64,000 nucleotides of DNA, taken from contig JALUWV010000025.1 of assembly GCA_027019335.1 (NCBI GenBank), positions 19,048-83,047 of the forward strand, written 5' to 3'. Made by a program: the position numbers and the translations under genes. The notes beneath the pieces were generated by a model. That model ran no database searches. It was not told the DNA's origin and saw nothing but the letters and a program-made list of their open reading frames with translations. This DNA comes from Sulfurimonas sp. (GTDB lineage Bacteria > Campylobacterota > Campylobacteria > Campylobacterales > Sulfurimonadaceae). This document shows, piece after piece, positions 1 through 64,000 of the stretch; position 1 is the first letter of the stretch; every line of letters begins with the position of its first letter.

Positions 1-1514
1 TGTGCGGTATTTGTATATATATTATTTCCATCTTCGTTAAATACGACTACTTGGTCAAATTCACGGTACATACTTGCCGAAGGTTGGTGAATGTTGATTA
101 TGATGATTTTGTTTCGCAAGGTAATTTGTTTGAGTTCTTGAATAATATTTTCACTATCTAAGGATGAAAGTCCACTTGTTGGTTCATCCATTAAGATTAA
201 ATCAACATCCTTTAAGAGTTCAAGAGCAATATTGAGTCTTTTTCTTTGCCCTCCTGAAATTGTGTACTTTCCATTTTTAAAAACAGGACTATGCTTAATC
301 TCAATGATGCCAAGATTGCGAAGTTGCTTAGAGATGAGTTTGTCCACATCTGCATCACTTGCTTGCTTCCCAAAATGGAGACGGTAATAGTAGTACATAT
401 TGTCATATACATTCAAATCTTTGATGAGAACATCATCTTGGGGGACATACCCTATGCGGTGAAAATAGTTTTGCGATATGTTTTCATTGTTGATAAGGAG
501 TTCTCCTTGTAACTTTTTTGCTTGGTTTACAAATGTTCTCAGCAGGGTTGTTTTCCCTGAACCAGAAGGACCCATAATCGCTACAAGTTCCCCTTCTTGC
601 ACATTAAAGTTTACATTTTTCACGATTGCCTTGTTTTTACTATATCCAGCAGATAAATCTTTTGCTTTTATGTTGTAAATATGGTCTTTGACGATAGAAC
701 AGTTAAAATTATCTCTCGTTTTGTAGATAATCTCTGAAACTAAAAATTGGATGGGTGTTTCTTTGGAAAAGAGTTTGATAAGTACATTTATATCGAGATA
801 AATAACTTCTTTCTCATTTGTTATACGTATAAAACTCTCTTCGTTGATATAGTAGATAGAATGATTACGGATGGGATGATTGGCAAAAGAGAAGGACTCT
901 TCTTTAAACTCTTGGCATTTTTCATAGAGAGAGAGCTGTTTTTTGTTTTTATAACTGTATATATGGAGGGATTCACTTTCGTTGTTTAAAAGGAGAAAAA
1001 AATCATCAATCTTGAAAATAATAAAACTTACTTTATAGGCTTGAAAAGATTGGTTGAGTTCGCTTTTTGCAGATTGGTCAAAGCAGATAAAATCCATATT
1101 GTTCGCATGTTTTGCAATGGTTGTATGTGCCTTATGATACTTTTTACTCATAAGGAGGTACAAAATATCGTACAAATAGGGGAGTTCGAGTTGTATATAA
1201 ACCTCTTTGAGTGCTTCTATCTGTTTTTTGTTGATTTTTTCTTTATGAATATTTTTAAGCATTATGACCATAAAAAGATTGATAAGGATGATATACTTTT
1301 TTGATGGTGTAAGTTCTTTGAGGTAACGGATAATATCTTCTAAAGAGATATCTTTGGCAAACTCATCAAACTCTTCGATTGACATCTTTATATCTGCATC
1401 ACTATGCCCTTCAACAAGGCGTTTTGCGGCTAAGAGAACATCACTTGTAGTAAGTGTTCCACTTATTTGTGCTATTTCAATCCAAAGTTTGTAAATGTAG
1501 GCTAGGTTATTCAT
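1..1514 (-). CDS. ABCG/White-type ABC transporter ATP-binding protein with N-terminal TerB-like helical extension (partial; runs off left edge; absent from ORF track)
   Basis: Hand translation from ATG at 1514 (MNNLAYIYKLWIEIAQISG...) is open to position 1. Walker A GPSGSGKTT (~546-572), Q-loop GYVPQDD, signature ISGGQRKR, Walker B LILMDEPTSGL, H-loop NIHQPS. Confidence 0.9.
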   Translation of the reverse strand, partial: MNNLAYIYKLWIEIAQISGTLTTSDVLLAAKRLVEGHSDADIKMSIEEFDEFAKDISLEDIIRYLKELTPSKKYIILINLFMVIMLKNIHKEKINKKQIEALKEVYIQLELPYLYDILYLLMSKKYHKAHTTIAKHANNMDFICFDQSAKSELNQSFQAYKVSFIIFKIDDFFLLLNNESESLHIYSYKNKKQLSLYEKCQEFKEESFSFANHPIRNHSIYYINEESFIRITNEKEVIYLDINVLIKLFSKETPIQFLVSEIIYKTRDNFNCSIVKDHIYNIKAKDLSAGYSKNKAIVKNVNFNVQEGELVAIMGPSGSGKTTLLRTFVNQAKKLQGELLINNENISQNYFHRIGYVPQDDVLIKDLNVYDNMYYYYRLHFGKQASDADVDKLISKQLRNLGIIEIKHSPVFKNGKYTISGGQRKRLNIALELLKDVDLILMDEPTSGLSSLDSENIIQELKQITLRNKIIIINIHQPSASMYREFDQVVVFNEDGNNIYTNTA

Positions 1515-1548
1515 AACATTATTATAGCTAATATTTTAGAAGAAAGTG

Positions 1549-1569
1549 ACTAATCCCAAAGGGATTAGT
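1549..1569 (-). terminator. Stem-loop overlapping the MMPL stop codon, possible weak terminator
   Basis: ACTAATCCC-AAA-GGGATTAGT, a 9-bp perfect stem; followed on the minus strand by pyrimidine-rich CACTTTCTTCT. Confidence 0.45.
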
Positions 1570-4333
1570 TTTTACCAAAGACATATTTTGGTTTGAGCCA
1601 AAATATAATCAGAGGGAGAATCGTAAGAGAGGTAAATACATCAATGAGAATTGCTTCAGTAATATATGCTGAAACCCCCCAAGTATTTCCAAGTGTAGTT
1701 GCCATAAGTGGGATAAATGCACCTACTAAAATAACAACAGAAATAAGAACGGAAGAACCTGTTGTTGCGATGGTATTTTTAAGGGCTGTAAACCAATCGC
1801 CATGTTCTTCTAGCTCTTCACGAAGTCGTGCTATCATATAGATACTATAATCAACACCGAGTCCCATCGAGATAGAGAGAGCGATGAGGTTTGCAAAGTG
1901 TAAATTTCCACTCCAAAACTGAAGTGATGTGTAGTAACCAGCCATACCATACTGTGCAAAGAGTGTGATAAAGAGTAACACAGTTAACGCTCCAGAGATG
2001 ATAAATGAACGGAAGATTAAAGTAACCACGATGAAAATTGCAAGGGCTGTTCCAAGTGGATTGTAGAGCCAGTTATCATAAGTCACTTCACGAGTTGCTT
2101 CTGTAGCCCCTAAGAATCCACCAACACCTGGTTTTACATAGCTTAGTTTTGTATCATCTGCTATAGGACCTTTATCCCCAGAAGCATCGGCATTTCTAAA
2201 GCCAAACTCAAGTTGATTCATTCCTGGGTCATTTTTATGCTTTTCAATGTAATTTTGAATAAATAGCATTGCCTCATGTGTTTCTTTTGGATGCATTGTG
2301 TTGATAAAGCCCATGATAACACCTGTGTTATAATCTTGTGTTGTCATAGAAGCTAAATCACCTGGACTTGAAGCGGCATCAAGGAGTCCATTATAAAGTT
2401 GCACGATTTCATCAGGCGAACGGTCATCGCTTGCATCTTTTGCATGTAAAAATTGTGTTGTTGGTATTTGGAAGTCTTTGAGACTTGGTTGATTCCCTGC
2501 TTCTGTCATCAAAATCATGTTCGCAATTTTAACATACTGTGCATACGAAGCGGTAAAACCGATAAATTTATTTTTACGTAAATCATCTTCCATTGTATCC
2601 ATTGCTTTTAAAACGGTAGCATTGTTTAAGATACCTTGTGGTGCATCTTCTTCTGGGTCAAAACAGTTTTTAGCAGGGGGTGTTGTCCCTGCTTCATCAG
2701 CAGCATCAAGGGCATCATAGTAATCATCATCACACTCTGCAAGGAGTGGTTTTTTCCCACGGATAGGGATGTTAAATGAGATAACCCCTGGCATCATTGT
2801 GTTGAGTTTAAAGATATCTTGTACAGGTTGTGAATAAACTTTAAATGCTGCTTGTGCATAGTCGATTCCCTTCTCAACCCCTGGCATTAAGTCAAGCTCA
2901 TCACCACGGAGTACTTTTTGTACTTTTTCCATTCCACTATATTTTGTTGAAGAAACAATATTTTTGATACCTTCATCAATTTTTGTATAGTGAACAGAGA
3001 CAGCGATAATGATAGCAACAAGTGCAAGTGGAATAACTTTTCCATAGCCTGTAAGCATTTTTGCCAAGATATATCCAAACTTCTCTTCCCATTTATAGCC
3101 TTCTGGTGCAGCTTTTTTACTTTTATCTTGAAACATTTGCATCATGAGAGGAATCATGGTTGTTGTTGTTAAGAGTAAAGAGAACATTCCAAACATACCA
3201 AAGTATGCATAGGCTTTATAGAATGAGATGTCCACAGAAGCCAGTGTCGCAAAACCGATAGCATCGGTAACGATAGAGAGTGTTGCAGGAATAATTGTAT
3301 ATCCAAGTGCATTATAACTCGCATCTTCTACACTCTCTCCATCACGAATAGACTTCATGTAACGCCGTGTTATCTGTATGGCATGACCCATACCAACGGC
3401 TAGAATGAGCATAGGTGTTAAAACAACCATCGTTGTGAGTTTGAAGCCTGAAAAGCCCATAATCCCTAAAGTCCAAACGATACTCATCCCAACACCTATG
3501 AGTGGAAAAAGTGCGCCTTTGAGTGAACGAGTTTCTATAAAGAGGATGATAAACGCAATGACAATAGAAAGGACGAAAAGGTACCAATGATTGAGAAGTT
3601 CAACCATCATCCAAGATAAAAAGTAGGGTTCACCCGCTATAGTAATGTTAATTCTATCATCATCATAGTAGGGTGCTAAGTCTGCCACAACTTGACGAAC
3701 CCAAGAAACATAATGTGGTTTGATTTCGTCAGAGTAATCAGCAATCACAAAAGTAGCTTTTGCGACACAGCCTGTTTCATTGTTAGTGCATTTTTCACCC
3801 GTTTTTGGATCAACTTCATGAATAATCATCGGCTTGAGTACAGGGTTTGCATCGAGTCCTGCTTTCATAAAGTCAAGTTCTTGTTTTGCAACAATAGGGT
3901 CTGTTGTGGAGATACCATTGTTTGGAATAAGGCGTTTAAATGAAAGGCTTCCCTCTTCATCTACACCCATGTTTTTAACTTTATCGGCTGCTATAGAGAT
4001 GAAGTTTGCTTTGTTAGCACCTTCCATATTTTCGAGTTTTTTGTGAATTTCACGGACTATGTTTACAAACCATGGTTGGTAGATAGAACCTTCTTTAACT
4101 TCAACACCGACAACAAAGAGATTTCCCATGCCAAATGTAGAATCTGCAAATGCATTGGTTGCTACATAGCGATTTGATTGAGGGAGGAGTGTGTCTGGGT
4201 CATTACGTATATCTACATACTGAATATACCATGCACTAAATGCAGTGATAATCAAAGAAGAGATAAAAAGGAGCCATCTATTTTTGATAGCAAACGTGGC
4301 ATATCTAAATGAGAAACTTGTTTTTTGTTTCAT
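1565..4333 (-). CDS. MMPL/RND-family inner-membrane transporter
   Basis: 922 aa with two repeats of TM + periplasmic domain + 5 TM. Motifs DPDTLLP, ITIAGEP, PATLSIVTDAIGFATL, SMGLGVDYSIY and VFTSLTILPLII are typical of MMPL/YdfJ-type RND proteins. Confidence 0.9.
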   Translation of the reverse strand: MKQKTSFSFRYATFAIKNRWLLFISSLIITAFSAWYIQYVDIRNDPDTLLPQSNRYVATNAFADSTFGMGNLFVVGVEVKEGSIYQPWFVNIVREIHKKLENMEGANKANFISIAADKVKNMGVDEEGSLSFKRLIPNNGISTTDPIVAKQELDFMKAGLDANPVLKPMIIHEVDPKTGEKCTNNETGCVAKATFVIADYSDEIKPHYVSWVRQVVADLAPYYDDDRINITIAGEPYFLSWMMVELLNHWYLFVLSIVIAFIILFIETRSLKGALFPLIGVGMSIVWTLGIMGFSGFKLTTMVVLTPMLILAVGMGHAIQITRRYMKSIRDGESVEDASYNALGYTIIPATLSIVTDAIGFATLASVDISFYKAYAYFGMFGMFSLLLTTTTMIPLMMQMFQDKSKKAAPEGYKWEEKFGYILAKMLTGYGKVIPLALVAIIIAVSVHYTKIDEGIKNIVSSTKYSGMEKVQKVLRGDELDLMPGVEKGIDYAQAAFKVYSQPVQDIFKLNTMMPGVISFNIPIRGKKPLLAECDDDYYDALDAADEAGTTPPAKNCFDPEEDAPQGILNNATVLKAMDTMEDDLRKNKFIGFTASYAQYVKIANMILMTEAGNQPSLKDFQIPTTQFLHAKDASDDRSPDEIVQLYNGLLDAASSPGDLASMTTQDYNTGVIMGFINTMHPKETHEAMLFIQNYIEKHKNDPGMNQLEFGFRNADASGDKGPIADDTKLSYVKPGVGGFLGATEATREVTYDNWLYNPLGTALAIFIVVTLIFRSFIISGALTVLLFITLFAQYGMAGYYTSLQFWSGNLHFANLIALSISMGLGVDYSIYMIARLREELEEHGDWFTALKNTIATTGSSVLISVVILVGAFIPLMATTLGNTWGVSAYITEAILIDVFTSLTILPLIIFWLKPKYVFGKN

Positions 4334-4349
4334 TGTATTTTCCTATGTA

Positions 4350-4374
4350 TCTGTAGAACAGAGTGTTCTACAGA
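4350..4374. other. Intra-operon stem-loop between the barrel gene and the MMPL gene
   Basis: TCTGTAGAACA-GAG-TGTTCTACAGA, an 11-bp perfect stem with no U-tract, just upstream of the MMPL RBS (AGGA). Confidence 0.6.
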
Positions 4375-4392
4375 AGTGTGAGATAGTTTGGA

Positions 4393-6342
4393 TTAGAAGA
4401 TGTATTTAAATCCAAGTTGCATATTTGAAGAGTTTGCCATTTGTCCAAAGACACCAAAGTCATCTCCACCGTAAAGATTAAGTGCGCCTGTTAAGACAAT
4501 ATCATCTGAGTAAGAGTACTCAAAGTCAAGTCTATCCCAGTACCCGCCATTGTCATTTTCTAAAAGAACGATGTTATTTACACGCAGTGCATCACCCTCC
4601 AAGAAAGGACGAGATAAGAAAAATGTGTACATAATTTGATGCTCTTCTGCTTTTTTGAAACCATTTGCAAGACTCATAGTCGCTGGGTTTGCAGTGTGTT
4701 TGCTGTACGCACGAGAGTCTCCAGCATATTGTACATTTTCATCTACATAATCAAGATTCCATTTATCCATAAACTGAAAACTCATAAATAAGTTTCGCAT
4801 AACTGTCATATCTAAACCAACAACATAGTTTAAGAAGTCTGCTTTTTTGTTTGTAAAAGCACCTGCTAAATCACCATAAGCAAGTTTTCCAAGGTCAACG
4901 ATAGGTTGGAGTGTTCCTTTGTCATAAACAATCTCACTACGAACGATGACAGGAGCAAAGTCATTATCGATAGCATAGTCAAATGAAGTACCAAAAGAGT
5001 TTACACGGTTTTGTTTTTCTGTGAAGACCATTGTTGCTCCACCTTGCGCTCCTGCCCCTGTTGGATTATATGCTGCCCGAGTTACTGCATCAACAAGGCT
5101 TATAGTCGCAGTATTTGTTGCTGCATCAACAGTAGTAACTGCATCTAAAGCTTGTCCATTTGCACCTTCCCAAGAAATATCAAATACAGGATTATTATCA
5201 TAGTGGTAGTAGTAATTAAATGTATAGTTTAAGCCTATGTCATCATTTGTCCCTGCATATTTAAAGCCTATATTTCCATTTTTAAAGTCATTATTTGGAT
5301 GTTTTTTTACATATTTTGTTTTAAGACCAATAAATGCATCAAAGGTTCCAAAAGTAGTGTCTCCCATATAGTCAAACATAGTTGTCGGGTTGTCAGTATT
5401 TAAAGTTCCACCAAATAGATTAGTTGTAGCTCCTGTTCCTTGAACTGTTTGTGCGAGTACATCGTTTCCTGAAACACCAGCCCCACCAGCATTGGGATTT
5501 GCTGCATACTGTGCTACTGTTGTAGTTTGTCCAAGGAGTGCATCTCCTAGCGGTAATCCAAAGCCAGCAGAAAATGCGGCATCAAATGCTCCTGCAACTG
5601 CTCCTAAATCTGGACCTATATTATAAAATCCATTATACTGTCCAAAAAGAGTATCTGTTCCAAGTGGAACAAATTGTTGTCCTTGGTCACCAGTTTCAGG
5701 GTTATAAAGTCCTGGGATTTGGTTCGTTACATTGACTTGTGGGACATAAATCATTTGGAATGAACTATCGTCATCTATGGCATACTCTGCGTTTAACATC
5801 CATAATGCTATACGGCTATCCTCCATAGAGTCTTGACCCCAGTGACGGAAGTCTGTTGGGTTGATGATGTCAAGAAATTTTACACCATCCGCTTTTCCCC
5901 ATACTACTTGTTGCTTACCGATTCGTAAACTCAAATCATCATTGACTGCGACATCCATATAAAGTTCGCGTAACCAATCATACTGTGAGTTTATGCGTGT
6001 CTTGTCATAACCATCTATCGCTGCCCAATCTCTACTAAAATCAAGCTCACCATGCCAACTAACATCATCGGAGAGTTCTTGATTAAGATAAAGTTTTGCT
6101 CGAACTTCAGCTAAACTTTTTGTCCCGATATTATGTCTTTGATTACTTCCATCTGCATTTTTGAGTGGGTTGTGTGTTTCACCTGCTTTCATGTAAGCAC
6201 CATAATTACCGAGTAATTCACCAGAGATATCGATTGGAAATTCATACTCTTCATCGGCATCTACATCATCTGCTAGTGCAAATGATGGGAGTGCTAAAAG
6301 TGCTACTGACGCGAGAGAGAGTGCTATTTTGTTCATTTTCAT
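4393..6342 (-). CDS. Outer-membrane beta-barrel protein, DUF1302-like
   Basis: Sec signal peptide; LRELYMD...LRIGKQQVVWGKADG..LDIINP motif of DUF1302-like barrels; C-terminal aromatic BAM signature LGFKYIF. Confidence 0.8.
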   Translation of the reverse strand: MKMNKIALSLASVALLALPSFALADDVDADEEYEFPIDISGELLGNYGAYMKAGETHNPLKNADGSNQRHNIGTKSLAEVRAKLYLNQELSDDVSWHGELDFSRDWAAIDGYDKTRINSQYDWLRELYMDVAVNDDLSLRIGKQQVVWGKADGVKFLDIINPTDFRHWGQDSMEDSRIALWMLNAEYAIDDDSSFQMIYVPQVNVTNQIPGLYNPETGDQGQQFVPLGTDTLFGQYNGFYNIGPDLGAVAGAFDAAFSAGFGLPLGDALLGQTTTVAQYAANPNAGGAGVSGNDVLAQTVQGTGATTNLFGGTLNTDNPTTMFDYMGDTTFGTFDAFIGLKTKYVKKHPNNDFKNGNIGFKYAGTNDDIGLNYTFNYYYHYDNNPVFDISWEGANGQALDAVTTVDAATNTATISLVDAVTRAAYNPTGAGAQGGATMVFTEKQNRVNSFGTSFDYAIDNDFAPVIVRSEIVYDKGTLQPIVDLGKLAYGDLAGAFTNKKADFLNYVVGLDMTVMRNLFMSFQFMDKWNLDYVDENVQYAGDSRAYSKHTANPATMSLANGFKKAEEHQIMYTFFLSRPFLEGDALRVNNIVLLENDNGGYWDRLDFEYSYSDDIVLTGALNLYGGDDFGVFGQMANSSNMQLGFKYIF

Positions 6343-6352
6343 CTTCTAATCC

Positions 6353-7312
6353 TTACTTTTTAATTTTAGTAAGTGTTTTTTTAGACCATAACTTACTTTT
6401 TAGGTGTGTGTTGAATTTTGTAACTTTTTTTGGAATGTAAGCCATTGTTTCATGTCCTGTTTCCATTGTTTTTGCATACCAAGTAAACCAACGCAATGCA
6501 CGAGGGTCTTTTTGTCCTTCTATGGCTTTCCAGTTTTTCTCAAGTATTTTGACTAATTTGCCATTTTTATAGTACTCTGTAAGATAATCGGAAAAGTTTT
6601 TTGTATCTACATAAGTGATACGGTAGTCATACCACCAACCAGAAAATTTTGTTGTACTTTTTACTTTATAAACTTTTCTGTTTTTATAATCATCTGTACC
6701 AGTAGGGAGTTTTTTCGTTGTACGTGTTTGTAAATCTTTAGGAATTACAAGGACATGGACACGTTTACCAAATGTTTCTGTGCCGAGGAGTTCATGTTTT
6801 TCATGCATAGGTTTACGAAGTGTCACATCACCAAATGTAAAGTCTGTTCCACCCCAAGCATCATCATGTGCAGGCTGTGCAAAACGACGAATCTTACGAA
6901 GAGCTGGTAACCAAACAAGGTACTCTTGAGAACGTGCATCATCTTTATAGTCAGTAATGAGCATCCCTGTTCCTTTCATCTTTCCAGAACGGAAAATCGC
7001 AAGGTCTTTTGCTTTGACAGTTGGATTGTCAAGGTAATCATTGTTTAAGTAACGCTCAACTGTATCTGTAAGTGGTTTTTTCCCTTCAGATTTTTTAACA
7101 AGTACGGTAATAGTACGTCGCTTCTTTTCAATAGAGTAGTTTTTAAATGCATAAAAGTGATTGACAAAATACACATTATCCATGATAGCCGTAGCATCTT
7201 TTAACTCTCCTTTTGGATAGGCTAAATTGGTAGGAACTCCACCAAATAAACTACTAGTAAGAAGCGTTGAAAGTGCTCCTACAGCCATCAATTTTGTTTT
7301 GAGATTTAACAT
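6353..7312 (-). CDS. Periplasmic LolA-like 'outer membrane lipoprotein-sorting' protein (DUF1329-like)
   Basis: Signal peptide without lipobox Cys; motifs KGTGMLITDY...YLVWLPALRKIRR...WGGTDFTFGD and EYYKNGKLVK; very Lys-rich. Confidence 0.8.
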   Translation of the reverse strand: MLNLKTKLMAVGALSTLLTSSLFGGVPTNLAYPKGELKDATAIMDNVYFVNHFYAFKNYSIEKKRRTITVLVKKSEGKKPLTDTVERYLNNDYLDNPTVKAKDLAIFRSGKMKGTGMLITDYKDDARSQEYLVWLPALRKIRRFAQPAHDDAWGGTDFTFGDVTLRKPMHEKHELLGTETFGKRVHVLVIPKDLQTRTTKKLPTGTDDYKNRKVYKVKSTTKFSGWWYDYRITYVDTKNFSDYLTEYYKNGKLVKILEKNWKAIEGQKDPRALRWFTWYAKTMETGHETMAYIPKKVTKFNTHLKSKLWSKKTLTKIKK

Positions 7313-7327
7313 TTTGACTCCTTAACA

Positions 7328-7471
7328 TTGTGACTTTTAAGATTTAAGTTAAAATATTTTTTTATAATAAAATAACTGAAGTCACAAACATGTCACAACT
7401 ATAGTGGAAGTAATATTAAAATACTCTTAAAGTTAAGTTATTAAAAATAATAATGTGACATATGTGTAACA
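7328..7471. promoter_or_regulatory. Repeated TGTGAC(A) boxes in the divergent promoter region; putative regulator sites
   Basis: GTCACAA at 7381 and 7392 (11-bp period); TGTGACA at 7454 and TGTAACA at 7465 (11-bp period, opposite orientation); TTGTGACTT at 7328-7336 is inverted relative to AAGTCACAA at 7379-7387. Confidence 0.6.
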
Positions 7472-7550
7472 AATGTTATATTATTATTTTTAAGTATAGA
7501 AAAATAAAATACTAAATATAGAATTAAGTTATATTTAAACTCTTTTGCCT

Positions 7551-7608
7551 TATAATTTCATTAAGCAATGAGTACATTGCAAATAATATATTTTATAAAT
7601 ACAAAGGA
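7551..7608 (+). promoter_or_regulatory. sigma70 -10 box, 5'-UTR hairpin and RBS of the 98-aa gene
   Basis: TATAAT at 7551-7556; GCAATG-AGTA-CATTGC hairpin at 7565-7580; AAGGA at 7604-7608 before ATG 7615. Confidence 0.6.
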
Positions 7609-7614
7609 TTTTAC

Positions 7615-7911
7615 ATGGCAACAAACAAATTAGTAGATATCGCAGAAGCACAAATGGACGCAACAGAAGCAACAGTAGTAAATGCATTGACTGCATTAGA
7701 TACTCAAATCACTTCGGCTCGTGAAATTGGTTCTGATAAAGCAAAAGTTATCGTAAGCGGTTTTGGTGGTGAAACTAAAATGGCTGAGTTAATCGAAAAA
7801 TTAGCTGGTTATATGGGTGAAGCTGCTGGTGCTGGTATGGCTGTTGGTTCAGCTCCAATGGTAATCATGGCAGGTGCTGCTAAAGGTGTTTACAAAAAAA
7901 TTACTGAATAG
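7615..7911 (+). CDS. Small Ala/Gly-rich hypothetical protein (98 aa), probably highly expressed
   Basis: Own -10, good RBS and strong terminator; codon bias (GGT for every Gly, GCT/GCA, AAA, CGT); C-terminal GxxxG series. Confidence 0.85.
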   Translation: MATNKLVDIAEAQMDATEATVVNALTALDTQITSAREIGSDKAKVIVSGFGGETKMAELIEKLAGYMGEAAGAGMAVGSAPMVIMAGAAKGVYKKITE

Positions 7912-7934
7912 TTTTTAACTTTTTCCCTTTTCTC

Positions 7935-7971
7935 AAAGCCTAAAGTGATTTTCACTTTGGGCTTTTTTTTT
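7935..7971 (+). terminator. Rho-independent terminator of the 98-aa gene
   Basis: AAAGCCTAAAGTGA-TTT-TCACTTTGGGCTTT stem running into a 9-T tract. Confidence 0.9.
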
Positions 7972-7979
7972 GCCTTTTT

Positions 7980-8366
7980 TTAGTGCATGATACTTTTTAC
8001 GATATAAAAACCACTACCCGCCATAAAAACAGTTCCAAAAACATTCAGTGACATATTGAGAAGTGCGAGTGTGATACTTCCTGCTTGTAACATCAAAAAA
8101 CTCTCTATCGCAAAAGTAGAGTAGGTTGTTAATGCTCCTAAAAAACCTGTCGTGAGGAATGATTTTGCATGCACAGAAAAAAGCGTAGAGTACATAAAGT
8201 ATGAGACAAGCAAGCCCATTATAAAACTTCCAATGAGATTGACTCCCATTGTACCAAATGGGAGTTCATGGGGAACTTTAGAAGAGATAAGCCCATTGAG
8301 ATAAGCTCTTGAAATAGCCCCTACGAAACCACCACTACCTATGGCTAAGAGTGTTTGCCAACTCAT
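7980..8366 (-). CDS. crcB: Fluoride efflux channel CrcB/FluC
   Basis: GGFVGAISR, PFGTMGVNLIGSF, TTGFLGALTTYSTF. Three tandem ATGs (8366/8369/8372) make the start ambiguous. Confidence 0.95.
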   Translation of the reverse strand: MSWQTLLAIGSGGFVGAISRAYLNGLISSKVPHELPFGTMGVNLIGSFIMGLLVSYFMYSTLFSVHAKSFLTTGFLGALTTYSTFAIESFLMLQAGSITLALLNMSLNVFGTVFMAGSGFYIVKSIMH

Positions 8367-9033
8367 CATCATATACCTTTTGCATTTTAATTCTTAATTC
8401 ATTCAGCCAATTTTTATCATCTTTATTTGCTATAAAAGGTTTCATAAAAATAACTGTTATATCTTTTGGTTTATAGTAAAAGCGTTTAATGTCATAACAA
8501 CTCGCTGTTTCTATGAGGACAATAGGCTGTACCTTGAGAGCATATTTATCAGCGATAACCTTTGCTCCTGACTTAAAGGGAAGCATTCTCCCTGTTCTTG
8601 AACGTGTTCCTTCTGGAAACATTGTGATAACTCTGTTTTTATCGAGTCTATCTTTTGCCGCATGCAGAAGCTTTATGAGCGATGTTTTACTCTCTCTTTC
8701 TACTTCTATATCTTCTGGAAGACTCATAGCAAGACCAAAAAATGGGACATCAAAAAGTGCTTTTTTTGCAACCCATGCTAAATCTTTTCTTGTGACTGTC
8801 TCCATAACCCCAATGTCTAAATCACTTTGATGGTTGATGAGAAACATTTGTGCATCACCCGCCTCAACTCCTTTTTTTGTTGTACGGAAAAAAATAGTGA
8901 GCCTAATAAGCCAAGCAGCAATTTTTCTTGCAAAGGGGCGAGGTAGGAGATAGTATAAAACAATAGAAAGTGTAAGCCCAACAAATATAATAGTAGTGGC
9001 TATAAACCAATTAATATGAGCAAATATCTTCAT
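8335..9033 (-). CDS. plsC: 1-acyl-sn-glycerol-3-phosphate acyltransferase
   Basis: NHQSDLD (HX4D) and FPEGTRS motifs. Confidence 0.9.
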   Translation of the reverse strand: MKIFAHINWFIATTIIFVGLTLSIVLYYLLPRPFARKIAAWLIRLTIFFRTTKKGVEAGDAQMFLINHQSDLDIGVMETVTRKDLAWVAKKALFDVPFFGLAMSLPEDIEVERESKTSLIKLLHAAKDRLDKNRVITMFPEGTRSRTGRMLPFKSGAKVIADKYALKVQPIVLIETASCYDIKRFYYKPKDITVIFMKPFIANKDDKNWLNELRIKMQKVYDDELANTLSHR

Positions 9034-10057
9034 TATTGACCCATCCTATTTTCTCATTTGTAAGTTTTATTTTTGTATAGCCTTTGGTACTTCCTTCTTT
9101 TGTAAGCATGAGTTTTGAAGTTGTTGTTTCAAAAATAGTTCCATTATCTACAGGTAAAAGATGCAATTTTGCACCTTCTTTGATACAAACTTCTTTTGCT
9201 GGTATTTCCATCCAAGCAATATAGGCAAGAGGAATAAGAATAAATATAAGATAAATATACTTTTTTCTCCACACTATAAATAACAAACCAACAAATGCAA
9301 TCCCCGCAGCAATCTCAACTTTCAGAAGTTCATGGGATTGGTCTTTTGGCTTTAAGTCACTTTGTGTCACAACACTATCATCATCAACAACGATAGGAAT
9401 TGAGAGTGAGAGAAATCTATTTTCTAGGAGATTAAAGTAAGAAAAAGAAAAGTTTTCAAGCTCTTTAGGAATAACAACATAGTATGTGAGTTTTGCTTTT
9501 TCATAAGAGTTGTTGAGTGATTCTATACCTTGTTTGAGAACATTTTTAAAATGTGTTACTTTGAGATAAGTATGCTCTCCTTGTAAACGAAAAAGTAAAA
9601 TATTGTTGTGATTGTCATAACTTGTTGTTTTGAAATCACTCAAAGAAAGTTTATTTGCAAGAATATTGGAAAAATCTTTTCTCGGATTAAGAGCAATGGC
9701 ATTGAGTTTCACTCCATGTAATATTGCTGTGTCATAATCTTGTGTATTTTTGAGTGAAGCAGTAACATCTGGAAGACGAGGGTATTTGCTTGTAACTAGA
9801 AAAGGAAATGTTTGATAGTTATACTTTCCAATTTTTTTTGTACTTCTGTTTTGTGAGAGTAGTTTTATACCTGCATAGTTGGAAAATTTATACTTTATTT
9901 GCGGATAATCTCTCACTGTAGAGAGAGATTTGATAGTAAAAGAAGAGAGTTCCCCTTGAATGACTCTTGCAGGTATTTTATCGTAGTTAATGTAGATAAC
10001 TTTATCTGCAAAAAGAGAAAATACAAAAAAGAGACTTACAAGAAGGAATTTTTTCAC
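9011..10057 (-). CDS. Conserved membrane/periplasmic hypothetical protein with C-terminal SH3-like domain
   Basis: Signal peptide, two TMs, C-terminal YTKIKLTNEKIGWV; sits between purQ and plsC as in other Campylobacterota. Confidence 0.7.
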   Translation of the reverse strand: MKKFLLVSLFFVFSLFADKVIYINYDKIPARVIQGELSSFTIKSLSTVRDYPQIKYKFSNYAGIKLLSQNRSTKKIGKYNYQTFPFLVTSKYPRLPDVTASLKNTQDYDTAILHGVKLNAIALNPRKDFSNILANKLSLSDFKTTSYDNHNNILLFRLQGEHTYLKVTHFKNVLKQGIESLNNSYEKAKLTYYVVIPKELENFSFSYFNLLENRFLSLSIPIVVDDDSVVTQSDLKPKDQSHELLKVEIAAGIAFVGLLFIVWRKKYIYLIFILIPLAYIAWMEIPAKEVCIKEGAKLHLLPVDNGTIFETTTSKLMLTKEGSTKGYTKIKLTNEKIGWVNNEDICSY

Positions 10058-10728
10058 GACTCTAAAAATCCTTGGAGCATCGCAACGCCATCATCACTTC
10101 CAAGAAGTGATTCCATCGCACGTTCAGGGTGAGGCATTAAACCAAAAACATTTTTTTCTTTGTTACATACACCAGCAATAGAATCTACACTTCCATTTGG
10201 ATTTAGGATTTCACCTTTCGCATCTGTATAACGAAGAAGAATTTGATTGTTCTCTTCTAACTCTTGAAGCCCTGCATCATCTATAAAATAGTTACCATCA
10301 TGGTGTGCAATAGGAACATTGACAACATCTCCTTTACTGAGCTTTTCTAAAAACGTATTGTCATTGTTCGCAACTTTAAGATGGTGGTGTTTAGATATAA
10401 AATGTAAACCCTCATTGCGTTTAAGCGCACCAGGGAGGAGACCCGCTTCTGTAAGGACTTGAAAACCATTACAAATACCAAGGACTTTTCCCCCTTTATC
10501 TGCATACGCACTAACAGCTTTCATCACAGGAGAAAATTTTGCAATAGCACCACTTCTGAGGTAGTCACCATAAGAAAAACCACCGGCTACAACAAGAAGA
10601 TTTGTATCTTCTGGAATATGCTCTGATTTATGCCAAACTATTTCAGTCTCTGCACCGAGTGTTTCAAAAGCATGTTGTGTGTCATACTCACAGTTAGTTC
10701 CAGGAAACTGTAAAATTGCTACTTTCAT
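10054..10728 (-). CDS. purQ: FGAM synthase glutaminase subunit
   Basis: FPGTNCEYD, GGFSYGDYLR, GICNGFQ, GLMPHPER. Confidence 0.98.
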   Translation of the reverse strand: MKVAILQFPGTNCEYDTQHAFETLGAETEIVWHKSEHIPEDTNLLVVAGGFSYGDYLRSGAIAKFSPVMKAVSAYADKGGKVLGICNGFQVLTEAGLLPGALKRNEGLHFISKHHHLKVANNDNTFLEKLSKGDVVNVPIAHHDGNYFIDDAGLQELEENNQILLRYTDAKGEILNPNGSVDSIAGVCNKEKNVFGLMPHPERAMESLLGSDDGVAMLQGFLES

Positions 10729-10967
10729 TAGTGAAGCTCTATCTTGTAATCTTCTATCACGGTATTGGCTAAAATCTCTTCACACATTTTCGTTACATCT
10801 GCCATTGCCTGTGTTTTGTCCTCTGTATCGAGTTGTAAAACGATTTGTTTACCGACACGAACATCCGTAACATTTGTAAATTTTAAAGAGTCAAGTGCAT
10901 GATGTACAGCTTTCCCTTGAGAGTCTAAAACACCTTGTTTTAATGATATATTTACTATTGCTGTCAT
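10728..10967 (-). CDS. purS: FGAM synthase PurS subunit
   Basis: LKQGVLDSQG, VRVGK, LANTVIEDY. Confidence 0.97.
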   Translation of the reverse strand: MTAIVNISLKQGVLDSQGKAVHHALDSLKFTNVTDVRVGKQIVLQLDTEDKTQAMADVTKMCEEILANTVIEDYKIELH

Positions 10968-10969
10968 TG

Positions 10970-11683
10970 CTATTTTCCTAAAATTCTATTTAATACTTGC
11001 TCGTAAGCAACTGTTAATCCACCAAGACCTTGACGGAATCTATCTTTATCCATTTTTTCACCACTTTCTACATCCCAAAAACGGCAATTATCAGGTGAAA
11101 TTTCATCTACCAAGATGATGTTTCCGCTTGCATCTTTTCCAAATTCGAGTTTGAAATCAACAAGGTTAAGTCCTTTTTCTTGAAAGTAAGGGCGTAAAAT
11201 ATCATTGACTTGACGTGCCATACGACGGAGTTTGTCTAACTCATCTTGATGTTCTACAAGTTCGAGTATGAGTGCATGTTGGTCATTGAGTTTTGGGTCG
11301 CCTAAGTCATCATTTTTGTAATCAAACTCTACAAGTGTAAATGGAAGTACTTTACCATCTTCAATGCCAAGGTTACGAGAAAGGGAACCAGTAGCGATAT
11401 TACGAACGATAACTTCTATAAGAATAACATCCACTTTTGTGTGGAGCATATGATTGTCATCAATCATCTTTACGAAGTGTGTTGGAATACCATTGGCTTC
11501 AAGGAGTTTGAAAAGTTCTGTTGAGATTTTATTGTTCAACGCACCTTTGCCTGCTTCACTTGACTTCTTCTCGCCATTAAACGCAGTTAAGTCATCTTTA
11601 AATTCTGAAATTACTAGATTTTCATCATCCGTGAGGAAAAGTCTTTTTGCTTTTCCTTCGTAAAGTAATTCTCTTTTTTCCAT
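10970..11683 (-). CDS. purC: SAICAR synthase
   Basis: [34 protein letters not shown]. Confidence 0.98.
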
Positions 11684-11691
11684 AGTAAGAT

Positions 11692-12999
11692 TTATCCTTT
11701 TATAATTGCTAACGCCTTAATAATATCCACCCCTTCTTTGAGTTGTATATCTTTGTTAAGCATTTCTGGTGTAATTATATCTTTATTTGCTTTTTTATCT
11801 TCTTTATCTGCCTTCTTTTTTCCATCAACTTTAGCAAGTTCTTTTTTAAGATGCTCTTTTAGGTCTGCTTCTTTGATGGCAAACTCATTTTTATGGGTTG
11901 TTACTTCACCTGCTGTTACACTAATGTCAGGTGTGACACCTACCGCTTGAATCGTTCTTCCACTTGGTAAATAGTATCTTGCGATAGTGAGTTTGATAGC
12001 TTCTGTTTTTGTGATAGGTAAAACAACTTGAACACTTCCTTTTCCAAATGTTTTTTCTCCGACTAAAACAGCCCGTTTATGGTCTTGTAAGGCACCACTT
12101 ACGATTTCACTCGCACTTGCACTTCCTCCATTGACAAGAACCACCATCGGTACTTTTGTGATAGTAGTACTTGTAGTGGCTGAGTAGACTTTCTCATCTT
12201 TTGCTTCTCGCCCTTTTTGTGAAACGATAGGTCCTTTGTCAACAAAAAGGTCTACGACATCTATCGCTTGGTCGAGTAATCCACCTGGGTTATTCCGTAG
12301 GTCAAGGATAATCCCTTTTGTATTTTTATGTGCAAGGATAGCTTTTTTGACATCCTTTGCAACTTTTTGGTCAAAACTTGCAATTCTGATATATAAAATA
12401 TCATCGCCGATTGTTTTTGCATGGACAGATTCTATAGTAATCACACCACGAACAATATGCACTTTAAGTGGTTTGACTTCACCTGCACGCACAATGGTAA
12501 CATCGATAGGGTCGCCCACTTTTCCACGCATAAGTGAAACAGCTTCGTCTATCGTCATTCCAATAGTTGAGTTGTTATCAATCTTGAGGATGATGTCTTT
12601 TGCTTTGAGTCCCGCTTTGTCCGCAGGAGTACCATCTATAGGAGAAATGACAGTCAGCGCACCATCTTTCATGCCTACAGTGATTCCAAGTCCTCCAAAC
12701 TCTCCTTTTGTTTGTACTTGCAGACTTTTATAATCTTTTGCAGTGAGGTAGTTTGAGTGGGCATCAAGATTTTTCATCATGCCATCTAAAGCTTTGTCAA
12801 TAAGTTGTTCAATAGTAGGTTTATCTACATCGTACTGCTCTACAATGCTTAAAACTTTTGTAAATTTTGTCAGTGCCTCAAGGCGTGAGCTTTCAGTTGA
12901 TTTTGTAGGTGTCTCTGCAAAGAGATTTGAGGTCAAAAGAAGAGAGAAAGCGATAGCAATCGAAGCAAAACCGAGGGTAATATAGCGTTTATTTTTCAT
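11692..12999 (-). CDS. ctpA: S41 carboxyl-terminal processing protease (PDZ)
   Basis: [40 protein letters not shown]. Confidence 0.93.
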
Positions 13000-13107
13000 T
13001 GTTTATCCAAGTGTGATTTTAGTAGGGACATTATAGCGATACTTATTAAATGCTAAATAACTTTTGAGTATAATGCGAAATAAAGATAAAGCTAAGGGTT
13101 TTAAGGG

Positions 13108-13623
13108 ATGAAAAATATTATTTTAATCGGATTTATGGGAGTAGGTAAGGGAAGTGTCGCACGCGAAGTGGCTCAAAACTCTTCTTATATGACGATAGAT
13201 ACTGATGACTTAATCGAAAGTATGGAAAACAAAAAGATTAAAAAGATTTTTGAGCAAGAGGGTGAAAAGTACTTTAGAAGTTTAGAAAAAAAAGTGGCTT
13301 TATGGTTAGAAAAAAATGTGCAAAATACTTTGATTTCTACAGGTGGTGGCTTTTATAAACAAAAAAATATCAAAAAAATAGCAACTGTCGTTTTTTTGGA
13401 CTCTCCTTTTGATGAAATTATCAAAAGAATTAAAAAACATCCCAATGCACAAAACAAGCTCAAAAAGAGACCTTTACTTCAAGATTTGGAAAAGGCAAAA
13501 GAACTCTATGACTTACGAAGACCTGAGTATTTAAAACTTTCTGATATAGTGATAGATGTAACAAAAAAGAGTGCGCAAGACTGCTCTAAAGAATTACTTA
13601 AAAAGGTAAAAAAATATGCGTAA
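13108..13623 (+). CDS. aroK: Shikimate kinase
   Basis: GFMGVGKG P-loop, GEKYFR, STGGG, RPLL. Confidence 0.95.
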   Translation: MKNIILIGFMGVGKGSVAREVAQNSSYMTIDTDDLIESMENKKIKKIFEQEGEKYFRSLEKKVALWLEKNVQNTLISTGGGFYKQKNIKKIATVVFLDSPFDEIIKRIKKHPNAQNKLKKRPLLQDLEKAKELYDLRRPEYLKLSDIVIDVTKKSAQDCSKELLKKVKKYA

Positions 13624-14047
13624 AATAGTGCTATATGGACTGCTTCTTTTAGCGACTTCGCTTTTTGCAGAGGGCATTCACTGGGCGAAAGATTATGAGT
13701 CAGGTATCAAGCAAGCCATAAAGGAGAAAAAACCTGTAATGTTTGTTATCTCTCGTCATACTTGTCAATACTGTGTGATTTTAGAAGAAAAAACTTTTTC
13801 AGATAAGCGAGTGATTGAAAGACTCAACAAAGATTATATCTCGATTATCTCTTATACGGATGAGCAAGATTATATACCGTATGGAATGTTCACAGGTGGT
13901 ACACCAACAACATGGTTTTTAAATTCAGATGGAACACCGATGTTCTCTCCCGTTTCAGGAGCAAGACCTCCAAAAGCTTATATGTATGCACTACAAGTAG
14001 TGCAAGATAAATTTGACAAAATTAATAAAAATGGAAAAAAGAAATGA
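13616..14047 (+). CDS. Periplasmic thioredoxin-fold protein (SoxW/DsbH-like)
   Basis: Signal peptide, CQYC motif, GTPTTWF cis-Pro loop. Confidence 0.8.
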   Translation: MRKIVLYGLLLLATSLFAEGIHWAKDYESGIKQAIKEKKPVMFVISRHTCQYCVILEEKTFSDKRVIERLNKDYISIISYTDEQDYIPYGMFTGGTPTTWFLNSDGTPMFSPVSGARPPKAYMYALQVVQDKFDKINKNGKKK

Positions 14048-15339
14048 TATTTGTAAATGTAAAAGATGCTAATTTTGAAGCCAATTTTGAGGAACTCTTA
14101 GGTCGTGGTAAGATGGATATGGCACAGGTAAGCCAAATCGTTGGTGGGATTATAGAAGAGATTAAGCAAGATAAAAATACTGCACTTAAAGGGCATATTG
14201 AGAAGTTTGACAAATGGACACCGAAGAGTGATGATGACTTGAAAATTTCTACCGATTCTATGCAAGTGGCTTATGAAAACATCGATAAAAACCTTCGTGA
14301 TGCACTCCACTTAGCATACGATAGAATTAAAGCCTATCATCAAAAACAAAAACCAAAATCGTGGTTTGATACAGAAGCAAACGGAACGATTCTTGGACAA
14401 AAAGTTACAGCAGTAGATAGTGCAGGGCTTTACATCCCAGGGGGAAAAGCGGCATACCCTTCTTCATTGCTTATGAATGTCATTCCTGCACAAGTAGCAG
14501 GAGTAGAGGAGATTGTGGTTTGTACACCAACTCCAGACAATGAGCCAAATGAACTCCTTCTTGCGGCTTGTCATCTTTGTGGTGTGAGTGAAGTCTATAA
14601 GGTTGGAGGGGCGAGTGCTATTGCTGCAATGGCTTATGGGACAGAGACCATTCCTAAAGTAGATGTGATTACTGGGCCTGGAAATATTTTTGTGGCAACA
14701 GCGAAAAAAATGGTTTTTGGTGAAGTAAACATTGACATGATAGCCGGACCAAGTGAGATAGGTGTTTTAGCAGATGAAAGTGCCAATGCAAATCACTTAG
14801 CGATAGATTTGCTCTCTCAAGCAGAACATGATGAGATGGCAAGTTCTATTTTAATCACACCTTCTCAGAAGTTAGCAGATGAGGTAAAAGTAGAGATAGA
14901 AAATTGGTTAGTGAAATTACCTCGTCAAGAGATAGCACGAAAAAGCATTGAAGAACGTGGTGCTATCATCGTAACAAATAGCATGGAAGAAGCAATAGTC
15001 TTGATGAATAAAATTGCTCCTGAACATTTAGAAGTCGCAACACTCAGCCCTTTTGAACTTTTACCGCTTATAAAACATGCAGGTGCTATTTTCCTTGGAC
15101 ACAACACTCCTGAAGCGATAGGCGATTATGTAGCAGGACCAAACCATACTCTCCCCACAGGAGGCACAGCGAAATTTTACTCTCCTCTAGGTGTAGAGAA
15201 TTTTATGAAAAAAAGTTCTATCATTTCATTTAGTAAAAATGCTATCAATGAGATAGGTGAAGAGTGTGCATTAATCGCAAATACTGAAGGCTTAACGGCT
15301 CATGAACAGTCCGTGAGAGTACGATTGGATTTAATGTGA
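14044..15339 (+). CDS. hisD: Histidinol dehydrogenase
   Basis: GLYIPGGKAAYPSS, IDMIAGPSE, LSQAEHD, IAPEHLE, GPNHTLPT. Confidence 0.98.
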   Translation: MIFVNVKDANFEANFEELLGRGKMDMAQVSQIVGGIIEEIKQDKNTALKGHIEKFDKWTPKSDDDLKISTDSMQVAYENIDKNLRDALHLAYDRIKAYHQKQKPKSWFDTEANGTILGQKVTAVDSAGLYIPGGKAAYPSSLLMNVIPAQVAGVEEIVVCTPTPDNEPNELLLAACHLCGVSEVYKVGGASAIAAMAYGTETIPKVDVITGPGNIFVATAKKMVFGEVNIDMIAGPSEIGVLADESANANHLAIDLLSQAEHDEMASSILITPSQKLADEVKVEIENWLVKLPRQEIARKSIEERGAIIVTNSMEEAIVLMNKIAPEHLEVATLSPFELLPLIKHAGAIFLGHNTPEAIGDYVAGPNHTLPTGGTAKFYSPLGVENFMKKSSIISFSKNAINEIGEECALIANTEGLTAHEQSVRVRLDLM

Positions 15340-15354
15340 GATAAACTACTTCGT

Positions 15355-15375
15355 CCTCGCATTTGCGAGGTTTAA
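15355..15375. terminator. GC-rich hairpin between convergent hisD and the rpn-like gene
   Basis: CCTCGCA-TT-TGCGAGG followed by TTTAA. Confidence 0.5.
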
Positions 15376-15383
15376 TATGTCGT

Positions 15384-16280
15384 CTATGTATTTCTTAAAT
15401 TTTTAATAAAATCTGTATGAAGTCCTGTTTTTAGGGATATTGTTTTGTCATCTAAAATCTCTAAGAGATTTTTAGCAATATTGATTTTTTCTTGTTCAAT
15501 TCCTTGTTCAATTCCTTTCTCTATCCCCTCTTTTAATCCATCAATTTTACCTACTACATAAGTAGATTCATAAGCACTCGCTTGGTCATGAAGTGATTTT
15601 TGATACCTCTCGTACTCTGCTCTTTCCTCATCATCCATTTTGAGGTAGTCTAATGTTTCTTTAGCTTTTAATAATCCTTTTGCTTTTGGATTTTCAGGTA
15701 TCTCTTCATTCTTTAAAAAGTTAATCCATTCATCTAAACTGTCTTTTGCATTATTATCAAAGTTTTTTATTTTGATAAGATAGTATTCAGGATATATATT
15801 TTCAACATTATCTACTTTGTATAACTCTTTTTGCTTTTCATTGAGTTTTAGTTGTGTATGTTTATGTAGACCTATAAAGTTTGTAGTTCCTTTATAAATA
15901 TAATCATCTCCATCTCCAAAGTCAAAATATAAAATAGATATGGATATGATTTTAGTAACTTTTGCATAAGAATCAGACTCTTTCATATGTTCAGAAATAG
16001 CTTTACTAGAAGCATATAAAATTCTTTGGAGATAGTCCATTTCTCTATCGTATTGGATTTCTATAAGAACTATCTCTTGCTTTTGGTTTTTAACTTTTAT
16101 ATCAAGGCGATTAAATTTGTCATTTTTTAAATCTTGGTTTGATTCAGACTCTAAAACCTCTAAGATAGTTATATCTTCTTTGAGAAGTTCAGATAAAAAA
16201 CCTTCTAAGATATCAAAGTTAGCTTTACTTCTTAGGATTCTTTTTATTGCCCAATCAAATGAGATAAGTTTTCTTTGCAT
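15384..16280 (-). CDS. Rpn-family recombination-promoting nuclease / PD-(D/E)XK putative transposase
   Basis: SFDWAIKRIL, RLDIK...IEIQ (PD-(D/E)XK), C-terminal EGIEKGIEQGIEQEKINIAKNLL repeats; visibly more AT-rich than its neighbours. Confidence 0.9.
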   Translation of the reverse strand: MQRKLISFDWAIKRILRSKANFDILEGFLSELLKEDITILEVLESESNQDLKNDKFNRLDIKVKNQKQEIVLIEIQYDREMDYLQRILYASSKAISEHMKESDSYAKVTKIISISILYFDFGDGDDYIYKGTTNFIGLHKHTQLKLNEKQKELYKVDNVENIYPEYYLIKIKNFDNNAKDSLDEWINFLKNEEIPENPKAKGLLKAKETLDYLKMDDEERAEYERYQKSLHDQASAYESTYVVGKIDGLKEGIEKGIEQGIEQEKINIAKNLLEILDDKTISLKTGLHTDFIKNLRNT

Positions 16281-16319
16281 TTATTTTCCTTGATATATAT
16301 TACATTGTATATTCAAATA

Positions 16320-17090
16320 CTAATCTAGCTCCAAACAATCACTAATAGAGTAAATTCCAGCTTCTTTATCTGCGAGCCATTTTGCAGCACGGAGGGCGCC
16401 TTTACTGAAGGTGCTTCTTGAAGTGGCTGTGTGGTTGAGTTCTATGAATTCTCCTTCATTGTAAAAGCCAACAGTATGACGACCGACAATGTCTCCGCCA
16501 CGAAGTGCCATAACTGAGATTTCATCTTCTGTTCGTTCACCGATGTTGCCATCTCTTCCACTTACACGGACTTTATTTATGTCAAGATTTCTTCCTGCAG
16601 CTGCTGATTCACTGAGGGTAAGTGCTGTGCCACTTGGTGCATCTTTTTTATGTCTATGGTGCATCTCTACTATCTCTATGTCAAAACCTTCAAGTGCTGC
16701 TGAGGCTTGGTAAACAAGTTTGTTTAAAAGCGCAACACCTAGAGACATGTTGGTAGCATAGAGTACTGGCATAATTTCACTTGCTTGCTTGAGTAAGTTT
16801 AATTGATGTTGGCTTAATCCTGTTGTTCCTATGACCAATGGCTTGGGTGTTTTGATAGCTTGTTCTAAAAGGATTTCACACGCTTCAGGCAGTGAAAAAT
16901 CAATCACAATATCACAAGCACTTAAAAATGCTTTCATCTCTGAAGTAACTAAAACAGAAGGGTCAATAGTAAAATCTAAGCTATTGCGTACATATACACT
17001 GCTAAGGCTCATTCCCTCTGCATCTTTTAAATTTTCTAAAAGAAGTTTGCCAACTCTACCACTTGCTCCAAATACACCTACTTTAATCAT
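16320..17090 (-). CDS. dapB: 4-hydroxy-tetrahydrodipicolinate reductase
   Basis: [31 protein letters not shown]. Confidence 0.98.
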
Positions 17091-17131
17091 TTTCATCCCT
17101 TCTATTTATTTTTTGATATGATACCAAAAAA

Positions 17132-19573
17132 TCATTGTACATTGGCTTGAATTTGGAGAAGCTTCTTGATGATATTTTTCATAATTTTATTGTAAATTTT
17201 TGGATTTTCATCTAAGAAGTCTCGAAACTCTTTTTTTGAGATAGTGAGAAGTTTAACATCTTGGAGTACTTTGATGGAAACTGTGCGTTTGGTATCTCCG
17301 ATGAGTGCTATATCTCCAAAATAATCTCTATCCCCTAAAGTATTGACTCGTTTTTCGTCAACTTCCACAGCTACTTTTCCTTGAATCAAGATAAAGAGTG
17401 TATCGCCAACACCTCCTTGTCGGATGATATACTCTTTTTTTGAAAATCTTTGTACCTTTGCTGATTCTGCTAAACTTTTGAGATCATAGAGTCTGATATC
17501 GTCAAATATGGAGACCGAACTGAGGTACATCATACGTTCATAAAGGGTAAGGTTTTCTGTAGCATTGAGAATCTTTGTTGCAAGTTCATTGACTTCACTA
17601 TGAACATCGAGTAAAAATCTATCTAAAGATATATTTTTGATGGCTCTTTTGTATTTGTAAAAGGAGCAGAGTAGAGAGGCGGTTGCTATTTCTATGGATT
17701 TGTACTCTACTAGTTTTGGGATGATGATACGATTTGTTGTATTGTTTGGTGCTGTTTTTTCAAAAAATCGAGAGTGAAGGAGAAGCATTTTTTGCTGAAT
17801 TGTACTATCCATAAAAGCTAATGTTTGTTCATTTATCTCAAAATTATCAGGAACTTGATACCCTTTTGCCATATTGAGAAGATTTTGCAGAATTGGATTA
17901 TGGTCTTTATAAATGACAAAGAGCAGAGAGAAAAGTTTTCGTGTAAATACTCTAAATTGGCTTTGAATAATATATATTAAAAATATGATTTCTCGGGAGT
18001 CATCATTGTAAATAGACTTTTTAATCTCTATCAACTCATCCAATCTTTCGAGAAGGTTGAGTATGTCATCATGCACCTTCTCCTCCGTGTTGAAGATTGT
18101 GTGCATAATCTCTTTATGTTCATTATCTGTGATTTGAAATTGACTTTGAAGTGAACGGATATAATCTATCTCGAGTTCTGTATGGCTATCGAGTGCTTTG
18201 AGAATCATGCCTTTATAGCTCTCAACTTGATGTCTTTTTTCAGAAGATTTTTCAAAATTATCTTCAAATATTTTTTCATTTTTAAGTTGAATACTACGGA
18301 TAATATTAAAGTGGTCTTTTTTTGAAATCCCCATTTGTTCTCTGAGCTTTTCAAGGCTAACAAGAGAATTTTCATCTAAAATACCATCATAAAGTAACTC
18401 TTCAATACTCTCTTTATAGGTATTTAAAATATCTTTTTTATTTTTCGTTTCATTGATATAGCGAAAATAAATCTCTTTTAAATCACTTGGGATTTCTTTG
18501 GCTTTATCCCATTTTTTGATGATTTTTAAGGCAAATCTTTCTTGGAGTAAATCCATCTCTTTTCTATAAAATTCTTTATAGAGTAAGATTGAGGAGATGG
18601 CAACAATCATAAAGTATAAAATGGAGTAAAGAAATGGGTATTTGCTATAAGAGGGCGCACCTGCAAAAAGATAAAAGGTATTAAACGCCACAAAAGAGCT
18701 GACTGCATTCATGCGGTGTTTGAGTGTGATAAAGTCAAGATTTTTTATAAGCTGCTTTTTCCATATATATTTTTCTATGCCTAAAAATACGCCAAAACTT
18801 ACAAGTGCAAAAAATGCAAGTGTTAAAGGGGCTGCAACAAGAACGGGGATAAAAGGAGCAAAGTAAAACCCTTCTGAAAACAAGGAGAGGTGAATAGCCG
18901 TCCAATCTCCGCTAAAGTAGTAGGAAAAACTCCCTGATTGGAGGTAAAAGTAGAGATAAAATCCTAAAATGAGTCCACTAAAGGAGTAAAAAGCGAAACT
19001 TTTTTGTTGGTTCATATTGGATTTCCAGTAGTTGCTTTCCATATCAATGTCGGGACAGTTTCTTGTACAAGCAGTACAGGTCGAGCAGGCAGAATTTCTT
19101 ATATAATTACTTGCATTGGAGAGACAGTAAATACGCTCTACCACACCAACAGGACAAAAATAATTACACCAACTCTTTCCTGTGTAAAAGAGATTTGTCA
19201 TAAAGGCAGCAAAAAAGATAAAAACAAAAAATCCAAGGAGATAGAAGTGATTAAAATTGAGAATAGTTAAACGGAGTGTCAAGGCTAAAAAAAGAGAAAA
19301 GTACTGAATGAGATAGAGATTAGACTCAACCCACTTGGGAACTTTTTTTTTCTTAAACCAATTAATCCTTTGCGAGATTTTAGAAACTTCAGCGAGCGGA
19401 CAACTATTTCGCCATCGTGAAAAGCCAATGAGTACAATAAAAATAGGGAGAAGTGGTACCACAATCGTCCAGACAAGTGTGGTAGTGTTCTCAAAAAGAA
19501 AAAAGAGGGGAACACTTAGGAGTAAAATAAGAACTAAAAATAAATCTGTTTTATTTTTCCATAGGTGTGTCAT
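17132..19573 (-). CDS. Polytopic membrane Fe-S protein (NapH/NosR-like 4Fe-4S binding) fused to a C-terminal cyclic-nucleotide-binding domain
   Basis: WRNSCPLA, WCNYFCPVG and CSTCTACTRNCP motifs; ~8-9 TMs; C-terminal IIRQGGVGD..LFILIQG..YFGDIALI..KRTVSI cNMP fold. Likely start MTHLW at 19573. Confidence 0.8.
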   Translation of the reverse strand: MTHLWKNKTDLFLVLILLLSVPLFFLFENTTTLVWTIVVPLLPIFIVLIGFSRWRNSCPLAEVSKISQRINWFKKKKVPKWVESNLYLIQYFSLFLALTLRLTILNFNHFYLLGFFVFIFFAAFMTNLFYTGKSWCNYFCPVGVVERIYCLSNASNYIRNSACSTCTACTRNCPDIDMESNYWKSNMNQQKSFAFYSFSGLILGFYLYFYLQSGSFSYYFSGDWTAIHLSLFSEGFYFAPFIPVLVAAPLTLAFFALVSFGVFLGIEKYIWKKQLIKNLDFITLKHRMNAVSSFVAFNTFYLFAGAPSYSKYPFLYSILYFMIVAISSILLYKEFYRKEMDLLQERFALKIIKKWDKAKEIPSDLKEIYFRYINETKNKKDILNTYKESIEELLYDGILDENSLVSLEKLREQMGISKKDHFNIIRSIQLKNEKIFEDNFEKSSEKRHQVESYKGMILKALDSHTELEIDYIRSLQSQFQITDNEHKEIMHTIFNTEEKVHDDILNLLERLDELIEIKKSIYNDDSREIIFLIYIIQSQFRVFTRKLFSLLFVIYKDHNPILQNLLNMAKGYQVPDNFEINEQTLAFMDSTIQQKMLLLHSRFFEKTAPNNTTNRIIIPKLVEYKSIEIATASLLCSFYKYKRAIKNISLDRFLLDVHSEVNELATKILNATENLTLYERMMYLSSVSIFDDIRLYDLKSLAESAKVQRFSKKEYIIRQGGVGDTLFILIQGKVAVEVDEKRVNTLGDRDYFGDIALIGDTKRTVSIKVLQDVKLLTISKKEFRDFLDENPKIYNKIMKNIIKKLLQIQANVQ

Positions 19574-20399
19574 CGCGATTACCCCATTCTCGCATAGAAG
19601 CATCATAGAGTTTGACGTCTTTAAAGTGTAAATATTGTGAGAGAATATACCAGTTCATAGAGGCTTCTAACCCACCTGTGCAGTAAGTAATAACCTCTTT
19701 TTTAGGATTGAGTTTATAGATATCTTGTAACTCTTTTTTGGATTTAATACAGTAATCATTGTCGATTTTATCTGCCCATGCACTACTTGTCGCTCCTTTG
19801 ATATGCCCAAGTCTTCTGACACCAGAAGATTTTGCTTTCGCATTATAAAAACGTACTGGTCTTGCTTCTATCATAGGAACCTTCCCTATGTGTTGCTTGA
19901 CATAGTTTAAATCGACCAAAATATTTGGATTGAATTTTGCACGAAAATTGCCTTTTTTTACTGGAAGAGATTCTGTCGATGTAAAGCCTTCATAATGAAA
20001 GAGCCATTCATGGTAACCACCATCGAGGATAGAAACATCTTTGAGTCCATTTGTAATGAGAGCCATAGCGATATAGCTTGCTTTGAGTAACTCTTTGGGT
20101 TTATTATGTCCATACAAAACCACTTTTGAATGTTGGTTAATTCCCAAAGAACGAACAACTTTTTGAATTTGTTGTGGTGAATTCATGAGTTGGTATTGCT
20201 CTTTTTGATGTCTAAAATCATTGATATCAACACGTAAAGCAGTTGGGATATGCCCTTGTTTATATGTTTGGCTATCGGTGGTATCTAAAAGAATAATTTT
20301 CTCTTTGTTCATGGCTTGACGGAGTTCATCAGGTGTGATAAACGCAGAAGATGCAAAAAGGAAGGCTGAAGAAAAGAGAAGTGTAAGAAAGAGTTTCAT
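19551..20399 (-). CDS. Secreted tandem-domain rhodanese / sulfurtransferase
   Basis: Signal peptide, GHIPTA, ILDGG..EW, GHIKGA, active-site YCTGGLEA, LYDASMREW. Confidence 0.9.
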   Translation of the reverse strand: MKLFLTLLFSSAFLFASSAFITPDELRQAMNKEKIILLDTTDSQTYKQGHIPTALRVDINDFRHQKEQYQLMNSPQQIQKVVRSLGINQHSKVVLYGHNKPKELLKASYIAMALITNGLKDVSILDGGYHEWLFHYEGFTSTESLPVKKGNFRAKFNPNILVDLNYVKQHIGKVPMIEARPVRFYNAKAKSSGVRRLGHIKGATSSAWADKIDNDYCIKSKKELQDIYKLNPKKEVITYCTGGLEASMNWYILSQYLHFKDVKLYDASMREWGNRDDTPMEK

Positions 20400-20452
20400 G
20401 AGTTTTCCTAATAATTGATTAGGTAAATTATATCTAAATTAAGATAATGGAA

Positions 20453-20477
20453 ATAGTGGTGAAGAGATCACCACTAT
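20453..20477 (-). terminator. Hairpin after trxB
   Basis: ATAGTGGTGA-AGAGA-TCACCACTAT, a 10-bp stem just downstream of the trxB stop. Confidence 0.55.
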
Positions 20478-20479
20478 GA

Positions 20480-21424
20480 TTAATTTAAAAGCTCATCCAC
20501 ATAAGAGATAGCAGAAAGTGCAGCGACTGCACCATCTCCAGCAGCACTCACGACTTGTTTTGGAGCATCTTGACGCATATCGCCTGTTGCAAAAAGTCCT
20601 GCCGTTGAAGTTGCCATTTTTAAATCTACTTTGACTTGTCCAAGTGTATTCATCTCACATAAAAAGTTACCATCTTCTTGTATAAGGGTTTGGTTATTAA
20701 TATCATTCCCAACAAATGTAAAAACACCAGGTACTACAATGTCTCGCATTTCACCTGCTTTGTTTTTCACACGAAGACCAGTAACTCCCATATTATCCCC
20801 ATAGACTTCATCAGGGGAAGCGTTTAAAACGAGTTCAATATTTTGCGTATTTTCGACACGTTTTATGGTGTTTGGAGCAGAACGAAAAGTGTCACGACGG
20901 TGAATAAGATAAACTTTAGAACAGATTTTTGCTAAGTAAAGTGCCTCTTCAAGGGCTGTATCGCCTCCACCTATCACTGCAACTTCTTTACCTTTATAGA
21001 AAAAACCATCACAAGTTGCACAGGTACTCACACCTCTACCCAAAAATTCAGCTTCACCGCTAAAGCCAACACGACGAGGAGAAGACCCCGTACCTATGAT
21101 AACACTATGTGCTTCTTCAGTTGAGCCATCCTCTTTATGAATGGTAAAAATATCGCCCGATTTACTCACACGAGTGATGTTTACCATCTCATGTTTGAGT
21201 CCAAATCTTTGACACTGCTCAGGCCATGGATTCATCAGTTCCATCCCTGTGATTTCACCTGTCACACCCGGATAATTTTCAATCTCCGAAGAGTTCATAA
21301 TCTGCCCACCAGGCATCCCTTTTTCAAACATTGTTACATTTTCTAAACCACCACGAGTTGTATAGAGTCCTGCTGTAAGTCCTGCAGGACCTCCACCGAT
21401 AATTGCACAGTCTAATATTGCCAT
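20480..21424 (-). CDS. trxB: Thioredoxin reductase
   Basis: [32 protein letters not shown]. Confidence 0.97.
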
Positions 21425-21434
21425 TGTATTTCCT

Positions 21435-21923
21435 TTATAATGAATTTATATTTTTTGCTAATTCTTTGAGATTGTCTAATTTTCTAATCATACTATCTTG
21501 TTTATAAAGTGTATCTTTAGTTCTTTTTATAATAAAAATAGATGGAGAATTATATATGTTAAATCTCTGAATAAAGTTAAGAGATGTTCTTGTTCCACTT
21601 CTTAAAAAAGTGGTGCTTTTTGTGTTTTTACGGACCTTGTTATAGTAATCAATCGCTAAGATTGGAAGTTTGAGTTGTGTTTTTGCAAGGAGTTGCATCG
21701 TATCTGCTTCACGAGAAGAGTAAAAAACAACAATGTATTTATCTGCTTTTGGTGTAAAGAGGTCACTTTTTTCATAAAAAGTCCAATCTTTAAAGTTGAT
21801 AAACTTGTATTCTGAAAACTTGTAGTTGAAGTATGCAAAGGCAGCAGCAATCATCGCCGCACCAAAAAAAGAGGCTAAAATGGTCGAAAGCGATAAGAAG
21901 CTTTTGCCTCTTTGCTTTGCCAT
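21435..21923 (-). CDS. Membrane-anchored hypothetical protein, possibly a Cys-less thioredoxin-like fold
   Basis: N-terminal TM; YIVVFYSS and [12 protein letters not shown] segments; between trxA and trxB. Confidence 0.65.
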
Positions 21924-21936
21924 TTTAGATGTAAAC

Positions 21937-22257
21937 TTACGCTAAAAGAGCGTCTATTTTAGAAGCTAATGCCGCTTTACTTTGCGCACCAACGATTTGG
22001 TCTACCATTTCACCATTTTTGAAGAACATGATAGTTGGGATAGAACGAATTCCAAATTTTACAGCAATTTCTTGCTCTTCATCTGTGTTTACTTTACAAA
22101 TGTTTGCTTTTCCATCGTAATCTTCTGCTAATTCTTCGATTACAGGAGCGATCATACGACAAGGTCCACACCATGGAGCCCAAAAGTCTACAAGAGATAC
22201 ACCCTCAGCAAGAGTTGCTTCAAAATTTGCACCAGTTAATTCTGTGTATTTAGCCAT
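21937..22257 (-). CDS. trxA: Thioredoxin
   Basis: DFWAPWCGPC, IRSIPT. Confidence 0.98.
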   Translation of the reverse strand: MAKYTELTGANFEATLAEGVSLVDFWAPWCGPCRMIAPVIEELAEDYDGKANICKVNTDEEQEIAVKFGIRSIPTIMFFKNGEMVDQIVGAQSKAALASKIDALLA

Positions 22258-22319
22258 TAATAAATCCTTTATTACTTATGTTTTGTGGTATTATACAAAG
22301 CAAATGATTAAATGTAACT

Positions 22320-25300
22320 TTAAAGTTCTATAAGAGTGAAAAGTCCAAAGAAAAATCCAAGTGAACCATAGAGAATGAGTTTGTTAAAATACTTGCCTGC
22401 AAAGGAGTAAAACATATCTTCAAGTTCTTTAGGGTGCATTTCGTTTATCTCTTTTGTAATGACCTTCTTAAAATCAACAGCATTTATCAATTCTGCGATA
22501 TTGCTCTGGATACTCTCAAATGCAGCATCGATGATGATTTGTAAGCTATGGTCTTTGAGCTTCGTGTCAAGCATTGCATTGATATGCTCTAAAAATTTTG
22601 TAAAAAACGGTACTAAAACTGTACGAAGTGCTTCTTTGTCTTGTATAACCTCTTTTAAAAAGTGTTTTAAATCTTTTTGCAGTACTTTTGTATCTAAAAA
22701 CTCTTCTTCTATGAAAACACCCATAAAGGAACCGACTAACTTGTTGAGTGCTTCTTCTAAAGCAGGAGAGGCTCGTAAATTGTCTTGCAGAAAAGCAAAC
22801 TCTTGTAAAAGCATCTCTTTATCAACATCTTTGAGCAGAGATTTGATTTTGACATGATTTAAAATATCTGGAAGTATGGTCTCAATGATAAGGGTGTTGA
22901 ATGTTGCAAAGATGGCTTGTTTTTCAGTAGAAATATTTTTGAAAAATGCTTGTAAAATGTGTTGGATTGGTACTTGAAAAAGTGTATAAATATCGAGTAA
23001 ACTTTTTATATGGAAAAGCTCTAAGATGTCTACGAGTTTGAGAGTAAAAAAATGTTCTATAAAAATATACATACTTTTTTGTAAAGCAGTATTGAAATTT
23101 GTACTTGAAAGAATAGTACTGATGAGGTCATCTACTTTTTTTTGCTTAATAATGTTGTCTTGATAGCCTAGATTTACAATCTTTGTATTTAAAAATGTTT
23201 TGATGATACGATTTATCTCTTCAAGTTTTTCTTCTATAAAATGGGGGACTTTTTCATCTAAAATAATGTCAATCGTCTTATCTATGTCGCGTTTAACAAC
23301 CCACCCAGCACCAAAAGGAACTTTTTTCAAAATCTCTTTACGAATGACTTTTTTGTTCTCTCTGAGAGTAGGTAAAACAACTTCTTCTATGATACGGTTG
23401 AGATTGCGTTCTATAATCTCAGGAAGCATCCCGTTTATCATATCGGAAAGCTGTGTATGTTTACCAAATTCCCCTTTTGTAAAAAAGTTTAAAAGTTCAT
23501 TGATACTGCCATGACCGTAGAAGAGATTGATTAATGCTATGTTTGCGTGTTTTCCTAAAGATGCCTTTATCTCTGTGCCTAAAATTTCATTGAGGCTGTT
23601 TGTTTGGAGAAAGGATTGAAAATTTGGTTCAAGCTGTATGAGAACTTTTTGAAGTTGTTCCTCTTTGGAAAGTATAGAGAGTAAATCATCAAATTTTGCA
23701 TCTCTTAGATATATAAACTCTTTTTCAATATCGGTACTTAAAAATCGGAGTGACTGCTCTTGGTTTACAAAATACTCAAACTGCTCATATAAAAATGTAC
23801 TCAAATCAACTTGCATCGCTTTATTTACGAGGAATCTTGTAAAGAATGTTTTGTACTCGGAACGCTTGTCATAGTAGCTCCTTGTAAGAGTAAAAACTTT
23901 TTGGGCAATCATCGTCTCATTTTTTTCAAGAAAAGTAAAAAGCAGACTGACTGCCTTGTTAGAAATATCAGATGTATTGGAGTTTTGGTGAAGGAGTTTA
24001 TCTACAATCGCATAATTGTCCTCAGAGAGTTGCTTCGTGATAAATGCTTTGAGGGACTTGCTGTTGTTGGTAAAAAAGTCTTCGATTGAAGTACCATTGA
24101 GCATAAATTCATCCACAAAATCAGACATCTTGAGTGCCATTTTTGCTTTGTTTGCAGGTAAAACACCTTGGGAAAGCGGTATCTTAAACTTGCCAATTTT
24201 GAGAGGGGTATAGGGTTGAAAAAGCATTTTAATGGCAAGATAATTTGTCGCAACACCCACAAGACCATAGAGGATAGGATTTGCATAGGCACTTAAAGAA
24301 ACAGCCCCGATTCCCGCTCCTGTAATCCCTCCTAAAAATGCACCAAAGTAGTTAATGGGCTTGAGTTCTTCACCCATAAACTCTTCGACCATATCTTTAA
24401 TCTGTGAAGGTGGGAGTTTTGTAAGCTCATTTTTTACCGCTTCACTAACATTACCGCGTAAAATATCTTCGATGTTTTCTACAATCACTTTGATGAGGAG
24501 CTGTTCAACTGCTTCATAAAGCTCTTCACTTTGGAGTTGTATAATGACATCTTTGATGGATTTTGTTGCGATAAAATCATTGATATATGTCTCATAATCG
24601 ATGTTGACGTCTGTCATTTGGATGGTGTTATGGATAGGCTTTTGAAGAATCGTATCTGCACTACGAAGGAGGGTGTCTAAGAGTGTCGATTCATCGATAA
24701 GCTTGAGTATTTGGTGTGTGATTGTATCAAGCCGTGAACCGAGTATCTCATGTATGGTTTTTTCTTTGAGTTGCATGATATGGCTTCGTGTTTCGTTTGC
24801 GATGAGTTTTTGAAGATTGGGTGAATAAAGATAATTACTTTTGACTTTTTGTATAGCAGTGGGAATAAGCTTGTTTTGTATGAGATTTATATCGATTTTT
24901 GTGTACTCTTTTAGCTGTTTTTCTAAGGCAACATCGACAAGTTTGAAGTTTTTATCTGTTTGGAGTTTGTTGAGGTTATCCATGATAAGTTCTGTGATTT
25001 TCTCTGCTGTGATAATCTTTTTTTCTGAGACAAAAGTATAGAGTTCTCCTATGGATTTGTTTTCCAAAATTTCAAGTAGTTGCTTGATGATTTCTTCTTG
25101 TGCCATCTCTTGATTTTCATGCATAAAAGATTTTACTTGCTCTAAGACACCAAAATCTTGTACAATGTTCGTATAAAATATAGAAACAAATTTCTGTTTT
25201 AGGGGTGCAAAAATCCCATCACTTAAAGCATCATCGATGGAAGTGTTGATGAGAAGTTCTAACTCTTTTTCGTTGCTATCTATAAATGTGATGATTTGTT

Positions 25301-26219
25301 CAATGAGATGGGGTAATTCTGTTTGAATAAAGCGTTTTAATGCCGTAGTAATATCTTCATTCAGAAAATCGAGCAGAGAAGATTCTACTGTTTTAATGTT
25401 TTCTAAAATAGCATACACACTTTCGTTGATGGCATTTTTCCCTGCATCTGTAAGGGCGATAGCTATAAATGTATCAAGGATTTTTTTGATACTTTGCTCT
25501 TTATGTGTAAAAAGTTGTTTGAGATATATATCTTCGAGTGCTTCTTTCATAACACCTAACAGTTCTTCTAGCTTGACATCATGAAACAATTTTTTCAGAG
25601 TTTCATCGATGTTTGTGTCAAACTTCTTGAATTTTAGGGTAAAAATAATATCTTTCACATTCTTTAAAAGCTGTTCTAAGAGTTCTTCAGTGATGAGGTT
25701 TTCTACTCTGAAAAGCTTGAACAGAGGAAGCAATATATCTAAATATATTTGCTTCTCCTTCACCACTGTTTTTGTAACACTTTGTGTAATCTGTAGTAGT
25801 TGTGGACGTGAGACTACTTCTTTGAAAGGTCTTGCAGAGAGTTGTTGTTTTATAGCTTTTCGTTCTTTTTCATAGCGGTTTAAAAAGTGCAAGAGATTGT
25901 CACGTGTGGCATAAATACCTTCAATGGCTTGTAAGTCACGAGAATGGTTTAAGAGTGATTGTGTAAACATATCTCTGACAAGGGTTTGGATATACTCTCC
26001 AAACTCGTGGGATTGGAACTCATCGGCAAGAGTGGTATGGTTGATGAGGTCTTTTTCTATGAGAGCGGAGATATTTTCGACAAACTCCTCATGTGTATCT
26101 TCAATCATTCCTCCAAAACGACCAAAATACTTTTTAAAAAGCATTTTTATGGCGATGTTGTTTGTGATATAACCAGTCCCTGCACCTGTGAGTGTGTTTA
26201 TAAGTAGTTGTGTAAGCAT
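22320..26219 (-). CDS. Giant tandem DUF445 (YheB-like) membrane protein, 1299 aa
   Basis: Two copies of the N motif (GYITNNIAIKMLF; GVATNYLAIKMLF) and two of the C motif (ELKPINYFGAFLGG; YFNKLILYGSLGFFFG). Confidence 0.85.
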   Translation of the reverse strand: MLTQLLINTLTGAGTGYITNNIAIKMLFKKYFGRFGGMIEDTHEEFVENISALIEKDLINHTTLADEFQSHEFGEYIQTLVRDMFTQSLLNHSRDLQAIEGIYATRDNLLHFLNRYEKERKAIKQQLSARPFKEVVSRPQLLQITQSVTKTVVKEKQIYLDILLPLFKLFRVENLITEELLEQLLKNVKDIIFTLKFKKFDTNIDETLKKLFHDVKLEELLGVMKEALEDIYLKQLFTHKEQSIKKILDTFIAIALTDAGKNAINESVYAILENIKTVESSLLDFLNEDITTALKRFIQTELPHLIEQIITFIDSNEKELELLINTSIDDALSDGIFAPLKQKFVSIFYTNIVQDFGVLEQVKSFMHENQEMAQEEIIKQLLEILENKSIGELYTFVSEKKIITAEKITELIMDNLNKLQTDKNFKLVDVALEKQLKEYTKIDINLIQNKLIPTAIQKVKSNYLYSPNLQKLIANETRSHIMQLKEKTIHEILGSRLDTITHQILKLIDESTLLDTLLRSADTILQKPIHNTIQMTDVNIDYETYINDFIATKSIKDVIIQLQSEELYEAVEQLLIKVIVENIEDILRGNVSEAVKNELTKLPPSQIKDMVEEFMGEELKPINYFGAFLGGITGAGIGAVSLSAYANPILYGLVGVATNYLAIKMLFQPYTPLKIGKFKIPLSQGVLPANKAKMALKMSDFVDEFMLNGTSIEDFFTNNSKSLKAFITKQLSEDNYAIVDKLLHQNSNTSDISNKAVSLLFTFLEKNETMIAQKVFTLTRSYYDKRSEYKTFFTRFLVNKAMQVDLSTFLYEQFEYFVNQEQSLRFLSTDIEKEFIYLRDAKFDDLLSILSKEEQLQKVLIQLEPNFQSFLQTNSLNEILGTEIKASLGKHANIALINLFYGHGSINELLNFFTKGEFGKHTQLSDMINGMLPEIIERNLNRIIEEVVLPTLRENKKVIRKEILKKVPFGAGWVVKRDIDKTIDIILDEKVPHFIEEKLEEINRIIKTFLNTKIVNLGYQDNIIKQKKVDDLISTILSSTNFNTALQKSMYIFIEHFFTLKLVDILELFHIKSLLDIYTLFQVPIQHILQAFFKNISTEKQAIFATFNTLIIETILPDILNHVKIKSLLKDVDKEMLLQEFAFLQDNLRASPALEEALNKLVGSFMGVFIEEEFLDTKVLQKDLKHFLKEVIQDKEALRTVLVPFFTKFLEHINAMLDTKLKDHSLQIIIDAAFESIQSNIAELINAVDFKKVITKEINEMHPKELEDMFYSFAGKYFNKLILYGSLGFFFGLFTLIEL

Positions 26220-26279
26220 AGTGAGATTTTAGCTCAAATATGTTTTAATTCCAGTACAATTTAAGAAAAAGAGTGAAAA

Positions 26280-26750
26280 ATGAAACTAAAAATTACAAAA
26301 GGTAAGATTGATGTCCGTCCTCCTGTGGTGAAACCTCACCCTGGATTTTTTTATGAAGTCGGTGAAGCGCGTTTTAGAAAGCTTGTTTTTGACCATTATG
26401 AGTCTATTAGAGAGAGTGATATTGCATTTCTTTTTCCTGTTTTTGATGATGATGATTTTGCAGAAGCACAAAAACATGCAGCAGATTTTTTGATAGAGAT
26501 TTCAGGGGGTCCTGATTATTTTACACAAACACGCGGTGAACATCAAATGGTAGGTCGTCATGCACCTTTTCGGATTGATGAAGATGCACGTAAAAGTTGG
26601 TTGCAACTTTATATACCATTGTTGATGGAGTTAGTAGATGAGGGGATAAGTGAAGAGTATATACAATCTTTTTGGGATTATCTTGACATACATTCTATGT
26701 GGATGGTCAATACAAAAAATCCAAAATCCTGTAGTGTGAAAATCTCTTAA
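26280..26750 (+). CDS. Truncated (2/2) hemoglobin, group II-like
   Basis: LVFDHY (B10 Tyr), GGPDYF, RHAPFRI (proximal His), KSWL (G8 Trp). Confidence 0.85.
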   Translation: MKLKITKGKIDVRPPVVKPHPGFFYEVGEARFRKLVFDHYESIRESDIAFLFPVFDDDDFAEAQKHAADFLIEISGGPDYFTQTRGEHQMVGRHAPFRIDEDARKSWLQLYIPLLMELVDEGISEEYIQSFWDYLDIHSMWMVNTKNPKSCSVKIS

Positions 26751-27526
26751 AACTCTATCATGTGTCGCTTGCGTTTGACAAAGTAAGCACACTCTCTATA
26801 GCCGACATCTTTTGCAATCTTGATGATTTCCTTACTAAAAAGAGCGACTTGTTCGGGTTTATGGGCATCTGAAGCAAATGTTATAGGGATGTTGAGTGAA
26901 AAGGCTTGTTGAAGTAATGGAATCGAAGGGTAGGCTTCCTCGACATCTTTACGCAATCCTGCAACATTGAGTTCTAAGACCATATTTGCATTTTTAATGG
27001 CTTCAAGGGCTTTTTTTGCCATGGTATTTATGTTGCCTTGAGGGAGAAACTTAAACACTTTGATGAGGTCTAAATGCCCTACAATATCAAAAAGTTTTGT
27101 GTTTGCCATCTCCTCGATGGTATCAAAATATTTTTGCCAAACTGCATCTATATTTTGCTTTTTCCATTCACCGATAAACTCAGGATTATCAAAGCCCCAA
27201 CCCTCTAAAAAATGCACAGAACCGATGAGGTAGTCCACATCTGCATTTAAAACTCTTTTATCCATGTGATTGGGGAGATAATCGACCTCGTAGCCGAGTA
27301 AAATGCTAATGTCATCTTTGTACTTTTTTTGTGCAGCTAAAACATCATCTTCGTATACTTGCATTTGTGTAAACTGCATTCGATATTTTGGGTCAAAATC
27401 CATAGGGGCATGGTCAGAAAAACCAAAGTATTGTGTCCCATTTTTTATAGCACTTTCTATGTACTCAGACATTTCCCCTTCGGCATGATTACAAAGTGGT
27501 GTATGGTTGTGTAAATCTACGAGCAT
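26747..27526 (-). CDS. Histidinol-phosphatase, PHP (HisJ/HisK) family
   Basis: DLHNHT, SDHAP, GYEVDY, IGSVH, GHLDL, SDAH. Confidence 0.9.
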   Translation of the reverse strand: MLVDLHNHTPLCNHAEGEMSEYIESAIKNGTQYFGFSDHAPMDFDPKYRMQFTQMQVYEDDVLAAQKKYKDDISILLGYEVDYLPNHMDKRVLNADVDYLIGSVHFLEGWGFDNPEFIGEWKKQNIDAVWQKYFDTIEEMANTKLFDIVGHLDLIKVFKFLPQGNINTMAKKALEAIKNANMVLELNVAGLRKDVEEAYPSIPLLQQAFSLNIPITFASDAHKPEQVALFSKEIIKIAKDVGYRECAYFVKRKRHMIEF

Positions 27527-27603
27527 TTATTCTTCCATTTATTTTATTTATGCTATTATAGTGCTAATTAATAAATTTTACCCAAGTTTGATGGAGATTT
27601 TAC

Positions 27604-28320
27604 ATGACACAAGAAGAACTAGATGCTCTAATGAGTGGTGCAACTGATGATATTGATGCATTGGATGATGAAGTTTTAGAAGAAGAGACAGACACTTTAG
27701 CAGACGATTTAGCGGCAGCTGGTGTTGCATCAGAGGAAAAATCAGCTAAGGATGTCCCTGAAGGTTACTCTGATGAGACAGCAGGTCAATGGCCTCTTCC
27801 TGCGACTGATGAGAACAAGATGGTACACCAACTTGATGATGTAACTAAAGAGAGTGAAGAAAAAGCGACGGAGATTTTTGACATCATTGAAACTATTAGT
27901 GGTGACTTGATGGATAAAGAGGAAAATCTTAATGCTATTACTGATATCTTAAACTCCAATAAAGAGCTTTTTACAACACTTAACGAAAAGTTCCCTGATG
28001 TCGAAGCTTTTAAAACACAACTTGAAAAAAATGAAGATGCTTTGGCACAAGTAGATGACATTACTGAAGTTTTACAAAATAGTGGCGATTCTATCATGAG
28101 TGTTATGGATATTATGCAGTATCAAGATATTCACCGTCAAAAGATTGAACGTGTTATCAATGTGATGCGTGCTCTTTCTAAGTATATGAACACACTCTTT
28201 GAAGGAAAAATTGATGATGAAAAACGTGTTGCTTCTGCACAACATATAGTAGGCGACACACACAATGATGTAGCCTCTACTGATGATATTGAAGCACTCC
28301 TCGAACAGTTTGGACAGTAA
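27604..28320 (+). CDS. cheZ: CheZ-like chemotaxis phosphatase (Campylobacterota type)
   Basis: MTQEELDALM N-terminus, MQYQDIHRQKIERV active-site motif, C-terminal DDIEALLEQFG. Confidence 0.85.
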   Translation: MTQEELDALMSGATDDIDALDDEVLEEETDTLADDLAAAGVASEEKSAKDVPEGYSDETAGQWPLPATDENKMVHQLDDVTKESEEKATEIFDIIETISGDLMDKEENLNAITDILNSNKELFTTLNEKFPDVEAFKTQLEKNEDALAQVDDITEVLQNSGDSIMSVMDIMQYQDIHRQKIERVINVMRALSKYMNTLFEGKIDDEKRVASAQHIVGDTHNDVASTDDIEALLEQFGQ

Positions 28321-29609
28321 TGAAAAAAGTTGAATTACTCTCTCCTGCAGGAACATTAGAAAAACTTAAAATTGCATTTGACTTTGGTGCAGATGCCGTC
28401 TATGGTGGTGTTTCACACTTCTCACTTCGTATTCGCTCTGGAAAAGAGTTTAGTTTTGAAGATTTTGAAGAGGGAATCAAGTATGCCCATGCAAGAGGAA
28501 AAAAAGTGTATGCGACTATCAATGGCTTTCCTTTTAACTCCCAACTCTCGCTTTTAAAAAAGCATATTGTGAAGATGGGTGAACTCAAACCCGATGCTTT
28601 CATCGTAGCAACACCAGGGGTTTTAAAACTGTGTCATGATTTAGTGCCTGATATGCCTTTACATCTTTCTACTCAAGCGAATGTTATGAATGTCTTAGAT
28701 GCTCAAATTTATCATGAAATGGGAGCGACTCGTATCATTACAGCTCGTGAAATCTCTCTTAAAGACCTCAAAGCCATCCGTGCAGAATTGCCTGATTTGG
28801 AACTGGAAGTTTTTGTGCATGGGAGTATGTGTTTTGCTTATAGTGGAAGATGTCTCATCTCTACACTTCAGAGTGGACGTGTTCCAAACCGTGGTTCGTG
28901 TGCCAATGATTGTCGTTTTGAGTATGAGATGTATGCTGCTAACCCTGAGACAGGAACACTCTTTAAGCTTGAAGAAGAACCAGGTGTTGGAACTTACATT
29001 ATGAATTCTAAAGACCTCAATTTAGCCTCACATATGCAAGAGATACTTGATAGTGGTGCGGTAGATAGTGTAAAGATAGAAGGGCGTACAAAAACAGCTT
29101 ACTATGCAGCTACAACGGCAAAAGCTTACAGAATGGCGATTGATGATTACTATGCGGGTGCATATAATGAAACCAAATACCAATATGAACTCCAATCACT
29201 TCAAAATCGTGGCTATACAGATGCTTATCTTGTTTCACGTCCCTTTGAAAAGCACGATACACAAAGCTTGGATTTTAGTATGCAACTCGGCACCCATCAA
29301 GTAAGTGGTGTGGTAAATGAAGCAGGGACACATTTTTTATGTAAGTTTAAAACTGAACCAAACGATGAACTTGAAGTTGTCTTTCCTTTAGGAAGTGAGG
29401 TTGCTCAAGTTGATAATGAGATTGGAACTACATATGAAAGAGATGGAAGATTTTATCTCAAGTTTAAAGAACTTAAAACTGAAAAAGGAAAGGTTTATGA
29501 GGCTATTCACAGTGGCAATACAAATGAGATAGTATTACCAACAAACTTCCCCTCATTTACATTTTTTAGAGTGCCTTCCAACCTAGAAATGGGGACAAAT
29601 CCAAACTAA
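28320..29609 (+). CDS. U32-family protein (TrhP/YegQ-like tRNA hydroxylation)
   Basis: ELLSPAG, HLSTQAN, FVHGSMCFAYSGRC, NRGSCANDCR, KIEGR. Confidence 0.9.
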   Translation: MKKVELLSPAGTLEKLKIAFDFGADAVYGGVSHFSLRIRSGKEFSFEDFEEGIKYAHARGKKVYATINGFPFNSQLSLLKKHIVKMGELKPDAFIVATPGVLKLCHDLVPDMPLHLSTQANVMNVLDAQIYHEMGATRIITAREISLKDLKAIRAELPDLELEVFVHGSMCFAYSGRCLISTLQSGRVPNRGSCANDCRFEYEMYAANPETGTLFKLEEEPGVGTYIMNSKDLNLASHMQEILDSGAVDSVKIEGRTKTAYYAATTAKAYRMAIDDYYAGAYNETKYQYELQSLQNRGYTDAYLVSRPFEKHDTQSLDFSMQLGTHQVSGVVNEAGTHFLCKFKTEPNDELEVVFPLGSEVAQVDNEIGTTYERDGRFYLKFKELKTEKGKVYEAIHSGNTNEIVLPTNFPSFTFFRVPSNLEMGTNPN

Positions 29610-29646
29610 TAATGTATAATTTTAAAAAAATAAAGGAAAAAAATAG

Positions 29647-30144
29647 ATGAAATTTGTATCTATAATAATTGGTAGTAAAAGTGATTATGAGGTAATGAAG
29701 TCGTGTTCTGATACTTTGGAGAGTTTTGGTGTGAGTTATGAGTTGATTATCTCTTCGGCACACCGTTCTCCTGAGAGAACGAAAGAGTATATAGTAGAAG
29801 CAGAGAAAAAAGGGGCGCAAGTTTTTATAGCAGCAGCTGGAATGGCAGCACACTTAGCGGGTGTTTTATCTTCTAAAACTATTAAACCGATTATTGGGGT
29901 ACCGATGTCAGCTTCTGCTTTAAGCGGTATAGATGCACTCCTTTCAACAGTTCAAATGCCAGCTGGAATGCCAGTTGCTACAGTAGCTATAGGAAAAGCA
30001 GGTGCTATCAATTCGGCTTATTTGGCTATGCAAATAATGGCACTTGATAATGAAGAATTAAGTATAAAACTCAAAGAAGACCGTATAGCAAAAGCGAAAA
30101 AAGTTGAAATGGATTCTTTAGAGATAGAGACTATCATAGAGTAA
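29647..30144 (+). CDS. purE: N5-CAIR mutase
   Basis: GSKSD, SAHRSP, AGMAAHL, VQMPAGMPVATV. Confidence 0.98.
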   Translation: MKFVSIIIGSKSDYEVMKSCSDTLESFGVSYELIISSAHRSPERTKEYIVEAEKKGAQVFIAAAGMAAHLAGVLSSKTIKPIIGVPMSASALSGIDALLSTVQMPAGMPVATVAIGKAGAINSAYLAMQIMALDNEELSIKLKEDRIAKAKKVEMDSLEIETIIE

Positions 30145-30159
30145 AATTGAGGAGTTTGC

Positions 30160-30633
30160 ATGGAGTGGTTAAATGATGATGAGTACTGTAAGCTAACAGG
30201 TTTGCACATGTCTGTGATTGATGAGATGGTAGAGAGTGGGAAGCTCAATGTTAAAGTAGAAGATGGTGTGCGTTTGATTGACTCTTCTACGGGAGCAAGA
30301 GAAGTAATAGTTCCTGAGAAACTCAAAGAACTCTCCCAAAGAAACACTCAAGAGATGCTTGTCCAACCAGAATTTGTAGAAAAAACGATAGGGACTATCA
30401 TCAATCTTCATGAAAAAGTACTCGATGCAAAAGATGAGACGATAGAAGCTGTAAAAGTGGAAAATACATTTTTACGTGAAGCCCTTAACTCTTTGCAAGA
30501 ACTCTACGATGAAGATAGAAAAACCATCCATACCCTCCAAGAACAGCTTAAACTCTCTCAGCAAGAGGTCGAATTTATGCGCCGTAAATATAAACTGATG
30601 TGGAACAAGGCGATAGATGAACACACAAACTAA
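30160..30633 (+). CDS. DUF3972-type coiled-coil protein
   Basis: FVEKTIGTIINLHEKVLDAKDET...RRKYKLMW; conserved position after purE in Campylobacterota. Confidence 0.8.
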   Translation: MEWLNDDEYCKLTGLHMSVIDEMVESGKLNVKVEDGVRLIDSSTGAREVIVPEKLKELSQRNTQEMLVQPEFVEKTIGTIINLHEKVLDAKDETIEAVKVENTFLREALNSLQELYDEDRKTIHTLQEQLKLSQQEVEFMRRKYKLMWNKAIDEHTN

Positions 30634-30636
30634 ATC

Positions 30637-31494
30637 ATGTTTATAGATGAAGCTTGTGTTTCGTGCATTGTAAATCAAAGCACAAAAGTTGCAAATGCTT
30701 TAGGGGCAGATGCTTCCTTAGAGCAAAAACTCTACTCGCATGTAGAAGGACTCAGTCAAACTTTTTCTTATAAAAAATCTCCTCCAGAAATAGCAGCAGA
30801 TGTGTATGAAGATATGGCGATGATTGCGAAGAGTGTAGACCTTTATGAAGCGGTAAAAAAAGCTTCCACAAAAAAAGCAGCTTCTTTCATCCCTTCATTA
30901 GAAAAAAAGCTTAAAAAATCTTCTAACAAACTCTTAACAGCTACTAAAATAGCAGTTGCAGGTAATGTGATTGATTTGGCGGCTGCTGTGGAGTTTGACT
31001 TAGAAGAGGAGCTTGAAAAGATTTTTGAGACAGCGTTTGCAGAGGATGACTTTGAAAAATTTGCTTTGAAATTAGCAAGTGCTAAGAGTCTCTTGGTTCT
31101 AGGTGATAATGTAGGCGAGCATATTTTTGATTATCTCTTCATTGAGACAGTGCAAGCATTGTATCCGCAGATAGAAGTTTCTTACATGGTACGGGGTAAT
31201 CCCATCATCAATGATGTGACAATGAAAGAAGCTAAAGAAGCAGGCTTTGATAGGCTGTGTCAGCTTGTAGATAGTGGGGTAAATACCCCTGGATTTACTT
31301 ATGATAGAGCCAATGAGGTATCGCAAAAACTTTTCGATAGTGCTGATTTAGTTGTAAGTAAGGGAATGGGGAATTATGAGTGTTTAACTCCTTCGCATAG
31401 AAGAGATATAACATTTTTACTCAAAGTAAAGTGTGGCGTTGTTGCCAACTCTTTAAACAAAAATATAGGAGATATTATATGCAAAATGGTGTAA
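30637..31494 (+). CDS. Damage-control phosphatase, DUF89/ARMT1 family
   Basis: CVSC, AVAGNVID, GDNVGE, PIINDVT, SKGMGNYECL, LKVKC. Confidence 0.9.
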   Translation: MFIDEACVSCIVNQSTKVANALGADASLEQKLYSHVEGLSQTFSYKKSPPEIAADVYEDMAMIAKSVDLYEAVKKASTKKAASFIPSLEKKLKKSSNKLLTATKIAVAGNVIDLAAAVEFDLEEELEKIFETAFAEDDFEKFALKLASAKSLLVLGDNVGEHIFDYLFIETVQALYPQIEVSYMVRGNPIINDVTMKEAKEAGFDRLCQLVDSGVNTPGFTYDRANEVSQKLFDSADLVVSKGMGNYECLTPSHRRDITFLLKVKCGVVANSLNKNIGDIICKMV

Positions 31495-31577
31495 AATTTT
31501 TAAGTAGCATTGCGTTTAAATACTAAAAAAGTCAAATAAGCTATAATTGCACACTTATAAAAACAAAGGCGATAAAA

Positions 31578-32462
31578 ATGATAACTTTTAGCGAAATGCT
31601 ACTAAAATTACAAGAATTTTGGATGAAAGAGGGGTGCAATATTGTGCAGCCTTATGACATCCCCGCAGGTGCAGGGACTTTTCATCCTGCTACTTTTTTA
31701 CGCTCTTTAGACTCAACACCTTGGGCAACAGCTTACGTGGCGCCTTCTCGTCGTCCGACAGATGGTCGCTATGGTGAAAACCCAAATCGTCTTGGCTCTT
31801 ACTATCAGTTTCAAGCGATTATCAAACCGAGTCCTGATAACATTCAAGAGCTTTATCTTAAATCTTTAGAGTATTTAGGTCTTGAGGTGAAAAATCATGA
31901 TATTCGTTTTATCGAAGATAACTGGGAATCTCCAACTTTAGGGGCGTGGGGACTTGGTTGGGAAGTATGGCTCAATGGTATGGAAGTGACACAGTTTACT
32001 TACTTTCAACAAGTTGGAGGGATAGAGTGTAACCCTGTAACAGCAGAGATTACCTATGGAACAGAGCGACTTGCAATGTACTTGCAAGGGGTAGATACTG
32101 TGTTTGATATTGTTTGGAATGAAGATAAGCAGGGTAATAAAACATACTATAGAGATGTGCATAAAGAGAGTGAAATCGAGTTTTCTAAGTACAACTTTGA
32201 AGTAGCAGATACAGAAATGCTCTTTGCAGAGTTTGAAGCGAAGAGTGAGGAGTGTTTAAAAACACTTGAAGCGGGACTTCCTTTGCCTGCCTATGATTTG
32301 TGTATGATGGTTTCTAATGTATTTAATGTTCTAGATGCACGAAAAGCTATCTCGCAAACAGAACGTCAAAACTATATGCTCAAAATCCGTGAACTCTCCA
32401 AAGGGTGTGCCGAACTTTACAAAGCACAAGAGCCAGAGCGTTTACAACGAGTACAAGCCTAA
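31578..32462 (+). CDS. glyQ: Glycyl-tRNA synthetase alpha subunit
   Basis: [40 protein letters not shown]. Confidence 0.98.
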
Positions 32463-32472
32463 GGCCAAGAAT

Positions 32473-34263
32473 GTGAAACTTAGCAAAGAGCAAGCAACAA
32501 AATTTCAAAAGCTTGGCATTCACACTTTTTGTGAACTTGCTCTTTGTATTCCTTCTTCTTACGAAGATTATAGACTTCAAGAGAAAATCATCCCCCACCA
32601 AAACCAACTCATAGATGCGACAGTCGAATCTCTCTTTCGAGGTCCCAATAGTATTCAAATAACTTTTTTTGCACATAATTTTGGACATAATGTGACAGGT
32701 GTACTTTTTCGTCCCAAACCTTATATGATGCACCAATACAGTGTGGGCAGTCGAGATTACTATTTTGGTATGATAGAGTGTAAGATGGGTTCGTGTAGTA
32801 TGAGTATGCCCAAAAAAATCACTACAATAGGTGCCATTACACCAAAATATAAGTGCAGACTCCGAAGTGATGTCATGCTTCGGTTTGTACAGAAAAATCT
32901 GACTGTAGATGTTTTAATGCAGGAGGGATTGAGTGAAAAAATAGCCGAGGAGTTACTTACTTTCCACTTTCCAAATGAAGAGATAAAAGATTTGAAAGCA
33001 CTTCCTGAAAAAAGTCTCTATGCTTTAAAATATACAGAACTTTTTCTCTATATGAAACAACTCTCAGAAAAACGGCGATATTTTGAGCCTATCAAGTCTT
33101 TAAAAAAAACATATACTGCTTGGTTTTCAACACTGCCCTTTACTCTGACAAAAGAGCAGATAAATGCAATCGATGATATTAAAAGTGATTTTGCAAAAGA
33201 GGTGGCAGCTAAAAGAATGGTAGTGGGTGATGTCGGGAGTGGGAAAACGATGGTTATTTTAGCAGCTGCGTTTATGATGGCAAAACATCGCTCCGTTTTG
33301 ATGGCACCGACTACTATTTTGGCAAATCAACTTTTTGAAGAAGCAGAAAAATTTTTGCCCAATCTTCATGTTATTTTAGTGACAAACAAAACGAAAAAAA
33401 TTGATTTGAGTGGATATGATTTTATCATAGGAACACATGCTTTACTCTATAGAGAGTTACCACAAGTTGCATTGGTAATGGTCGATGAACAGCACCGTTT
33501 TGGAACACAACAGCGAAATATGTTAGAAAAATTGGTAAGTGAAGGAAAGAAAAAACCACACTACCTACAGTTTTCAGCCACTCCTATCCCACGAACACAA
33601 GCGATGATAGAGACAGCACATATAGATGTAAGTCTCATTACTTCCACACCCTTTACAAAAGATATTACAAGTAGTGTCATTCATAAAGATGATTTCAAAG
33701 AGTTACTCACACATATGAAGCGTGAGATAGCAAAGCAAAATCAAGTACTGATAGTTTATCCTTTAGTCGAGCAGAGTGAAGCCATAGCTTACCAAAGTAT
33801 AGATGAGGCACGAGGATACTGGGAAAAGAACTTTGAAAATGTCTTTGTAACGCATGGGAAAGATAAAGACAAAGAACAAGTTTTGTTGGATTTTCGGGAA
33901 AAAGGGAGTCTTTTAATAGCGACGACAGTAGTAGAAGTAGGTATCTCTTTACCTCGACTTACTACTGTAGTCATTGTAGGAGCGGAGCGACTCGGACTCT
34001 CAACTTTGCATCAACTCCGAGGTCGAGTGAGTCGTACAGGCTTAAAGGGCTACTGTTATCTCTATACAAATCAAGAAAAATTACAAAGACTTGAGGCTTT
34101 TGTCAAAACAACAAGTGGTTTTGACATAGCAAATTTGGACTTGAAGTTTAGAAAAAGTGGAGATTTACTCAAAGGAGTAAATCAAAGTGGTTCTCAGTTC
34201 CAATGGGTAGATTTAGCAGAAGATGCAAGTGTTGTAGAAGAGGTTAAAGCTAATCTTGAATAA
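32473..34263 (+). CDS. recG: ATP-dependent DNA helicase RecG
   Basis: GDVGSGKT, DEQHRFG, SATPIPRT, LHQLRGRV. Probable start is GTG at 32473, after the glyQ stop. Confidence 0.96.
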   Translation: MKLSKEQATKFQKLGIHTFCELALCIPSSYEDYRLQEKIIPHQNQLIDATVESLFRGPNSIQITFFAHNFGHNVTGVLFRPKPYMMHQYSVGSRDYYFGMIECKMGSCSMSMPKKITTIGAITPKYKCRLRSDVMLRFVQKNLTVDVLMQEGLSEKIAEELLTFHFPNEEIKDLKALPEKSLYALKYTELFLYMKQLSEKRRYFEPIKSLKKTYTAWFSTLPFTLTKEQINAIDDIKSDFAKEVAAKRMVVGDVGSGKTMVILAAAFMMAKHRSVLMAPTTILANQLFEEAEKFLPNLHVILVTNKTKKIDLSGYDFIIGTHALLYRELPQVALVMVDEQHRFGTQQRNMLEKLVSEGKKKPHYLQFSATPIPRTQAMIETAHIDVSLITSTPFTKDITSSVIHKDDFKELLTHMKREIAKQNQVLIVYPLVEQSEAIAYQSIDEARGYWEKNFENVFVTHGKDKDKEQVLLDFREKGSLLIATTVVEVGISLPRLTTVVIVGAERLGLSTLHQLRGRVSRTGLKGYCYLYTNQEKLQRLEAFVKTTSGFDIANLDLKFRKSGDLLKGVNQSGSQFQWVDLAEDASVVEEVKANLE

Positions 34264-34281
34264 AGGCGATTAATTCTCTTC

Positions 34282-34310
34282 TTGACTATATTATCATATT
34301 GTGATAACAT
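34282..34310 (+). promoter_or_regulatory. higBA promoter with overlapping operator palindrome
   Basis: TTGACT (34282), 17-bp spacer, TGn-TAACAT (34305); TTATCA-N5-TGATAA at 34291-34307. Confidence 0.65.
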
Positions 34311-34316
34311 GTACAT

Positions 34317-34598
34317 ATGATAAAATCTTTTAAATGTAAAAATACAAAGCAACTGTTTGATGGAAAATATCAAAAAAAGTTTTCTCAAGCAGTTAATAAA
34401 ATAGGCAAAAGAAAGCTAGATATGTTAGAAGCTTCATTTGATTGGGAAGACTTAAAAACTCCACCATCCAATAGATTTGAACATTTACAAGGTAATTTGA
34501 AAGGTTTTTGTAGCATTAGAATTAATGACCAATTTAGAGTAATATTTAAATTTGAAAATTCAAATGCTTATGATGTATATATCAGCGATTATCATTAA
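34317..34598 (+). CDS. higB: HigB (RelE-family) toxin
   Basis: MIKSFKCK, DLKTPPSNRFEHLQG, SIRINDQFRVIF, C-terminal DYH. Confidence 0.93.
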   Translation: MIKSFKCKNTKQLFDGKYQKKFSQAVNKIGKRKLDMLEASFDWEDLKTPPSNRFEHLQGNLKGFCSIRINDQFRVIFKFENSNAYDVYISDYH

Positions 34599-34610
34599 TA
34601 AGGACAAAAA

Positions 34611-34904
34611 ATGACAGTAATGAGACCAAGTACACATCCCGGAATTATATTGAAAGAAGAATTTACAATACCCTTAAAATTAACACAAGCACAACTTTCA
34701 AAAGACTTAAAAGTCGGTATCAAAACACTTAGTGAATTGTATAATGAGAAAAGGGGTATCAGCCCTCTTATGGCATTAAAACTAGCAGAGTATTTTGGAA
34801 CAACACCACAGTTTTGGCTCAATTTACAAAATGCTTATGATTTATATAAAACATATGAACAAGAGAAAGAGACTCTTGAAACAATTAATCATGTAGCTGC
34901 TTGA
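34611..34904 (+). CDS. higA: HigA antitoxin (XRE HTH)
   Basis: HPGIILKEEF, ISPLMALKL..FGTTPQFWLNLQNAYDL. Confidence 0.95.
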   Translation: MTVMRPSTHPGIILKEEFTIPLKLTQAQLSKDLKVGIKTLSELYNEKRGISPLMALKLAEYFGTTPQFWLNLQNAYDLYKTYEQEKETLETINHVAA

Positions 34905-34961
34905 GTATGAAAAATTCAGCGGAGCTAAAAGCTAATCTTTAAATTTTAAGCAGAGTGTTAG

Positions 34962-34985
34962 TATATGTATATTAATATACATATA
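34962..34985. promoter_or_regulatory. Perfect 24-bp palindrome, putative operator of the second TA pair
   Basis: TATATGTATATTAATATACATATA directly before the RBS AAGGAG and ATG 34997. Confidence 0.65.
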
Positions 34986-34996
34986 AAGGAGAGAGT

Positions 34997-35251
34997 ATGA
35001 TAGTAGCAGTAAATGAAATAGCAAAACATCCAAAGCTTATCAGTGATATTAATGAAGTAGTGTATGTGCAAGATAAAAGAAAAAAAGAACTAAAAAGTAT
35101 TGTGATTCCTGCAAGTTATGAACCATATCTACATGATGCACTCAAAGAAATAGAGTATCAAATGTGGCTCAAACGTAATGAAGGATTACTTCAAAACAAA
35201 CATCCTGAAATTCTTGAAAATGTTCTAGATGATATAGGAGATAAGATATGA
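34997..35251 (+). CDS. Putative antitoxin (Phd/YefM-like pattern)
   Basis: 84 aa, good RBS, ATGA overlap with the toxin gene, acidic C-terminus. Confidence 0.7.
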   Translation: MIVAVNEIAKHPKLISDINEVVYVQDKRKKELKSIVIPASYEPYLHDALKEIEYQMWLKRNEGLLQNKHPEILENVLDDIGDKI

Positions 35252-35595
35252 TACAACAAGGTGAAGTGTATCTTGTACATTTTGCAAAAAAATATAAGAG
35301 TGAATTTGGTAAAGTAAGACCTGCTGTTATTTTACAGAACAATTTTCTCAATCGTGCGCTTCATGATACTAATTACCAATCTGTTCTTGTAGTTCCTCTC
35401 TCAACTAAAGATGAACAGACAGATTATAAAATTGAAATTACACCAAGAGATAATCTCAAAGAGAGAAGTTTTATCGTTGCAAATTGGCTTTGTACACTTG
35501 ATATAGAAAGAATACAGTTAGACAAAGGTGTGATTACAAAACTTTCATCTTATGAGTTAGAACAATTAAAAGCAAAAATTTGTGATTTGATGTAA
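35248..35595 (+). CDS. PemK/MazF-family toxin
   Basis: QGEVYLVHF...EFGKVRPAVILQN...VVPLST. Confidence 0.9.
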   Translation: MIQQGEVYLVHFAKKYKSEFGKVRPAVILQNNFLNRALHDTNYQSVLVVPLSTKDEQTDYKIEITPRDNLKERSFIVANWLCTLDIERIQLDKGVITKLSSYELEQLKAKICDLM

Positions 35596-35599
35596 GATT

Positions 35600-37078
35600 T
35601 TACTCCTCATCCCAAAGCTCGAGTTCTCCTTCGTGAGCATGGGTATCAGCATACTCTGATTGCTCAGCCAATATTGTGTCAAGGAGTGTGAAAAGTTTGG
35701 ATGATGCTGCTTCCGTTTTTCTTTTGTTCGCGACAATTTTTTCTTTGCTAGAAAGCACATCAGAAGTTTTGAGTATTTCAAAATTTTGAAGTATCCCTTC
35801 ATGAACGATTTTATGTTGTGGCTCAATTTGTTGAAAACTTGGGGCATGTGCAAACTCTGACATTCCTTCACCATCGTACCATTTTCCAAAACGGCAGTTA
35901 TGGTGGTCTGTAAATTGTTTAAATTCTTCTTTCTCCAAATGCTCATCAGCATCGGCTTTAAAGAGAATATGGTCAATTTTGGAAAGGATGATAAAGTTTT
36001 TGTTTTTCATAAAACGGCTTGAACTCAGTACCTCTTCAGATGTTCTAGTAAATTGTGCTAAAGATTCAGAGAGGGTATGGACACTTTCAATCGATTCAGA
36101 AGCAATGGTATTGAGTGTTTCTGAACTTTCTAACATAGTTCCTGATTCTTGTTGGAGTGTGGAGATAGAGATAGTTATCTCACTGGTTGCTTTTTGCGTA
36201 CGTTCTGCAAGTTTACGCACTTCATCTGCTACCACAGCAAAACCACGCCCATGCTCTCCTGCACGTGCTGCTTCTATGGCAGCATTGAGTGCAAGTAAGT
36301 TCGTTTGGTCAGCGATGTCTTTGATGAGATCGACAACAGAGTTGATTTCAGAAGTTCTTTGCGTCAGACTACTCACAGACTCTTCATTTTGTGCAATAAT
36401 CTCTGAGAGTTTATCAAAGTTTTGATTCATTTCTTCAACGACTGCATTGTTTGAGCGAGAGAGTGAAGCGGTTTCTTGAGACTGTATAGCAAGGTTTGAG
36501 AGGGTATCATTTGTTTCAACAAGCTGATGTTGCACAGCTTGGAAGCTTTTTGTAAGGTTGTCTCCAATTTTAGAAAAGTCAGTAAAGAAATTTTTCTTTG
36601 CCTGCTCTTTGTACTCGAGTTGCATTGCTTCAATACTTTCATTGATAAGGTCTCCCGTCTTTTTAAAAGTATCGTTGAGTCCTAGGGTGTTTATTTTTCT
36701 AAAATACTTCTGCTTCGCTGCATACTCTATGGAAGTGTTTATCTCACGAAGTAGGAGTTCTAACTGGTCAAAAAGGTCGTTGAGGTTCCAGCCTAGCCAT
36801 TCGAGCTCACCCCCGCCTTGTGCATTAATGTTTCTTTGTTCAAAATTACCATCAAGTGCAGCAGTCTTTAAAAGTCGGGATGTTTTGTCTATACTTTTTC
36901 TCGTAATATTTATCTGACGAAACATAAAAATGGCGACAATGATATTAAGGATATTGAAAATTAGATGTTCTACAGAAAACTCAAAAAAAATCGAATCTAC
37001 AAGCAGTACAGTGAGTACAAGTCCAATCTGGAGATAGTTTGCATAGTGAAGTTTAGAAAGAGAGGATAAATTCGTCAT
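35600..37078 (-). CDS. Methyl-accepting chemotaxis protein (CetA-like) with C-terminal CZB domain
   Basis: Two adjacent TMs; [40 protein letters not shown]; CZB DHILFK...[10 protein letters not shown]...HKIVH. Likely start MTNLSS at 37078. Confidence 0.92.
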
Positions 37079-37556
37079 ATTGCATGCCTTTTTCTTGAAG
37101 TAAGTTTTTAAGTATTTTTTCACTTGCTTGCATTCCACCAACTTTCTCTGCTTGGAGAAGCTGTTTGTAGAGCGGTTCGATGATGGCGAGTGCTTCAGCC
37201 GTCGGTAGCCTTCTTGCTGAGTGGTATCCTATGGGCTTGTTGATAGAGTAGTCTATCGAAGGTGTTACATTTGCCATAACCCAGTAAAAAGAGCCATCTT
37301 TACAAAGATTTTTGACATAAGCATGAATTTCGAGTCCATTTTGAAGGTACTCCCAAAGATACTTAAAGATTATCTTTGGCATATCTGGATGACGAATGAT
37401 ATTGTGCGGTTGTCCAATGAGTTCTGCTTCTTCTAATCCTACTATCTTTACAAAAGCACGGTTAGCATAAGTAATGATACCTTTGAGGTCTGTTTTAGTC
37501 ACAAGAATGGTATCTTTTGTAAACTTAATTTCATGGTTTGTTGGCTTTACAGTCAT
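37053..37556 (-). CDS. Stand-alone Aer-type PAS protein (CetB-like)
   Basis: [40 protein letters not shown]. Confidence 0.92.
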
Positions 37557-37602
37557 CTATTTTCACTTTATTTAGTATTTATTATAATTCTAGCATAAAA
37601 AA

Positions 37603-38931
37603 TTAAATTTTTGCACTTTTATAGAGCCAAATGTAACCAATAAATCCGGCTAATAAAGAGGCAGTTAAAACACCAATCTTCGCTTGAAAAATAAGCGAAT
37701 CTTGACCTGCAAATGCAAGGTCAGCGACAAAGATACTCATTGTAAAACCGATACCTCCTAAAAAGGCAACACCAAAGAGTTGGCTTATACTACTTTCCTT
37801 TGGAAGTTTCGCGATGCCAAGTTTGATAGCAAGCAAAGCAACACCCCCTATGCCTAAAACTTTTCCAAAAACAAGACCAAAAATGATACCCAAAGAAATA
37901 GGTTGTGTAATGGTTGTGCTAATGCTTGAAAAATCTATGCTAATCCCTGCATTTGCAAGGGCAAAAAGAGGGATAATTACAAGTGAAACAGGTAAATGTA
38001 AGTCATGCTCAAGTCGTGCAGAAGGAGAAGTGACGGCATCTGTTTTGTCTTTAATGTTCAGTAAAATTGCCTTTTGTTCTTCATGCATGGTATGGTCGGT
38101 GGCTACGGGATAGTTATCGTACTCATTGAGTAAGTTTCTGATGTGTTTAGTGAAATCTACTGGAGCAAGTTTTGGTTTTGAGGGGATGGCTAAAGCTGCG
38201 ATAACTCCTGCGATGGTTGCATGTACTCCTGATTCGAGCATAAAAAACCACATGAAAATTCCTACAAGAAAATAGGCTAATATAGAGTGAATCCCAAAAC
38301 GGTTCATACTTATCATAAGAAGAAAAGCACCTCCTGCCAACGAGAGGGCTAAAAAGTGAATCTCTTGTGTATAAAAAACAGCGATGACAAGTACAGCCCC
38401 AAGGTCATCGACAATCGCTAATGCCACTAAAAAAGTCACAAGAGCAGGGGGTACACGTTTGCCTAAGAGTACAAGTGCGCTAATAGCAAACGCAATGTCT
38501 GTGGCCATCGGGATACCCCATCCATTAGCTCCTTCGCTACCATGGTTAATAGAAAAATAGATGAGTGCAGGGATAAGCATACCACCAACAGCAGAGAGTA
38601 TAGGTAAAATGGCAACTTTGATGTCGGAAAGTTCTCCTACAAGCACTTCGCGTTTTATCTCTATGCCAACGATGAAGAAAAAGACAGCCATGAGTCCGTC
38701 ATTAATCCAGTGATGTAGAGAGTGTGAGAGTTTCCATGAACCTACATTAAAATCTATGTTGACATGAAAAAGATGCTCATAAAAAGTATGCAAAGGTGAA
38801 TTTGCCAAAATGAGTGCTATGAGAGTCATTACCATGAGGACCAATCCAGTGGTTGTTTGTGCATGGATAAAGTGTTCAAATGGTGTGGCAATACGGTTAA
38901 ATGCTTTCTCCCATGGGGCATAGAGTTTCAT
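37603..38931 (-). CDS. nhaA: Na+/H+ antiporter NhaA
   Basis: WINDGLMAVFF, GWGIPMATDIAFA, LAIVDDLGA, GIGFTMSIF. Confidence 0.97.
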   Translation of the reverse strand: MKLYAPWEKAFNRIATPFEHFIHAQTTTGLVLMVMTLIALILANSPLHTFYEHLFHVNIDFNVGSWKLSHSLHHWINDGLMAVFFFIVGIEIKREVLVGELSDIKVAILPILSAVGGMLIPALIYFSINHGSEGANGWGIPMATDIAFAISALVLLGKRVPPALVTFLVALAIVDDLGAVLVIAVFYTQEIHFLALSLAGGAFLLMISMNRFGIHSILAYFLVGIFMWFFMLESGVHATIAGVIAALAIPSKPKLAPVDFTKHIRNLLNEYDNYPVATDHTMHEEQKAILLNIKDKTDAVTSPSARLEHDLHLPVSLVIIPLFALANAGISIDFSSISTTITQPISLGIIFGLVFGKVLGIGGVALLAIKLGIAKLPKESSISQLFGVAFLGGIGFTMSIFVADLAFAGQDSLIFQAKIGVLTASLLAGFIGYIWLYKSAKI

Positions 38932-38991
38932 TTCTTCTTCCTTAAAAGTATTTGTTTGGTTATTATAACTAAAAATGTGTATAATGTTTTT

Positions 38992-40158
38992 ATGAATTTA
39001 GAAGAAATAAAAAGAAGAAAAATTTTACTTTTTGGAAAACCACGTGCTTTTTCACAAGCAGAGTTTGATGCACAACTTGCACATCATGCCATAGTACTTG
39101 TCACAGAGTATGCCGAAGATGTTGCTTATGTTGTTGATGGTCGAATGATGACGCCTTATGAACAGATAAAAAGTGATACACTCTATGAAGAGCAGGGGGT
39201 TAAGGCATTCTCTATAGATGTTTTAGAGCGAGAACTTGCAAAAAGTATCAATGAAAAAACACTTTTGATGAGTCTGAAGCTTTCACATGATAAAGAGCGA
39301 CTCAAAAGCTTTTTACAAAACACAATGATTCCGGATACACTCTTTTTTCAGTTGATACAAATGTATGACTGGAAGGGTGAAGATTTTTTTGAAAATGATG
39401 CAAACCGTGATGTGAGTGCTGCCTTTATAGGACGCTTTTATGAAAACATAGAACGCAATCATAATGTTCAGTATGCTACAACAGGTTTTATGCATCTTGT
39501 TGCACAGGCAAAAACAAGTGAACTTTTAAATGCGATTGCTGCACTTGAACCACTCCAATTTCACCCCAAGATAAAAACAGCGATTGCCATGAATGTCTCT
39601 CTTGAAGCGAGTACACAAATGAAGTTTGCACAAAAAGGCGGAGAACAGATACTTGAAGCACTCTCTCTCAATAGTAATCTTGCAGAGCCTTTGATAGAAC
39701 AATTTTTACTTGATGAGGGATTAAAATACAATGTGATTCGCTTTGTAAAACTGACGGAGAGACTTTTTGAAATGTTTGTTAGGGAGTATAAAGAAGTCGC
39801 ACAAAACGAGAGTTTAACACTACAAATGCAAGAGGAACTTTTAGCAATGGAAGATAGAGAAGTAGAACTCTTTTTGGCACAAAATGAGAAAATAGCACTC
39901 TCAACAGTCGAAAAATTACTTCAAAATGCTGGAGAAGCATTAGCACTTCATGTCTATACCAATAGTGCAACACCGCAAAATATCCTCCAAGAAGCCTACA
40001 AAAATCCTGTTTATCATGAGGCACTTGCGAAAAATGAAAATACTCCTGTTGAGATTTTGTATCAACTCCAACTTGATGGACGCTATGAGCGATTTGTCAA
40101 AACAAATGCAGGTTTTGGAAAACATATACAAAGTGAAAATATAGGATGGTTAGTGTGA
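38992..40158 (+). CDS. Hypothetical protein with BRCT-like N-terminus and leucine-rich-variant (LRV) repeats
   Basis: Repeats VAQNESLTLQMQEELL, LAQNEKIALSTVEKLL, LAKNENTPVEILYQL. Likely start ATG 38992. Confidence 0.7.
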   Translation: MNLEEIKRRKILLFGKPRAFSQAEFDAQLAHHAIVLVTEYAEDVAYVVDGRMMTPYEQIKSDTLYEEQGVKAFSIDVLERELAKSINEKTLLMSLKLSHDKERLKSFLQNTMIPDTLFFQLIQMYDWKGEDFFENDANRDVSAAFIGRFYENIERNHNVQYATTGFMHLVAQAKTSELLNAIAALEPLQFHPKIKTAIAMNVSLEASTQMKFAQKGGEQILEALSLNSNLAEPLIEQFLLDEGLKYNVIRFVKLTERLFEMFVREYKEVAQNESLTLQMQEELLAMEDREVELFLAQNEKIALSTVEKLLQNAGEALALHVYTNSATPQNILQEAYKNPVYHEALAKNENTPVEILYQLQLDGRYERFVKTNAGFGKHIQSENIGWLV

Positions 40159-41144
40159 GAGCAAAAGATATAACAGCGAGTTTAAGTGCTTTAGTAGAGC
40201 AGAAAGTACCGACTTTTCTTTGGGGTGCGCCAGGGATAGGGAAGTCTTCTCTCGTGAAGCAGATTGCACATGAACGAGAGATAGGGTTTATCGACTTGCG
40301 TTTGGCATTGATGGATCCGACAGATTTGAAGGGTATTCCTTTTTATGATAAAGAGAGTCATACGGCTTTGTGGGCGCCTCCTGCCTTTTTACCCAAAGAA
40401 GGAGAAGGCATTCTCTTTTTAGATGAACTTAATGCTGCACCACCAAGTGTGCAATCTTCTGCATATCAGCTTATCCTCGACCGTAGAATTGGGGAGTATG
40501 TCTTACCTGAGGGGTGGGCGATTGTCGCCGCTGGAAATCGTGATGGAGATAGAGGTGTGACCTATAGAATGCCTGCTCCTTTAGCCAATAGGTTTGTGCA
40601 TTTTGAGATGGAAGTGGATGTGGATGATTGGAGAGAATGGGCATATAAAAGTGGCTTAGATAGTCGCATCATTGCTTATATATCTTATAAAAATGAGCAA
40701 CTTTTTACTTTTGATGCAAAGAGTAATGTGAAAAGTTTTGCAACACCAAGAAGTTGGGAATATGTTAATAATATTTTAAAAAGTTCTTTAGATACAGCAC
40801 TTCTTTTAGATGTTTTAAGTGGTGCTGTGGGGAGTGAAACTGCTGTGAGTTTTGTAAGCTTTATAAAGGTAATGCACAAACTTCCCAGTATAGAAAATAT
40901 TTTGCAAACAGGTGAAGGAGAGCAGAGTGATGAGGTAGATGTACTCTATGCTTTGAGTGCTGGTCTTGTAAGTGCTGTTTTACTGGATGAAAGTTGTTTA
41001 GACAATGTTTTGCACTATTCTTTAGCAATGAAGAGTGAATTTGCAGTGATGATAGTGCAAGATTTACAAAGAAATGGCATGACAATGGAAAACTCAGAAG
41101 TTTTTGAGCAGTGGGTAGAGCAGTTTGCGTATTTGCTGGTATGA
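40155..41144 (+). CDS. MoxR-type AAA+ ATPase
   Basis: GAPGIGKS, DPTDLKGIP, LFLDELN, AAGNR, PLANRF, TPRSWE; GTGA overlap with the upstream gene. Confidence 0.9.
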   Translation: MRAKDITASLSALVEQKVPTFLWGAPGIGKSSLVKQIAHEREIGFIDLRLALMDPTDLKGIPFYDKESHTALWAPPAFLPKEGEGILFLDELNAAPPSVQSSAYQLILDRRIGEYVLPEGWAIVAAGNRDGDRGVTYRMPAPLANRFVHFEMEVDVDDWREWAYKSGLDSRIIAYISYKNEQLFTFDAKSNVKSFATPRSWEYVNNILKSSLDTALLLDVLSGAVGSETAVSFVSFIKVMHKLPSIENILQTGEGEQSDEVDVLYALSAGLVSAVLLDESCLDNVLHYSLAMKSEFAVMIVQDLQRNGMTMENSEVFEQWVEQFAYLLV

Positions 41145-41164
41145 TATTGCATAGAGGAGAAAAA

Positions 41165-43036
41165 ATGCTTACAGATATTAAAGAAATAATGAGACTGATG
41201 CAAGATTCAAATTATTTTGATGCATGGAGTCATGTACTTTTAGGGAGTGACGCAGTTGAGAACTGGCGTTTGTTACTTGAAGATTATGAAAATGATATGG
41301 CATATTTAGCACTTGCTGAACAACTCCATCTACATGATGTTCCTTATGTGATAGTGAGTGAATATATAGATGAATTTTTTCGATACTTTCAGGATGATGG
41401 GCAAAGGCATGCTATTAAAAATAAAATTGCCGAGGCATATTTAAATAAAAAATTGATACATGATAAAAAACTTATCACTATGGAATTGAGTAAAAATTTA
41501 TCTGTTTTGTTGGAATCAAAGCAAGAGTTGATAAATGCACATTTACATTGGATGAAAAAGTTTATCAGCACTGTAACTGGAGTACCAGAATACTTTGAAC
41601 TAGACCCAAGAAAATGCTATGTTGGGAGATGGATACTTGAAGAGGAAACGAATATTCCTCACATTTTAGTAAATCAGCATATCAATCTACACTCTATGGC
41701 ACAGAGTGCATTACGAATGTACCAACAAAAAGATTATGCCTACTTTTTACTTTTATACATGGATATTTTAGCATCGTCTTATCAAATTCGTGATTCCATC
41801 ATGAATATCTACTTCAATCGCCGATTTACTTCGATATTTAAAGACCCTTTGAGTGAGCAATTTAACTACTTTCAACTCAAAAACGATATACAAAGTAGTG
41901 GGAGTGAGTCATCTATTTTACTCTTCAATATCAAAGAGTTTAAAAAAATGAACTTGTTATATGGTCATGATGTTTGTGATAAGATTATCCGTAGTGTTGC
42001 TGATATTGTTAGTGAGATTGAGGGAGTTACGAGTACATATCGTATATATGGGGATGAGTTTGCTATCATATTTCCTACAGAGTATCGAAAGAATGTTTTA
42101 GATGAGTTTAAAGAAAAACTCTATAAGTATCTTTTTGATTTTGGAAAGGAGGAGATGTCTCTCTCTTTTTATGGAAGTGTAGCGACAATTTCAAAACATA
42201 TTTTAGAGTATTGTGAATATGGCCTGATGATTTCTAAACATCAAAATGGTGAAATCATAGATGTTTCTACGGTGGATAAAGATGTATTAAAAAAATATGC
42301 GCGTGAGATTAACTTGTCACAAAAACTCAAACTAGCATTTTTAGACAATAGAATTATATCTTACTATCAGCCCATAGAAAACTTGCACTCGGGTGAAGTA
42401 AGAAAATATGAAGTCTTGATGCGAGTGCAAGATGTAGATAAATCAATTCTCTCTCCGGCAGATTTTTTAAGTGTCTTACAAGATATGTATCTTTATCCTG
42501 AAGTGACAAAACTGATGATAAAAAATAGTTTTGAGTTTTTTCACGATAAAGCAGTTACTTTTTCAATCAATCTTTCTTATCAGGATTTGAATAATGCAGA
42601 TACAAAAGCATTTATTCGAGAAATTATAAAAGAAAACCCTGAGGTGGCATCTCGCTGTATATTTGAATTGCTTGAGTATGATTCTATTAGTAATTTTGAA
42701 GATATGAAACTCTTTTTTGATGACTTGCACTTACAAGGTGTTGGGTTGGCACTGGATGATTTTGGGGTAGGGTACTCAAACTATGAAACGATTTTTCAAT
42801 TTCACATAGATTTTATAAAGATAGATGGTTCTCTTGTTGAATCAATCATAGAGAGTGAAAAATCAAAAGTCTTAGTCGAATCGATTATGACTGTAGCGAA
42901 AAAGATAGGGGCAGAAGTTGTTGTTGAGTATGTGAGTTCAGAGGAGATTTATAAGGTTGTTAAAGCAATGGGCATTGATTATGCCCAAGGGTACTATGTG
43001 GGTAAACCATCTAGTACCTTAGCTTTTGAGAGGTAG
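41165..43036 (+). CDS. c-di-GMP phosphodiesterase: CZB-like + degenerate GGDEF + EAL
   Basis: AHLHW...CYVGRW...HINLH; RIYGDEF; YYQPI, YEVLMR, ALDDFGVGYSN, IKIDG, QGYY. RBS AGGAG before ATG 41165. Confidence 0.88.
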   Translation: MLTDIKEIMRLMQDSNYFDAWSHVLLGSDAVENWRLLLEDYENDMAYLALAEQLHLHDVPYVIVSEYIDEFFRYFQDDGQRHAIKNKIAEAYLNKKLIHDKKLITMELSKNLSVLLESKQELINAHLHWMKKFISTVTGVPEYFELDPRKCYVGRWILEEETNIPHILVNQHINLHSMAQSALRMYQQKDYAYFLLLYMDILASSYQIRDSIMNIYFNRRFTSIFKDPLSEQFNYFQLKNDIQSSGSESSILLFNIKEFKKMNLLYGHDVCDKIIRSVADIVSEIEGVTSTYRIYGDEFAIIFPTEYRKNVLDEFKEKLYKYLFDFGKEEMSLSFYGSVATISKHILEYCEYGLMISKHQNGEIIDVSTVDKDVLKKYAREINLSQKLKLAFLDNRIISYYQPIENLHSGEVRKYEVLMRVQDVDKSILSPADFLSVLQDMYLYPEVTKLMIKNSFEFFHDKAVTFSINLSYQDLNNADTKAFIREIIKENPEVASRCIFELLEYDSISNFEDMKLFFDDLHLQGVGLALDDFGVGYSNYETIFQFHIDFIKIDGSLVESIIESEKSKVLVESIMTVAKKIGAEVVVEYVSSEEIYKVVKAMGIDYAQGYYVGKPSSTLAFER

Positions 43037-43044
43037 AGTAAAAC

Positions 43045-44931
43045 TTACTCTATCTCTGCATCGATAACATCTTCGTCATCTTTCTTTTTCTTCGCATCAG
43101 CTTCTGCTTTTGCTGGGTCTTGCTCTTTTTTATACATTTCTTCCGCCATTTTATGTGCAGCTTCTGTTAATGTTTTGATTTTCTCTTCGATTTGCTCTTT
43201 TGTCGCAGCTTCATCTTTGAGTGTTTCTTTTAAGTCTGCTACCGCAGCTTCGATTTTTGCTTTTTCCTCAGCATCAAGTTTTTCACCCATTTCTTCTACT
43301 GATTTTTCAGTTTGAACAATAAGTGCATCTGCTTGATTTTTTAAATCAACTAAGGCTTTTCTTGATTCATCAGCAGCTTTATTTTCTTCTGCATCTTGAA
43401 CCATTTTATTAATCTCTTCTTCACTTAGTCCTGAAGACCCAGAGATTGTGATTGACTGAGATTTACCAGTACCTTTATCCGTTGAACTAACAGTTAAGAT
43501 ACCATTCGCATCGATGTCAAAAGTTACTTCGATTTGTGGAACACCACGTGGTGCTGCTGGAATATCACCGAGTTCAAAAAGACCTAAAGATTTGTTATCT
43601 TTTGCAAACTCACGTTCCCCTTGAACAACTGAGATACTTACCGCTGGTTGGTTGTCTTCTGCAGTTGAGAATACTTGAGATTTTTTGACAGGAATTGTTG
43701 TTCCTTTCTCAATGATTTTCGTTGCAACACCACCTAAAGTTTCGATACCAAGGCTTAATGGAGTAACATCAAGTAAAAGAACATCTTTTACATCTCCTCT
43801 TAAAACACCACCTTGGATAGCAGCACCCGCGGCTACAACTTCATCAGGGTTTACACCTTTGTTAAGGTCTTTTCCACCGAAGTATTTAGAAACTGCTTCT
43901 TGTGCTGCTGGAACACGAGTAGAACCACCAACCATGATAATCTCTTTGATTTCACCATTGTCTAAATCTGCTTCACTCATTGCAGTTTTGATATGGTTGA
44001 TTGTTTCATCAATAAGACTTGAAATCATTCCTTCAAATTTTGCACGAGTCAATTTTACTACTAAGTGTTGTGGTCCAGCTTCTGTCATAGTGATAAATGG
44101 TAAGTTGATTTCTGTTTCAGTTGCAGAACTTAACTCTTTTTTCGCATTTTCAGCAGAATCTTTTAAACGTTGTAGTGCCATTTTGTCATTTTTAAGTTCA
44201 ATTCCATGAGAGTTTTTGAACTCATCATTTAAGAAATCAACGATTTTGTTATCGAAGTCATCACCACCGAGGAATGCATTCCCATCAGTTGAAAGTACTT
44301 CAAAAGTACCATCAGAAATCTCAAGAGTAGTAACATCAAAAGTACCACCACCAAGGTCATAAACAAGTACATTTTCTTCAGATTTAGACTCTAAACCATA
44401 AGCAAGTGCAGAAGCAGTTGGCTCATTTATAATACGAAGAACATTAAGTCCTGCGATTGTACCAGCATCTTTTGTCGCTTTACGTTGTGCATCATTAAAG
44501 TAAGCAGGTACTGTAATAACAGCATCAGTAATGCTTCCACCAACATACGCTTCAGCATCTTCTTTCAATTTTGAAAGGATTTTTGCAGAAATCTCTTGTG
44601 GAGTGTATACTTTACCAGCAACATCAACACAAGCAGCACCATCTTTATCTACAATATTGTAAGTTACTTTATCGTGTGCAGCTTTTGCATTTTCTTCATT
44701 CATCATAAGACCCATAATTCTTTTGATAGAAGAGATTGTTTTCTCAGGGTTTGTAATCGCTTGACGTTTTGCAGGGTCTCCTACTAAAACATCACCTTTA
44801 TCTGTAAATGCTACAACTGAAGGAGTTGTGTTTTTACCCTCTGCATTTGGGATGATTTTCGCTTCACCACCTTCATATACTGCAACACAGCTATTTGTTG
44901 TTCCTAAATCTATTCCTATTACTTTGCTCAT
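43045..44931 (-). CDS. dnaK: Chaperone DnaK
   Basis: [32 protein letters not shown]. Confidence 0.99.
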
Positions 44932-45036
44932 TATTCTTTCCTTAATTTTATTTTTGATGTTTCTTTTATTTTAAAACAGTCGAAGTATAGACTCTTTTAA
45001 AAATAAGTTTTGCTACCTAAGTAGCATTACACGAAA

Positions 45037-45600
45037 TTAATTCGCTACTATTACCATCGCTTCACGGAGTGGACGGTTTTTGTACTTGTAACCTGTTTGA
45101 AAAGTTTGCACAATCTGACCACTTTCAACATCTTCATTATCAACAGCTTGCACAGCATTATGGATGTTGGGATCAAATGGTTCATCATGTGCTACCATTG
45201 TTACACCATGCTTATCAAGTTGAGTCAAGAACTGTTTATGTGTAAGTTCGATTCCCTCTTTGAGTTTGTCAAAAAGTTCTGCTTTGTCAGCTTCGGCATT
45301 TGCTGATTTCATTGCGCCATCAAGTGCATCTAAAACAGGAATCATATCTTTAGCAAATTTTTCATTTGCATATTCAACTGCTGTGTATTTCTCACGTTCA
45401 AGTCTTTTTTTGATATTATCAAAATCAGCATGAACACGAGCATACTTATCTTTTAATGCAGCCATCTCAGCTTGTAAAAGATCAAATTCATTTTCAACTG
45501 CTTCAGCTTCTGCCTCTGCTTCATCTGCTACGACTTCTTCATTTTGTACTATTGCTTCCTCTTTTGGAAGTGTTTCATCATTTATTGCTTCTTTAGACAT
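45037..45600 (-). CDS. grpE: Nucleotide exchange factor GrpE
   Basis: ADFDNIKKR, FDPNIHNAV, GYKYKNRPLREAMV. Likely start MSKEA at 45600. Confidence 0.96.
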   Translation of the reverse strand: MSKEAINDETLPKEEAIVQNEEVVADEAEAEAEAVENEFDLLQAEMAALKDKYARVHADFDNIKKRLEREKYTAVEYANEKFAKDMIPVLDALDGAMKSANAEADKAELFDKLKEGIELTHKQFLTQLDKHGVTMVAHDEPFDPNIHNAVQAVDNEDVESGQIVQTFQTGYKYKNRPLREAMVIVAN

Positions 45601-45636
45601 AGTGGTTAAATGACTCCTTTTTGAAAAGATAACCGT

Positions 45637-45715
45637 ATTATACATATTGAGTGTAAACATGTCAAGTAAAACTTTAGTAAAATTAATTAATAAAGTTGAG
45701 TCAAATAGTATCAAG
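45637..45715 (-). promoter_or_regulatory. grpE-dnaK sigma70 promoter with two HAIR-like (HspR) inverted repeats
   Basis: Minus-strand TTGACA (45665-45660), 17 bp, TATAAT (45642-45637). ATTGAGT-N7-TGTCAAG (45646-45666) and GTTGAGT-N7-TATCAAG (45695-45715) resemble the HAIR consensus CTTGAGT-N7-ACTCAAG. Confidence 0.8.
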
Positions 45716-45792
45716 TATTAAATATATGATATTTTGTTTATATAAAGAGAAAATTTGAGTATAATATTATACTTACTTTAATGGAGTCTCTT

Positions 45793-47790
45793 ATGAAAAT
45801 AGTATCGTGGATTATCGGTGTTTTAGCAACTGTTTTACTTCTTATATATGTGATGGCATTTACATCTTTTGGAAATGCTCTCCTCAAACCAACTATAGAA
45901 TCTCAGATTCAAGCAGCAACGAAATTAGATTCAAAACTGAAAACTTTTTCTTTAGGTATGAGTCATTTTGACATACTTTTAGAATTAAATCCTCACAATA
46001 CTATTGCCCTTAAAGGAGATTACTCATTTTTTGCACAATCTTTTAGTGTTGATTATGCAGTGAAACTTGAAGAACTGAGAACACTCAAAGCACTTACTCA
46101 AACGCAACTCCAAAGTGCATTCCATACGGATGGGAAAGTTATAGGGGATTTGGCATTTTTAAAAATAGATGGGAAAAGTGATGTTGCCAAGAGTGCTACT
46201 TCGTACCATGTAGAACTTACAGACCTAAATCCTACCTCTATAATAGCAAAAATAGAGAGTGCAAATTTAGAAGCACTCCTCTTTATGCTCAATCAAAAAG
46301 CATATGCAAGTGCAGATATTAATCTTGATGTTAATTTTAAAAATATTAACCCACATAAACTTGATGGAGATATAAAATTTGCAACACTTCATGGAAAATT
46401 GAGTCCAAGTGTACTGAAAAAAGATTTTAACATTACGATTCCAAAAACGGCATTCACTATGAATTTGGATGCACAACTCCAAGGAGATGATGTAGATTAC
46501 AGTTATATCTTTCGCTCAAATCTTGCAAAAATTACTTCTGCTGGAAAAGTGACTCCCGAACCACTTCACCTTGACCTTAAATATGCACTCAATGTGAAAG
46601 AGCTAGCACTCTTAAAACCTATCAGTGGTGCTGATGTTCGCGGTCCTTTAAAACTTCATGGAAAAGTGCAAGGAAGTAAAGCAAAAATGCAAGTGAGTGG
46701 GCAGAGTGATATAGCTGCTTCTACTACAACTTTTTTAGCAAACCTTAAAAACTTTGCTCCAGTGAGTGTAGAGGCGAAAGTGAGACATCTCAAACTACAA
46801 AAAGTCCTTTACATGGTAAAACAACCACACTTCGCAGATGGACTTTTTGATTTAGATGTACATATCGCTAATGCAGATGTAAAAAATTTGGCAGGTGTGA
46901 TTACTTCGAGGATAAGTAAAGGGGTTGTGGACAACCGTTATATGACAAAAGCATATAAGTTTAAATCTATGATGCCGTACACTCATTTTAGTGCAAAAAC
47001 ATACACGAAGTTAGATAAAAACCTTGTAGATACACAGTTGAGTTTTAGTTCAAATCTTGCAAAACTTAATGTAAAAAGTGCAAAGTTTACAATTAATGAT
47101 GGCTCATTAGTGAGTGATTATAGGGTAAAAGTTACTGACTTGAACAAACTCTTTTTTGCAACAGAGAGACATCTTAAAGGTGGCATAGTTGCCACTGGTA
47201 GTGTGAAAAAAGCTAAAGATTTAGATTTTACAATGCACTCAAATGTGGCAGGAGGTGCTTTAGATGCCAAACTACATAATGATGACTTTCATGCTACTTT
47301 AGCTTCTTTAAACACCTTGAAAATCTTAGATATGCTTATTTATCCAAAAATCTTTGATGCTTCGATTGATGGTGTTTTGGATTATAATCTTGTAAAACAG
47401 AGTGGGGTTTTTGATGGAAAATTAAGTCAAGGATTTTTTACAAGAAATCAAGTACTTGACCTCACAAAACAGTATGCACGAATCGATTTATATAAACAAA
47501 AATTTAAAGGGGATGTGAGTGCGAAGATACAAAAAGAGCATATTTTAGCTTCGTTAGATTTAAGGTCAAACACATCTTCTATCATCACGAAAAATACTAA
47601 ACTTAACTCAAAAACGCAACAAATAGACTCTAAAATTGCGATTACTGCCAATGGTAATCCTATAAATGTTGGATTAAAAGGCAAAGTGTCTCATCCAAAA
47701 GTTTCGATTGATGCAAACAAACTTATCAAAAAAGAGGCAATAAAAGCCGTCTCAAAACAGCTAGGAAAACTTTTCAATAAACTGTTTTAA
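45793..47790 (+). CDS. Membrane-anchored beta-rich periplasmic repeat protein, AsmA-like
   Basis: Single N-terminal TM, alternating beta pattern, three internal repeats, C-terminal GLKGKVSHPKVSID plus amphipathic helix. Confidence 0.65.
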   Translation: MKIVSWIIGVLATVLLLIYVMAFTSFGNALLKPTIESQIQAATKLDSKLKTFSLGMSHFDILLELNPHNTIALKGDYSFFAQSFSVDYAVKLEELRTLKALTQTQLQSAFHTDGKVIGDLAFLKIDGKSDVAKSATSYHVELTDLNPTSIIAKIESANLEALLFMLNQKAYASADINLDVNFKNINPHKLDGDIKFATLHGKLSPSVLKKDFNITIPKTAFTMNLDAQLQGDDVDYSYIFRSNLAKITSAGKVTPEPLHLDLKYALNVKELALLKPISGADVRGPLKLHGKVQGSKAKMQVSGQSDIAASTTTFLANLKNFAPVSVEAKVRHLKLQKVLYMVKQPHFADGLFDLDVHIANADVKNLAGVITSRISKGVVDNRYMTKAYKFKSMMPYTHFSAKTYTKLDKNLVDTQLSFSSNLAKLNVKSAKFTINDGSLVSDYRVKVTDLNKLFFATERHLKGGIVATGSVKKAKDLDFTMHSNVAGGALDAKLHNDDFHATLASLNTLKILDMLIYPKIFDASIDGVLDYNLVKQSGVFDGKLSQGFFTRNQVLDLTKQYARIDLYKQKFKGDVSAKIQKEHILASLDLRSNTSSIITKNTKLNSKTQQIDSKIAITANGNPINVGLKGKVSHPKVSIDANKLIKKEAIKAVSKQLGKLFNKLF

Positions 47791-48362
47791 CGCTGACTCA
47801 CATCTGCTAATGTCAAACAAAAAAGAACTTCTTTCTTTTGTTTGATGAGTAGATTGCTTGCTTCTAAGAGGGTAGTTCCTGTTGTCACAATGTCATCTAC
47901 TAAAATGATATGTTTTTCTTTCACTTCTTTTATCTTAAAGTCTCTTGAATTTTTTAAACGAAATGCTTTACTCTTTCCGGAGTAGGAGAGTTGGTTTTTC
48001 GCTCGGATTTTGTTGTAGAGTGGCTTGATATGTGAGGAATTGAGTTCTTTGTTTAAAAGGGCTGTATGAGAATATCCACTGTCTATGGTGTCATCAATGG
48101 CAAGTGAGGCAGATTGGAAATCGGGTGAAAATTCTTGTGCAAATTTCTTGAAACTGTTTTTTGCCAAAAGTGTATAGATGTAAAAGCCTAAGTCGGTGTG
48201 TTTTGTAAAGAGTAAATCTTTTATCTCTTGGTATTTGTAAAAAGAGAGAACCTCTATGCCATTGCTGAGTGTTCGTTTATAAAGAGAGGGCTTGAGGAAT
48301 GTTTTTTGGCAACTTGTGCAAATATGTACGAGCGAATACTCACTACAGAGTAAACACTTCAT
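47787..48362 (-). CDS. ComF-family phosphoribosyltransferase-like protein
   Basis: CLLC...ICTSC zinc ribbon; ILVDDIVTTGTT. Confidence 0.88.
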   Translation of the reverse strand: MKCLLCSEYSLVHICTSCQKTFLKPSLYKRTLSNGIEVLSFYKYQEIKDLLFTKHTDLGFYIYTLLAKNSFKKFAQEFSPDFQSASLAIDDTIDSGYSHTALLNKELNSSHIKPLYNKIRAKNQLSYSGKSKAFRLKNSRDFKIKEVKEKHIILVDDIVTTGTTLLEASNLLIKQKKEVLFCLTLADVSQR

Positions 48363-48370
48363 ACAAAATT

Positions 48371-50161
48371 TTAATCCATCTTTAGCACAGACATAAAAGC
48401 TTCTTGAGGAAGTTGTACTTTTCCTATAGATTTCATACGTTTTTTCCCAGCTTTTTGTTTTTCTAGGAGCTTGCGTTTACGGGTAATGTCTCCACCATAA
48501 CATTTGGCTGTTACATTTTTACCCGTTGATTTTACAGTTTCACGAGCGATGATTTGCGCACCGAGTGAAGCTTGTACCGCTACTTCAAAAAGCTGACGAG
48601 GGATAAGCTCTTTCATATTTTTAACAAGTACCCGACCACGAGGGAGTGCTTGATTGCGAGGGACGACAATGCTGAGTGCATCCACAGCTTCACCTGCTAC
48701 TTTAATGTCAAGTTTGACAAGATCACCCACTTTAAATTCTATAGGCTCATAATCAAATGACGCATATCCTTTAGAAATAGACTTTAACGTATCATAAAAA
48801 TCCATAACGATTTCATTCATCGGGATTTCATACTCAAGCATCACTCGCTCTTCGTTGAGATATGTCATCTTTGTTTGTGTACCGCGTTTACCTATAAGCA
48901 GTGTGATGATGTTTCCGAGGTACTCTGCTGGTGTAATGACAGTCGCACGGACATATGGCTCTTCGATTCTATCGATAAAGTTTACTTGTGGGAGTTCAGA
49001 GGGATTATGCACAACTTGTTCCTCTCCATTTGTAAGGTAAACCTTATAGATTACAGAAGGAGCAGAGGCGATAAGGTCAAGATTGAACTCGCGTTCGAGT
49101 CGCTCTTTGATAACCTCCATGTGGAGCATTCCTAAAAATCCTACACGAAAACCAAATCCTAAGGCGACAGATGTCTCAGGTTCGTATGAAAGGGAACTAT
49201 CGTTGAGTTTGAGTTTATCTAAGGCATCACGTAAATCTTCAAACTTGTCTGTGTCGATAGGGTAAATTCCTGCAAATACAAAAGGTTTTGCTGGTTCATA
49301 ATCGCCTACTGGTTCAAGGGTGGGGTTTTTAGCATCGGTAATGGTATCACCAACACTCACAACACTCACTTCCTTTAAGCCAAGGACAACAATCCCGATT
49401 TCACCTGATTTTATAGCTGTTGTTTTAATCTTTTTCATAGGGTGCGGATACATCAAATCAAGTACTTGATGCTCTTCACCACTACTCATAAGCTTGATGT
49501 TTTGTCCTTTTTTAATGCTTCCATCAAACACACGTACAAGTGCTAAAGCACCGAGATAGGCATCAAACCATGAGTCATAAATGATGGCTTTTGTCGTTTT
49601 TTCAGGGTCGCCAACAGGGGCAGGTACTCGTTCAACGATAGCATCAATGAGTTCGCGAATCCCAATGCCACTTTTGGCACTTACTAAACAAGCATCCGTT
49701 GCATCAATCCCAATAGCCTCTTCAATCTCTTCGGCGACTTTATCAGGATCAGCAGCAGGTAAATCAATCTTGTTGATGACAGGAATGAGTTCAAGGTCAT
49801 TGTCTAATGCTAAGTAAACATTGGCGATGGTCTGTGCTTCCACACCTTGTGCTGCATCGACGATGAGCAATGCCCCATCAGAAGAGGCAAGTGATTTACT
49901 TACTTCATAAGAAAAATCAACATGACCCGGAGTGTCGATGAGGTTGAGGATATAATGCTCCCCATCTTTGACATAATCAAGACGCACAGATTGTGCTTTG
50001 ATGGTAATGCCACGCTCTTGTTCAATGTCCATAGTGTCCATCATTTGTGTAGACATTTCACGTTCTGTTACTGAACCACACTCTTGAATGATACGGTCAG
50101 CAAGTGTGGATTTTCCATGGTCAATATGCGCAATAATCGAGAAATTTCTAATGTTTTTCAA
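48371..50161 (-). CDS. lepA: Translation elongation factor 4
   Basis: [41 protein letters not shown]; TTG start. Confidence 0.99.
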
Positions 50162-50170
50162 TGAGTGACC

Positions 50171-51097
50171 CTATACAAAAAGTGAATTAACACTCTCATT
50201 ATGATAGACACGACGAATCACTTCTGCAAAAAGAGGAGCGACTGTTAAGACTTTGATTTTATTATGTTCTTTTGTTTTGAGTGTATTCGTGATGATAAGT
50301 TCATCGAGTTCACCATGGTCAAGATTTTGGTAGGCTTTTCCACTTAATACACCATGTGTCGCACAAGCCATAACAGAAGTTGCCCCTTTGTTCTTGAGTG
50401 CGGTAGCAGCTTTCACCATAGTTCCTGCAGTATCAACCATGTCATCAATCATAATCACATCATAACCTTCTACATCGCCAATGATACCCATGACTTCTGA
50501 TTCATTTGCTTTTTCACGGCGTTTATCAACGATAACCATCTCTAAGCCCATACGTTTTGCAAAGTAACGCGCCCGTGCAACACCACCGATATCTGGACTT
50601 GCGATGATAGGGTTCTTGAGATTTTTACTTTTTATGTAATGCTCAAAAGTGATAGAACCATAGAGATTATCTACAGGAATATCAAAAAATCCTTGAATCT
50701 GACCTGCATGCAAATCGATAGTAACCACTCTGTCAATCCCCGCTGTTTCATAAAGATTGGCTACGAGTTTTGCAGTAATTGGCACACGAGGAGCGGCTTT
50801 ACGGTCTTGTCTTGCATAACCATAGTAAGGCACAACAGCGGTAATACTATCTGCAGAACTACGTTTAAGGGCATCTGTCATAATGAGCAGTTCCATAAGA
50901 TTGTCATTTGATGGTGCGCCTGTACTCTGTACGATAAACACATCACGACCACGAACTGATTCAGCAATTTGTACTGAAATCTCACCATCACTAAACTTTT
51001 TAATATCCGCTTTTGCCAAAGGCACATCTAAAACTTGACAAATCTCTTGAGCAAACGCAACACTTGCACTTCCGGCAAAAATCTTATAACCACGCAT
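50171..51097 (-). CDS. prs: Ribose-phosphate pyrophosphokinase
   Basis: FSDGE, PYYGYARQDRK, DLHAGQIQGFF, IDDMVDTAGT. Confidence 0.98.
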   Translation of the reverse strand: MRGYKIFAGSASVAFAQEICQVLDVPLAKADIKKFSDGEISVQIAESVRGRDVFIVQSTGAPSNDNLMELLIMTDALKRSSADSITAVVPYYGYARQDRKAAPRVPITAKLVANLYETAGIDRVVTIDLHAGQIQGFFDIPVDNLYGSITFEHYIKSKNLKNPIIASPDIGGVARARYFAKRMGLEMVIVDKRREKANESEVMGIIGDVEGYDVIMIDDMVDTAGTMVKAATALKNKGATSVMACATHGVLSGKAYQNLDHGELDELIITNTLKTKEHNKIKVLTVAPLFAEVIRRVYHNESVNSLFV

Positions 51098-51187
51098 GGG
51101 TATTCCTTATAGACAAATTAATATTGTGATTATACATAAAATGTTCTGAGTGTAGGGTAAAATAGTAAAATATACTATTTATTATTG

Positions 51188-51200
51188 GATAAATATTATC
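51188..51200 (+). promoter_or_regulatory. Fur/PerR-box-like palindrome upstream of rubrerythrin
   Basis: GATAAATATTATC differs by one base from GATAAT-N-ATTATC and lies upstream of TATAAT at 51219. Confidence 0.5.
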
Positions 51201-51251
51201 GTTTAAGCTTTGGAGTTGTATAATACGGCATATCAAAAAAAGGAAGATGTG

Positions 51252-51911
51252 ATGAGACAGTATGAAACTTATAAATGTAATAAATGTGGAAATGAAGTAG
51301 AAGTTCAAAGTGTTGGGGGCGGTGAACTCCACTGTTGTGGCGAAGCTATGGAAATGGTAACTAAAAATTTGACTTTAGTAAATCTACTCAAAGCTTTTGC
51401 TGGTGAATCACAAGCAAGAAACAAGTATGAGTATTTTGCAAAAGTAGCGCAAAAAGAGGGTTATAGAGATATAGCAGAACATTTCCAAAGAGCTGCTAAC
51501 AATGAAAAACAGCATGCAAAATTAGAACTTGCTTTACATAATAGAATAGCAAATGAAAGTGAAAGTAACTTTGGGAATACGCAAGAGAATCTACAAGATG
51601 CGATAAATGGTGAAAGCTATGAAAACATAACAATGTATCCAGATTTTGCTAAAATTGCTAAAGAAGAGGGTGAAAAAGAGGCTGCAAGACTTTTTAGTGG
51701 TATAGGAAAAATAGAAGTTGAGCATGAAAAAATGTTTACAATGCTTTTAGAAAGACTCAAAGCTGATGCAGAATTTGTAAGTGAGGATGAAGAAGAAGCA
51801 TGGATTTGTGAAGTGTGTGGACATATTCATTATGGAAAAAAAGCATTAGAAAAATGTCCAGTTTGTAAACATCCAAAAGAGTACCAATCACGTCTAAACT
51901 CTAAAAAATAG
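51252..51911 (+). CDS. Rubrerythrin with N-terminal desulforedoxin domain
   Basis: YKCNKCGN...CCG; AFAGESQARNKY; EKQHA; EVEH; C-terminal CEVCG...CPVC. Confidence 0.93.
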   Translation: MRQYETYKCNKCGNEVEVQSVGGGELHCCGEAMEMVTKNLTLVNLLKAFAGESQARNKYEYFAKVAQKEGYRDIAEHFQRAANNEKQHAKLELALHNRIANESESNFGNTQENLQDAINGESYENITMYPDFAKIAKEEGEKEAARLFSGIGKIEVEHEKMFTMLLERLKADAEFVSEDEEEAWICEVCGHIHYGKKALEKCPVCKHPKEYQSRLNSKK

Positions 51912-51925
51912 AGTATAATAATGGT

Positions 51926-52558
51926 ATGAAAAACTTAGAACTAGATAACATTTTTATACCATCAAAAATCCCTTCTAAAAAGTTGATGATTATTTTGCAT
52001 GGGCGAGGGGATTCTTCGGAAGGTTTTAGGGCTTTACCTGAAATTTTAGCCGTAGATGAGATGAACTATCTCTTACTTGATGCACCTTTTGAATACTATA
52101 CAGGCTACTCATGGTACCCCCTCCCTCCCAATCAAATTTCTGGAATTGAATACTCTTCGACTATTTTGAAAAAAGTTCTCGATGTACTATTTGCAGATGA
52201 ATTTAATGCAGAGGAAAGCTTTTTATTTGGTTTCTCACAAGGGGCATTGCTGACTTTTGAGTTTGGTGCTCGTTATGAAAAAGTATTGGCAGGGTATATT
52301 GCTGTGAGTGGGTACATTTATGATGAGGTTAAGCTTTTAGTCGATATGAATGAAAATGTGAAAAATTCAAATTGGCTCTGTACATATGGAATAGAAGATA
52401 GTGTGTTAGACTATGAAACATCGCAAAAACAGATAGAATTTTTACAAGAGAATGGTTTTGATGTGGAATTTCAAGCTTTTCATAAAGAGCATAGTATTGC
52501 GAGTGATGAATTAGAGATGATAAGAAAATGGATGAAAAAAATAATTGAAAATATATGA
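51926..52558 (+). CDS. Phospholipase/carboxylesterase (alpha/beta hydrolase)
   Basis: LHGRGD, GFSQG nucleophile, D and H triad positions. Confidence 0.9.
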   Translation: MKNLELDNIFIPSKIPSKKLMIILHGRGDSSEGFRALPEILAVDEMNYLLLDAPFEYYTGYSWYPLPPNQISGIEYSSTILKKVLDVLFADEFNAEESFLFGFSQGALLTFEFGARYEKVLAGYIAVSGYIYDEVKLLVDMNENVKNSNWLCTYGIEDSVLDYETSQKQIEFLQENGFDVEFQAFHKEHSIASDELEMIRKWMKKIIENI

Positions 52559-53687
52559 TGTCATAGTTCTTGGTGGTGGTGCAAGTGGTTTAATGTTTTT
52601 AAATCATATCTCTAAGAAAAAAAGTATTGCACTGGTAGAAACAAATGAACGAGTAGCAAAAAAACTCAAAATCTCTGGCGGTGGAAAGTGCAATATCACA
52701 AACACTCAGGTTACTGTGGACAACTTTGATGGCGAGTCTAAACTTGTTTCTCAGGCACTACAGGCATTTTCAAAAGAGAAACTTTTAGACTTTTTACAAA
52801 GAAATAGAGTACCATTAGAACTCAGAAAAAATCGTTATTATTTTTGTGAAAACAGCTCTGATGAGATTATAGATGTTTTAAAAAAAGGCTTCAAAGGTGT
52901 TGACATACTTTTAAACCATACAATTAGCACAGTGCAAAAAGAGAAAGATACCTTTAGCATTCAAACAGATAAAAGTATCTTTTATGCAAAAAAAGTGATT
53001 GTAGCAACTGGTGGAAAAAGTTTTAAGAGTTTAGGTGCGAGTGAAATTGGCTTAGAGATTGCCAAAAGTTTTGACATAGAAGTAAAAGAGTTTAGCCCTG
53101 CACTCGTAGGTCTCACAGTGCAAAAAGAGCAGTTTTGGATGCGAGAACTTAGTGGACTGAGTTGTTATGTTCATATAAAAGTAGGGCAAAAAGTCTTAGA
53201 AGAAGAGATGCTGTTTGCACATAAAGGCATCAGTGGTCCAGCTGTTTTGTCGGCTTCTTTGTACTGGAAAAAAGGCTTGATGTGTATAGACTTTTTACCT
53301 ACAAAAAACATTCTTTCCCTTACAAACAATAGTAAAAAACTTGTAAGTTCTGTCATACCTCTAGCAAAACGACTCTCAAAAGCCCTTTTAAAAGCTGTGG
53401 ATGTGCAAGATAAAGAGTGTAAAAGATTAACATCTGAAGATAAAGAGAAGTTACAACTCCTGCATAATTATAGTTTTGCTCCTGCTGGAAATTTTGGTTT
53501 TACAAAAGCAGAAGTGAGTAGAGGAGGGGTTTTATCAGATGGATTAGATATGCAAACCTTGGAAGCAAAAAAGGTAAAAGGTCTTTACTTCATCGGTGAA
53601 GTTGTGGATGTAACAGGAGAACTTGGAGGCTATAATTTCCAATGGGCATTTTCAAGTGCCACTCTTTGTGCTAAAAGTATGAAATAA
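52545..53687 (+). CDS. HI0933/BaiN-family flavoprotein
   Basis: GGGASG, KISGGGKCNITN, ATGGKS, GELGGYNFQWAFSS. Confidence 0.92.
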   Translation: MKIYDVIVLGGGASGLMFLNHISKKKSIALVETNERVAKKLKISGGGKCNITNTQVTVDNFDGESKLVSQALQAFSKEKLLDFLQRNRVPLELRKNRYYFCENSSDEIIDVLKKGFKGVDILLNHTISTVQKEKDTFSIQTDKSIFYAKKVIVATGGKSFKSLGASEIGLEIAKSFDIEVKEFSPALVGLTVQKEQFWMRELSGLSCYVHIKVGQKVLEEEMLFAHKGISGPAVLSASLYWKKGLMCIDFLPTKNILSLTNNSKKLVSSVIPLAKRLSKALLKAVDVQDKECKRLTSEDKEKLQLLHNYSFAPAGNFGFTKAEVSRGGVLSDGLDMQTLEAKKVKGLYFIGEVVDVTGELGGYNFQWAFSSATLCAKSMK

Positions 53688-53719
53688 TTTGTTATAATGA
53701 CATAAAAAAAGAGAAGAGC

Positions 53720-54217
53720 ATGCAAAAAGTCGAACCAATGACACTTTACGGGTATGAAAAATTACAAGCAGAAGTGAAAGAACTTAAAGAAGTGAAACGC
53801 CCACAAGTTGTCAAAGATATAGAAGAAGCACTTGAACATGGTGATTTAAAAGAAAATGCAGAGTACCATGCGGCAAAAGAGATGCAAAAAATCATAGATA
53901 ACCGCTTAGCAGAGTTAGCAGAAATTCTAGGAAATTCTCAAATCGTTGATCCAAGTGAACTAGCACATGCAAAGGTAAGTTTTGGTTCAACTGTAGTGAT
54001 GACTAACTTAGATACAGATGAAGAAGTGACTTATACTATCGTTGGTGGGTGTGAATCAAATCCTGACATGGGACTTATCTCATTTGCTTCACCATTGGCA
54101 AAACAACTTTTAGGGCATGAAGAGGGTGATGAAGTAAAATTTCGTTTACCTGGTGGTGAAAAAGAGTTTGAAATCGATGAAGTTAAATACCAAGAAATCG
54201 TGTTCGAGTGCCACTAA
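53720..54217 (+). CDS. greA: Transcription elongation factor GreA
   Basis: HGDLKENAEYHAAK, SPLAKQLLG. Confidence 0.97.
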   Translation: MQKVEPMTLYGYEKLQAEVKELKEVKRPQVVKDIEEALEHGDLKENAEYHAAKEMQKIIDNRLAELAEILGNSQIVDPSELAHAKVSFGSTVVMTNLDTDEEVTYTIVGGCESNPDMGLISFASPLAKQLLGHEEGDEVKFRLPGGEKEFEIDEVKYQEIVFECH

Positions 54218-54218
54218 A

Positions 54219-55217
54219 ATGATAGAGGTTGGTATAGTTGGGGCAACAGGATATACAGGTTTAGAACTTGTCAAAATTTTGCTCAATCATCCGCAGTTTC
54301 ATTTAGCTTATATCGCTAATTCAGAAGGCAATACAACAATCAACAAACTTCACCCTTCTTTAAATGGTGTTTGTGAAGATGCAGTTGAAAAAGCAGATAC
54401 AGCAAAAATAGCAGAAGTGTGTTCCCTCGTTTTTTTGGCAGTTCCACATAAAACAGCGATGGCATATGTGAAACCACTCATGGAATTGGGGGTTAAGGTT
54501 GTAGACCTTTCGGCTGATTATAGGCTCACTCAAGATGTATATGAAGAATTTTATGTCCCACATACAGATACAAAAAATCTAGAACATGTTGTATATGGCT
54601 TGCCCGAGATGAATAGAGAGCAACTTAAATCAGCAAGACTTGTAGCCAACCCAGGGTGCTTTCCAACTTCAGCGATTTTAGGACTCTTACCTTTTCTTGA
54701 TAAACGCAAAGAGGGAACACCTATCATAATCGATGCCAAAACTGGGGTGAGTGGTGCAGGAAAAAAGCTGAGTGAGACGACACATTTTGTGAATGTTAAT
54801 GATAATCTTTTTGCTTATAATCCTCTCTTACATCGTCATGCTCCTGAAATTGCACAAAAATTAGGTGTTGCATTTGATGAGGTCAATTTCGTGCCACATT
54901 TAGTGCCAATTACTCGTGGAATGATTAGCTCGATTTACCTACAAGTAGAAGATGACTTTGATGCTTTTGAACTTTTAAAAACTTACTATAAAAATGAAAA
55001 GAATGTAAGAGTAAGTGAGATTCCTGTAAATATGAAAAATGTAGCAGGAACGAATTTTTGTGATATTTATGTTAAACACAAGGGCAATATGCTTTTTATC
55101 TCAAGTGCTATTGATAATCTTATGCGTGGGGCTTCAAGCCAAGCTGTTGTTAATGCAAACCTGATGATGGGACTTGATGAAAACATGGGTATCTCTCGTA
55201 TCGCATATGTCCCATAA
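54219..55217 (+). CDS. argC: N-acetyl-gamma-glutamyl-phosphate reductase
   Basis: GATGYTG, DLSADYR, ANPGCFPT, IDNLMRGAS. Confidence 0.97.
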   Translation: MIEVGIVGATGYTGLELVKILLNHPQFHLAYIANSEGNTTINKLHPSLNGVCEDAVEKADTAKIAEVCSLVFLAVPHKTAMAYVKPLMELGVKVVDLSADYRLTQDVYEEFYVPHTDTKNLEHVVYGLPEMNREQLKSARLVANPGCFPTSAILGLLPFLDKRKEGTPIIIDAKTGVSGAGKKLSETTHFVNVNDNLFAYNPLLHRHAPEIAQKLGVAFDEVNFVPHLVPITRGMISSIYLQVEDDFDAFELLKTYYKNEKNVRVSEIPVNMKNVAGTNFCDIYVKHKGNMLFISSAIDNLMRGASSQAVVNANLMMGLDENMGISRIAYVP

Positions 55218-55941
55218 TATTATTATACAAGAGGGTGCATTGATTGTTTCAGATGCACACTTCTCTCCTTCGCGTCTCGAACTCTATGCCTTTGTAGAAG
55301 CCCTTTATCTTGAACAAATACAAACACCACAACTCATTTTAATGGGAGATATCTTTGATGCACTCTTTGGTTCAATACAATATACATATGAAAAAAACCA
55401 AAAAATTATAGCAATGCTTGAGCAAATCTCGAAAAGAGTAGAAGTGATTTATCTTGAAGGAAATCATGATTTTAATCTCAAAGCAGTTTTTTCACATATG
55501 AAAATTTTCCCCATAGAACAGCAGCCTATCTCTTGTACCTATCACGATAAAAAAGTTTATTTGGCACATGGAGATTTTGATGGGCCTTTAGGATATAGAG
55601 TCTATACTGCTATTATCAGAAATAGTTACATCCTTCCTTTTTTACGACTTATAGATAATCTTTCGCAACACTCTATTTTAAATTATGTTTACACACATTT
55701 AGCAAAAAAAGAGGATTGCAATGGTTTTACAGGTTTTGAAGAGTTTATTGCTCAACGTATAGAAAAGCGTTATAAATGTGACTATTTTATAGAGGGACAT
55801 TATCATCAAAATAGAAAAATAAACTTGAAAAACTGTATTTATATAAATTTAGCTGCTTTTGCTTGCAATCAAAGATATTTTACTGTAAAATCTTTGGAAG
55901 ATAAAGAATTATTAGAAGAAAAGACTTTCTCTAAAGGGTAA
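55207..55941 (+). CDS. lpxH: UDP-2,3-diacylglucosamine diphosphatase
   Basis: SDAH, MGDIFD, EGNHD, AHGD, GHYH metallophosphoesterase motifs; position upstream of cheV. Confidence 0.8.
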   Translation: MSHNIIIQEGALIVSDAHFSPSRLELYAFVEALYLEQIQTPQLILMGDIFDALFGSIQYTYEKNQKIIAMLEQISKRVEVIYLEGNHDFNLKAVFSHMKIFPIEQQPISCTYHDKKVYLAHGDFDGPLGYRVYTAIIRNSYILPFLRLIDNLSQHSILNYVYTHLAKKEDCNGFTGFEEFIAQRIEKRYKCDYFIEGHYHQNRKINLKNCIYINLAAFACNQRYFTVKSLEDKELLEEKTFSKG

Positions 55942-55946
55942 TAAAA

Positions 55947-56885
55947 ATGGATGACAATACATTAAAAGTTGGTTCTAATGAGATGGAACTTGTTGACTTT
56001 CGTATTTTGAAACAAGAAGATGATACTGTATATGAAGGAATCTACGGGATAAATGTTTCCAAGGTACGTGAAATTATTCGTGTGCCTGCTTTAACAGAAC
56101 TCCCGGGAACTCCAGAATATATTGAGGGAATTTTTGATTTACGTGAAGTAGTAATACCTGTTGTAGATTTAGCAAAATGGATGGGTATCACACCTCCTGA
56201 AGATGTTGCTAAAAATTCACGAGTCATCATTACAGAGTTTAATAATGTTTTGATTGGATTTGTAGTACATGAAGCAAAACGTATTCGTCGGATTAACTGG
56301 AGTGATATAGAACCTGCATCTTTTATGAATAGTGCCTCTTCTATGGACTCAAGTAAAATTACAGGGGTCACGAAAATAGAAGGTGATAATGTTCTTCTCA
56401 TTCTTGACTTAGAGAGCGTTGTGCAAGATCTAGGCTTATACTCTCCCGATACGGATGCAATTCCAGAAGATTTAGAAACTTTTTCAGGATTAGCACTTGT
56501 GCTTGATGATAGTTCTACGGCAAGAAAAATTGTTAAAGAAGCACTCCAAAAAATGGGATTTAAAGTCGTTGAAGCGAGTGATGGTCAAGATGGTTTAGCT
56601 AAACTGGATGAAATTTACAGCACATATGGTGAAGGAATTTCAGATCAATTAAAGATAATTATTTCAGATGTTGAAATGCCACAAATGGATGGTTTTCATT
56701 TTGCAGCTAATGTAAAAGAAGATAGCCGATATAGTAATATTCCGATTGTTTTTAATTCATCAATCAGTGACCATTTTAGTGAAAATAGAGGCAAAGAAGC
56801 GGGCGGAGAAGCTTACTTAGTGAAGTTTGAAGCAAGCTCATTTTATAATGAAGTGTCACGTGTTGTACGTGCACACATAAAGTAG
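55947..56885 (+). CDS. cheV: Chemotaxis protein CheV
   Basis: CheW domain (YGINVSKVREI) plus receiver domain (LDDS, SDVEMPQMDG). Confidence 0.95.
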   Translation: MDDNTLKVGSNEMELVDFRILKQEDDTVYEGIYGINVSKVREIIRVPALTELPGTPEYIEGIFDLREVVIPVVDLAKWMGITPPEDVAKNSRVIITEFNNVLIGFVVHEAKRIRRINWSDIEPASFMNSASSMDSSKITGVTKIEGDNVLLILDLESVVQDLGLYSPDTDAIPEDLETFSGLALVLDDSSTARKIVKEALQKMGFKVVEASDGQDGLAKLDEIYSTYGEGISDQLKIIISDVEMPQMDGFHFAANVKEDSRYSNIPIVFNSSISDHFSENRGKEAGGEAYLVKFEASSFYNEVSRVVRAHIK

Positions 56886-56895
56886 GAGTGTAAAT

Positions 56896-59298
56896 ATGGA
56901 TGAATTTCAAGAAATACTGCAAGATTTTTTAGTTGAATCTTTTGAACTTGTTGAAAAATTAGATGAGGACTTAGTTGAATTAGAGTCTAATCCGGAGGAT
57001 TTAGAACTTTTAAATGGAATCTTTCGTGTCGCACATACAGTAAAAGGAGCATCTTCATTTTTAAATTTTGATGTTTTGACACATTTAACACATCATATGG
57101 AAGATGTTTTAAACAAAGCACGTCATGGGGATTTAATCCTTACTCCTGATATTATGGATGTTGTTTTAGAATCTATTGATTTGATGAAAGAGTTACTCAA
57201 TGTGATTCGTGACACAAGTGCAGATGCGGGTGTTGATGTTGCTGCTTGTGTTGCAAGACTTGATAAGGTAAGTGGTGGAACCGGTGAAGTAGAAACACCA
57301 GCTCCAGCAGCTGCACCGGAACCTGTTGTCGAAGCAGCACCTGTCGCACCTGAACCAGAAGAAGAGGAACCTGATTATGACAATATGGATCCTGATGAGA
57401 TAGAAGCAGAAATAGAAAGACTTTTAAATCAACGTCAAGACGAAGATAAAGCCAAACGTGCAGCAAAAATTGCAGCAGGAGAGAGTGTTCCTGAAGCACC
57501 ACCTGCTCCAAGTGAAGAGCCTACACCTGAGCCAAAAAAAGAGACTGCTCCTCCGCCACCACCACCGCCACCACCACCACCAGTGGCACCAAAACCTGTA
57601 ACTCCAAAAGCAGCTGAGCCAAAAGCAGCAGCACCGGCAAAGAAAACACCAGCTGTTGTCGAACAAACCATTCGTGTGGATGTAAAAAGACTTGACCACT
57701 TAATGAATCTGATAGGCGAGCTTGTACTTGCTAAAAATAGACTAATTAAAATTAATGATGATGTAGAAGAACGTTATGAAGGTGAAGAGTTTTTAGAAGA
57801 ACTTAATCAAGTCGTTTCTATCGTCTCTCTTGTAACAACAGACTTGCAAATAGCTGTTATGAAAACACGTATGCTTCCTATAGGAAAAGTTTTTAACAAA
57901 TTTCCTCGTATGATTCGTGATTTATCACGTGAATTAAACAAGGACATCGAACTTGTAATTTCAGGAGAAGAGACGGAGCTTGATAAGTCTATTGTTGAAG
58001 AGATTGGCGATCCACTTGTGCATATTATCCGTAACTCTTGTGACCATGGAGTTGAAACCCCTGATATACGAACAGCTGCTGGTAAAGATGCGAAAGGTAC
58101 TATTGATTTAAAAGCCTATAATGAAGGGAACCAAATTGTCATTCAAATCGATGATGATGGAAAAGGACTTGATACAGATATGTTGAAAAACAAGTCTTTA
58201 GAAAAAGGTATCATTACTGAAAAAGAAGCTGATAATATGAGCGATAAAGAGGCTTTCGGGCTTATCTTTAAGCCAGGTTTTTCAACTGCTGCTGCTGTTA
58301 CAAGTGTAAGTGGTCGTGGTGTTGGTATGGATGTTGTTAAAACAAATATTGAACAACTCAATGGAATGATTGATATAGAGAGTACTGTGGGTGTTGGGAC
58401 TTCGATTAAACTCAAGATTCCTTTAACATTAGCGATTATTCAAGCCTTACTTGTGGGTGTGCAAGAAGAGTACTATGCGATTCCTTTAGCATCAGTTCTT
58501 GAGACTGTGCGAATTTCAAAAGATGAAATTTATACGGTTGAAGGTAAAAGTGTTATGCGATTACGTGATGAAGTTTTATCTTTAGTACATATCGGTGATA
58601 TCTTTGAAGTAGAACGTATTTTAGATGGAAGTGAACATGCGTATGTTGTTGTTTTAGGTTTAGGCACAAGTAAAATAGGCTTAATCGTGGATACACTTGT
58701 GGGTCAAGAAGAGATTGTTATTAAATCCCTTGGAGATTATCTCAAAGGGATTGAAGGGATTGCTGGGGCTACTATCCGTGGAGATGGTGGTGTTACACTT
58801 ATCGTTGATGTTGTCGCTTTAATGCAAATGGCAAAAAATGTCAAAGCAACAGCACTTGTTGAGAGTGCATCTTCACAAGCTGGAGCTTCTCGAGAAAAAA
58901 CAAAAGCGAGTGATTATACGATAATGATTGTCGATGATTCTAAGACAGATAGAATTATTATGAGAAAGGCATTAGAGCCGATGGGTGTTACTTTAGTAGA
59001 AGCATCTGATGGTCAGGAAGCACTCAACACTCTCAAAGCAGGTGACCACAATTTTGATGCAATGCTCATCGATATAGAAATGCCGAGAATGGATGGCTAT
59101 ACTTTAGCAGGAGAGATTAAAAAATATAACAAATATAAAAATTTACCTCTTATTGCCGTGACATCAAGAACAGGTAAATCAGATCGTATGCGTGGTGTTG
59201 AATCTGGAATGGTCGAGTATATTACGAAACCATACTCAGCAGACTATTTAGCAAGTGTCGTTCAAAGAAATGTTAATTTTAAATCGGAGTTCTTATAA
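56896..59298 (+). CDS. cheA: Chemotaxis histidine kinase CheA with C-terminal receiver
   Basis: Hpt AHTVKG, HIIRNSCDHG, SGRGVGMDVV, CheW domain, receiver DIEMPRMDG. Confidence 0.98.
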   Translation: MDEFQEILQDFLVESFELVEKLDEDLVELESNPEDLELLNGIFRVAHTVKGASSFLNFDVLTHLTHHMEDVLNKARHGDLILTPDIMDVVLESIDLMKELLNVIRDTSADAGVDVAACVARLDKVSGGTGEVETPAPAAAPEPVVEAAPVAPEPEEEEPDYDNMDPDEIEAEIERLLNQRQDEDKAKRAAKIAAGESVPEAPPAPSEEPTPEPKKETAPPPPPPPPPPPVAPKPVTPKAAEPKAAAPAKKTPAVVEQTIRVDVKRLDHLMNLIGELVLAKNRLIKINDDVEERYEGEEFLEELNQVVSIVSLVTTDLQIAVMKTRMLPIGKVFNKFPRMIRDLSRELNKDIELVISGEETELDKSIVEEIGDPLVHIIRNSCDHGVETPDIRTAAGKDAKGTIDLKAYNEGNQIVIQIDDDGKGLDTDMLKNKSLEKGIITEKEADNMSDKEAFGLIFKPGFSTAAAVTSVSGRGVGMDVVKTNIEQLNGMIDIESTVGVGTSIKLKIPLTLAIIQALLVGVQEEYYAIPLASVLETVRISKDEIYTVEGKSVMRLRDEVLSLVHIGDIFEVERILDGSEHAYVVVLGLGTSKIGLIVDTLVGQEEIVIKSLGDYLKGIEGIAGATIRGDGGVTLIVDVVALMQMAKNVKATALVESASSQAGASREKTKASDYTIMIVDDSKTDRIIMRKALEPMGVTLVEASDGQEALNTLKAGDHNFDAMLIDIEMPRMDGYTLAGEIKKYNKYKNLPLIAVTSRTGKSDRMRGVESGMVEYITKPYSADYLASVVQRNVNFKSEFL
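57550..57582 (+). repeat. Polyproline (11 x CCN) tract in the CheA linker
   Basis: cct ccg cca cca cca ccg cca cca cca cca cca. Confidence 0.9.
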
Positions 59299-59795
59299 TG
59301 AGTGATAAATTAAAGCAAATTATTGACAAACAAGGTGCGCAACAAGCAGATACTGGACTCGATCAATCAGATGATATTGTTCAATTAGTTGGATTTATTA
59401 TCGGGGATGAAGAGTATGCAGTGCCTATTTTAGCGATTCAAGAGATTATAAAACCTTTTTCATGGACACGTGTACCTCAAGTACCGCCTTATGTTTTAGG
59501 TGTTTTCAATCTTCGTGGTGCGGTTATTCCTCTCATAGACCTACGAGCAAAATTTGGACTGCAAGCTAAAAAACAATCAGATGAAACACGTTTTATCGTG
59601 ATGCGACATGGAGATGATGTAGCTGGTTTTGTGATAGATAGATTGACGATGGCAATTCGTATCAAAAAAGAAAATATTGGTGCGGCTCCTGATACTATGA
59701 ATAGTGAGGATAGTGTGATAGATGGTGTTGGGAAACAAGCAGATAAGATTATTACACTTTTAAAAGTAAACAAACTATTAGAAAGAGATTTTTAA
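59298..59795 (+). CDS. cheW: Chemotaxis protein CheW
   Basis: EEYAVPI, TRVPQVPPYVLGVFNLRGAVIPLIDL. Confidence 0.96.
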   Translation: MSDKLKQIIDKQGAQQADTGLDQSDDIVQLVGFIIGDEEYAVPILAIQEIIKPFSWTRVPQVPPYVLGVFNLRGAVIPLIDLRAKFGLQAKKQSDETRFIVMRHGDDVAGFVIDRLTMAIRIKKENIGAAPDTMNSEDSVIDGVGKQADKIITLLKVNKLLERDF

Positions 59796-59806
59796 TAGTT
59801 TTATAG

Positions 59807-60913
59807 ATGGATAAATTAACTCTTCGTATACAACAGACTTCAGAAAAGGTAGAATTATACTTTTCTGGAGTATTCACTTTGCATAATATTGCCCAATATG
59901 TAGCACAAGTGGATTCCTTACATCTTGCAAAAAAAAACCTTGTTATTCACTTAGAAGATGTGACTGCCTTTGATACTGCTGCTGCTCTTTTTGTGCAAAA
60001 TCTTCAAAAGAAGGCAGATACTTTTAACACTATTTCTCATAACCCAGAAATACAGGAAAATCTACTTTTAGTTAAAAATCAAGCTAATATATTTACTGCT
60101 TCACATACAGAGAGAAGAAAAAGTTTTCTTTTTGCTATTGGAAAAAGGGTAGAAGAGTTTTTAGTGGACTTTGGACTTTTTATGGAGTTTTTTGGAAAAG
60201 TTTTTTTTGCAAGCTTTGATTATTTGATACATTTAAAGCATATACGATACAAAGAAATAGCTTTTGAAATCAATGAAAGTGCTATTAAAGCATTATGGAT
60301 TATTGCATTGACAAGTTTTCTTATAGGGGTTGTTGTGGCGTATCAGTCTGCGTATCAACTGAAACTCTATGGAGCCAATATTTTTATAGTCGATATGTTG
60401 GGGATATCTATTTTAAGAGAACTAGCACCCCTTATTACGGCTATCGTCATTGCAGGGCGAAGTGGTTCTGCATTTACTGCACAAATAGGGGCGATGAAAA
60501 TCACTCAAGAGCTTGATGCAATGCAGACAATGGGATTTGACCCTTATGCTTTTTTGGTAATGCCTCGGATTATCGCTTTGATGATTGCTTTGCCAATCTT
60601 GATTTTTGTTGCAGATGTGATGGGTGTCTTTGGAGGAATGCTTGTCTCTTATATAGATTTGGGGATTTCAAGTCATCTTTTTTTAGAACGATTTAATGAA
60701 GTAGTGGCTGTAAAGCATTTTTATATTGGGATTTTTAAAGGGCCTTTTTTTGCATTTTTGATTGCTTCGATAGGGATTTTTAGAGGGTTGCAAGTCAAAG
60801 ACAATACACAAAGCATAGGCTTTAACACGACAAAAAGTGTGGTTATGTCTATTTTTGCAGTCATAGTCTGTGATGCTATTTTTTCAATAGCTTTGACAAC
60901 ATTGGGGATATAA
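59807..60913 (+). CDS. MlaE-family ABC permease with N-terminal STAS-like domain
   Basis: RELAPLITAIVIAGRSGSAFTAQIGAMK..ELDAM. Confidence 0.92.
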   Translation: MDKLTLRIQQTSEKVELYFSGVFTLHNIAQYVAQVDSLHLAKKNLVIHLEDVTAFDTAAALFVQNLQKKADTFNTISHNPEIQENLLLVKNQANIFTASHTERRKSFLFAIGKRVEEFLVDFGLFMEFFGKVFFASFDYLIHLKHIRYKEIAFEINESAIKALWIIALTSFLIGVVVAYQSAYQLKLYGANIFIVDMLGISILRELAPLITAIVIAGRSGSAFTAQIGAMKITQELDAMQTMGFDPYAFLVMPRIIALMIALPILIFVADVMGVFGGMLVSYIDLGISSHLFLERFNEVVAVKHFYIGIFKGPFFAFLIASIGIFRGLQVKDNTQSIGFNTTKSVVMSIFAVIVCDAIFSIALTTLGI

Positions 60914-61650
60914 TGCAAAAGATTATAGAGGTAAGAAGTTTAAAAACACTCTTTGGGTCACGAACTGTACATGATGGATTAAACCTAACTATTAATAAGG
61001 GTGAAATCTATGGTCTTTTAGGACCCAGTGGCTGTGGAAAAACGACATTGCTCCGTGAAATGGTTTTACTTCAAGAGTACCCTGCAGGGTCTATAAATAT
61101 TTTAGGCTATGATTTAAACAGTATACACTATAAAGATGCACAAAGTTTAAGACAAAAATGGGGTGTATTATTTCAGTCAGGTGCGCTCTTTTCTTCTTTA
61201 ACACTCAAAGAAAATATTGCCTTACCCCTTAAAGAATATACACAATTAAATCAAAAAATGATAGATGAGATTGTCTCTTTAAAGATAAGTTTAGTAGGGC
61301 TTAAACAGCTAGATGCTCATCTGTATCCTTCTCAAATAAGTGGTGGGATGAAGAAAAAAGCAGGCTTGGCACGTGCTTTAGCCATGGATCCAGAGCTTTT
61401 GTTCTTAGATGAACCCACAAGTGGACTTGACCCGATTTCAGCAAGAGAATTTGACCGTCTGATTTTAAAGCTTCGTGATACCCTCGGTTTGAGTATTGTC
61501 ATGGTGTCGCATGACTTACAATCTATCTATGATACTTTAGATAAAATGGCTATAATAGACAATAAAAAAATCGTATATGAAGATACTTTACAAAATCTTG
61601 CAAGTAGCGAGAGTCAATTTGTACAAACATTTTTTAAAGAGAGATTATGA
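60913..61650 (+). CDS. MlaF-like ABC ATP-binding protein
   Basis: GPSGCGKTT, FQSGALFSSL, ISGGMKKK, DEPTSGLDP. Confidence 0.92.
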   Translation: MQKIIEVRSLKTLFGSRTVHDGLNLTINKGEIYGLLGPSGCGKTTLLREMVLLQEYPAGSINILGYDLNSIHYKDAQSLRQKWGVLFQSGALFSSLTLKENIALPLKEYTQLNQKMIDEIVSLKISLVGLKQLDAHLYPSQISGGMKKKAGLARALAMDPELLFLDEPTSGLDPISAREFDRLILKLRDTLGLSIVMVSHDLQSIYDTLDKMAIIDNKKIVYEDTLQNLASSESQFVQTFFKERL

Positions 61651-62612
61651 ATAATCGTGTAAATTATACCTTTGTTGGAAGTTTTGTTTTAGTTGGAATT
61701 ATAGCAATTTTAAGCCTTTCTTATTGGATGCTTCGTCCTTCCGATGAAGCAAAAACAAGGGAATACAACATCTATTTTAATGAGTCTGTTTTGGGCTTAA
61801 ATATTGATGCTCCTGTAAAATACCGAGGTATTAAAGTCGGAAAAGTAACGCACCTTCAAATCAATCCTGCCAATACAGAGCAAGTAGAAGTGCAAGTAAC
61901 TATCTTACAATCAACACCTATCAAAGAATCAACAGTTGCCCGTTTGACAGCACAGGGGATTACTGGTTTAACCTATATCAATCTGACCTTAGGGAAAAAT
62001 ACTTCACCCCCACTGAGAAAAAAAGCAGGTGAAACATGCCCGACTATCAAAACCACCCCTTCATTTTTTGAAAATATGGAACAATCTTTAGGGGGACTCT
62101 CTGTTGATTTAACAAAAACTTTGCAAGGGACACAAAAATTACTTGACGATAAAAATCAAAAGCAAATTGCACAAATCTTGCAAAATACTGCGAGCCTTAC
62201 AAAAAAACTCAATAAACTTTTAGATGAAGAAACCATTCAACATCTTCAAAAATCCTCAGCACATTTGGACTCTTTAACATATAAAATAGATAAACTCATC
62301 CCAAATATAGATGGTTTTATAGCCAATAGCATCTCTTGGGAAAATGATATTTCTGGCTCATTTGACTCTATTATGAAAAGTTATGTAGGCATTACAGCCT
62401 CAATGACAGAGATTAAAAGAGCGGTGGCAAGTGGTGAATTTAACATTAAAGATATAAGTGCAGATGTCATCCCAAATATGAATCAAACATTTTTAGATAT
62501 GCAAACAATGATGATAAAGTTAGATGATGTCCTCCGCCAATACGAACAGAGTCCATCAGATATATTTTTTAAAGAAGGAACTATTAAAAAAGCACCAGGG
62601 GAAATAGAGTGA
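61647..62612 (+). CDS. MlaD/MCE-family protein
   Basis: N-terminal TM, GLNIDAPVKYRGIKVGKV, QGITGLTYINL, helical tail. Confidence 0.92.
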   Translation: MNNRVNYTFVGSFVLVGIIAILSLSYWMLRPSDEAKTREYNIYFNESVLGLNIDAPVKYRGIKVGKVTHLQINPANTEQVEVQVTILQSTPIKESTVARLTAQGITGLTYINLTLGKNTSPPLRKKAGETCPTIKTTPSFFENMEQSLGGLSVDLTKTLQGTQKLLDDKNQKQIAQILQNTASLTKKLNKLLDEETIQHLQKSSAHLDSLTYKIDKLIPNIDGFIANSISWENDISGSFDSIMKSYVGITASMTEIKRAVASGEFNIKDISADVIPNMNQTFLDMQTMMIKLDDVLRQYEQSPSDIFFKEGTIKKAPGEIE

Positions 62613-63208
62613 AAAAGATTATTTTTTTATTATTGAGTATACTGCTTTTTACATCATGTACGAAAGTACAGCCATATGTGAAATCATATAGGATAGAAAC
62701 TCTTGTCAATATCGATACCTATGTTAAGTCACAATGTGGTCAAGAGAGTATTCGAGTTGCAAATGTTTTGAGTGAAAACAGCTTGATGTTGGAGAAAATG
62801 CATTATGTGAGTGGGCAGTATAATGTTGCATCTTTTACAGAATCTAAGTGGAGTGAAGCCCCAAACAAAGCTATCACTGCAGCTATTGTAAAAGTACTTG
62901 AAGATGCAAATCTTTATAAACATGTCGAAAATACAAGGTCTTTTGTGCGGAGTGATTTGATTTTAGAAAATCATCTCGAAGATTTTATGCAGTATTTTAT
63001 AAAAAATGATACAGAGTCTTATGTACGAGTTGTGATAAGTGCAACACTTGTCGATAGAAAAACGAAAAAAAGTCTTGTAAGTAGAAAATTTATACAAAGA
63101 GAAGCGACAAAAAGCCGAGATGCTTATGGTGGTGTTGTCGCTTTAAACAAAGCACTTGAACACATTTTAAAAGAAGAGTTAGTATGGTTAGAGGAGCAGT
63201 GCCAATGA
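62609..63208 (+). CDS. ABC-transport auxiliary lipoprotein (PqiC-like)
   Basis: Lipobox FTSC, SKWSEAP motif, last gene of the MCE operon. Confidence 0.85.
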   Translation: MKKIIFLLLSILLFTSCTKVQPYVKSYRIETLVNIDTYVKSQCGQESIRVANVLSENSLMLEKMHYVSGQYNVASFTESKWSEAPNKAITAAIVKVLEDANLYKHVENTRSFVRSDLILENHLEDFMQYFIKNDTESYVRVVISATLVDRKTKKSLVSRKFIQREATKSRDAYGGVVALNKALEHILKEELVWLEEQCQ

Positions 63209-64000
63209 TAGAAGAAATAGAGTATAAGAAACGCAGGGAGACTTTAGTTAAGAAACTCAAAAACAATTCACTTTCCGTACTTTTTAGTGCAGTGCAACAA
63301 ATACGTTCGAATGATACAGAATTTGTTTTCCGTCAAAATAGTAATTTTTACTATATGACAGGTTTTAGAGAAGATAACTGTACCTTGGTTTTTCTCAAAA
63401 AAAAAGGCAAAACAAAGACAATACTTTTTGTTCAAAAAAAAGACAAACTCAAAGAACTTTGGACGGGAAAACGACTGGGAGTCAAAGAGAGTAAGAAAAG
63501 ATTTCTTGTGGATAAAGTGTATGCTCAAGAAGATTTTGAAACTATGTTAAAACAATATATGCAAGGTATTACATCAATAAATTACGATTTTAACTCCTAC
63601 ACAGATAAAGCAAAAGTACTCCATGCTTATGCCAAAGATATGCTGAGTTACTCTAATCTTGCAAAACCTATAGAGCAGATGCGTTTGCTTAAATCTCCTG
63701 CAGAAATAGCACTTATCCGAAAAGCGATTGCCATTACAAAAGAAGCACATCACAAGGCAATGCAAGTGAGTAAAGAGTGTCGTTATGAGTATGAACTTCA
63801 AGCAGAAATAGAGTATGTTTTTAAAAAAAATGCAGCCTTTAGTGATGCATATACTTCCATCGTTGCCAGTGGAAATAATGCCAATACTTTGCACTATATA
63901 GAAAATGATAAGCCCCTACATCATGGAGATTTGATTTTGATAGATGCGGGGTGTGAGTACAACTACTATGCGAGTGATATTACACGCACTATTCCTGTTT
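63205..64000 (+). CDS. pepP: Xaa-Pro aminopeptidase (partial; runs off right edge; absent from ORF track)
   Basis: ATG 63205 MIEEIEYKKRR; RSNDTEFVFRQNSNFYYMTG; MRLLKSPAEI; NANTLHY; LIDAGCEYNYYASDITRT. Confidence 0.93.
   Translation, partial: MIEEIEYKKRRETLVKKLKNNSLSVLFSAVQQIRSNDTEFVFRQNSNFYYMTGFREDNCTLVFLKKKGKTKTILFVQKKDKLKELWTGKRLGVKESKKRFLVDKVYAQEDFETMLKQYMQGITSINYDFNSYTDKAKVLHAYAKDMLSYSNLAKPIEQMRLLKSPAEIALIRKAIAITKEAHHKAMQVSKECRYEYELQAEIEYVFKKNAAFSDAYTSIVASGNNANTLHYIENDKPLHHGDLILIDAGCEYNYYASDITRTIPV

Follow-up and report, generated by a model that had tools for sequence, protein, structure and literature searches.

The Sulfurimonas locus described here, at the start of a window of 64,000 nucleotides (the whole stretch of DNA that was analysed), is a variant of the AmeABCD type of cassette, in which a LolA-superfamily carrier, a DUF1302 barrel and an HAE3 pump go together. 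Its carrier belongs to PF17131 and it has no BNR propeller. The new part is the linkage of this cassette to small proteins of no known family. The first-pass annotation had presented the transport system as a candidate undescribed one, but the cassette type is published (PMC6394551; bioRxiv 10.1101/072470).

Cassettes of DUF1302, LolA-like and HAE3 proteins are widespread, and their mutants show phenotypes in several bacteria. The present variant offers handles on them: a predicted docking site made of invariant residues, an ABC-2 feeder and co-inherited "dark" proteins, one of which is apparently among the most highly expressed products of the genome. Should the dark proteins prove to handle the cargo, what such cassettes carry might be learned from them. 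Beyond these handles, the locus adds one further instance of an already recognised puzzle, in an uncultured Sulfurimonas.

Table 1. Features of the cassette, the divergent gene and the spacer between them (positions in the window)
Feature	Position	Strand	Remarks
ABC-2/ABCG-like ATPase (NBD gene)	1-1514 in window	-	PF00005 at 111.7 bits
MMPL/HAE3-type RND inner-membrane pump, 922 aa	1565-4333	-	PF03176 at 130 bits
Outer-membrane beta-barrel gene, 649 aa	4393-6342	-	signal peptide, C-terminal ...KYIF
LolA-like gene, 319 aa	6353-7312	-	PF17131 at 69.7 bits (cut-off 30)
Tandem box TGTGACA-N4-TGTGAC	7381-7397	-	oriented toward cassette operon
Tandem box TGTGACA-N4-TGTAACA	7454-7471	+	oriented toward 98-aa gene
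Promoter block TTAAGTTATATTTAAA...TATAAT of 98-aa gene	7524-7559	+	conserved across related spacers
98-aa "GYMGE" protein gene	7615-7911	+	divergent from cassette
Intrinsic terminator of 98-aa gene	7935-7965	+	14-bp stem + T run

The cassette reads carrier-barrel-pump and then ABC gene, with gaps of 10, 59 and 50 bp (Table 1). The families of the LolA-like, barrel and MMPL proteins bear out the first-pass view of one component per envelope layer, and both the last gap and the PF00005 match agree with its placing of an ABCG-type ATPase 50 bp past the MMPL gene. Family searches of the locus proteins found neither MFP nor OEP/TolC genes, as expected of a system that is not of the AcrAB-TolC type. 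At a related locus (L023), OEP, MFP and ACR_tran genes do occur and belong to a separate pump next door.

The ABC gene extends 171 bp beyond the window start, and its full product of 561 aa (C25:18876-20561) consists of a 285-aa N-terminal domain and an NBD. Residues 1-285 have no Pfam match even at E<=10, for which reason a TerB-like N-domain was dropped, and the best NCBIfam match of the NBD, TIGR00955 at 1.6e-51, falls under its cut-off. Outside the window follow a gene for a 299-aa ABC2_membrane protein (PF01061 at 67.3 bits) and, after the ABC genes, one for a 151-aa periplasmic protein that is weakly LTXXQ-like. With an NBD of the ABCG/White kind and an ABC2_membrane permease both present, the pair has the make-up of an ABC-2/ABCG-like (type V) exporter. 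Here the permease is a separate polypeptide, whereas in eukaryotic ABCG proteins it is fused to the NBD; the ABC-2 type (PF01061) also differs from the MacB-type LolCDE of the Lol pathway.

The best NCBIfam match of the MMPL pump is TIGR00921 (HAE3), at 106.8 bits and 8.3e-31, under the cut-off of 351.9; Sterol-sensing is matched as well (31 bits). Pumps in the triads of other genomes are 65-73% identical to it. The hopanoid transporter HpnN belongs to the same RND family (TIGR03480 at 4.7e-14), although the score of the pump lies far under the HpnN cut-off, and HpnN operates with neither a periplasmic partner nor a barrel dedicated to it (PMC6394551).

The LolA-like protein (P0003) is TP_0789-like and carries a Sec signal without a lipobox Cys. 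PF17131 is its sole match in the Pfam scan, which returned no canonical LolA family, and at the locus this protein adjoins the MMPL gene and a porin-like barrel. Searched against the PDB, the family profile finds its closest solved relative in 9TP6 (P. gingivalis LolA3) at 8.5e-14 and also matches 4Z48 at E=4e-4, a LolA-superfamily/DUF1329 structure (PMC6394551). P. gingivalis LolA3 (PGN0947) is a LolA paralog with very weak LolB binding and is thought to serve a separate function (PMC13103446). A search of the genome with PF07044 (DUF1329) left P0003 unscored and matched other, shorter LolA-like genes (on C54 and C83). On C48 a second LolA-like paralog is found by itself, flanked by clpB and bamA. 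No LolA-like domain fused into a longer protein was found by a Rosetta-stone search, a weak test.

The barrel (P0002) matches no Pfam or NCBIfam family, even at E<=10. Its relatives, 38-43% identical over their whole length, pass PF06980 (DUF1302): P0100 is 43% identical (E=1.7e-114) and scores 70.5 bits, and the family is also carried by P0323, from the cluster of P0109 (38% identical). It is by homology only that the barrel counts as a divergent relative of DUF1302, and the earlier assignment to DUF1302 holds through these homologs, not through any direct family match. The AF2 model (pLDDT 82) is closest in Foldseek to MOMP, AlgE and Occ barrels, and in a structure atlas it reaches TM 0.74-0.86 to Pseudomonadota clusters, one of them with DUF1302. 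This fold agrees with the AlgE/Occ-like barrel reported for DUF1302 (PMC13499233). At about residues 205-340, a helical insert rich in Gly, Ala and Thr is present. In the atlas, relatives of the barrel turn up most often in Pseudomonadota. Such relatives occur in hydrocarbon, terpene and polysaccharide gene contexts; one, at locus L063, adjoins Wzm/Wzt-like genes and a giant glycosyl/sulfotransferase.

Multimer prediction, which the first-pass annotation had suggested, gave a carrier-barrel complex that passed its controls. The ipSAE was 0.83 against 0.01 for the best of three controls, a mark that 58 of 80 solved complexes, but just 2 of 110 mismatched pairs, attain; these counts are a rough guide here because the alignments were built for this analysis. 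At least 93% of contacts were common to the runs, with a partner pLDDT of at least 86, and the predicted interface maps to invariant columns in both families. In the model, an invariant carrier loop (LPALRKIRRF, residues 135-144) enters the periplasmic mouth of the barrel. The prediction supports docking of the LolA-like protein on the barrel, and a pass from model memory is unlikely since no DUF1302 structure has been solved (PMC13499233). Docking of barrel and carrier is likewise predicted for cassettes of the AmeABCD type (PMC13499233), and a DUF1302-DUF1329 multimer has a predicted ipTM of 0.84.

In Castellaniella defragrans, AmeABCD is a cassette of LolA-superfamily, DUF1302 and HAE3 proteins whose deletion reduces monoterpene tolerance (PMC6394551), and DUF1302, DUF1329, BNR and RND genes are cofit in clusters of Shewanella, Kangiella and Pseudomonas (bioRxiv 10.1101/072470). 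All of these share with the present cassette an HAE3 RND pump, a LolA-superfamily carrier and a DUF1302 barrel, without MFP or TolC. On other aspects they differ. The AmeABCD-type carrier is DUF1329, whereas here it is PF17131 of the same superfamily; the COG4447 BNR propeller of that type is missing from our cassette, and no BNR/Ycf48-like propeller (PF14870) was found in five genomes (G000, G071, G296, G233 and G258), with control genomes positive. The barrel here is larger, with its helical insert, the genes run in the order carrier-barrel-pump, and unlike the AmeABCD type the cassette has an attached ABC-2 exporter and seven dark genes.

The 98-aa gene is real: it has 91 homologs, a dN/dS of 0.12-0.29, a promoter block that is conserved, an RBS (AAGGA) and its own terminator. 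With its own promoter and terminator across the spacer, it is divergent and monocistronic, as first described. The TTAAGTTATATTTAAA...TATAAT block is the most conserved part of an alignment of eight related spacers. With a CAI of 0.815 the gene ranks in the 99.9th percentile when set against ORFs of 150 aa or more, and from this value together with the promoter, RBS and terminator we infer high expression. Of the small, abundant Ala/Gly-rich protein announced at first pass, the Ala/Gly-rich tail stands and the abundance is a deduction from CAI.

The protein has a helical N-terminal part and an invariant, Ala/Gly-rich hydrophobic tail (LAGYMGEA...AKGVYKKIT), which is only moderately hydrophobic by Kyte-Doolittle (1.43 over 19 residues). 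On direct reading it has no signal peptide, and it contains no Cys. Its AF2 model (pLDDT 59.5, and below 50 for residues 69-98) is too poor for a fold search. With so modest a hydrophobicity and so poor a model, membrane binding is a guess. A bacteriocin-like double-glycine leader (FGG, residues 50-52) was considered and rejected: conservation is highest in the C-terminal part, no C39 peptidase was found and a paralog bears a long N-terminal extension. Pfam scans of the locus proteins returned neither gas-vesicle nor microcompartment families, and these roles were dropped as well.

The first-pass annotation also reported mirrored boxes common to the operon and the 98-aa gene. The 1.84-Mb genome contains three copies of the tandem TGTNACA-N4-TGTNAC, two of them being those of this spacer in mirror orientation, and the tandem is kept in five of the eight related spacers, which is more than chance. 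These tandem boxes are probably sites for one regulator of both divergent promoters; the locus proteins include no TetR or other HTH family. The third copy (C30:12951) falls within a coding sequence, where it has probably arisen by chance.

The 98-aa protein belongs to a module of seven proteins, none of which falls into a known family: a pair of GYMGE paralogs, of which the longer has a Lys/Ala/Pro-rich extension, the related pair h123 and h83, h141, and h188 and h416, which have an N-terminal domain in common. Searches of Pfam, NCBIfam, PHROGs and PADLOC with the 98-aa protein and the rest of the module gave nothing above threshold, PDB sequence searches with the 98-aa profile and with h416 found no match, and feature searches of the structure atlas brought nothing usable. 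Among 301 sampled Sulfurimonadaceae genomes, 10 carry the cassette and 8 the small protein with the rest of its module; the large barrel is present in all 8, h141 has exactly the same distribution as the small protein, and the module is never seen without the barrel. A synteny search for the small gene had been proposed at first pass, and the link proves conserved in all eight carriers, in three different gene orders and at least two genera, a co-occurrence that rests on about three lineages that are not independent. In another genus (L056), the module follows the MMPL gene directly, in the same direction and with no ABC genes. The triad also occurs without the small gene (loci L053, L058 and L059; genomes G166 and G258) and without the ABC genes (genome G071), so that neither belongs to its core.

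We lean towards a cassette that uses PMF and ATP to export a hydrophobic or amphiphilic molecule, made by the cell, to the outer membrane or surface, with the GYMGE proteins serving cargo or membrane; this reading has somewhat better than an even chance of being right. The ABC-2 exporter would move the cargo through the inner membrane or extract it from there. The HAE3/MMPL pump would then take it up from the outer leaflet and release it into the periplasm, in the manner of HpnN, and the soluble LolA-like protein would shield it and dock through its LPALRKIRRF loop into the mouth of the barrel, which would hand the cargo onward. The GYMGE protein and its extended paralog may be abundant binders of membrane or lipid surfaces on the cytoplasmic side, and in a few Sulfurimonadaceae the cassette is co-inherited with the seven module proteins, presumably cytoplasmic. 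Gene content, homologies, co-occurrence, synteny and the docking prediction are results of the analysis; which way the transport runs, the class of cargo, and what the small proteins do and where are inferred. Export is suggested by the ABC-2 exporter in the operon and by the gene neighbours of the related barrel at L063, and an origin of the cargo inside the cell by the ATP-driven feeder. No lipid- or glycan-synthesis gene is conserved next to the cassette. Precedents for this reading are the AmeABCD phenotype, the cofit clusters, the predicted DUF1302-DUF1329 multimer and the induction of related genes on n-C28 alkane described below. The phenotypes reported for such cassettes, namely tolerance and growth on fatty esters, nevertheless fit efflux or uptake as well.

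Efflux of exogenous hydrophobic toxins, as in AmeABCD, is a rather unlikely explanation, in which the small proteins would be co-induced, tail-anchored membrane protectors like ElaB and YqjD. It accords with the AmeABCD deletion phenotype, with the boxes common to both divergent promoters and with the size, helical N-terminal part and Gly-rich C-terminal tail of the 98-aa protein, which we take to resemble ElaB. The small protein, however, matches neither DUF883 nor another stress family, and the ABC-2 partner and polysaccharide-type context of the relative favour an endogenous cargo.

The seven dark genes could instead be a neighbouring island, perhaps a mobile-element remnant, with no function in common with the cassette. 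A type I restriction-modification system interrupts the locus in this genome, h188 alone has a weak phage anti-repressor match (phrog_2379, E=7e-4), and the triad is found alone elsewhere. We nevertheless consider an island unlikely: adjacency outlasts three rearrangements, including the co-directional run after the MMPL gene, the small protein and h141 co-occur exactly, the module keeps to the barrel, tblastn against phages gave no match and the locus has no integrase.

At the opposite extreme, transporter and dark genes could form one apparatus, with the GYMGE proteins coating or organising a hydrophobic body or a membrane domain inside the cell, the extended paralog anchoring it on the nucleoid in the manner of PhaF, and the chain of ABC-2, MMPL, LolA-like and barrel proteins exporting its contents to the surface. 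PhaF has a Lys/Ala/Pro-rich, histone-H1-like extension, and the phasins PhaF and PhaP resemble the GYMGE proteins in being small, with amphipathic helices, presumed abundance and one Lys/Ala/Pro-extended form. One divergent paralog has phasin/apolipoprotein-like repeats and reaches 24.4 bits with Phasin_2, under the cut-off of 24.9; the 98-aa protein matches neither Phasin nor Phasin_2. A role in PHA inclusions was discarded as PhaC_N is absent from five carrier genomes; for wax-ester inclusions, WS/DGAT gave no match there, a negative of no weight since its positive control gave none either. We regard a single apparatus as improbable; if real, it would amount to a bacterial counterpart of apolipoprotein/ABCG-type lipid export in planktonic sulfur oxidisers, and its cargo could even be sulfur-rich.

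Import of hydrophobic substrates, for example alkanes or fatty esters, would recall Thalassolituus, where n-C28 alkane induces an MMPL-LolA-like fusion together with a porin next to it, and P. putida, whose DUF1302/DUF1329 mutants show poor fitness on Tween 20 and butyl stearate, yet it is very improbable, as no catabolic genes adjoin the cassette, RND pumps and ABC-2 systems are exporters and Sulfurimonas species are chemolithoautotrophs.

Transport of zero-valent sulfur or polysulfide, with the small protein as coat or carrier, or itself exported, was the first-pass proposal and has come to look very improbable. In its favour are the sulfur oxidation for which the host genus is known, the repeats of that divergent paralog and a formal likeness between the paralogous pair of about 10 kDa, presumably abundant, and the sulfur-globule protein pair SgpA/SgpB. 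Sulfur globule proteins, however, are secreted with a signal peptide, which the small protein lacks along with Cys; the triad is also found in its absence, sox, sqr and dsr genes are missing from the locus and relatives of the barrel prevail in Pseudomonadota. The distribution also leaves a sulfur cargo unsupported: the Sulfurimonadaceae are largely sulfur oxidisers, and 291 of the 301 genomes are without the cassette and 293 without the small protein.

In the window, C25:19048-83047 of this Sulfurimonas MAG (1.84 Mb, completeness 84%, contamination 4.9%), gene calls and family matches confirmed the trans-envelope gene set and divergent 98-aa gene described by the first-pass annotation, which was also right about the lack of MFP and TolC, neither an MFP nor an OEP gene being present in the locus. 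Carrier, barrel, pump and ABC ATPase genes are separated by 10, 59 and 50 bp on the minus strand. The ATPase combines a 285-aa N-terminal domain, without Pfam match, with an NBD nearest ABCG/White; after it come genes for a 299-aa permease of the ABC2_membrane family and for a signal-bearing protein of 151 aa that matches LTXXQ weakly. Inside the 50-bp MMPL-ABC gap, a hairpin with a 9-bp stem and no proper T run (1549-1569, minus strand) is a possible site of processing or attenuation.

Genes of the transporter operon and of the GYMGE small-protein family (window positions, except where contig C25 is named)
Feature	Position	Strand	Remarks
PF17131 (LolA_like / TP_0789-like) carrier, 319 aa	6353-7312	-	Sec signal, no lipobox
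Outer-membrane barrel, 649 aa	4393-6342	-	Signal peptide and C-terminal aromatic residue
MMPL pump, 922 aa	1565-4333	-	Top NCBIfam match HAE3
ABC ATPase	Start at 1514, extends beyond window start	-	Full gene 561 aa
98-aa GYMGE gene	7615-7911	+	Divergent from operon; conserved promoter block, AAGGA RBS, strong terminator
Long GYMGE copy	C25:7924-8343		Outside window

The system had been thought undescribed, but AmeABCD, a DUF1302 barrel with a DUF1329 LolA-superfamily protein, a COG4447 BNR protein and an HAE3 RND pump, is already published (Puentes-Cala and Harder, PMC6394551), and its deletion lowers monoterpene tolerance (PMC6394551). Price et al. (bioRxiv 10.1101/072470) reported cofitness of the same four families across several bacteria and suggested that such clusters export a cell-wall component. 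The kind of system is therefore known. P. putida mutants of such cassettes have a fitness defect on Tween 20 and butyl stearate, and in Thalassolituus growth on n-C28 induces both an MMPL-LolA-like fusion and the porin next to it. In contrast to AmeABCD, the carrier here belongs to PF17131 and not to DUF1329 (a DUF1329 model search of this genome scored other genes, not the carrier), the genes stand in another order, the cassette has an added ABC-2 exporter, and a search of five related genomes found no BNR propeller. Among solved structures, the carrier is closest to P. gingivalis LolA3, a protein with only very weak binding to LolB (PMC13103446). The locus is a so far undescribed variant of this known cassette type. 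A second, shorter cassette type, made of a 260-280-aa LolA-like protein passing DUF1329 and a 430-490-aa DUF1302 barrel, occurs in this genome (G000:C54:5-1168; relatives at L002-L010 and L016-L022) and in 9 of 24 sampled congeners.

The naming of the barrel as DUF1302 stands by homology and not by direct match. Searched against Pfam and NCBIfam, the protein itself matched nothing even at E<=10; its full-length relatives sharing 38-43% identity with it (P0100 at 70.5 bits, and P0323) pass DUF1302, as do shorter ones of 430-500 aa. Exhaustive search recovered 1479 relatives, with E<=1e-30 for 68. AF2 models the protein (pLDDT 82) as a large barrel carrying a helical insert; in the PDB it most resembles MOMP, AlgE and Occ channels, likewise the structural neighbours of DUF1302 in PMC13499233. 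Its Atlas neighbours (TM 0.74-0.86) are mostly Pseudomonadota clusters, one with DUF1302. Elsewhere (L063:1052-9221), a DUF1302 barrel from the cluster of P0109, a protein 38% identical to the barrel here, has Wzm/Wzt-like ABC-2 genes and a sulfotransferase/glycosyltransferase fusion of 1507 aa as neighbours, which places the barrel family in a setting of glycan or glycolipid export.

Complex prediction supports binding of the carrier to the barrel: for the mature proteins the median score over three runs was 0.83, and the best of three controls reached 0.01. Among reference pairs, 58 of 80 solved complexes and 2 of 110 mismatched pairs attain that mark, counts that are a rough guide here because our own alignments were used. 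The runs agreed on at least 93% of contacts, with partner pLDDT of at least 86. The predicted interface involves carrier loop 136-148, with invariant L135-P136-A137-L138-R139-K140, R142-R143 and P147, and on the barrel the invariant G142-K-Q-Q145-V-V147-W148-G149-x-A151-D152-G153, D455 and R468.

Judged by its 91 homologs (identity 54-100%, nearly all at least 61%) and dN/dS of 0.12-0.29, the 98-aa GYMGE gene is a real gene. The family has two forms, one of 98-101 aa and one lengthened to 140-170 aa by a Lys/Ala/Pro-rich stretch at the N-terminus, and a near-invariant C-terminus, LAGYMGEA...AKGVYKKIT. The 98-aa protein has neither signal peptide nor Cys, is 30% Ala plus Gly and uses GGT for every Gly; its CAI of 0.815 lies at the 99.9th percentile (reference: six ribosomal/EF-G genes), that of the long copy at the 96.8th. 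The monomer model is helical and of poor quality. Two divergent paralogs occur in this genome: a 227-aa protein on C115 (L013:1495-2178) with phasin/apolipoprotein-like 11-residue repeats, Lys-rich and of TDTVKDTA type (Phasin_2 24.4 bits, just under cut-off; Apolipoprotein 0.0028), and a 98-aa protein on C98 (L014:885-1181) adjoining a sensor kinase.

The proposed link between small protein and operon was upheld, both by co-occurrence and by neighbourhood in different gene orders. Of 301 Sulfurimonadaceae genomes, 8 encode the small protein, exactly those 8 encode h141, and 10, including all 8, encode the large barrel; the carrier genomes represent about three lineages, and these counts are therefore not independent events. 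All GYMGE matches at E<=1e-3, conserved or divergent, are confined to the 8 genomes with the main family, and when 185,579 species were scanned with a pattern, the small protein turned up only in MAGs of Sulfurimonas/Sulfurimonadaceae and in one labelled Helicobacteraceae. In relatives without a restriction-modification insertion, long GYMGE, h188, h416, h121-123, h141 and h83 precede, on the opposite strand, LTXXQ-like, ABC2 membrane, ABC, MMPL, barrel and carrier genes, then short GYMGE; a second flank type (L023) leaves this core unchanged. In another genus (G071, L056), a single strand carries carrier, barrel, MMPL, long GYMGE, h123, h141-like, h83, short GYMGE and h188; next come h416, h141 and a second carrier, with ABC genes absent from the locus. 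The h123 and h83 proteins are paralogs, and h188 and h416 have a common N-terminal domain. Three loci hold the carrier-barrel-pump triad by itself. The co-inherited module of proteins of no known family is the part that merits following.

The mirrored boxes described between operon and 98-aa gene also held up, as two of the three tandem TGTNACA-N4-TGTNAC occurrences in the whole genome lie in the divergent spacer in mirror orientation, the third being within a gene. Tandem boxes are kept with changed letters in 5 of 8 related spacers, one as a perfect inverted pair; at triad-only loci TGTGACA occurs once. The locus holds no evident regulator gene.

The suggested sulfur cargo was not borne out: the locus is missing from 291 of 301 sampled Sulfurimonadaceae and has no sox, sqr or dsr neighbour, and no link with sulfur was found. 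Relatives of the locus occur in hydrocarbon, terpene and polysaccharide contexts. The cassette is best read, with slightly better than even confidence, as exporting an endogenous hydrophobic envelope component.

On other aspects, the genome has a type I restriction-modification insertion (hsdM, hsdS and a 1054-aa ORF, probably hsdR) between h188 and h416, upstream of the window on C25 (L030:9004-15103), which relatives L050-L052 lack. Just past crcB (8335-10057, minus strand) lie genes for an acyltransferase of the PlsC type (PF01553) and for a 348-aa protein outside known families; they flank the locus in flank type L027 only, not in L023. Other Campylobacterota conserve the C-terminal core of h416, DAYxFA repeats and then MANRVLWMA..DRIGEMSDRIVHTE, immediately downstream of rpsF-ssb-rpsR (L060:10001-12765; L061:10001-11038; L062:10001-10954); the version in Hydrogenimonas cancrithermarum is a putative Tat lipoprotein of 681 aa with a TP_0789-like gene directly after it. 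In relatives, the region upstream of the locus (L050:5041-8327) holds an OvoA-like gene (699 aa; DinB_2, FGE-sulfatase and methyltransferase) and an aminotransferase, which suggest ovothiol synthesis.

Follow-up and report, generated by a model that had tools for sequence, protein, structure and literature searches.

A 98-residue Sulfurimonas protein with sequence signals of very high expression belongs to a small family of predicted helical proteins that neighbours an ABC/MMPL cluster in Sulfurimonadaceae

The window analysed here, a whole stretch of 64,000 nucleotides of Sulfurimonas DNA, carries a very short gene that diverges from a block of transporter genes, and the question that it raises is what so small a protein, designated P0001, does for the cell. 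An earlier note, made from the letters of the sequence, had described an orphan protein with a glycine-zipper C-terminus and hallmarks of very high expression, which might oligomerise or coat a hydrophobic surface and might be the cargo or partner of the divergent transporter. The 98-aa open reading frame was recovered on the forward strand in the list of open reading frames and in translation (Table 1), and its composition was as described, with no Cys, Trp or His and with 19 Ala, 11 Gly and 7 Met residues. Three GxxxG units could be read from the sequence (G68–G72, G74–G78 and G87–G91), and the reported lack of a Sec signal was confirmed, the N-terminus MATNKLVDIAEAQMD being polar and acidic with no hydrophobic signal-like stretch, a character shared by all of the paralogues. 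The N-terminal half, which had been called acidic and amphipathic, is indeed acidic (net −3) and is amphipathic only moderately (hydrophobic moment 0.15–0.27).

Table 1. Positions of the P0001 gene, its expression signals and its relatives (plain numbers are window positions; G000 is the genome to which the window belongs)
Feature	Position	Strand	Basis or remark
Upstream promoter element TTAAGTTATATTTAAA	7524–7539	+	Most strongly conserved block when six orthologous intergenic regions are aligned
−10 box TATAAT, followed by conserved TTTCAnnAAGCA	7551–7556	+	Six-locus alignment
Ribosome-binding site AAAGGA, 6 nt before ATG	7603–7608	+	Read from sequence
CDS of P0001, 98 aa, stop codon included	7615–7911	+	Open reading frame and translation; short form, main Gly/Ala-zipper subfamily
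Intrinsic terminator: 14-bp stem (7935–7965), 3-nt loop, T run	7935–7971	+	Terminator scan
Paralogue P0040, 139 aa, Ala/Lys/Pro-rich N-terminus	~18.6 kb upstream of the P0001 gene		Same contig, just outside the window
Paralogue, 227 aa, 11-residue TDTVKDTATKV-type repeats	L003		Genome G000
Paralogue, second 98-aa form			Genome G000
Cys-carrying subfamily member	L004:885–1181	−	And relatives
Cys-carrying subfamily member	L003:1495–2178	−	And relatives

Codon usage was examined as a guide to expression level. All 11 Gly codons of P0001 are GGT, as the earlier note had pointed out; this codon accounts for 39.5% of Gly codons genome-wide and for 77% in a set of EF-Tu and ribosomal proteins, and the bias recurs in orthologues (75% GGT over 29 family genes). 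A comparison of codon adaptation with ribosomal proteins had also been proposed. When EF-Tu and seven ribosomal proteins were used as the reference set, the codon adaptation index of P0001 was 0.79, exceeding that of all 1362 open reading frames of at least 150 aa in the genome, with EF-Tu itself at 0.78 and L7/L12 (0.80) giving the sole higher value.

The expression signals around the gene were compared among six orthologous Sulfurimonas intergenic regions, which have diverged from each other yet retain TTAAGTTATATTTAAA, the −10 box (as TATAAT or TATACT in 6 of 6 loci) and TTTCAnnAAGCA. A word resembling AAGGA or AGGA is likewise kept at the ribosome-binding site across this alignment, so that both the promoter box and the ribosome-binding site that had been read from the window proved sound. 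The TATAAT sequence was not listed by a generic σ70 scan because it has no TTGACA-like −35 box. The terminator had been singled out as the strongest in the window; it is strong, but ranks second of 367 T-run candidates by folding energy (−17.3 kcal/mol, against −18.0 kcal/mol for the best), and its run of nine T residues is the longest among the 15 top-ranked candidates listed. The conserved promoter parts, the ribosome-binding site and the strong hairpin therefore indicate that the gene bears genuine, conserved signals for strong monocistronic expression. High abundance, as had been claimed, is supported by the top-ranking codon adaptation, by the GGT bias in orthologues and by the conserved promoter and, judged from sequence, P0001 is a real gene that is built for very high expression.

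Two further observations were made on the intergenic region. Even with up to one mismatch allowed, the TTAAGTTATATTTAAA element matches the genome at a single place, and its use as a regulon marker was thereby ruled out. TGTGACA/TGTAACA boxes at window positions 7381–7397 and 7454–7471 recur as AATGTGACA/AATGTAACA pairs in loci L014, L009 and L010; such pairs are present in the three closest orthologous spacers and absent from two more distant ones.

The description of P0001 as an orphan was not borne out. A word-indexed search returned 91 related clusters at E ≤ 0.01, a profile search against 1.84 billion representatives returned 38 clusters at 50% identity, and genome G000 was itself found to hold four family members, P0001 and three paralogues. 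The related clusters comprise short forms of 98–101 aa and long forms of 139–171 aa, and positive genomes contained from 1 to 5 matches each (2 to 5 in all but one). Shared by the family is a core made up of AR..GS, a loop (GFGGE in the main clade), GYMGE, an invariant Pro and YKKIT, ahead of which N-terminal extensions of several kinds can be found, namely basic AKP-rich tracts, 11-residue repeats, acidic Glu/Val repeats, DUF1508 and a 75-aa domain. The phylogenetic tree contains three deep subfamilies, with short and AKP-long forms interleaved inside the main Gly/Ala clade, and in two of the three subfamilies Gly residues are replaced by Cys, Ser or Thr. On the strength of these searches the family is real but small, and it is unnamed. 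Its members are probably cytoplasmic, to judge from the lack of a signal-like N-terminus and from the N-terminal fusions to DUF1508 and to AKP-rich tracts resembling histone H1.

Some details of family architecture were also recorded. In at least six clusters (P0093 and P0142–P0147; metagenome proteins) the core is preceded by the 75-aa N-terminal domain, which starts MAYKTIDGIKYEKELLDLA; this domain matched nothing in Pfam and did not resemble the N-terminal part of the ABCG-like ATPase, and a provisional "TerB-like" label was dropped. A conserved Cys stands beside the invariant Pro (as CP or C..CSP) in two of the three subfamilies and is absent from the main clade.

Named loci containing the family come from Sulfurimonas and Sulfurimonadaceae MAGs, a MAG named Sulfurimonas crateris being one of the carriers, and from Candidatus Thiovulum imperiosus and Candidatus Thiovulum karukerense. 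Homologues were found in 5 of 200 sampled Sulfurimonadaceae genomes, in 2 of 54 sampled genomes of the window's own genus, and in 5 of the 6 genomes of a Campylobacterales family taken as Thiovulaceae because it includes the Ca. T. imperiosus contig; sampling of 24 further Campylobacterales families yielded none. The family is thus rare and confined to Thiovulum and a few relatives of Sulfurimonas.

Comparison with named families and known structures gave no identity for the core. No family match was obtained in Pfam, NCBIfam, PHROGs or PADLOC, and P0001 itself had no Pfam match at E ≤ 1. When 60 members were scanned at E ≤ 1, neither DUF883 nor Gly-zipper families (e.g. Gly-zipper_YMGG) appeared among the 25 most frequent Pfam families listed. 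Scores in the ESM Atlas (0.77 and 0.75) lay under the noise level, with no usable named cluster; the family profile met only designed helical repeats and keratins among PDB sequences (E ≥ 0.007), and Foldseek found nothing in the PDB at E ≤ 0.001. A wide VIA-align search retrieved generic hairpins only, with a best Z of 7.4, which falls inside the range for any helical hairpin, and in these Foldseek and VIA-align comparisons a resemblance to the secreted helical hairpins (WXG100 and T3SS needle proteins) would be hard to tell from that background. Near-threshold matches to Phasin_2, apolipoprotein and perilipin all fell in the repeat extension of paralogues; the best Phasin_2 (PF09361) score, 24.4 bits against a cut-off of 24.9, came from the 227-aa paralogue and lay outside the core. 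The same repeat region also matches phage tape-measure and ZorA models, and these matches are therefore taken to reflect composition or helical repeats rather than homology.

Enzymes of known inclusions were searched for in the same genome. PhaC_N (PF07167) was not found in G000, while the control matched in Caulobacter; because G000 is 84% complete, this does not prove the absence of a PHA synthase. No match to WS/DGAT was obtained in G000 with a search whose control matched nothing anywhere. With neither PHA synthase nor WS/DGAT found, no known inclusion type is indicated in this 84% complete genome. P0001 is unlikely to be a phasin in the strict sense, having no Phasin_2 match in a genome with no PhaC_N.

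AlphaFold, run with 60 sequences, predicted for P0001 a helix from residue 2 to 48, a loop GFGGET and a second helix from 55 to 97 (pLDDT 76, pTM 0.56). A paralogue of 32% identity was predicted to have the same helix-loop-helix arrangement with the loop at the same place (pLDDT 60), and the other four models of each run scored lower. Given this modest confidence, the tertiary packing of the helices is unsure, the secondary structure being consistent.

Gene neighbourhoods were compared to assess the proposed tie to the divergent transporter. The gene order in the window's genus runs dUTPase_2, a 189-aa ABC ATPase, the long paralogue, a 188-aa gene, a 416-aa gene, an ABC-2 permease, an ABCG-like ATPase, MMPL, a 649-aa barrel, a LolA-like gene and, divergently, the short paralogue. 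In 5 other loci, too, the short form faces away from the LolA-like gene, and in 8 loci the long form closes this block at its opposite end. The arrangement differs in two Sulfurimonadaceae MAGs that belong to another genus, where MMPL is followed immediately, on its own strand, by both forms. The earlier note had staked its reading on homologues occurring near MMPL/DUF1302 loci, and the Sulfurimonadaceae paralogues do flank or adjoin the cluster. Strong orthologues of the barrel were present in 6 of 6 family-positive Sulfurimonadaceae genomes versus 1 of 195 others, counts that overstate independence because the positive genomes are related to each other. The one exception, the Sulfurimonas genome G128, contains the cluster without the family. 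Among the presumed Thiovulaceae, the barrel and MMPL were found in 3 of the 5 positive genomes, elsewhere in the genome, and no conserved gene neighbours were seen in Thiovulum; two genomes, G240 (closed, 1.72 Mb) and G282, encode the family and have neither barrel nor MMPL. A family gene of G240 lies at G240:C1:937757–938176. Synteny and co-occurrence, taken with these exceptions, therefore make the transporter link real within the Sulfurimonadaceae, but not obligatory.

Several features of the block itself were noted. A type I restriction-modification system (HsdM, nucleotidyltransferase, HsdS and HsdR) lies at G000:C25:9004–15103 (L042), upstream of and outside the window, and this insertion, which relatives do not have, separates the 188-aa and 416-aa genes of the conserved block. 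These two uncharacterised genes, L042:8412–8978 (+) and L042:15105–16355 (−), always accompany the long paralogue, and their products have no Pfam family. In the 416-aa protein (P0149), a DAFxFAxxT-type unit of 11 residues is repeated about eight times, and the N-terminal region is similar to the 188-aa protein. The 649-aa protein (window 4393–6342, reverse strand), earlier called DUF1302, had no Pfam or NCBIfam match at the thresholds used, and full-length orthologues of it were found in 7 of 201 sampled Sulfurimonadaceae genomes. In G128, MMPL is followed by a 106-aa protein, P0138 (L043:15158–15478), which has two apolar segments and is unrelated to the family; it occupies the slot held by the family paralogues in the two Sulfurimonadaceae MAGs of another genus.

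The reading preferred here, tentatively and with a probability of roughly one in three, is that P0001 is an abundant cytoplasmic scaffold or coat module at a hydrophobic interface. P0001 would be the short and most highly expressed member of a lineage-restricted, cytoplasmic, α-helical family, the conserved core of which (~90 residues) is predicted to fold as a helix-loop-helix. Its second helix would present a nearly invariant small-residue face of Gly, Ala and Met, broken by the invariant proline and closed by the basic YKKIT tail. A flat apolar helix of this kind could drive tight self-association, and the same helix may bind shallowly to a hydrophobic surface (monotopic, not spanning), be it the inner membrane on its cytoplasmic side or an inclusion, where P0001 would act as an abundant scaffold or coat. 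In the paralogues, the shared core would serve as the anchor and the N-terminal modules would be added to it; of these, the AKP-rich basic tract would bind DNA or another polyanion, the others being 11-residue amphipathic repeats and acidic repeats. In the Sulfurimonadaceae, the process served may be tied to the neighbouring ABC/MMPL/barrel/LolA-like system, which appears to be a type of machinery that transports hydrophobic molecules through the envelope. As the earlier note did, we infer coating or oligomerisation, and a structural role at the surface of a membrane or of an inclusion seems the likeliest function.

The layout of P0001 is also reminiscent of ElaB, YqjD and YgaM (DUF883), which are tail-anchored stress proteins of E. 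coli: common to both are a length of ~100 aa without a signal peptide, a helical N-terminal part, a C-terminal apolar helix (in P0001 a single stretch of ~20 residues with the three GxxxG units), a short basic tail and several paralogues. P0001 could accordingly be imagined as a true tail-anchored inner-membrane protein and an analogue of these proteins, in which the Gly/Ala/Met helix, perhaps in a glycine-zipper oligomer, would cross the membrane and leave the N-terminal helix cytoplasmic and YKKITE on the far side; the LEA-like 11-residue repeats of the paralogues would suit this reading. Weighing against such an anchor, which seems less probable, is the weakness of the apolar stretch AAGAGMAVGSAPMVIMAGA, the best 19-residue window of which gave +5.3 kcal/mol on the additive Hessa scale and 1.43 on the Kyte-Doolittle scale, values from a simple scale calculation rather than a trained predictor and below the usual transmembrane thresholds. 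The family medians were +5.4 kcal/mol and 1.3, and comparison proteins from the same window gave Hessa values of +1.3 (CrcB) and −1.1 kcal/mol (MMPL). Members of the two other subfamilies have either a weaker stretch or one of insufficient length (Kyte-Doolittle 0.8–1.2, with a Lys after 13 residues). The helix therefore appears too polar to be read as a classical membrane-spanning one, being far less hydrophobic than that of the ElaB group and interrupted by the invariant Pro. Transmembrane glycine-zipper motifs (GxxxGxxxG) offer a further comparison; P0001 resembles them in its three GxxxG units and in two adjacent small-residue ridges on one helix, and differs from them in that its helix is not predicted to span the membrane. 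The absence of DUF883 from the Pfam families listed above, with P0001 itself matching nothing, speaks against an anchor of this type, as does the extreme conservation of the helix, which is more readily explained by specific protein packing than by anchoring in lipid.

With no predicted membrane-inserting segment and a net charge of −3, P0001 might instead be a soluble and abundant helical oligomer for stress or storage (LEA-, CsbD- or small-chaperone-like), neither associated with a surface nor tied to the transporter, the synteny being gene order inherited within one bacterial family. The presence of the family in G240 and G282, where the cluster is missing, the lack of conserved neighbours in Thiovulum and the relatedness of the positive genomes, the co-occurrence counts of which are not independent, are all in keeping with this. 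It seems doubtful, however, since the family adjoins the cluster in two different gene arrangements, strong barrel orthologues are confined to family-positive genomes and one other, and an all-round apolar Gly/Ala/Met helix would be unusual in a monomeric soluble protein. Very improbable is an exported peptide, whether as a precursor cut after G51–G52 to free a 46-residue glycine-zipper pore former or bacteriocin, or as cargo of the adjacent ABC/MMPL system. A GG pair does precede the conserved C-terminal half, the same block encodes an ABC transporter, and the gene is small and, by its codon adaptation, highly expressed; the pair is lost, however, in two of the three subfamilies, the hydrophobic positions before it do not fit the generally known pattern of double-glycine leaders, and the N-terminal half is conserved and carries extensions of 40–190 residues, unlike leader peptides. 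The neighbouring ABC ATPases show only ABC_tran and no C39 peptidase, so that neither a double-glycine-leader bacteriocin precursor nor the pore-forming peptide mooted in the earlier note finds a C39-type exporter nearby, and MMPL systems, to our knowledge, carry lipids and not proteins.

Returning to P0001 as a scaffold or coat, a parallel is offered by PhaI and PhaF of Pseudomonas, a short and a long phasin that share a binding domain, the long one having an AAKP DNA-binding tail (PMC5658603, PMC7590123). By analogy, the short and long forms described here would pair a small, abundant, helical protein with a longer paralogue that has the same binding module and adds a basic, histone-like Ala/Lys/Pro tract, an amphipathic or apolar helix providing the binding surface in each case. 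The systems differ in that the cores have no sequence homology, the basic tract is C-terminal in PhaF and N-terminal here, and no PHA synthase was found in G000. The family resembles known coat or anchor proteins in how it would work, and belongs to none of them.

A second comparison is with SgpA–D of Allochromatium vinosum. These are, as P0001 would be, small and abundant structural proteins of a sulfur oxidiser, and the P0001 family is found in 5 of the 6 presumed Thiovulaceae genomes; the globules are extracytoplasmic (PMC10386293), in contrast to the lack of a signal peptide here. Because Thiovulum stores sulfur inclusions (PMC9938260) and Sgp homologues are not known in Sulfurimonas, which keeps soxCD (PMC7952632), it is attractive, if quite improbable, to suppose that the family provides the missing envelope or scaffold proteins of intracellular elemental-sulfur or other hydrophobic inclusions in the Campylobacterota. 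In this picture, the coat would consist mainly of the short form, the AKP-rich long form would tether inclusions to the nucleoid and the neighbouring transporter would move substrate across the envelope, making the family a cytoplasmic counterpart of the Sgp proteins without homology to them. Loss of SoxCD from family-positive genomes, as expected of sulfur-storing bacteria, was ruled out, SoxC being present as in most relatives.

Should the scaffold or coat reading hold, an undescribed structural module without a family name would be the product of a gene that ranks among the most strongly expressed in these sulfur oxidisers, and gene order would connect it with an uncharacterised transporter that handles hydrophobic molecules at the envelope. 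It would offer a handle both on the handling of hydrophobic material in the Campylobacterota, in which no sulfur globule proteins are known (PMC7952632), and on the role of the MMPL/LolA-like cluster; were P0001 a generic stress protein, the interest would be local only. As a minor observation on the genome itself, the rplW–rplB segment was found to be near-identical on two contigs of G000, C81 and C46, a sign of strain heterogeneity or of a duplication in this MAG of 116 contigs.
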